A stretch of DNA of 19,701 nt from Nitrososphaeraceae archaeon (GCA_035250975.1 DATFEP010000082.1:1-19701), one strand, 5' to 3'. Counted from the first letter of the stretch, positions 1-19,701 are shown. Notes: generated by a model from the sequence alone, not told the origin. Made by a program: numbers and translations.

Positions 1-240
1 GAATAGTAATCGTGAAAGCATCGGTTCTATTTGAAATACTGCTACTCGTTCTATCATGGTCTTCTAAAGGAGAATGCATTCTGTGTTTTAGGTATAAAAG
101 TTCAAGATTGCGGATATCTAGTAACACCATCAATGTAGACAATTTTTTCAGACTGATAGAGAACAAGAAAGTAAATAAATACAGAGAAAGAAGAATACAT
201 CATCAATCCTATGTTCTGTTTCTATTGTAATGATCAAAGG
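1..240 (-). mobile_element. Decayed IS6-family (IS240-like DDE) transposase remnant, truncated by the window edge
   Basis: Minus-strand translation across several frameshifts and a stop gives ITIETEHR ... KIVYIDGVTRYPQS*TFI/LKHRMHSPLE/TMIERV/QYFK/RTDAF/DYY. This follows the order of the archaeal IS6-type pattern as I remember it (WIAIEP..TVYTDGGTWYPQAC..LKHRLHS..EKSLIER..QYFKDRTE.FDDY). Confidence 0.75.
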
Positions 241-346
241 ATTCTTAGAAAGAAATAGCGCGTTATAGTTGAATAAATATCGTATAATTAAGTACTTCAT
301 ATATAACAAGTAAAAAGTAATAAGATACTAAGCTTTTCCAGCCTCA

Positions 347-436
347 TCATTCATCAGCAATATTATCTATATCTTCAAATTCGTCATATTCCGCTTCAAG
401 GTCTTCTTCAAATTCACTTTCAAGATCTTCAGACAT
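347..436 (-). CDS. 29-aa polyacidic microprotein MSEDLESEFEEDLEAEYDEFEDIDNIADE (not in the ORF track)
   Basis: ATG at 436, TGA at 349-347 followed directly by a second TGA. 16 of 29 residues are D/E and none is K/R. A TATA-like ATTATAT lies about 25 nt upstream on the minus strand. Confidence 0.55.
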   Translation of the reverse strand: MSEDLESEFEEDLEAEYDEFEDIDNIADE

Positions 437-557
437 AAAAATAATTGTACGACAAAAATAATATAATCTTTTATAAAAATTGTTATCTTACATCTTTAAA
501 TTTAAGTGTGGTATTAGAAAATAATTTATAAGAAAATATATACATTAATAATAAAAT

Positions 558-710
558 ATGGATGACAATACAAAAAACATAGAATACAACGAAACAAGTT
601 CATGTGAATATTGTGGAAATCTTATAGAAATGTGTATGTGTGTTTGTCCATATTGTGGTGAAAGAAATTCATGTGAATGTTGTTTACATGATGCAGTTAC
701 AGGAGGATAA
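558..710 (+). CDS. 50-aa Cys-rich microprotein MDDNTKNIEYNETSSCEYCGNLIEMCMCVCPYCGERNSCECCLHDAVTGG; putative metal or Fe-S binding (not in the ORF track)
   Basis: ATG 558 to TAA 708-710. Nine Cys in the pattern CxxC-x6-CxCxCPxC-x5-CxCC, C-terminal Gly-Gly. TATA-like TTTATAAG at 525-532, about 26 nt upstream. Confidence 0.8.
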   Translation: MDDNTKNIEYNETSSCEYCGNLIEMCMCVCPYCGERNSCECCLHDAVTGG

Positions 711-761
711 TACAAATATATTTTAAACTATTAATAGAAAGGCATATCAATTAAGTACTAA

Positions 762-3669
<2,908 letters not shown>

Positions 3670-3732
3670 GTAGTGTTCGACATACCTAAAATTTAAGACG
3701 AAAACCACTATTAATACTGTTACAAAAATGTA

Positions 3733-4020
3733 TAATCAGGTTGCAACTATCATAGGTATCTATACGATCTTTTACAAGTTAAAGGTTATAACATAGAAGT
3801 AGCATCCATTAAATTAATGGTCAAGGTAATAGCATATGATAAGTCAATACAGAAAAGAAGCAGATGCTATAATAATACTAGCAGATGTACAGGGATTGCA
3901 TATGATGTTACAATGTTATATTACCCTAAATAAGGGAAGAATTGAGATCTAGCCAGACGCATACTATTTGTAAACATAGGAACGACGTTCAAAAACAATA
4001 TAAACATCGATATTTCAAGC
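3733..4020 (+). mobile_element. Decayed IS110-family transposase fragment (DEDD RuvC-like domain to coiled-coil region)
   Basis: Frame-hopping translation: *SGCNYHRYLYDLLQVKGYNIEVASIKLMVKVIAYDK / EADAIIILADVQGLHMMLQCYI / DLARRILFVNIGTTFKNNINIDISS. This matches the IS110 order ES..YLYDLL..G..V.VAHP..VK.IA..K.KTDK.DA..LA....M..CY.P....LRDL.RRR...V..RT..KN.IH (consensus from memory). The Glu of ES is a TAA here. Confidence 0.75.
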
Positions 4021-4180
4021 TTTCGTACAATCAATATAATATATTTATGAAACTATATTACCTATCGTAAAAATGACTATTTCAAGAACATATCACAATA
4101 AAGATCAATAAAGATAGACAAGAGTTAATCTTCAGATATTCGGATAATTATTAATATCTAGTTGAATAGCTTTTAAAGAT

Positions 4181-4210
4181 AAAAAATGCAAAAAATTAAA
4201 AGAAAAAATG
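4181..4210 (-). terminator. Oligo-T tracts downstream of amoA (archaeal intrinsic terminator candidate)
   Basis: Several A runs on the plus strand, read as T runs on the minus strand, immediately after the amoA stop. Confidence 0.45.
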
Positions 4211-4218
4211 AAGGATTT

Positions 4219-4869
4219 TTAATCCCATTTACTCCAGGCTGCCATCCATCGATAAGTCCAAGTATTTAGTTTAGCACCTAAAGCCGCTATCGGGACACTG
4301 AGTACCGCACCAGCTCCAGCACCTAAAGCCACCGGACTATTATAGAACTTACCGACCTGGGGTTCAATTGGTGTCATATACGGAGGCAACGTGGGCCTAG
4401 GATATTTGAATGCCATTTCTAACGGATCCTTCACCAGCAAGAGGTTTATCATATTAAATACTGGAAGAGACATTCCTACTAGTGTTCCACCAATTAGAAT
4501 TGCAGCATGTTTGTTTCTTCTTGTTGCCCAATATGTGAGGTCTAATAGCATTGCTGAAGGAATCCAAACTGGTGTTACTATGAAATCGTATGGATATCCC
4601 AAAGCGAACCATGCACCTTTCGCAACCCATGTGTATATAGTCATAATTGTAGCATAGTATGTAGCTGTACCTGGAACTCCCGTAAAGAGCATATAATAAA
4701 TCGCTCCTACCACAAGCATAGTAGATTGTGAAATAGAAAATACGACAAATGAAGTCCAAGCCCAATCGGTATAGAAGATATAGTCACCCGCATTGATTGT
4801 TAATAATGTACTGTTAACAGCAACCACCACTATGAATAGATAGTGCGTTGTACGTCGTAGCCAGACCAT
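4219..4869 (-). CDS. amoA: Ammonia monooxygenase subunit A (archaeal), 216 aa
   Basis: MVWLRRTTHYLFIVVVAVNSTLLTINAGDYIFYTDWAWTSF ... WTYRWMAAWSKWD is the canonical AOA AmoA. Start moved from 4884 to 4869 because of the canonical MVWLRR N-terminus and TATA spacing. Confidence 0.99.
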   Translation of the reverse strand: MVWLRRTTHYLFIVVVAVNSTLLTINAGDYIFYTDWAWTSFVVFSISQSTMLVVGAIYYMLFTGVPGTATYYATIMTIYTWVAKGAWFALGYPYDFIVTPVWIPSAMLLDLTYWATRRNKHAAILIGGTLVGMSLPVFNMINLLLVKDPLEMAFKYPRPTLPPYMTPIEPQVGKFYNSPVALGAGAGAVLSVPIAALGAKLNTWTYRWMAAWSKWD

Positions 4870-4892
4870 TAACAACCTACGCATGAATGTTG

Positions 4893-4900
4893 TATATAAA
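4893..4900 (-). promoter_or_regulatory. TATA box of amoA (TTTATATA), implying its own near-leaderless transcript
   Basis: TTTATATA on the minus strand ends 24 nt before the ATG at 4869 and is preceded by an A-rich BRE-like run. Confidence 0.7.
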
Positions 4901-4950
4901 ATTTTATTTTTTTATTTGAAATAATTTGTATCCAAATATACACTATTTAA

Positions 4951-4976
4951 TCTATAATTTATGCATAATTTATAGA
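4951..4976. promoter_or_regulatory. 26-bp near-perfect palindrome upstream of the amoA promoter (candidate transcription-factor site)
   Basis: TCTATAATTTATGCATAATTTATAGA: 12 of 13 symmetric pairs match. Confidence 0.4.
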
Positions 4977-5032
4977 AAACCTAGAAAATTGTGTTATTAA
5001 AATAAAAAATTAAGGTTAATGGGAAAAATTAT

Positions 5033-5329
5033 TTATGGACGAACTGGCATCTTTTCGCCTGCAACTTTCATAATAAAGATAATTCCCAATACTTCTATGA
5101 CAGTTAAAACCGATAATGCAAACATTCCACTAGGTAAAGGGTACGCCCATGGATATACAGTGACACCAACATATATACCACCTGCAGTCGCGACCCAACA
5201 TAAAATGAAGCCTAAAATGAAAATTCCTCTCATGTTTTCAACTCTACGGCCGATCATGCGCTCTATTTCATCACGATTGCCACCATCAATTCTTCCCCCA
5301 CCGCTCGTATATCCTTTTGGTAAAGTCAT
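5033..5329 (-). CDS. amoX: Ammonia monooxygenase subunit X (AOA-specific small membrane subunit)
   Basis: 98 aa with a Gly-rich N-terminus, the IERMIGRRVENM motif and two hydrophobic helices joined by YPWAYPLPSG. Lies directly upstream of amoA, the usual amoX position. Confidence 0.88.
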   Translation of the reverse strand: MTLPKGYTSGGGRIDGGNRDEIERMIGRRVENMRGIFILGFILCWVATAGGIYVGVTVYPWAYPLPSGMFALSVLTVIEVLGIIFIMKVAGEKMPVRP

Positions 5330-5353
5330 TTAATATGTATGTCTCAATCTGCC

Positions 5354-5488
5354 TTTTTAAATTTTGCTATTTATTAATATTTTTTTAATATAAAAATGTG
5401 CATAAAATTCAGTACAAATTTATGTTAATAACTTGATTGCACAAAGATTCATAGATTAGAGTTAAAGAAAAAACAGCAAAACATATAT
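5354..5488. promoter_or_regulatory. Divergent amoX/amoB promoter region
   Basis: Minus strand: AGCAAAA-TTTAAAAA (5368-5354), 25 nt above the amoX ATG. Plus strand: AGCAAAA-CATATAT (5475-5488), about 32 nt above the amoB ATG. The same BRE-position heptamer precedes both TATA-like boxes. Confidence 0.55.
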
Positions 5489-5519
5489 CCATGTTATTCA
5501 TCTTCCCTAATATACGAAT

Positions 5520-6077
5520 ATGATGAAAAGTGCATTAGCTGTAACTATCGCCATAGTTATTGTGATGTCCACTGCAGTTACCCTTATTCCAATTAAAGAT
5601 GCAGAAGGTCATGGTGTCCAAGCTCAGCTTCAAAGTAGATTTGTAAGAATTCAAGATGAAGCATTTTCAGCACAAACATTACAGACAGGTGAAGAACTGA
5701 CTGTAACAGGAACTTTACAGAGTCTAGTTAATAGACCACTTAGAGCATGGATTTCGCTCTTTAGTGAATCCACAAATGCAGGTAATAGATGGGAATTCAC
5801 ATCAAGGGATCCACCAGGAAATGTTTTTGAGATTCAACCTCAGGCTACAGTTCCATACACAGTCACAGCAAAAGCTCTGGAACCGGGTGTATATCATGTA
5901 CATACACAGTTGAACGTAGCATCAGTAGGTCCAGGGTTAGGTCCGGGACAGACTGTGCAAGTAAGTGGAGAAGCAATATTGAAACCAGTTCCGTGGCAAA
6001 ACGTTTGGTATCAGGTAATACTTATAGGTGCTGGATTAGGAGTAACTTTTGCGACTAGACCGTGGCAAGTAATTTAA
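5520..6077 (+). CDS. amoB: Ammonia monooxygenase subunit B (archaeal)
   Basis: Signal peptide ending AEG, followed by HGVQAQLQSRFVRI (mature N-terminal His31). YHVHTQL HxH copper-site motif, GPGLGPG, a C-terminal TM helix and FATRPWQVI. Confidence 0.98.
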   Translation: MMKSALAVTIAIVIVMSTAVTLIPIKDAEGHGVQAQLQSRFVRIQDEAFSAQTLQTGEELTVTGTLQSLVNRPLRAWISLFSESTNAGNRWEFTSRDPPGNVFEIQPQATVPYTVTAKALEPGVYHVHTQLNVASVGPGLGPGQTVQVSGEAILKPVPWQNVWYQVILIGAGLGVTFATRPWQVI

Positions 6078-6086
6078 AACAACCTA

Positions 6087-6098
6087 TTTTTTTTATTT
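6087..6098 (+). terminator. Oligo-T terminator candidate after amoB
   Basis: TTTTTTTTATTT about 10 nt after the stop codon. Confidence 0.5.
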
Positions 6099-6288
6099 GT
6101 AAGATATCTTATTGTGTTTGTATTTTATTTCGCGAATAATAGTCATAATTACCAACCATAACGATTAATATTTTTATTGTACGCTTGTTACATTAGTTTA
6201 ATGATACAATTTATTTTTAATTATATCATTCAATTTTGTTAATAAATATTTTTTAAGAATTATATATATAGATAATAATATTTTTTAT

Positions 6289-6660
6289 ATGCCATCTAAA
6301 AATTTAGAATTTGATATTATTTACGGAAAAATTTTTTCTCTAGTTAACGAATTAAAAAATGATGGAATTGATGTTAAAATAAAGATGGAGAAGAAGTCTG
6401 GTTTCTTGGGAATATATACGTCCAATTTCAATATGTTAGGAAATGCAAAAAATGGATTAAAAGACATTCTAGAACTCTCTTATACAACAGCTGAGCATCA
6501 TCCATATTGGAACATGCTTTATAATGCATCTGAAATAATAAACACAATTTTAGATTCATGGGATATTGATTTCAGTGATGATCAAATAAAAGAGATGGTT
6601 TGGCGAAATAATGAAATAAGATATAATCTAACTAAATTAGAATCTGATAGTAATAAATAG
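6289..6660 (+). CDS. Hypothetical soluble alpha-helical protein, 123 aa
   Basis: Clean ORF with a TATA-like TTATATATA about 20-28 nt upstream. Distinctive ELSYTTAEHHPYW motif, no TM segment. Function not recognised. Confidence 0.75.
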   Translation: MPSKNLEFDIIYGKIFSLVNELKNDGIDVKIKMEKKSGFLGIYTSNFNMLGNAKNGLKDILELSYTTAEHHPYWNMLYNASEIINTILDSWDIDFSDDQIKEMVWRNNEIRYNLTKLESDSNK

Positions 6661-6723
6661 TGACCAAGTTTATCAGTAGTGCTATAAACTTAATAGTATA
6701 AGAAATATGAAAATAATTACCCG

Positions 6724-7437
6724 ATGAAATGGTTTATCATTTTATTTGTTATTACCCTTTCATTTTTAATAGTATTCAAATTTCTGTATTTTGAGAATTC
6801 ATTTCCATTCTTCAATTTATCTTCTCCGTTAGGAAGTAATAACAATACCTCTTTTTATGTAAATGGTTCTCTGTTTTCATTGATAATATTAGGAGACCAA
6901 AATCCAATAGAACATGATAACAGTATTTCCAATTTATTACCTTTCAAGGCAAAGGAAAAAAATACCGATGTAGTTGATCTCGTTACATCCAGTCTTATTG
7001 ACATACTCATAAATCAGGAGTCAAAGTTTTCGTTAGATGAATTACTTCCAGATTCTGAAATAGCGGATAATAAAAATTATAATAATATGGGAAAGTTGTT
7101 GATTCTTAATGGTAGTTGGATCTTAGATGTAAAAAATGGAGAAATAATCTCTTTCACTGCCAAGATATCTAAAATTTCCAAAGATGGAATTTCCCCTCAT
7201 ACATACGAAATTCTTAATTTCATAGACGAAACTGATACTCCAATACGATTGTCAGAAACTGAAAATAATATCATAAAAGGCAAAGCACAGATAATTACGC
7301 CAAATGACATCATCAATGTTGATCTCTATTTGATTTTACAAAGAAATACAATTAGTATTATTCTACAACCAAAAATAATAGATGATGATTATCTAGGGCA
7401 ACCAATATACGGATTGACCGACTATATTAGAACTTAA
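6724..7437 (+). CDS. Hypothetical exported or membrane-anchored protein, 237 aa
   Basis: N-terminal hydrophobic anchor. The beta-rich C-terminal part (GSWILDVKNGEIISFTA..DG..PHTYEILNF..GQPIYG) resembles an extracellular domain I associate with Nitrososphaeraceae paralog families (recollection, not searched). Confidence 0.7.
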   Translation: MKWFIILFVITLSFLIVFKFLYFENSFPFFNLSSPLGSNNNTSFYVNGSLFSLIILGDQNPIEHDNSISNLLPFKAKEKNTDVVDLVTSSLIDILINQESKFSLDELLPDSEIADNKNYNNMGKLLILNGSWILDVKNGEIISFTAKISKISKDGISPHTYEILNFIDETDTPIRLSETENNIIKGKAQIITPNDIINVDLYLILQRNTISIILQPKIIDDDYLGQPIYGLTDYIRT

Positions 7438-7726
7438 TTAATTTTGCTTATCGTATATCGTAAATTTTTATATTTTTATATCGTAACTTTGAATTGCTCA
7501 TAACTATTTATATTATTTTGCTATTTTATAAAAGTCGTTAGCAAGATTGTGACTCTCATCAGAAATAAATTCCTGTCGTTTGTCTATGCTTTAATAATGA
7601 TGTATATAATATTATAATTATAATATTGAATATTATCTAAAAAATATATCAAAATAATACTCCTTGAATTAATGCTATATTTAAAAACTAAACCTATAAT
7701 AGTTGCTTTTTTAATAATTTTAAAGC

Positions 7727-8698
7727 ATGAATATATCTCTTGTGGCAACCGAATTAGAGCCCAAGGGTCTTAAATTCAAGAATTTAAAAAATGGACAGTT
7801 AGTTCAAGGAACAACACTAGTAAAACGAGGCTTTGCCCATATGCAAAAACATGGAGTAATCATGGACGTCACTACAGTAGAACAAGCACATATAGCAGAG
7901 GATGCCGGAGCCGTAGCGGTTATGGTTCTAGATAAATTACCATATGATGTCAGAAAGGTCGGGGGAGTAGCAAGAACTGCTAGTATAAAAATTATAGAAG
8001 AGATAATGGATGAAATTACAATTCCAATCATGGCTAAATGTAGAATAGGACATATTTCGGAGGCAAAGATGTTAGAAGCTGTTGGTGTAGATATGATAGA
8101 TGAGAGTGAGGTCCTTACTCCGGCTGATGAGGAAAATCATATCTGGAAATGGGATTTTACTACTCCATTTGTTAATGGTGCAAAGAATCTTGCAGAAGCT
8201 TTACGTAGAATAGAAGAAGGAAGTTCTATGATTAGAACAAAAGGAGAACCAGGAACAGGAAATATAGCCGAGGCAGTTAGACATATAAAAAATGTAAATA
8301 ATGATATCAGAAAAATAAATTCTATATACCAGAGAAACGATGATCTTGAGTTAATTAGTTTTGCTCGAGAATTAAAAGTTTCATACACGTTAGTTAAAGA
8401 AACGGCAAGACTTTCTAGGCTACCTGTTGTAAATTTTGCAGCTGGAGGTATAGCTACACCTGCAGATGCTGCTTTAGTTATGAATTATGGTTGTGATGGT
8501 GTTTTTGTAGGTTCAGGTATTTTTAAGGCAGAAGACCCAGACCAGCGAGCTAGAGCAATCGTTCTAGCTACAACCTATTACGACGATCCAAAAGTCGTTA
8601 TGGAAGCTCAAAAAATGGTTGATGAAAGAAAATCTCTTTTAGGTTTGGATACAAAAAACCTTGAATTACGTATGCAAGAAAGAGGCCCATCAATTTGA
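7727..8698 (+). CDS. pdxS: Pyridoxal 5'-phosphate synthase, lyase subunit
   Basis: [81 protein letters not shown]-terminal MQERG. Confidence 0.97.
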
Positions 8699-9324
8699 GT
8701 GAAATAAACATAGGTGTACTCGGTTTTCAAGGTGACATAGAGGAAAACATTATTTCGACAAAGGAGGCATTAAAGAATATGGATTTAAATGGAATAGTAC
8801 GGCCAATCCGTCATTCAGAATCGATTGAAAATTTGGATGGTTTGATATTGCCTGGGGGAGAAAGTACTGTTATAGGAAATTTAGTTTGTCTTTATAATGG
8901 TCAAATGTTTCAAACAATAAAAAAACGAGTTTCAGAAGGACTACCAGTTATGGGTACATGTGCAGGTTTGATCATGTTATCCAAAAGGGCATACGATAAA
9001 GTTGTTGGGGAAACAAGACAGCAGTTATTGGAAGTATTGAATGTTGTTGTAGAACGAAATGCATTTGGAAGACAACATAATTCATTTGAAATGGATCTTG
9101 AAATCCCAGTCTTGGGAAAGACTCCTTTCAGAGGAATCTTTATCAGGGCTCCAATAATTACTGATATACAAGATAATGTTAATATTATTTCCTCATTTGA
9201 TGATAAAATAGTGGCAGTAAACCAAGATAACATTCTTGCCACATCTTTTCATCCGGAATTATCATCTGATAGTAGAATGCATGAATTATTTGTAAAAAAA
9301 GTTTTGGGGTTTAAAAAAACCTAA
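8695..9324 (+). CDS. pdxT: Pyridoxal 5'-phosphate synthase, glutaminase subunit
   Basis: [40 protein letters not shown]. The TTG start overlaps the pdxS TGA (TTGA). Confidence 0.96.
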
Positions 9325-9347
9325 AAATTGATTTTTTAAAATGCAAA

Positions 9348-9464
9348 TGCGGGGGGTGGGATTTGAACCCACGAACCTCTAAAGGACGGGATCCCACATT
9401 TTTTAGATCTTAAGTCCCGCGTCTCCAAATTGTTTTTTATTTGGCCAGGCTCTACAACCCCCGC
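9348..9464 (-). tRNA. tRNA-Leu(UAA) with two 16-nt introns (23/24 at 9438-9423; 37/38 at 9408-9393); CCA not encoded
   Basis: Removing both inserts gives an 85-nt cloverleaf GCGGGGG-TT-GTAGAGCCTGGCCAAATAC-G-CGGGA-CTTAAGA-TCCCG-TCCTTTAGAGGTTC-GTGGG-TTCAAAT-CCCAC-CCCCCGC-A with a long variable arm. Anticodon TAA at 9412-9410. TTTAATA box about 27 nt upstream. Confidence 0.93.
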
Positions 9465-9555
9465 CTGTATTGCAAGTCGGCTAATCCTGATATTAAACCT
9501 TACAGTAAAATTAAAAATCTAATTACAGACTTTATAATATAATTCTATTTGAATT

Positions 9556-9852
9556 TTATGGAAATGGTACTGCAATAAATGGTAGTTTAAAAGGAACATC
9601 CTTTTTTTTATCTTTAGCATCTTTATCTTTAGCATCTTTATCTTCATCTTCGTCACTTCCAAATAATTCATCTAGCGAAATATCTTCGTCGTCATTCTTT
9701 CCATTATTTATTTCATCCTTGCCACCGCCTTCATCCTTGCCACCGCCTTCATCCCCTTTACCATATGCTAAATCGTTAAATAACGAAAAATCGAAACCAA
9801 CTAATAGTAATAAACTTACTAATAATGAAAGGTATAATTTTTTTCTAATCAA
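9556..9852 (-). CDS. Small exported low-complexity acidic protein with a C-terminal PFKLPFIAVPFP tail
   Basis: TTG start, basic-hydrophobic signal peptide ending LAYG, D/E/K/G-rich body containing in-frame tandem repeats. Confidence 0.7.
   Translation of the reverse strand: MIRKKLYLSLLVSLLLLVGFDFSLFNDLAYGKGDEGGGKDEGGGKDEINNGKNDDEDISLDELFGSDEDEDKDAKDKDAKDKKKDVPFKLPFIAVPFP
9607..9644. repeat. 15-bp in-frame tandem repeat (DAKDK), about 2.5 copies
   Basis: TTTATCTTTAGCATC at 9607-9621 and 9622-9636, plus a partial copy. Confidence 0.85.
9712..9754. repeat. 18-bp in-frame tandem repeat (GGGKDE), about 2.4 copies
   Basis: TTCATCCTTGCCACCGCC at 9712-9729 and 9730-9747, plus a partial TTCATCC. 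Confidence 0.85.
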
Positions 9853-10018
9853 TTATAGTACGGATCATCATATATTTTAAATTATATTAGGTTTAAGTAA
9901 GGTATTACTATATCATAATACTGGTATATTTCATAGAATTTATTTCTATACAAAACTTTCATGATATTGTTTGTAATCAATTAACTATGATGAAATGATT
10001 TATGAACATTTCAGAATA

Positions 10019-10309
10019 CTAACCTATCCGTTTCATTTTTGAACCACACTTTGGACACATTAGATTATTATGTTTTGTATCACACATCATACAATAATAA
10101 TTTACTTTATTGGAATCAAACATTGGAAAATTATCTAGCTTAAATCTTGCCATTTCTCTTCTTCGTATATATAAACTAAGAATTAAAACTATTGACACGA
10201 TAACTATTAAAGAATAAGGAAAAGGTACTATTATTGAGATAATAAAACTTATTACAAAATATATTGCAATCCATTTTAGTTGTTGGTATAAAAAACTTTT
10301 ATTATTCAT
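10019..10309 (-). CDS. Two-TM membrane protein with a C-terminal zinc ribbon
   Basis: Hydrophobic hairpin broken by PFPY, basic RRR, then YYCMMC..H....CPKCGS. Confidence 0.8.
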   Translation of the reverse strand: MNNKSFLYQQLKWIAIYFVISFIISIIVPFPYSLIVIVSIVLILSLYIRRREMARFKLDNFPMFDSNKVNYYCMMCDTKHNNLMCPKCGSKMKRIG

Positions 10310-10426
10310 TAATTAAATTAATACTAAGTGATATAAATAAATTTTATAAATATTAATACATTTGAATGTTTTACCAAACTATTTATTAATAGAAAGAGAA
10401 ATCGTAAACAGTGCTAAATTAAATAA

Positions 10427-11269
10427 ATGATTGATATTACTTTAGGTCATACGCCAGATTCAGACGATGCTTTCATGTTCTACGGCTTAGCAACTGGAAA
10501 AGTTGATTCCAATGAATTCCGTATTGCTCATGTTATTGAAGATATAGAAAAACTCAACAAACGTGCGGTTAAACACGAGTTAGATATTACTGCTATCTCG
10601 GTTCATGCCTATGCTTTCTTGAAGGATTATGTTATATTAAGAAGTGGGGGCAGTTTTGGAATAAACTATGGTCCTATTATCCTTGCAAAAAAAGATTTTT
10701 CTCAAAAAGAAATATCTACAAAAACAATCGCAATTCCGGGAAAAATGACTTCAGCATATCTATTGCTATCTCTTTTTCTAAATAATTTGAATCTAAATAA
10801 TTTCAACGTAAAAGAAATACCTTTTCATTTAATTCCTGATGCAATAATTAATAACGAAGTTGATGCAGGTGTTGTAATTCATGAAATACAAATAGCATAT
10901 GAACATTTAAAACTTTGTAAAATTATTGATCTGGGCATGTGGTGGCATAATATAACGAATGGTTTACCAGTTCCATTAGGTATCAACGTTGCGAGTAATA
11001 AATCTTTAACATTAAGACAAATAAGAGAATTCGATACTTTGTTTAAAAAATCTATTATTTACGGTCTTAACAATATGGAAGAAACTCTAAACTACGCAAT
11101 GAAATATGGAAGAGGACAAGCACAAAATATGATCTCAAAATTTGTTAATATGTACGTAAATGACCTTACAATTGATATGGGGGATAAGGGAAAACAAGCA
11201 ATTGAAAAGGTCTTTGATCTAGCTATTGAAAAACATATTTTATCGCCATTCTCTGTGTATTTTGCATGA
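10427..11269 (+). CDS. mqnD: 1,4-dihydroxy-6-naphthoate synthase (futalosine pathway, MqnA/MqnD family)
   Basis: LGHTPDSDDAFMFYGL, DIEKLN, YGP, IAIPGKMTSAYLL, GVVIHE, DLG.WW..T.GLPVPLG, MYVN. Confidence 0.9.
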   Translation: MIDITLGHTPDSDDAFMFYGLATGKVDSNEFRIAHVIEDIEKLNKRAVKHELDITAISVHAYAFLKDYVILRSGGSFGINYGPIILAKKDFSQKEISTKTIAIPGKMTSAYLLLSLFLNNLNLNNFNVKEIPFHLIPDAIINNEVDAGVVIHEIQIAYEHLKLCKIIDLGMWWHNITNGLPVPLGINVASNKSLTLRQIREFDTLFKKSIIYGLNNMEETLNYAMKYGRGQAQNMISKFVNMYVNDLTIDMGDKGKQAIEKVFDLAIEKHILSPFSVYFA

Positions 11270-11549
11270 GGCAAAATATTCTTTTCGTTATCATAAAATC
11301 GCGACAGATCATAATCTGAACATTACTGAATAAGAATTTATCATTAATGTAATTAGTTTCGGCTTTTGCTTGTACAAATTCTCTATTTTTTACAAGTTTC
11401 ACAAAAACTAGATCCAAAGATTGGATCAATATATATTTGAACATTCATTTTTTGTCTATTTTATTGTCGTACTAATAACATACAAGTTATATAAAAAAAA
11501 CTGTAACTTACAATCAATCTTTGTTATTGTTTAATAAAATATTCATAAG

Positions 11550-12653
11550 TCAATAATTCTTTATAATATTAAAAAATGTATCTCTCTGAGCTGGTTGTCT
11601 ATTTACCTCTCTAGCTAAACTCGCTAATTCTTCCATAGAAGTACCACTATTCTTTCCGGCTGCACGAAAGATTTCTTCTGAAAATGCAGTACCAACAAAA
11701 TCATTTCCACCATATGATAATGCAACTTGAGCTATTTTTTTTCCTAAGGCTACCCAATAAACAGAAATATTGTTTAAAGTATTTGCTAGTAAAAGTCTTG
11801 ATATTGCAATAACCCTAAGATCATATAAAGATGAACTTTCTCTTTTAATTTCTGCATTTTTTTCCATTTCAGTATTATCTAAACTAAATTTCAACGGAAT
11901 AAAGGTGTTAAATCCATTGGTTTTTTTATGTAGATCTCTTATTTTAATAATATGATCAACAATATGTTCTGGTTTTTCGATATGACCAAAAAGCATGGTG
12001 GAATTAGTTTTTAACCCAACTTCATGAGCCTGTTTAGCGGTATCTAACCACTCGTCTCCTGAACATTTCCCTCTTACAATTCTATTCCTAACTTCAGGAC
12101 TGAAAATTTCTGCTCCCCCACCAGGAAGTGCATCCAAACCAGAACTTTTTAATCTATTTAGTATTTCCTTAACTGAATTTTTTGTTAATTTAGATATAAA
12201 AAAAATTTCTGCAGGTGTTAATGCTTTAATCGTGACATTAGGAAATTCATTTTTAATACTTTTTATCATTTTTTCGTAATAATCAAGTCCAAGTTTTGGG
12301 TGAAATCCACCAACTATGTGTAACTCAGTTACTCCCATTTGTTTAATAGCTAGTCTAGCACGTTCAACGATCTGTTCACTTGTAAGAGTATACGCATCAT
12401 CCTCACTTCCCTTTCTATAAAATGCACATAGGGGACAGCTTGCAATACAAACATTAGTGTAGTTTAGATAATATGATGATGCAAATGTAACAATATTCCC
12501 ATTTTTTGTCTTTCGGATACTATCAGCAGCTGAACCCAATAAGAACAAGTTTTCTTTAAATAACTGAATACCATCGTTATAGGATAATTCTTCTCCAGCT
12601 AAAACCTTTTCTAAAGCGATAGTTGGTTTAGTATTTAAAATATTACTATACAA
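11550..12653 (-). CDS. mqnE: Radical SAM CofH/MqnC-family enzyme, probably aminodeoxyfutalosine synthase
   Basis: NYTNVCIASCPLCAF (CxxxCxxC), ELHIVGGFHP, PGGGAEIF, TMLFGHIE, FIPLKF, and VYWV (MqnE-type rather than the QSSW of MqnC). TTG start. Confidence 0.82.
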   Translation of the reverse strand: MYSNILNTKPTIALEKVLAGEELSYNDGIQLFKENLFLLGSAADSIRKTKNGNIVTFASSYYLNYTNVCIASCPLCAFYRKGSEDDAYTLTSEQIVERARLAIKQMGVTELHIVGGFHPKLGLDYYEKMIKSIKNEFPNVTIKALTPAEIFFISKLTKNSVKEILNRLKSSGLDALPGGGAEIFSPEVRNRIVRGKCSGDEWLDTAKQAHEVGLKTNSTMLFGHIEKPEHIVDHIIKIRDLHKKTNGFNTFIPLKFSLDNTEMEKNAEIKRESSSLYDLRVIAISRLLLANTLNNISVYWVALGKKIAQVALSYGGNDFVGTAFSEEIFRAAGKNSGTSMEELASLAREVNRQPAQRDTFFNIIKNY

Positions 12654-12751
12654 GTTTTGGTAGATCTAATCTAATTATTTATTGATATATAACTTCTTTC
12701 AAATCTTAGTCTTGTAACGAATAAATAGAATTAACAAAATATAGTTCATAA

Positions 12752-13873
12752 TTGCAAAATAGCTTATCTTACTTTGTCTCTGAATCAGAAATCGGAGAAA
12801 TTTTAAATGATGTTTTGGAAGGAAAACGACTTAATTTCAAAGATTGTGTAAAACTTATAGGTTCTGATGATATTTATGCAATCGGGTTAGTAGCTAATCT
12901 ATTAAGAGAAAATCTTTTTGGGAAAACTGCTACTTTTATAAATAATATTATTCTAAACTACACCAATGTCTGTGTAACTTACTGTAAATTTTGCGCTTTT
13001 TACAGACCACCTAGACATGAAGAATCATATACTCGTACAAAATTAGATATATTAAAAAGAATTTCCATCTCCAAAGAACTGTTTGGAATAACTCAAATAC
13101 TTTTTCAAGGTGGACACAATCCAAATTTGTCGATAGAATATTACGAAGATGTTTTCAGAGATATTAAAAAGTATTATCCATCGATTTCAATCCATGGTCT
13201 TTCTGCCTCTGAAATAGATATGATAGCAAAAGTTGAACGAAGTAGTACAAAGGAAATATTATCTAGATTAAAGATGTCGGGTTTAGATTCTCTTCCAGGT
13301 GCGGGAGCAGAAATTCTTGTAGATGAAGTTAAGTCTAAAATAAGCCCTCTTAAAATCAAAAGTAATGATTGGCTCAGGATAATGAATGAGGCACATGATA
13401 TGGGAATTAGTTCTTCTGCAACTATGATGTATGGAACTGTAGAAAATGATTATGATATTGCTCAACACTTGATGAAAATATGTGAACTACAAGAGAAAAC
13501 TAATGGTTTTATAGCTTTCATTCCTTGGGGATTTGAACCTAATAAAACTCAATTGCAATTGGAAGGATTGACCAAATATTCACCTGGAGGGTTAAAATTG
13601 TTAAAGATGATATCTATCTCAAGAATAATCTTTTATGGTTTAATTCCTCATATTCAGTCATCATGGTTAACAAATGGAATAGGTATGGCACAGTTAGCAC
13701 TATTTTTTGGAGCAGATGATTTTGGGGGTACCTTAATTGGTGAAGAAGTTGTAAGTGCCACTGGAGCACGTTCTACCGAGCTAACTTCGACCAAGATAAT
13801 TGATTCCATTCAACAAGTTGAATTTCATGCTGCTGAACGAGATAACTTTTATAATATTATACGTTTTTTTTAG
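12752..13873 (+). CDS. mqnC: Radical SAM cyclic dehypoxanthinyl futalosine synthase
   Basis: NYTNVCVTYCKFCAFYR, ILFQGGHNP, PGAGAEIL, SATMMYG, AFIPW.F.P, HIQSSW, GADDFGGTL.EE.V. TTG start, divergent from mqnE. Confidence 0.88.
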   Translation: MQNSLSYFVSESEIGEILNDVLEGKRLNFKDCVKLIGSDDIYAIGLVANLLRENLFGKTATFINNIILNYTNVCVTYCKFCAFYRPPRHEESYTRTKLDILKRISISKELFGITQILFQGGHNPNLSIEYYEDVFRDIKKYYPSISIHGLSASEIDMIAKVERSSTKEILSRLKMSGLDSLPGAGAEILVDEVKSKISPLKIKSNDWLRIMNEAHDMGISSSATMMYGTVENDYDIAQHLMKICELQEKTNGFIAFIPWGFEPNKTQLQLEGLTKYSPGGLKLLKMISISRIIFYGLIPHIQSSWLTNGIGMAQLALFFGADDFGGTLIGEEVVSATGARSTELTSTKIIDSIQQVEFHAAERDNFYNIIRFF

Positions 13874-14009
13874 TATAATTTTTGAAATTGATATTTTATC
13901 TAAAAATTCTATGACTTTATAAATTTTTTTATAAAATAAATTAATAATTACAAAATTCTCTATAAATAGTAAGTACGTTTAAATGTCTAATTCATAAATA
14001 GAGCTTGAT

Positions 14010-15407
14010 ATGTCTGTTGGTATTGACGATATGGCCCTTTATGTTCCCAAGTTATATGTCGATTCAAAAGATTTTGCGAAGGAAAGAGGAATTGACCCTT
14101 ATAAATTAGAAAATGGGATAGGTATAAAGAAAATGGCCATTGTTGATGCTAATCAGGATCCAGCATGTATGGCTGCTAATGCTTGTTTAAAACTAATGCA
14201 GAAAAATGACTTGAAACCAAACGATATAGGAAGAATGTATGTAGCTACTGAGTCAGCTCTGGATGAATCCAAAGCAATGAATTCCTTCGTGATTGGTATG
14301 CTCGAACAAATTTATGGTGAAGGCTCATTTGAACATGCCGGCGGAATAGAATGTAAATTTGCTTGTGTGAGTGGTTCCTATGCTCTATATGATAATGCTA
14401 ATTGGATCAGGGCCGAGGAAAATAACGGACGTGCAGCCATTGTCATAGTAAGCGATATAGCAAAGTACGATATGGGTTCTGCAGGAGAATATACTCAAGG
14501 GGCAGGTGCAATAGCAATGCTTGTCAAAGAAAATCCTAGATTAGTTATTTTCGATCCCAAAGTTACTTCTACGATTATTAAAAATGAGTATGATTTTTAC
14601 CGACCGTTTGGAAGAGAAACTCCTCTTGTTAATGGTAGTTATTCTAATTATTTGTATCTAATTCAAGTCAAAAAAGCCTTTGATAGTTATAAGGAAAAAG
14701 TTTTAAGAACTAATTTGTTCCAAATAAATAGTGATGAATCAATAACAGATAAAATTGATTATTTTAGCGTTCATCTGCCTTATAGGAAAATGGGTGAAAA
14801 AGCATTGGCTTATCTTTTACGACATGAATGGAGACATCTTCCAAGATGGAAAAAAATAATTGATGAAGTTGGAATGGAGGAGCCAGTTCCAAAGGATCCA
14901 AGAGGAACAATTGAATCTATTCTAGCCGATAAAGAATTTATGAAAGCAGATGACACCTTCAGACGTGCCTTTATAAAAACAAGTTTCTTTAAACAGGTAT
15001 TCGAGCAAAAGATGTCTAGTTCTCTTGAAGCATCTACAATAATAGGAAATATATATACTGCATCTATGTACATGGGATTACGAAGTCTACTTGAATTTGA
15101 ATATAAGAAAAATATTGATTTAGCAAATAAGAGAATAGGATTTGGTTCATATGGAAGTGGAAGTAGTGCAATGGTTTTCAGTGGTGTGGTCCAAGAAGAA
15201 TATAAAGAAGTAGTAAAAGACATGAATCTAGAAATGGAAATAGGAAATCGTACTAAACTTGATATGGCAGAATATAAACGTCTTCACTCTAATGAACTAC
15301 CAATAAATGAATCGTTTTTGGATCATGAGAAAGAATTTGTTCTAGTAAAGATTGGTGGAAATACATCTGATAAAGCTGGACAAAGAGACTATCTCTTTTG
15401 TAACTAA
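14010..15407 (+). CDS. hmgB: Hydroxymethylglutaryl-CoA synthase (mevalonate pathway)
   Basis: VGID, VATES, catalytic ECKFAC, SDIAKY, GEYTQGAGA, DFYRP, HLPY, GNIYTAS, SYGSG. Confidence 0.93.
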   Translation: MSVGIDDMALYVPKLYVDSKDFAKERGIDPYKLENGIGIKKMAIVDANQDPACMAANACLKLMQKNDLKPNDIGRMYVATESALDESKAMNSFVIGMLEQIYGEGSFEHAGGIECKFACVSGSYALYDNANWIRAEENNGRAAIVIVSDIAKYDMGSAGEYTQGAGAIAMLVKENPRLVIFDPKVTSTIIKNEYDFYRPFGRETPLVNGSYSNYLYLIQVKKAFDSYKEKVLRTNLFQINSDESITDKIDYFSVHLPYRKMGEKALAYLLRHEWRHLPRWKKIIDEVGMEEPVPKDPRGTIESILADKEFMKADDTFRRAFIKTSFFKQVFEQKMSSSLEASTIIGNIYTASMYMGLRSLLEFEYKKNIDLANKRIGFGSYGSGSSAMVFSGVVQEEYKEVVKDMNLEMEIGNRTKLDMAEYKRLHSNELPINESFLDHEKEFVLVKIGGNTSDKAGQRDYLFCN

Positions 15408-15651
15408 ATAATTTTTCTAATTTAGACACTTTTTAATATTCTCTTCTATTCTATAATAACTCTACCTGTAGGAAGTTATATTACAATATGAATATTTTCA
15501 TATTGAGTCTAATCTGAAAGTAGTTACAGTGTTTGAGTTTACGGTATAACAGATTTATCCAACAAATCAAATTGTTCCATTTACACTATATCATGAGATT
15601 AGTTGATATTCGAATTTCTGTAAAAAAATAATATGTCAAGTTTTTATGTAT

Positions 15652-16035
15652 CTACTTACCTTCAGTTTTTGTTTTATCCTCTACAATTTTATATCTTGAT
15701 AAAAACTTGTAGACAACGAAAACTACAAGTGCTATTATCAGAAAATCTATGAAATTGGCAATCAGGTCTCCATATTTGAATTCTGACACTGTACCAGACA
15801 CACTCGTAACATTTGCAGATAATGTTTCTAAGCTTCCTGAGGGTAGGAATAGACCAACAAGAGGGTTAATTATATCTTCAACAAATGCAGTAACCAATTT
15901 TGATGATGCCAGACCTATGACAAAAGCTATCGCTAAACCTATTATACCAAATGTCTTGAGAAAATCAAAGAATTCCTGAATAAAAGTTCTAGTTACTGGA
16001 GTCAATGGAGAAGGAGGTAAATCTTTATCAACCAT
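15652..16035 (-). CDS. mscL: Large-conductance mechanosensitive channel
   Basis: FIQEFFDFLK..GIIGLAIAFVIG, LVTAFVEDIINPLVG, FKYGDLIANFIDFLIIALVVF. Start placed at 16035 (MVDKD) because the 9 upstream codons overlap a TATA-like TTTATATAT. Confidence 0.88.
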   Translation of the reverse strand: MVDKDLPPSPLTPVTRTFIQEFFDFLKTFGIIGLAIAFVIGLASSKLVTAFVEDIINPLVGLFLPSGSLETLSANVTSVSGTVSEFKYGDLIANFIDFLIIALVVFVVYKFLSRYKIVEDKTKTEGK

Positions 16036-16527
16036 GATTTTAATATATATAAAAAATAACATCTTTCATCAATAATAACGTTTAAAATTATTCACAAGAA
16101 TGTAAAATATTCCATTAACTATATGAAGTATTTAAAAAATTTTAGAAAGTTATCATTTCTGTAATGTTTCATAAATAATTTTACCTTTTTCATTTTCTTA
16201 TTTTTTTCAACATTTATTTGATTAAATTATAAATATATTTAGAATTCTCATATTTATTATAAAAATTTGTTACATTTATTTTTCTTTATAATATTATAAC
16301 TCGTTATTTTTTAATTTAATACAAAAAGCCTTAATATACTTTTAGCAATTACATTGTTGAATATATTATTTCGAAAAAATTGGGGACGAGTAATATATTA
16401 TTCGTGATATAAAAGGTGGATTAATACTTTTATTTAAATATTTGTAATCCTACAAATCACGATAATAGCTTGTACAATTGAAAGGACATTAGATTTTTAT
16501 ATGAAATAAACGAAAAAATATTATCTT

Positions 16528-16965
16528 TTGTCAACTAACATAAATAGGTCTAAAACAATTATAAAGAATAAAAGTGAACTATCTGATCAGGTATTTCATG
16601 CTATAGCAGATAGCGGAGAAAACGGGGTCTTCCAAACTGAACTTTGTAAATCTTTTTCAATAGATAGCAGAGATGGTTCTAGGTTAGTAGGAAATTTGGA
16701 AAAACAGTCTTTGATTTCAAGAGAAAAAATATTGTATAAAGGAAGATGGACATACAAGTTGATAGTAAAAAAGATACCCCAATTAAAAGAAGTAGACAAG
16801 AAACCTATTGAAATAGATAGTGTAGAAGGAGCACCTTGTTTTAGTTGTTCCTATCAGCATTTGTGTTCTACTGAAGATGAAATGAGTCAATACAGTCCTT
16901 CTAGATGTAGTTGGATTGAACAATGGGTAATAATTGACTCTAAAAAACGAGGAGAATCAAACTAG
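16528..16965 (+). CDS. Winged-helix plus C-terminal Fe-S domain protein; archaeal RPC34/hRPC39 homolog (TFE beta subunit-like)
   Basis: wHTH (GVFQTELCK...DSRDGSRLVGNLEKQSLISREK....GRWTYKL) followed by PCFSC.....C..........SPSRC.WIEQW, the 4-Cys motif of C34/TFE-beta proteins. TTG start 26 nt below TTTATAT. Confidence 0.82.
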   Translation: MSTNINRSKTIIKNKSELSDQVFHAIADSGENGVFQTELCKSFSIDSRDGSRLVGNLEKQSLISREKILYKGRWTYKLIVKKIPQLKEVDKKPIEIDSVEGAPCFSCSYQHLCSTEDEMSQYSPSRCSWIEQWVIIDSKKRGESN

Positions 16966-17003
16966 GTATCAAATAGAGTAGTTTTTTATAGTTCAAGAAA
17001 TGG

Positions 17004-17522
17004 TTATAAACTGCTATTAAATTTTTTTTCTATTATAACAAGTGCAGATGCAATTTGACTTGTTCCATTAACTTCCCAATCGATGGTATCATCTATCAAT
17101 ATAGATGACTGTTTTAATATTGCTTCAATTAATTGCAGATTTGAATCAGTTGGTTCTAGTACTATAGGAGAATTTAATGTTGTAGTTTGTTGAGGCAAAA
17201 ATTGGGGTCTACCATTTAATGGAATATCCTCATATGACAGAATACCATGACCCAAGAATTCATCATTTCCAAACAAGTCATATTCTACCTTTGAAGTGGT
17301 TGCAGTTTTATCAGATTGATTAAATACAATAAATGATAATAATAATTCTACATTATTAGTATCATTAGAAATATTATTTATTGTTATATTAGCTAGCTTG
17401 AAATCTATCGCATCTACATTAGGAGCATTGACATAATTTTGAATTTCGGGAAGTAAAATTATCGTTATTGCTAGGACGAATATTACCCCAAATAGAACTA
17501 TCCTTCTTTTACTAAAGAACAT
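17004..17522 (-). CDS. Membrane-anchored LEA_2/WHy-like beta-sandwich protein
   Basis: N-terminal TM, then L.LSFIVFN...TAT.SKVEYDLFGN..FLGHG and a WEVNGT strand pattern typical of LEA14/WHy domains. Confidence 0.6.
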   Translation of the reverse strand: MFFSKRRIVLFGVIFVLAITIILLPEIQNYVNAPNVDAIDFKLANITINNISNDTNNVELLLSFIVFNQSDKTATTSKVEYDLFGNDEFLGHGILSYEDIPLNGRPQFLPQQTTTLNSPIVLEPTDSNLQLIEAILKQSSILIDDTIDWEVNGTSQIASALVIIEKKFNSSL

Positions 17523-17629
17523 ATAATACCAAATTTAGAATTCGTAAAGCGAATTAAAATGTTTCTGTAATAATAGCACTAGTCTTATAACTCAAGTAAT
17601 TTATATCATATAAGGCATGTTATTGTGCT

Positions 17630-18130
17630 ATGAATTTAATTGATAGTATTATAATTTGGATCCATCTTCTCACTGCTTGTGTTTGGATAGGAGGATCAAT
17701 TTTTATTGGTTTGATTCTTGCACCAATGCTAAAAACTATTGGGAACTCAATAGAAGATCGCGTCATTCTAATGATCAAAGTTGGAAGAAGATTTAACAAA
17801 TTTGCATTCCCCTCTTTTTTAATATTAATATTAAGTGGGATATACAATTCTAGATTTTTTTTTGAAGATCCTAATAATTTTGTTACAACTGATTATGGAA
17901 TATTGCTTTTGATTAAAATTATACTAGTTGTTGTTACCTCTATTTTTTATTTTATTCATATCAAAAGTTTTGGGAAAGATATTGAACATAAACTTTTAGA
18001 AAATAATGACTCGTTATATGTGAAAGTAATTCGTTCAAGGATAATTAACTATGGAAGAATAACAGTTTTTCTTTCTATTCTTATTCTGTTATTTGCAGCT
18101 TTTCTTGATTCTGGTCTAAAGTTAAGATAA
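17630..18130 (+). CDS. CopD-like (copper resistance D family) four-TM membrane protein
   Basis: IIWIHLLTACVWIGGSIF, RRF in the loop, ILSGIYN, YG.LLLIKIILV and a further TM His (FIHI): the usual CopD-domain pattern. Confidence 0.72.
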   Translation: MNLIDSIIIWIHLLTACVWIGGSIFIGLILAPMLKTIGNSIEDRVILMIKVGRRFNKFAFPSFLILILSGIYNSRFFFEDPNNFVTTDYGILLLIKIILVVVTSIFYFIHIKSFGKDIEHKLLENNDSLYVKVIRSRIINYGRITVFLSILILLFAAFLDSGLKLR

Positions 18131-18311
18131 GTCATGTAAGGAATCTCATAAAAGTAGCACGAGAAACAATTTTTTTGGAATAACAACAAAATTTAACATT
18201 TTTATTTTATGGAATATCTAAAAGTCAACCCTTCTGCATTCTTATCGGTAATACCTGTATAGTTCAAGCAAAAGATAAACCACAGATTTACTAAATAGAC
18301 ATATTTCGTAC

Positions 18312-18673
18312 GTGAATTCAATCCAATTGATCTAGCATCTAATATGACAAATAATAGGATATATTTTTGTCATAGACGTTGGATTGATAGAAGTACTTGT
18401 ATTAGATGTCATTACAGATCCTTATATTGTCTTTGTGGAAATCGATATGGATGTAAAGACTGTCGATATAATTTAAGTGACTTTACAGGTACTTATTTGG
18501 GAAATGTTCGAATATCGATAAACAAAATCTCACATCTACGTTATCTCTTTACATTCAGTGTACAGACATGCAGAATTAGATAAGTTTCTCATGATTTATC
18601 AACAAAAGAAAGAATGTTCAGATCATTAGTACATGCAATATAAAATGAATCTTTAAAGCAGTTAGCCAAAGTT
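18312..18673 (+). mobile_element. Decayed IS1595-family-like transposase (N-terminal zinc-ribbon and HTH part)
   Basis: RW...TCIRC...LY.....RYGCKDCRYNLSDFTGTYL is the IS1595 Zn-ribbon pattern. The frame reads on through TAA 18581 and TAA 18641 (VSHDLSTKERMFRSLVHAI*NESLKQL). No DDE domain is recognisable afterwards. Confidence 0.65.
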
Positions 18674-19221
18674 AGTTCATATTTTTATAGAGAATATAAA
18701 TTTTATAAATTAAATCAAAAAGAAAATTATAAAACATATTTTGCTTTATTTCTTGGAATTGGAAACAATATGTAAATAGGAAGTGAACAAACTAAGTATT
18801 TATCTCCATGATTAGAATATGTAAAATCTTATGTACCAAAAATAATATAATTTGTATATACTCATCTTAGAAATATTAATTGACAAGTATCATGTGATTG
18901 GTATCTGACTTGAACTATTTCCGAAATTGGAATATAACAAACATATGTCATGAGGTCACCGGGATTTGAATTTGCCATATATGGGAATTCACATATCTTG
19001 TGTTTATCTTTTTATTAGGAGAACATAAGCCTTCATTAGACACAGAATCTTTATTTCTATTAATTTTATTTTTAATAAGAAATACGATTTAATAGCATTA
19101 TGAATGAAAAAGACTTGTATATTCACCTTTTTCAGTTGATTTAGTATTATATCGTTAGGAATTATATTGTTACACGATAGGATAACCATCTTTTTATATT
19201 ATGGTTGATTTTGTCAATTTA

Positions 19222-19701
19222 ATGAATATCAATTTTAATAACAACAATAACAGATACTACGTTCTTTTTTTTATGGTATCTGTATTTAGTGCAATAGTTT
19301 TTCTTGGTAGTTATAAAGACGTTCAATGGGTATTTGCAAATCCTCCAGTTATGAAAGACCAGATGAGTAACATGACTGGAACACAGAACAAGAATATGAT
19401 GATGGACCCAAACCAGATGCAGACAATGATGAAACAGATGAATAAAACTGGCATGATGATGGCAGGACAACAACCGCCTATGATGGGACCGATGATGGGA
19501 CCGATGATGGCAGGACAACAACCGCCTATGATGGGACCGATGATGGGACAGATGATGGCAGGACAACAACCGCCTATGATGGGACCGATGATGGGACAGA
19601 TGATGGCAGGACAACAACCGCCTATGATGGGACCGATGATGGCAGGACAACAACCGCCTATGATGGGACCGATGATGGCAGGACAACAACCGCCTATGAT
19701 G
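19222..19701 (+). CDS. Exported Met-rich tandem-repeat protein, 3'-truncated by the window (not in the ORF track)
   Basis: Open for 160 codons to the edge: MNINFNNNNNRYYVLFFMVSVFSAIVFLGSYKDVQWVFA-NPPVMKDQMSNMTGTQNKNMMMDPNQMQTMMKQMNKTGM(MMAGQQPPMMGP[MMGP/Q])n. Signal peptide ending VFA. TTTATAT at 19193-19199; an alternative in-frame ATG lies at 19201. Confidence 0.85.
   Translation, partial: MNINFNNNNNRYYVLFFMVSVFSAIVFLGSYKDVQWVFANPPVMKDQMSNMTGTQNKNMMMDPNQMQTMMKQMNKTGMMMAGQQPPMMGPMMGPMMAGQQPPMMGPMMGQMMAGQQPPMMGPMMGQMMAGQQPPMMGPMMAGQQPPMMGPMMAGQQPPMM
19456..19701 (+). repeat. Coding minisatellite with units of 48, 48, 48, 36, 36 and at least 30 bp
   Basis: ATGATGGCAGGACAACAACCGCCTATGATGGGACCG starts at 19456, 19504, 19552, 19600, 19636 and 19672 (partial). 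The first three units carry an extra ATGATGGGAC(C/A)G. Confidence 0.95.

Follow-up and report, generated by a model that had tools for sequence, protein, structure and literature searches.

The window analysed here is a stretch of 19,701 nucleotides from a Nitrososphaeraceae archaeon. It carries an amoA gene (4219-4884, minus strand), and the host is therefore an ammonia-oxidising archaeon. Close to the start of the window lies a short ORF that the initial annotation had picked out as a Cys-rich, Gly-Gly-terminated microprotein in front of a 2-oxoacid:ferredoxin oxidoreductase. We observed that the ORF, its Cys pattern, the GG end and the 51 nt gap to a co-oriented korA were all as described there. 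The ORF runs from the ATG at 558 to a TAA at 708-710 on the plus strand, and the ATG at 558 is its sole possible start because an in-frame stop is present at 552-554. The product has 50 aa with 9 Cys and a C-terminal TGG, in the layout C16-x2-C19-x6-C26-x-C28-x-C30-P-x-C33-x5-C39-x-C41-C42, followed by L-H-D-A-V-T-G-G and the stop. Its composition is 18% Cys, with three Tyr and one His, and 9 D/E residues against 2 K/R.

The two genes that follow, korA and korB, overlap by 11 nt (Table 1). On the basis of their family matches, KorA and KorB are assigned as the alpha and beta subunits of an archaeal two-subunit 2-oxoacid:ferredoxin oxidoreductase (OFOR). In an alignment of 42 sequences, the invariant cysteines of KorB were C17, C20, C51 and C200. 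The region 0.5-2.4 kb downstream of korB contains amoA and a short Monooxygenase_B-like ORF (5520-6077, plus strand), with an unnamed 104-aa ORF (5019-5333) between them. A CopD-family gene is also present in the window, 17 kb from the microprotein gene.

Table 1. Features at the locus, with parts of the microprotein and the fused form found in one related lineage. Nucleotide positions are those of the window unless another locus is named.
Feature	Position	Strand	Description
Promoter-like block	521..535	+	contains the TATA-like TTTATAAG at 525-532; from a 20-locus intergenic alignment
Microprotein gene	558..710	+	50 aa plus stop; from the ORF, family alignments, synonymous codon variation and RNA-library contigs
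Microprotein, N-terminus	residues 1-15		variable, acidic
Microprotein, Cys8 core	residues 16-42		contains the CxxCG and CPYCG knuckles
Microprotein, tail	residues 43-50		conserved, ending T-G-G
Spacer, microprotein gene to korA	711..761	+	51 nt; short T-run and a second conserved A/T box at 721-740
korA	762..2711	+	649 aa, alpha subunit (domains III-I-II); Pfam POR, POR_N, PFOR_II; NCBIfam NF041170, 844.7 bits (cut-off 800)
korB	2701..3669	+	beta subunit, TPP and single [4Fe-4S] domain; TPP_enzyme_C, PFO_beta_C; NF041171, 437.8 bits (cut-off 423)
NifU-microprotein fusion	L025 3761-4117 (G037)		protein cluster P0063/P0023; overlaps the korA start

The TATA box proposed in the initial annotation was recovered as TTTATAAG, about 25 nt before the microprotein ATG. 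It lies inside a block centred about 30 nt before the ATG, and this block was conserved in 20 of the 20 genus-level loci aligned, while the surrounding A/T-rich intergenic DNA was variable. Taken with the usual archaeal spacing between promoter box and transcription start, the position of the box indicates that the microprotein mRNA would be leaderless or near-leaderless. The A/T box in the spacer precedes the korA ATG by a similar distance, and korAB may thus have a promoter of its own. This matching spacing suggests that the locus is transcribed as two leaderless units and not as a single operon. With what appear to be separate promoter-like blocks in Nitrososphaeraceae, the microprotein and korA need not be made in a fixed ratio.

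Contigs from one soil RNA library covered positions 584-707, and one contig of 850 nt ran from 634 into korA. These contigs weakly indicate that the microprotein gene is expressed and read through into korA, since DNA carry-over is possible in an RNA library. In the RNA runs X5, X11 and X14, the contigs began at about 776 and covered only korA/korB; as these are contig data, the gap over the ORF is uninformative.

The microprotein family and its signature

We surveyed the distribution of the microprotein in several ways. A word-indexed protein search yielded 22 close short homologs, all of them labelled "hypothetical" or carrying no label. By a pattern scan with one genome per species, a relative was found to be encoded in at least 577 genome stretches (577 of the 599 candidates listed). 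The whole-genome search covered 40 relatives, 24 from the same genus and 16 from other families of the order. Twenty of the 24 same-genus genomes had a match at E<=1e-17; the remaining four, which are 69-90% complete, comprised two with no match and two with weak or partial matches only. Among the other families, 5 of the 16 genomes had a match at E<=1e-5. When 1.84 billion representatives were searched with the family profile, 354 matches fell within E<=1e-3, of which 56 also reached E<=1e-10, and the short ones spanned the full profile.

Some of the longer matches were rejected. The long representatives matching in several stretches are generic zinc-ribbon repeats that align only to profile positions of about 6-36 (the knuckle region), and four longer "fused" relatives were miscalls of an upstream start. 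The 150 representative matches listed, of the 354 counted, included no real fusion of the domain to either KorA or KorB. One 131-aa database protein (P0099) begins as the microprotein, leaves the frame after C-E-C and continues into the KorA N-terminus; this looks like a frameshift or assembly error and not a true fusion.

The codon usage of the core was examined in 83 distinct core DNA sequences. Both TGT and TGC were used at every one of the invariant Cys positions, Pro31 and Gly34 were each encoded by all four codons, and Tyr32 by both of its codons. Mixed synonymous codons at invariant residues mean that selection acts on the protein, and not on the DNA or RNA. The microprotein ORF is thus a real gene under protein-level selection.

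The alignment of 85 diverse members gave a clear signature for the family, consisting of eight near-invariant Cys residues in the pattern C-x2-C-x6-C-x-C-x-C-x2-C-x5-C-x-C and a near-invariant C-terminal T-G-G(-G). C19, C28, C30 and C33 were invariant, while C16, C26, C39, C41, T48, G49 and G50 were each at least 90% conserved. The ninth Cys of the window protein is not part of the signature, as position 42 varied between C, A and V. In the close relatives (23 sequences), G20, N21, P31, Y32 and G34 were also invariant. The pattern contains two knuckles, CxxCG (CEYCG in the window protein, 16-20) and CPYCG (30-34), with 9 residues between them, and the four further Cys form one C-x-C pair inside the ribbon (26/28) and one behind it (39/41). 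The conserved domain is about 35 residues long and acidic: its net charge has a median of -5 and is negative in 76 of 81 members.

Proteins of this kind are close to a class already defined in archaea. CPxCG small zinc-finger proteins have fewer than 100 residues and two Cys/His patterns 7-40 residues apart, at least one of which is CPxCG-like (CPxCG, CPxCx or CxxCG) (Tarasov et al. 2008, PMC2253796). With 50 aa and its two knuckles, the microprotein is a CPxCG-type small zinc-finger protein by this motif definition, and is predicted to bind zinc. It differs from the class in its four further near-invariant Cys, the C-terminal T-G-G, the strong acidity and a phylum-scale link to a metabolic enzyme. 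There was no sequence relationship beyond the knuckles: no Pfam family reached its cut-off, and the best match, Zn_ribbon_3 (PF13248), scored 15.2 bits against a cut-off of 27 (E 0.015, residues 13-36).

The other resources gave a similar picture. No NCBIfam model matched the microprotein, the family profile retrieved only chance rows at E around 2 from PDB sequences, and the ESM Atlas contained only "hypothetical protein" clusters. The members that were looked up in NCBI and UniRef were hypothetical or uncharacterised. A literature search of titles and abstract openings found no description of the microprotein. The choice of this ORF by the initial annotation as its best candidate for an undescribed component agrees with the absence of a curated family, a PDB relative or any database name other than hypothetical. 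As judged from the alignments, the microprotein is a member of a well-defined new family of acidic Cys8 microproteins of the zinc-ribbon type.

The AlphaFold2 monomer model had a mean pLDDT of 65, with 71-80 in the core and a mean of 55 over the last 10 residues. It contained one short helix and isolated bridges, with almost no regular secondary structure. A Foldseek search of the PDB with this model gave no match at E<=0.001; the nine rows returned, at E 1.3-8.9, were mostly RING- or C1-type zinc domains and carry no weight. A wide fold search with VIA-align gave no match at Z>=2.

The C-terminus was examined in the best 80 loci of the species-genome scan, where 34 ended in TGG, 44 in TGGG and 2 in TGE; a few distant members among the 85 ended in GGD. 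The terminal GG, which the initial annotation had proposed to check among homologs, is thus largely conserved. Its conservation bears on the possibility that the microprotein is a zinc-ribbon, non-beta-grasp carrier or modifier working with the OFOR. The C-terminal -G-G carboxylate would then be activated (as an adenylate, a thiocarboxylate, or an acyl or substrate adduct), as in ThiS, MoaD and SAMP, or the protein would act in the manner of LysW. LysW is a zinc-ribbon amino-group carrier protein, small and acidic, that uses a C-terminal Glu, and it offers a precedent for a small acidic zinc-ribbon carrier.

The microprotein resembles LysW in being an acidic zinc ribbon, and shares with ThiS, MoaD, SAMP and Urm1 a small size and a conserved tail ending in Gly-Gly. 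This tail is the low-confidence part of the model and probably flexible. One ThiF-type E1 gene is also present in the genome, on contig 43. However, neither the locus nor any of the conserved neighbourhoods contained an E1, ATP-grasp ligase or JAMM gene, the terminal Gly residues differ in number, and a third paralog type lacks the tail. A beta-grasp fold is impossible at this size, and there was no Pfam match to LysW, ThiS, MoaD or the ubiquitin family at E<=1; the earlier statement that the protein is too short for a ubiquitin fold holds for a domain of this length. Of the modifier idea in the initial annotation, the conserved terminus has stood, while the missing E1 gene at the locus, the two TGE ends and the varying Gly count speak against it. 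The carrier reading is unrefuted since the terminal GG is conserved, but we consider it quite improbable. If true, a LysW- or ThiS-like principle would be at work in central carbon metabolism, both in ammonia-oxidising archaea and in Bathyarchaeia and Methanomethylicia.

Linkage of the microprotein gene to korAB

In all 26 related loci examined from the genus and from five further families of its order, the microprotein gene immediately preceded korA and was read in the same direction. Within the genus (21 loci) the two genes were 49-55 nt apart, and in the other families the gap was 93, 56, 40, 18 and about -5 nt, so that in two lineages the gap falls to 18 nt or the gene overlaps korA. In the species-genome scan, 78 of the best 80 loci, a set that partly overlaps the 26, had the same placement with gaps of 30-147 nt. 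The two exceptions were a locus with a gap of 401 nt and one whose contig ended 105 nt downstream. Among other families of the phylum, the gene was upstream of korA in 12 of 13 loci, with proteins labelled Bathyarchaeia and Methanomethyliaceae.

The labels found across the loci included Nitrososphaeraceae, Nitrososphaera, Nitrosocosmicus, Nitrosopumilus, Nitrosopumilaceae, Nitrosarchaeum, Bathyarchaeia/Bathyarchaeota and Methanomethyliaceae. KorA identity to the window protein falls to 44-55% across the linked loci, and the linkage has therefore survived deep divergence. In at least three archaeal classes, the gene is almost always syntenic with korAB. With this, the three properties that the initial annotation had proposed to look for among homologs, namely the Cys pattern, the terminal GG and the korAB synteny, were all found. 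Neighbour clustering over 29 diverse loci revealed no other conserved neighbour beyond korA and korB except antisense shadow ORFs.

The co-occurrence with the enzyme was examined in 301 genomes sampled from the phylum, of which 142 had an OFOR alpha above the cut-off. Full-length microprotein matches were confined to the order of the window (44 of 44 genomes in family f13) and to 13 genomes of seven other families. All 13 of these phylum-level genomes with a full-length microprotein also had an OFOR alpha match at E<=1e-100, the match in one genome (G197) being below the family cut-off. The microprotein copy in G197 adjoins PTH2 and TruD, and not kor.

The enzyme was also found without the microprotein. 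In two genomes of the same order (G028 and G033) that have OFOR alpha above the cut-off, no microprotein was found upstream, and none genome-wide by profile search. At the family level, the enzyme was present in 12 of 12 genomes of f25, 19 of 20 of f26 and 12 of 12 of f44, and the microprotein in 0 of 12, 0 of 20 and 0 of 12, respectively; in f38 and f41, almost every sampled genome had the enzyme, and no microprotein was found. Since korAB occurs without the microprotein and the microprotein occurs away from kor, the microprotein is an ancient, clade-restricted companion of the enzyme and not a universal requirement for it.

Extra paralogs unlinked to korAB were observed in Nitrosopumilaceae (L109, 3471-3858, minus strand; L112, 3498-3656, minus strand; L110 and L113; genomes G335 and G251). 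One type, with an end of the form ...A-T-G-G, lies beside genes for Lrp/AsnC-type proteins and stand-alone RAM (AsnC ligand-binding) domains. Another type has no tail, and the two types are in tandem in L109. The neighbours of these paralogs (Lrp/AsnC, stand-alone RAM domains, DUF6659 and unnamed proteins) were uninformative.

The genomic setting also bears on the suggestion in the initial annotation that the microprotein is a metallothionein. Metallothioneins are Cys-rich proteins with few or no aromatic residues and with poorly conserved non-Cys positions. A metallothionein-like Cu/Zn buffer would agree with the Cys content, with the CxC and CC motifs, and with a copper-dependent ammonia oxidiser as host, whose window holds amoA and a CopD-family gene. 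However, the protein has three Tyr and one His, and the non-Cys residues G20, N21, P31, the aromatic Y32, G34, T48, G49 and G50 are as conserved as the Cys; the C-terminal tail is likewise conserved. The constant neighbour is korAB rather than metal-handling genes, the CopD gene is distant, and no genomic link to metal homeostasis was seen. Moreover, the korAB linkage extends to genomes labelled Bathyarchaeia and Methanomethyliaceae, which are not ammonia oxidisers. This suggestion was therefore abandoned, on account of the conserved non-Cys residues, Y32 among them, and the korAB neighbour; we regard a metallothionein as extremely improbable.

The position of the gene also recalls Brz, a small zinc-finger protein whose gene is directly upstream of, and co-oriented with, bop, the gene whose transcription Brz controls (PMC10117724). 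By analogy with brz before bop, and with a CPxCG-type protein in the same arrangement, the microprotein could be a small zinc-finger regulator of korAB expression. The separate promoter-like block is consistent with this, as is the placement of the Nitrosopumilaceae paralogs beside Lrp/AsnC-type regulator genes. The strong acidity (9 D/E against 2 K/R in the window protein, and the negative family median) is unlike that of DNA binders, however, and is unfavourable for nucleic-acid binding. In some lineages the gene overlaps or nearly abuts korA, and a fusion to NifU, seen in one lineage, would make little sense for a transcription factor. We consider a regulatory role improbable.

The NifU fusion and the relation to KorAB

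A 118-aa protein in one Nitrososphaerales lineage, represented by 13 contigs, has the microprotein domain as its C-terminal third. The portion ahead of this domain matched the Pfam family NifU (PF01106) with 29.9 bits against a cut-off of 27, and its CxxC is kept. NifU/Nfu domains carry Fe-S clusters to client proteins, and the second domains of Nfu proteins have a client-targeting role. The fusion therefore points to a domain tied to Fe-S delivery, either to the cluster of KorB or to the domain itself. The likeness to Nfu/NifU carriers with a second, client-targeting domain is that of this one lineage, whose fused form retains the CxxC and stands in front of korA; unlike these carriers, the window protein has no NifU domain by Pfam. 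When the NifU part of the fusion was used as query against the other 126 loci, no NifU-like gene turned up near the microprotein.

The two-subunit OFOR is the sole enzyme of its kind in ammonia-oxidising archaea, with a proposed role in feeding pyruvate, 2-oxoglutarate and branched-chain oxoacids into metabolism (PMC13552627). In a 2026 review, the characterised archaeal enzymes of the family are described as exclusively two- or four-subunit, and the terms 'zinc', 'Nitroso', 'Thaumarch', 'accessory' and 'additional subunit' do not occur (PMC13768988). The same review mentions a bacterial epsilon subunit of OFORs that has no known role, and the polyferredoxin PorE, which is encoded in the operon (PMC13768988). 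For the two-subunit enzyme of Sulfolobus, a structural study reports that domain V is absent, leaving a large pocket fit for an external ferredoxin, and that the sole [4Fe-4S] cluster is near the surface of the pocket and was oxidatively lost during crystallisation (PMC5020499).

The microprotein resembles the delta subunit, or domain V, of other OFORs in that it is small and rich in Cys, is encoded next to the catalytic subunits, and has eight conserved Cys as in a two-cluster ferredoxin. We rejected its assignment as a delta subunit or ferredoxin, as the Cys spacing differs, the Cys span only 26 residues and there was no Fer4 match at E<=1. Alternatively, the microprotein could act on its own as a mini redox carrier, holding either a rubredoxin-like Fe(Cys)4 site or a small Fe-S site and accepting electrons from the KorAB cluster in place of, or ahead of, ferredoxin. 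Knuckles of the CxxCG/CPxCG type also occur in rubredoxins, and the CPxCG motif search cross-detected both rubredoxins and ferredoxins (PMC2253796). The microprotein is acidic like ferredoxins, its own promoter-like block is consistent with an output exceeding that of the enzyme, and a NifU fusion could load a cluster onto the domain itself. PorE, in the account of the review cited above, would be a precedent for an extra redox protein encoded in the operon.

Against such a carrier, eight Cys within 26 residues are spaced unlike those of a classical ferredoxin, and no rubredoxin match was found in Pfam either, even at E<=1. The conserved C-terminal T-G-G would be left with no role, and the data do not tell Fe from Zn. 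We therefore regard the redox carrier as unlikely, though a realistic possibility.

The reading that we favour is that the microprotein is a metal-binding accessory or maturation partner of KorAB, and we give it an even chance of being correct. It is suggested by the synteny, the tight spacing or overlap with korA, the NifU fusion, the co-occurrence with the enzyme and an acidic charge like that of ferredoxins. Counted against it are the promoter block of its own, the occurrence of KorAB without the microprotein and of the microprotein off kor, the lack of a fusion to KorA or KorB in the matches listed, and the only moderate mean pLDDT of the model. Of the three readings in the initial annotation, the mini Zn or Fe-S partner is thus the one retained, on the strength of the synteny and of the NifU fusion overlapping korA.

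As such a partner, the microprotein would fold its 26-residue core around two metal sites, formed by the two knuckles together with the C-x-C pairs at 26/28 and 39/41. These would most simply be two Zn(Cys)4 sites, with Zn the likeliest metal and Fe possible. The compact acidic module, with a flexible tail ending in a free -T-G-G carboxylate, would then dock on KorAB, either as an accessory subunit or as a maturation or protection factor for the single, surface-near [4Fe-4S] cluster. The module may sit in the pocket that stands vacant because these enzymes lack the ferredoxin-like domain V, and all the observations would agree with a small acidic partner that fills, shields or maintains the cluster site. 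A complex prediction for KorA, KorB (1-300) and the microprotein, with a 42-row alignment for each, gave a score of 0.00 (mark 0.32), the partner's own fold being uncertain, an outcome with no bearing on binding either way.

If the partner reading is true, the expression, purification and modelling of these enzymes would have to allow for a third, unannotated component that is conserved in lineages ranging from Nitrososphaeraceae to Bathyarchaeia. Such a partner could also shed light on how aerobes manage to run an Fe-S enzyme that is sensitive to oxygen. Archaea have many zinc-finger microproteins, and among them this family would offer a clean and testable case, with a defined partner and a defined signature (Cys8 and the terminal T-G-G), and the natural fusion to NifU points it toward Fe-S biology.

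A second conserved micro-ORF was observed at the locus (350-436, minus strand), divergent from the Cys-rich gene and about 120 nt upstream of it. It is below the usual gene-calling cut-offs and encodes 29 aa, about two thirds of which are D/E. By tblastn, it was present at the equivalent place in 41 of 128 loci, all from the genus of the window or from close Nitrososphaeraceae.
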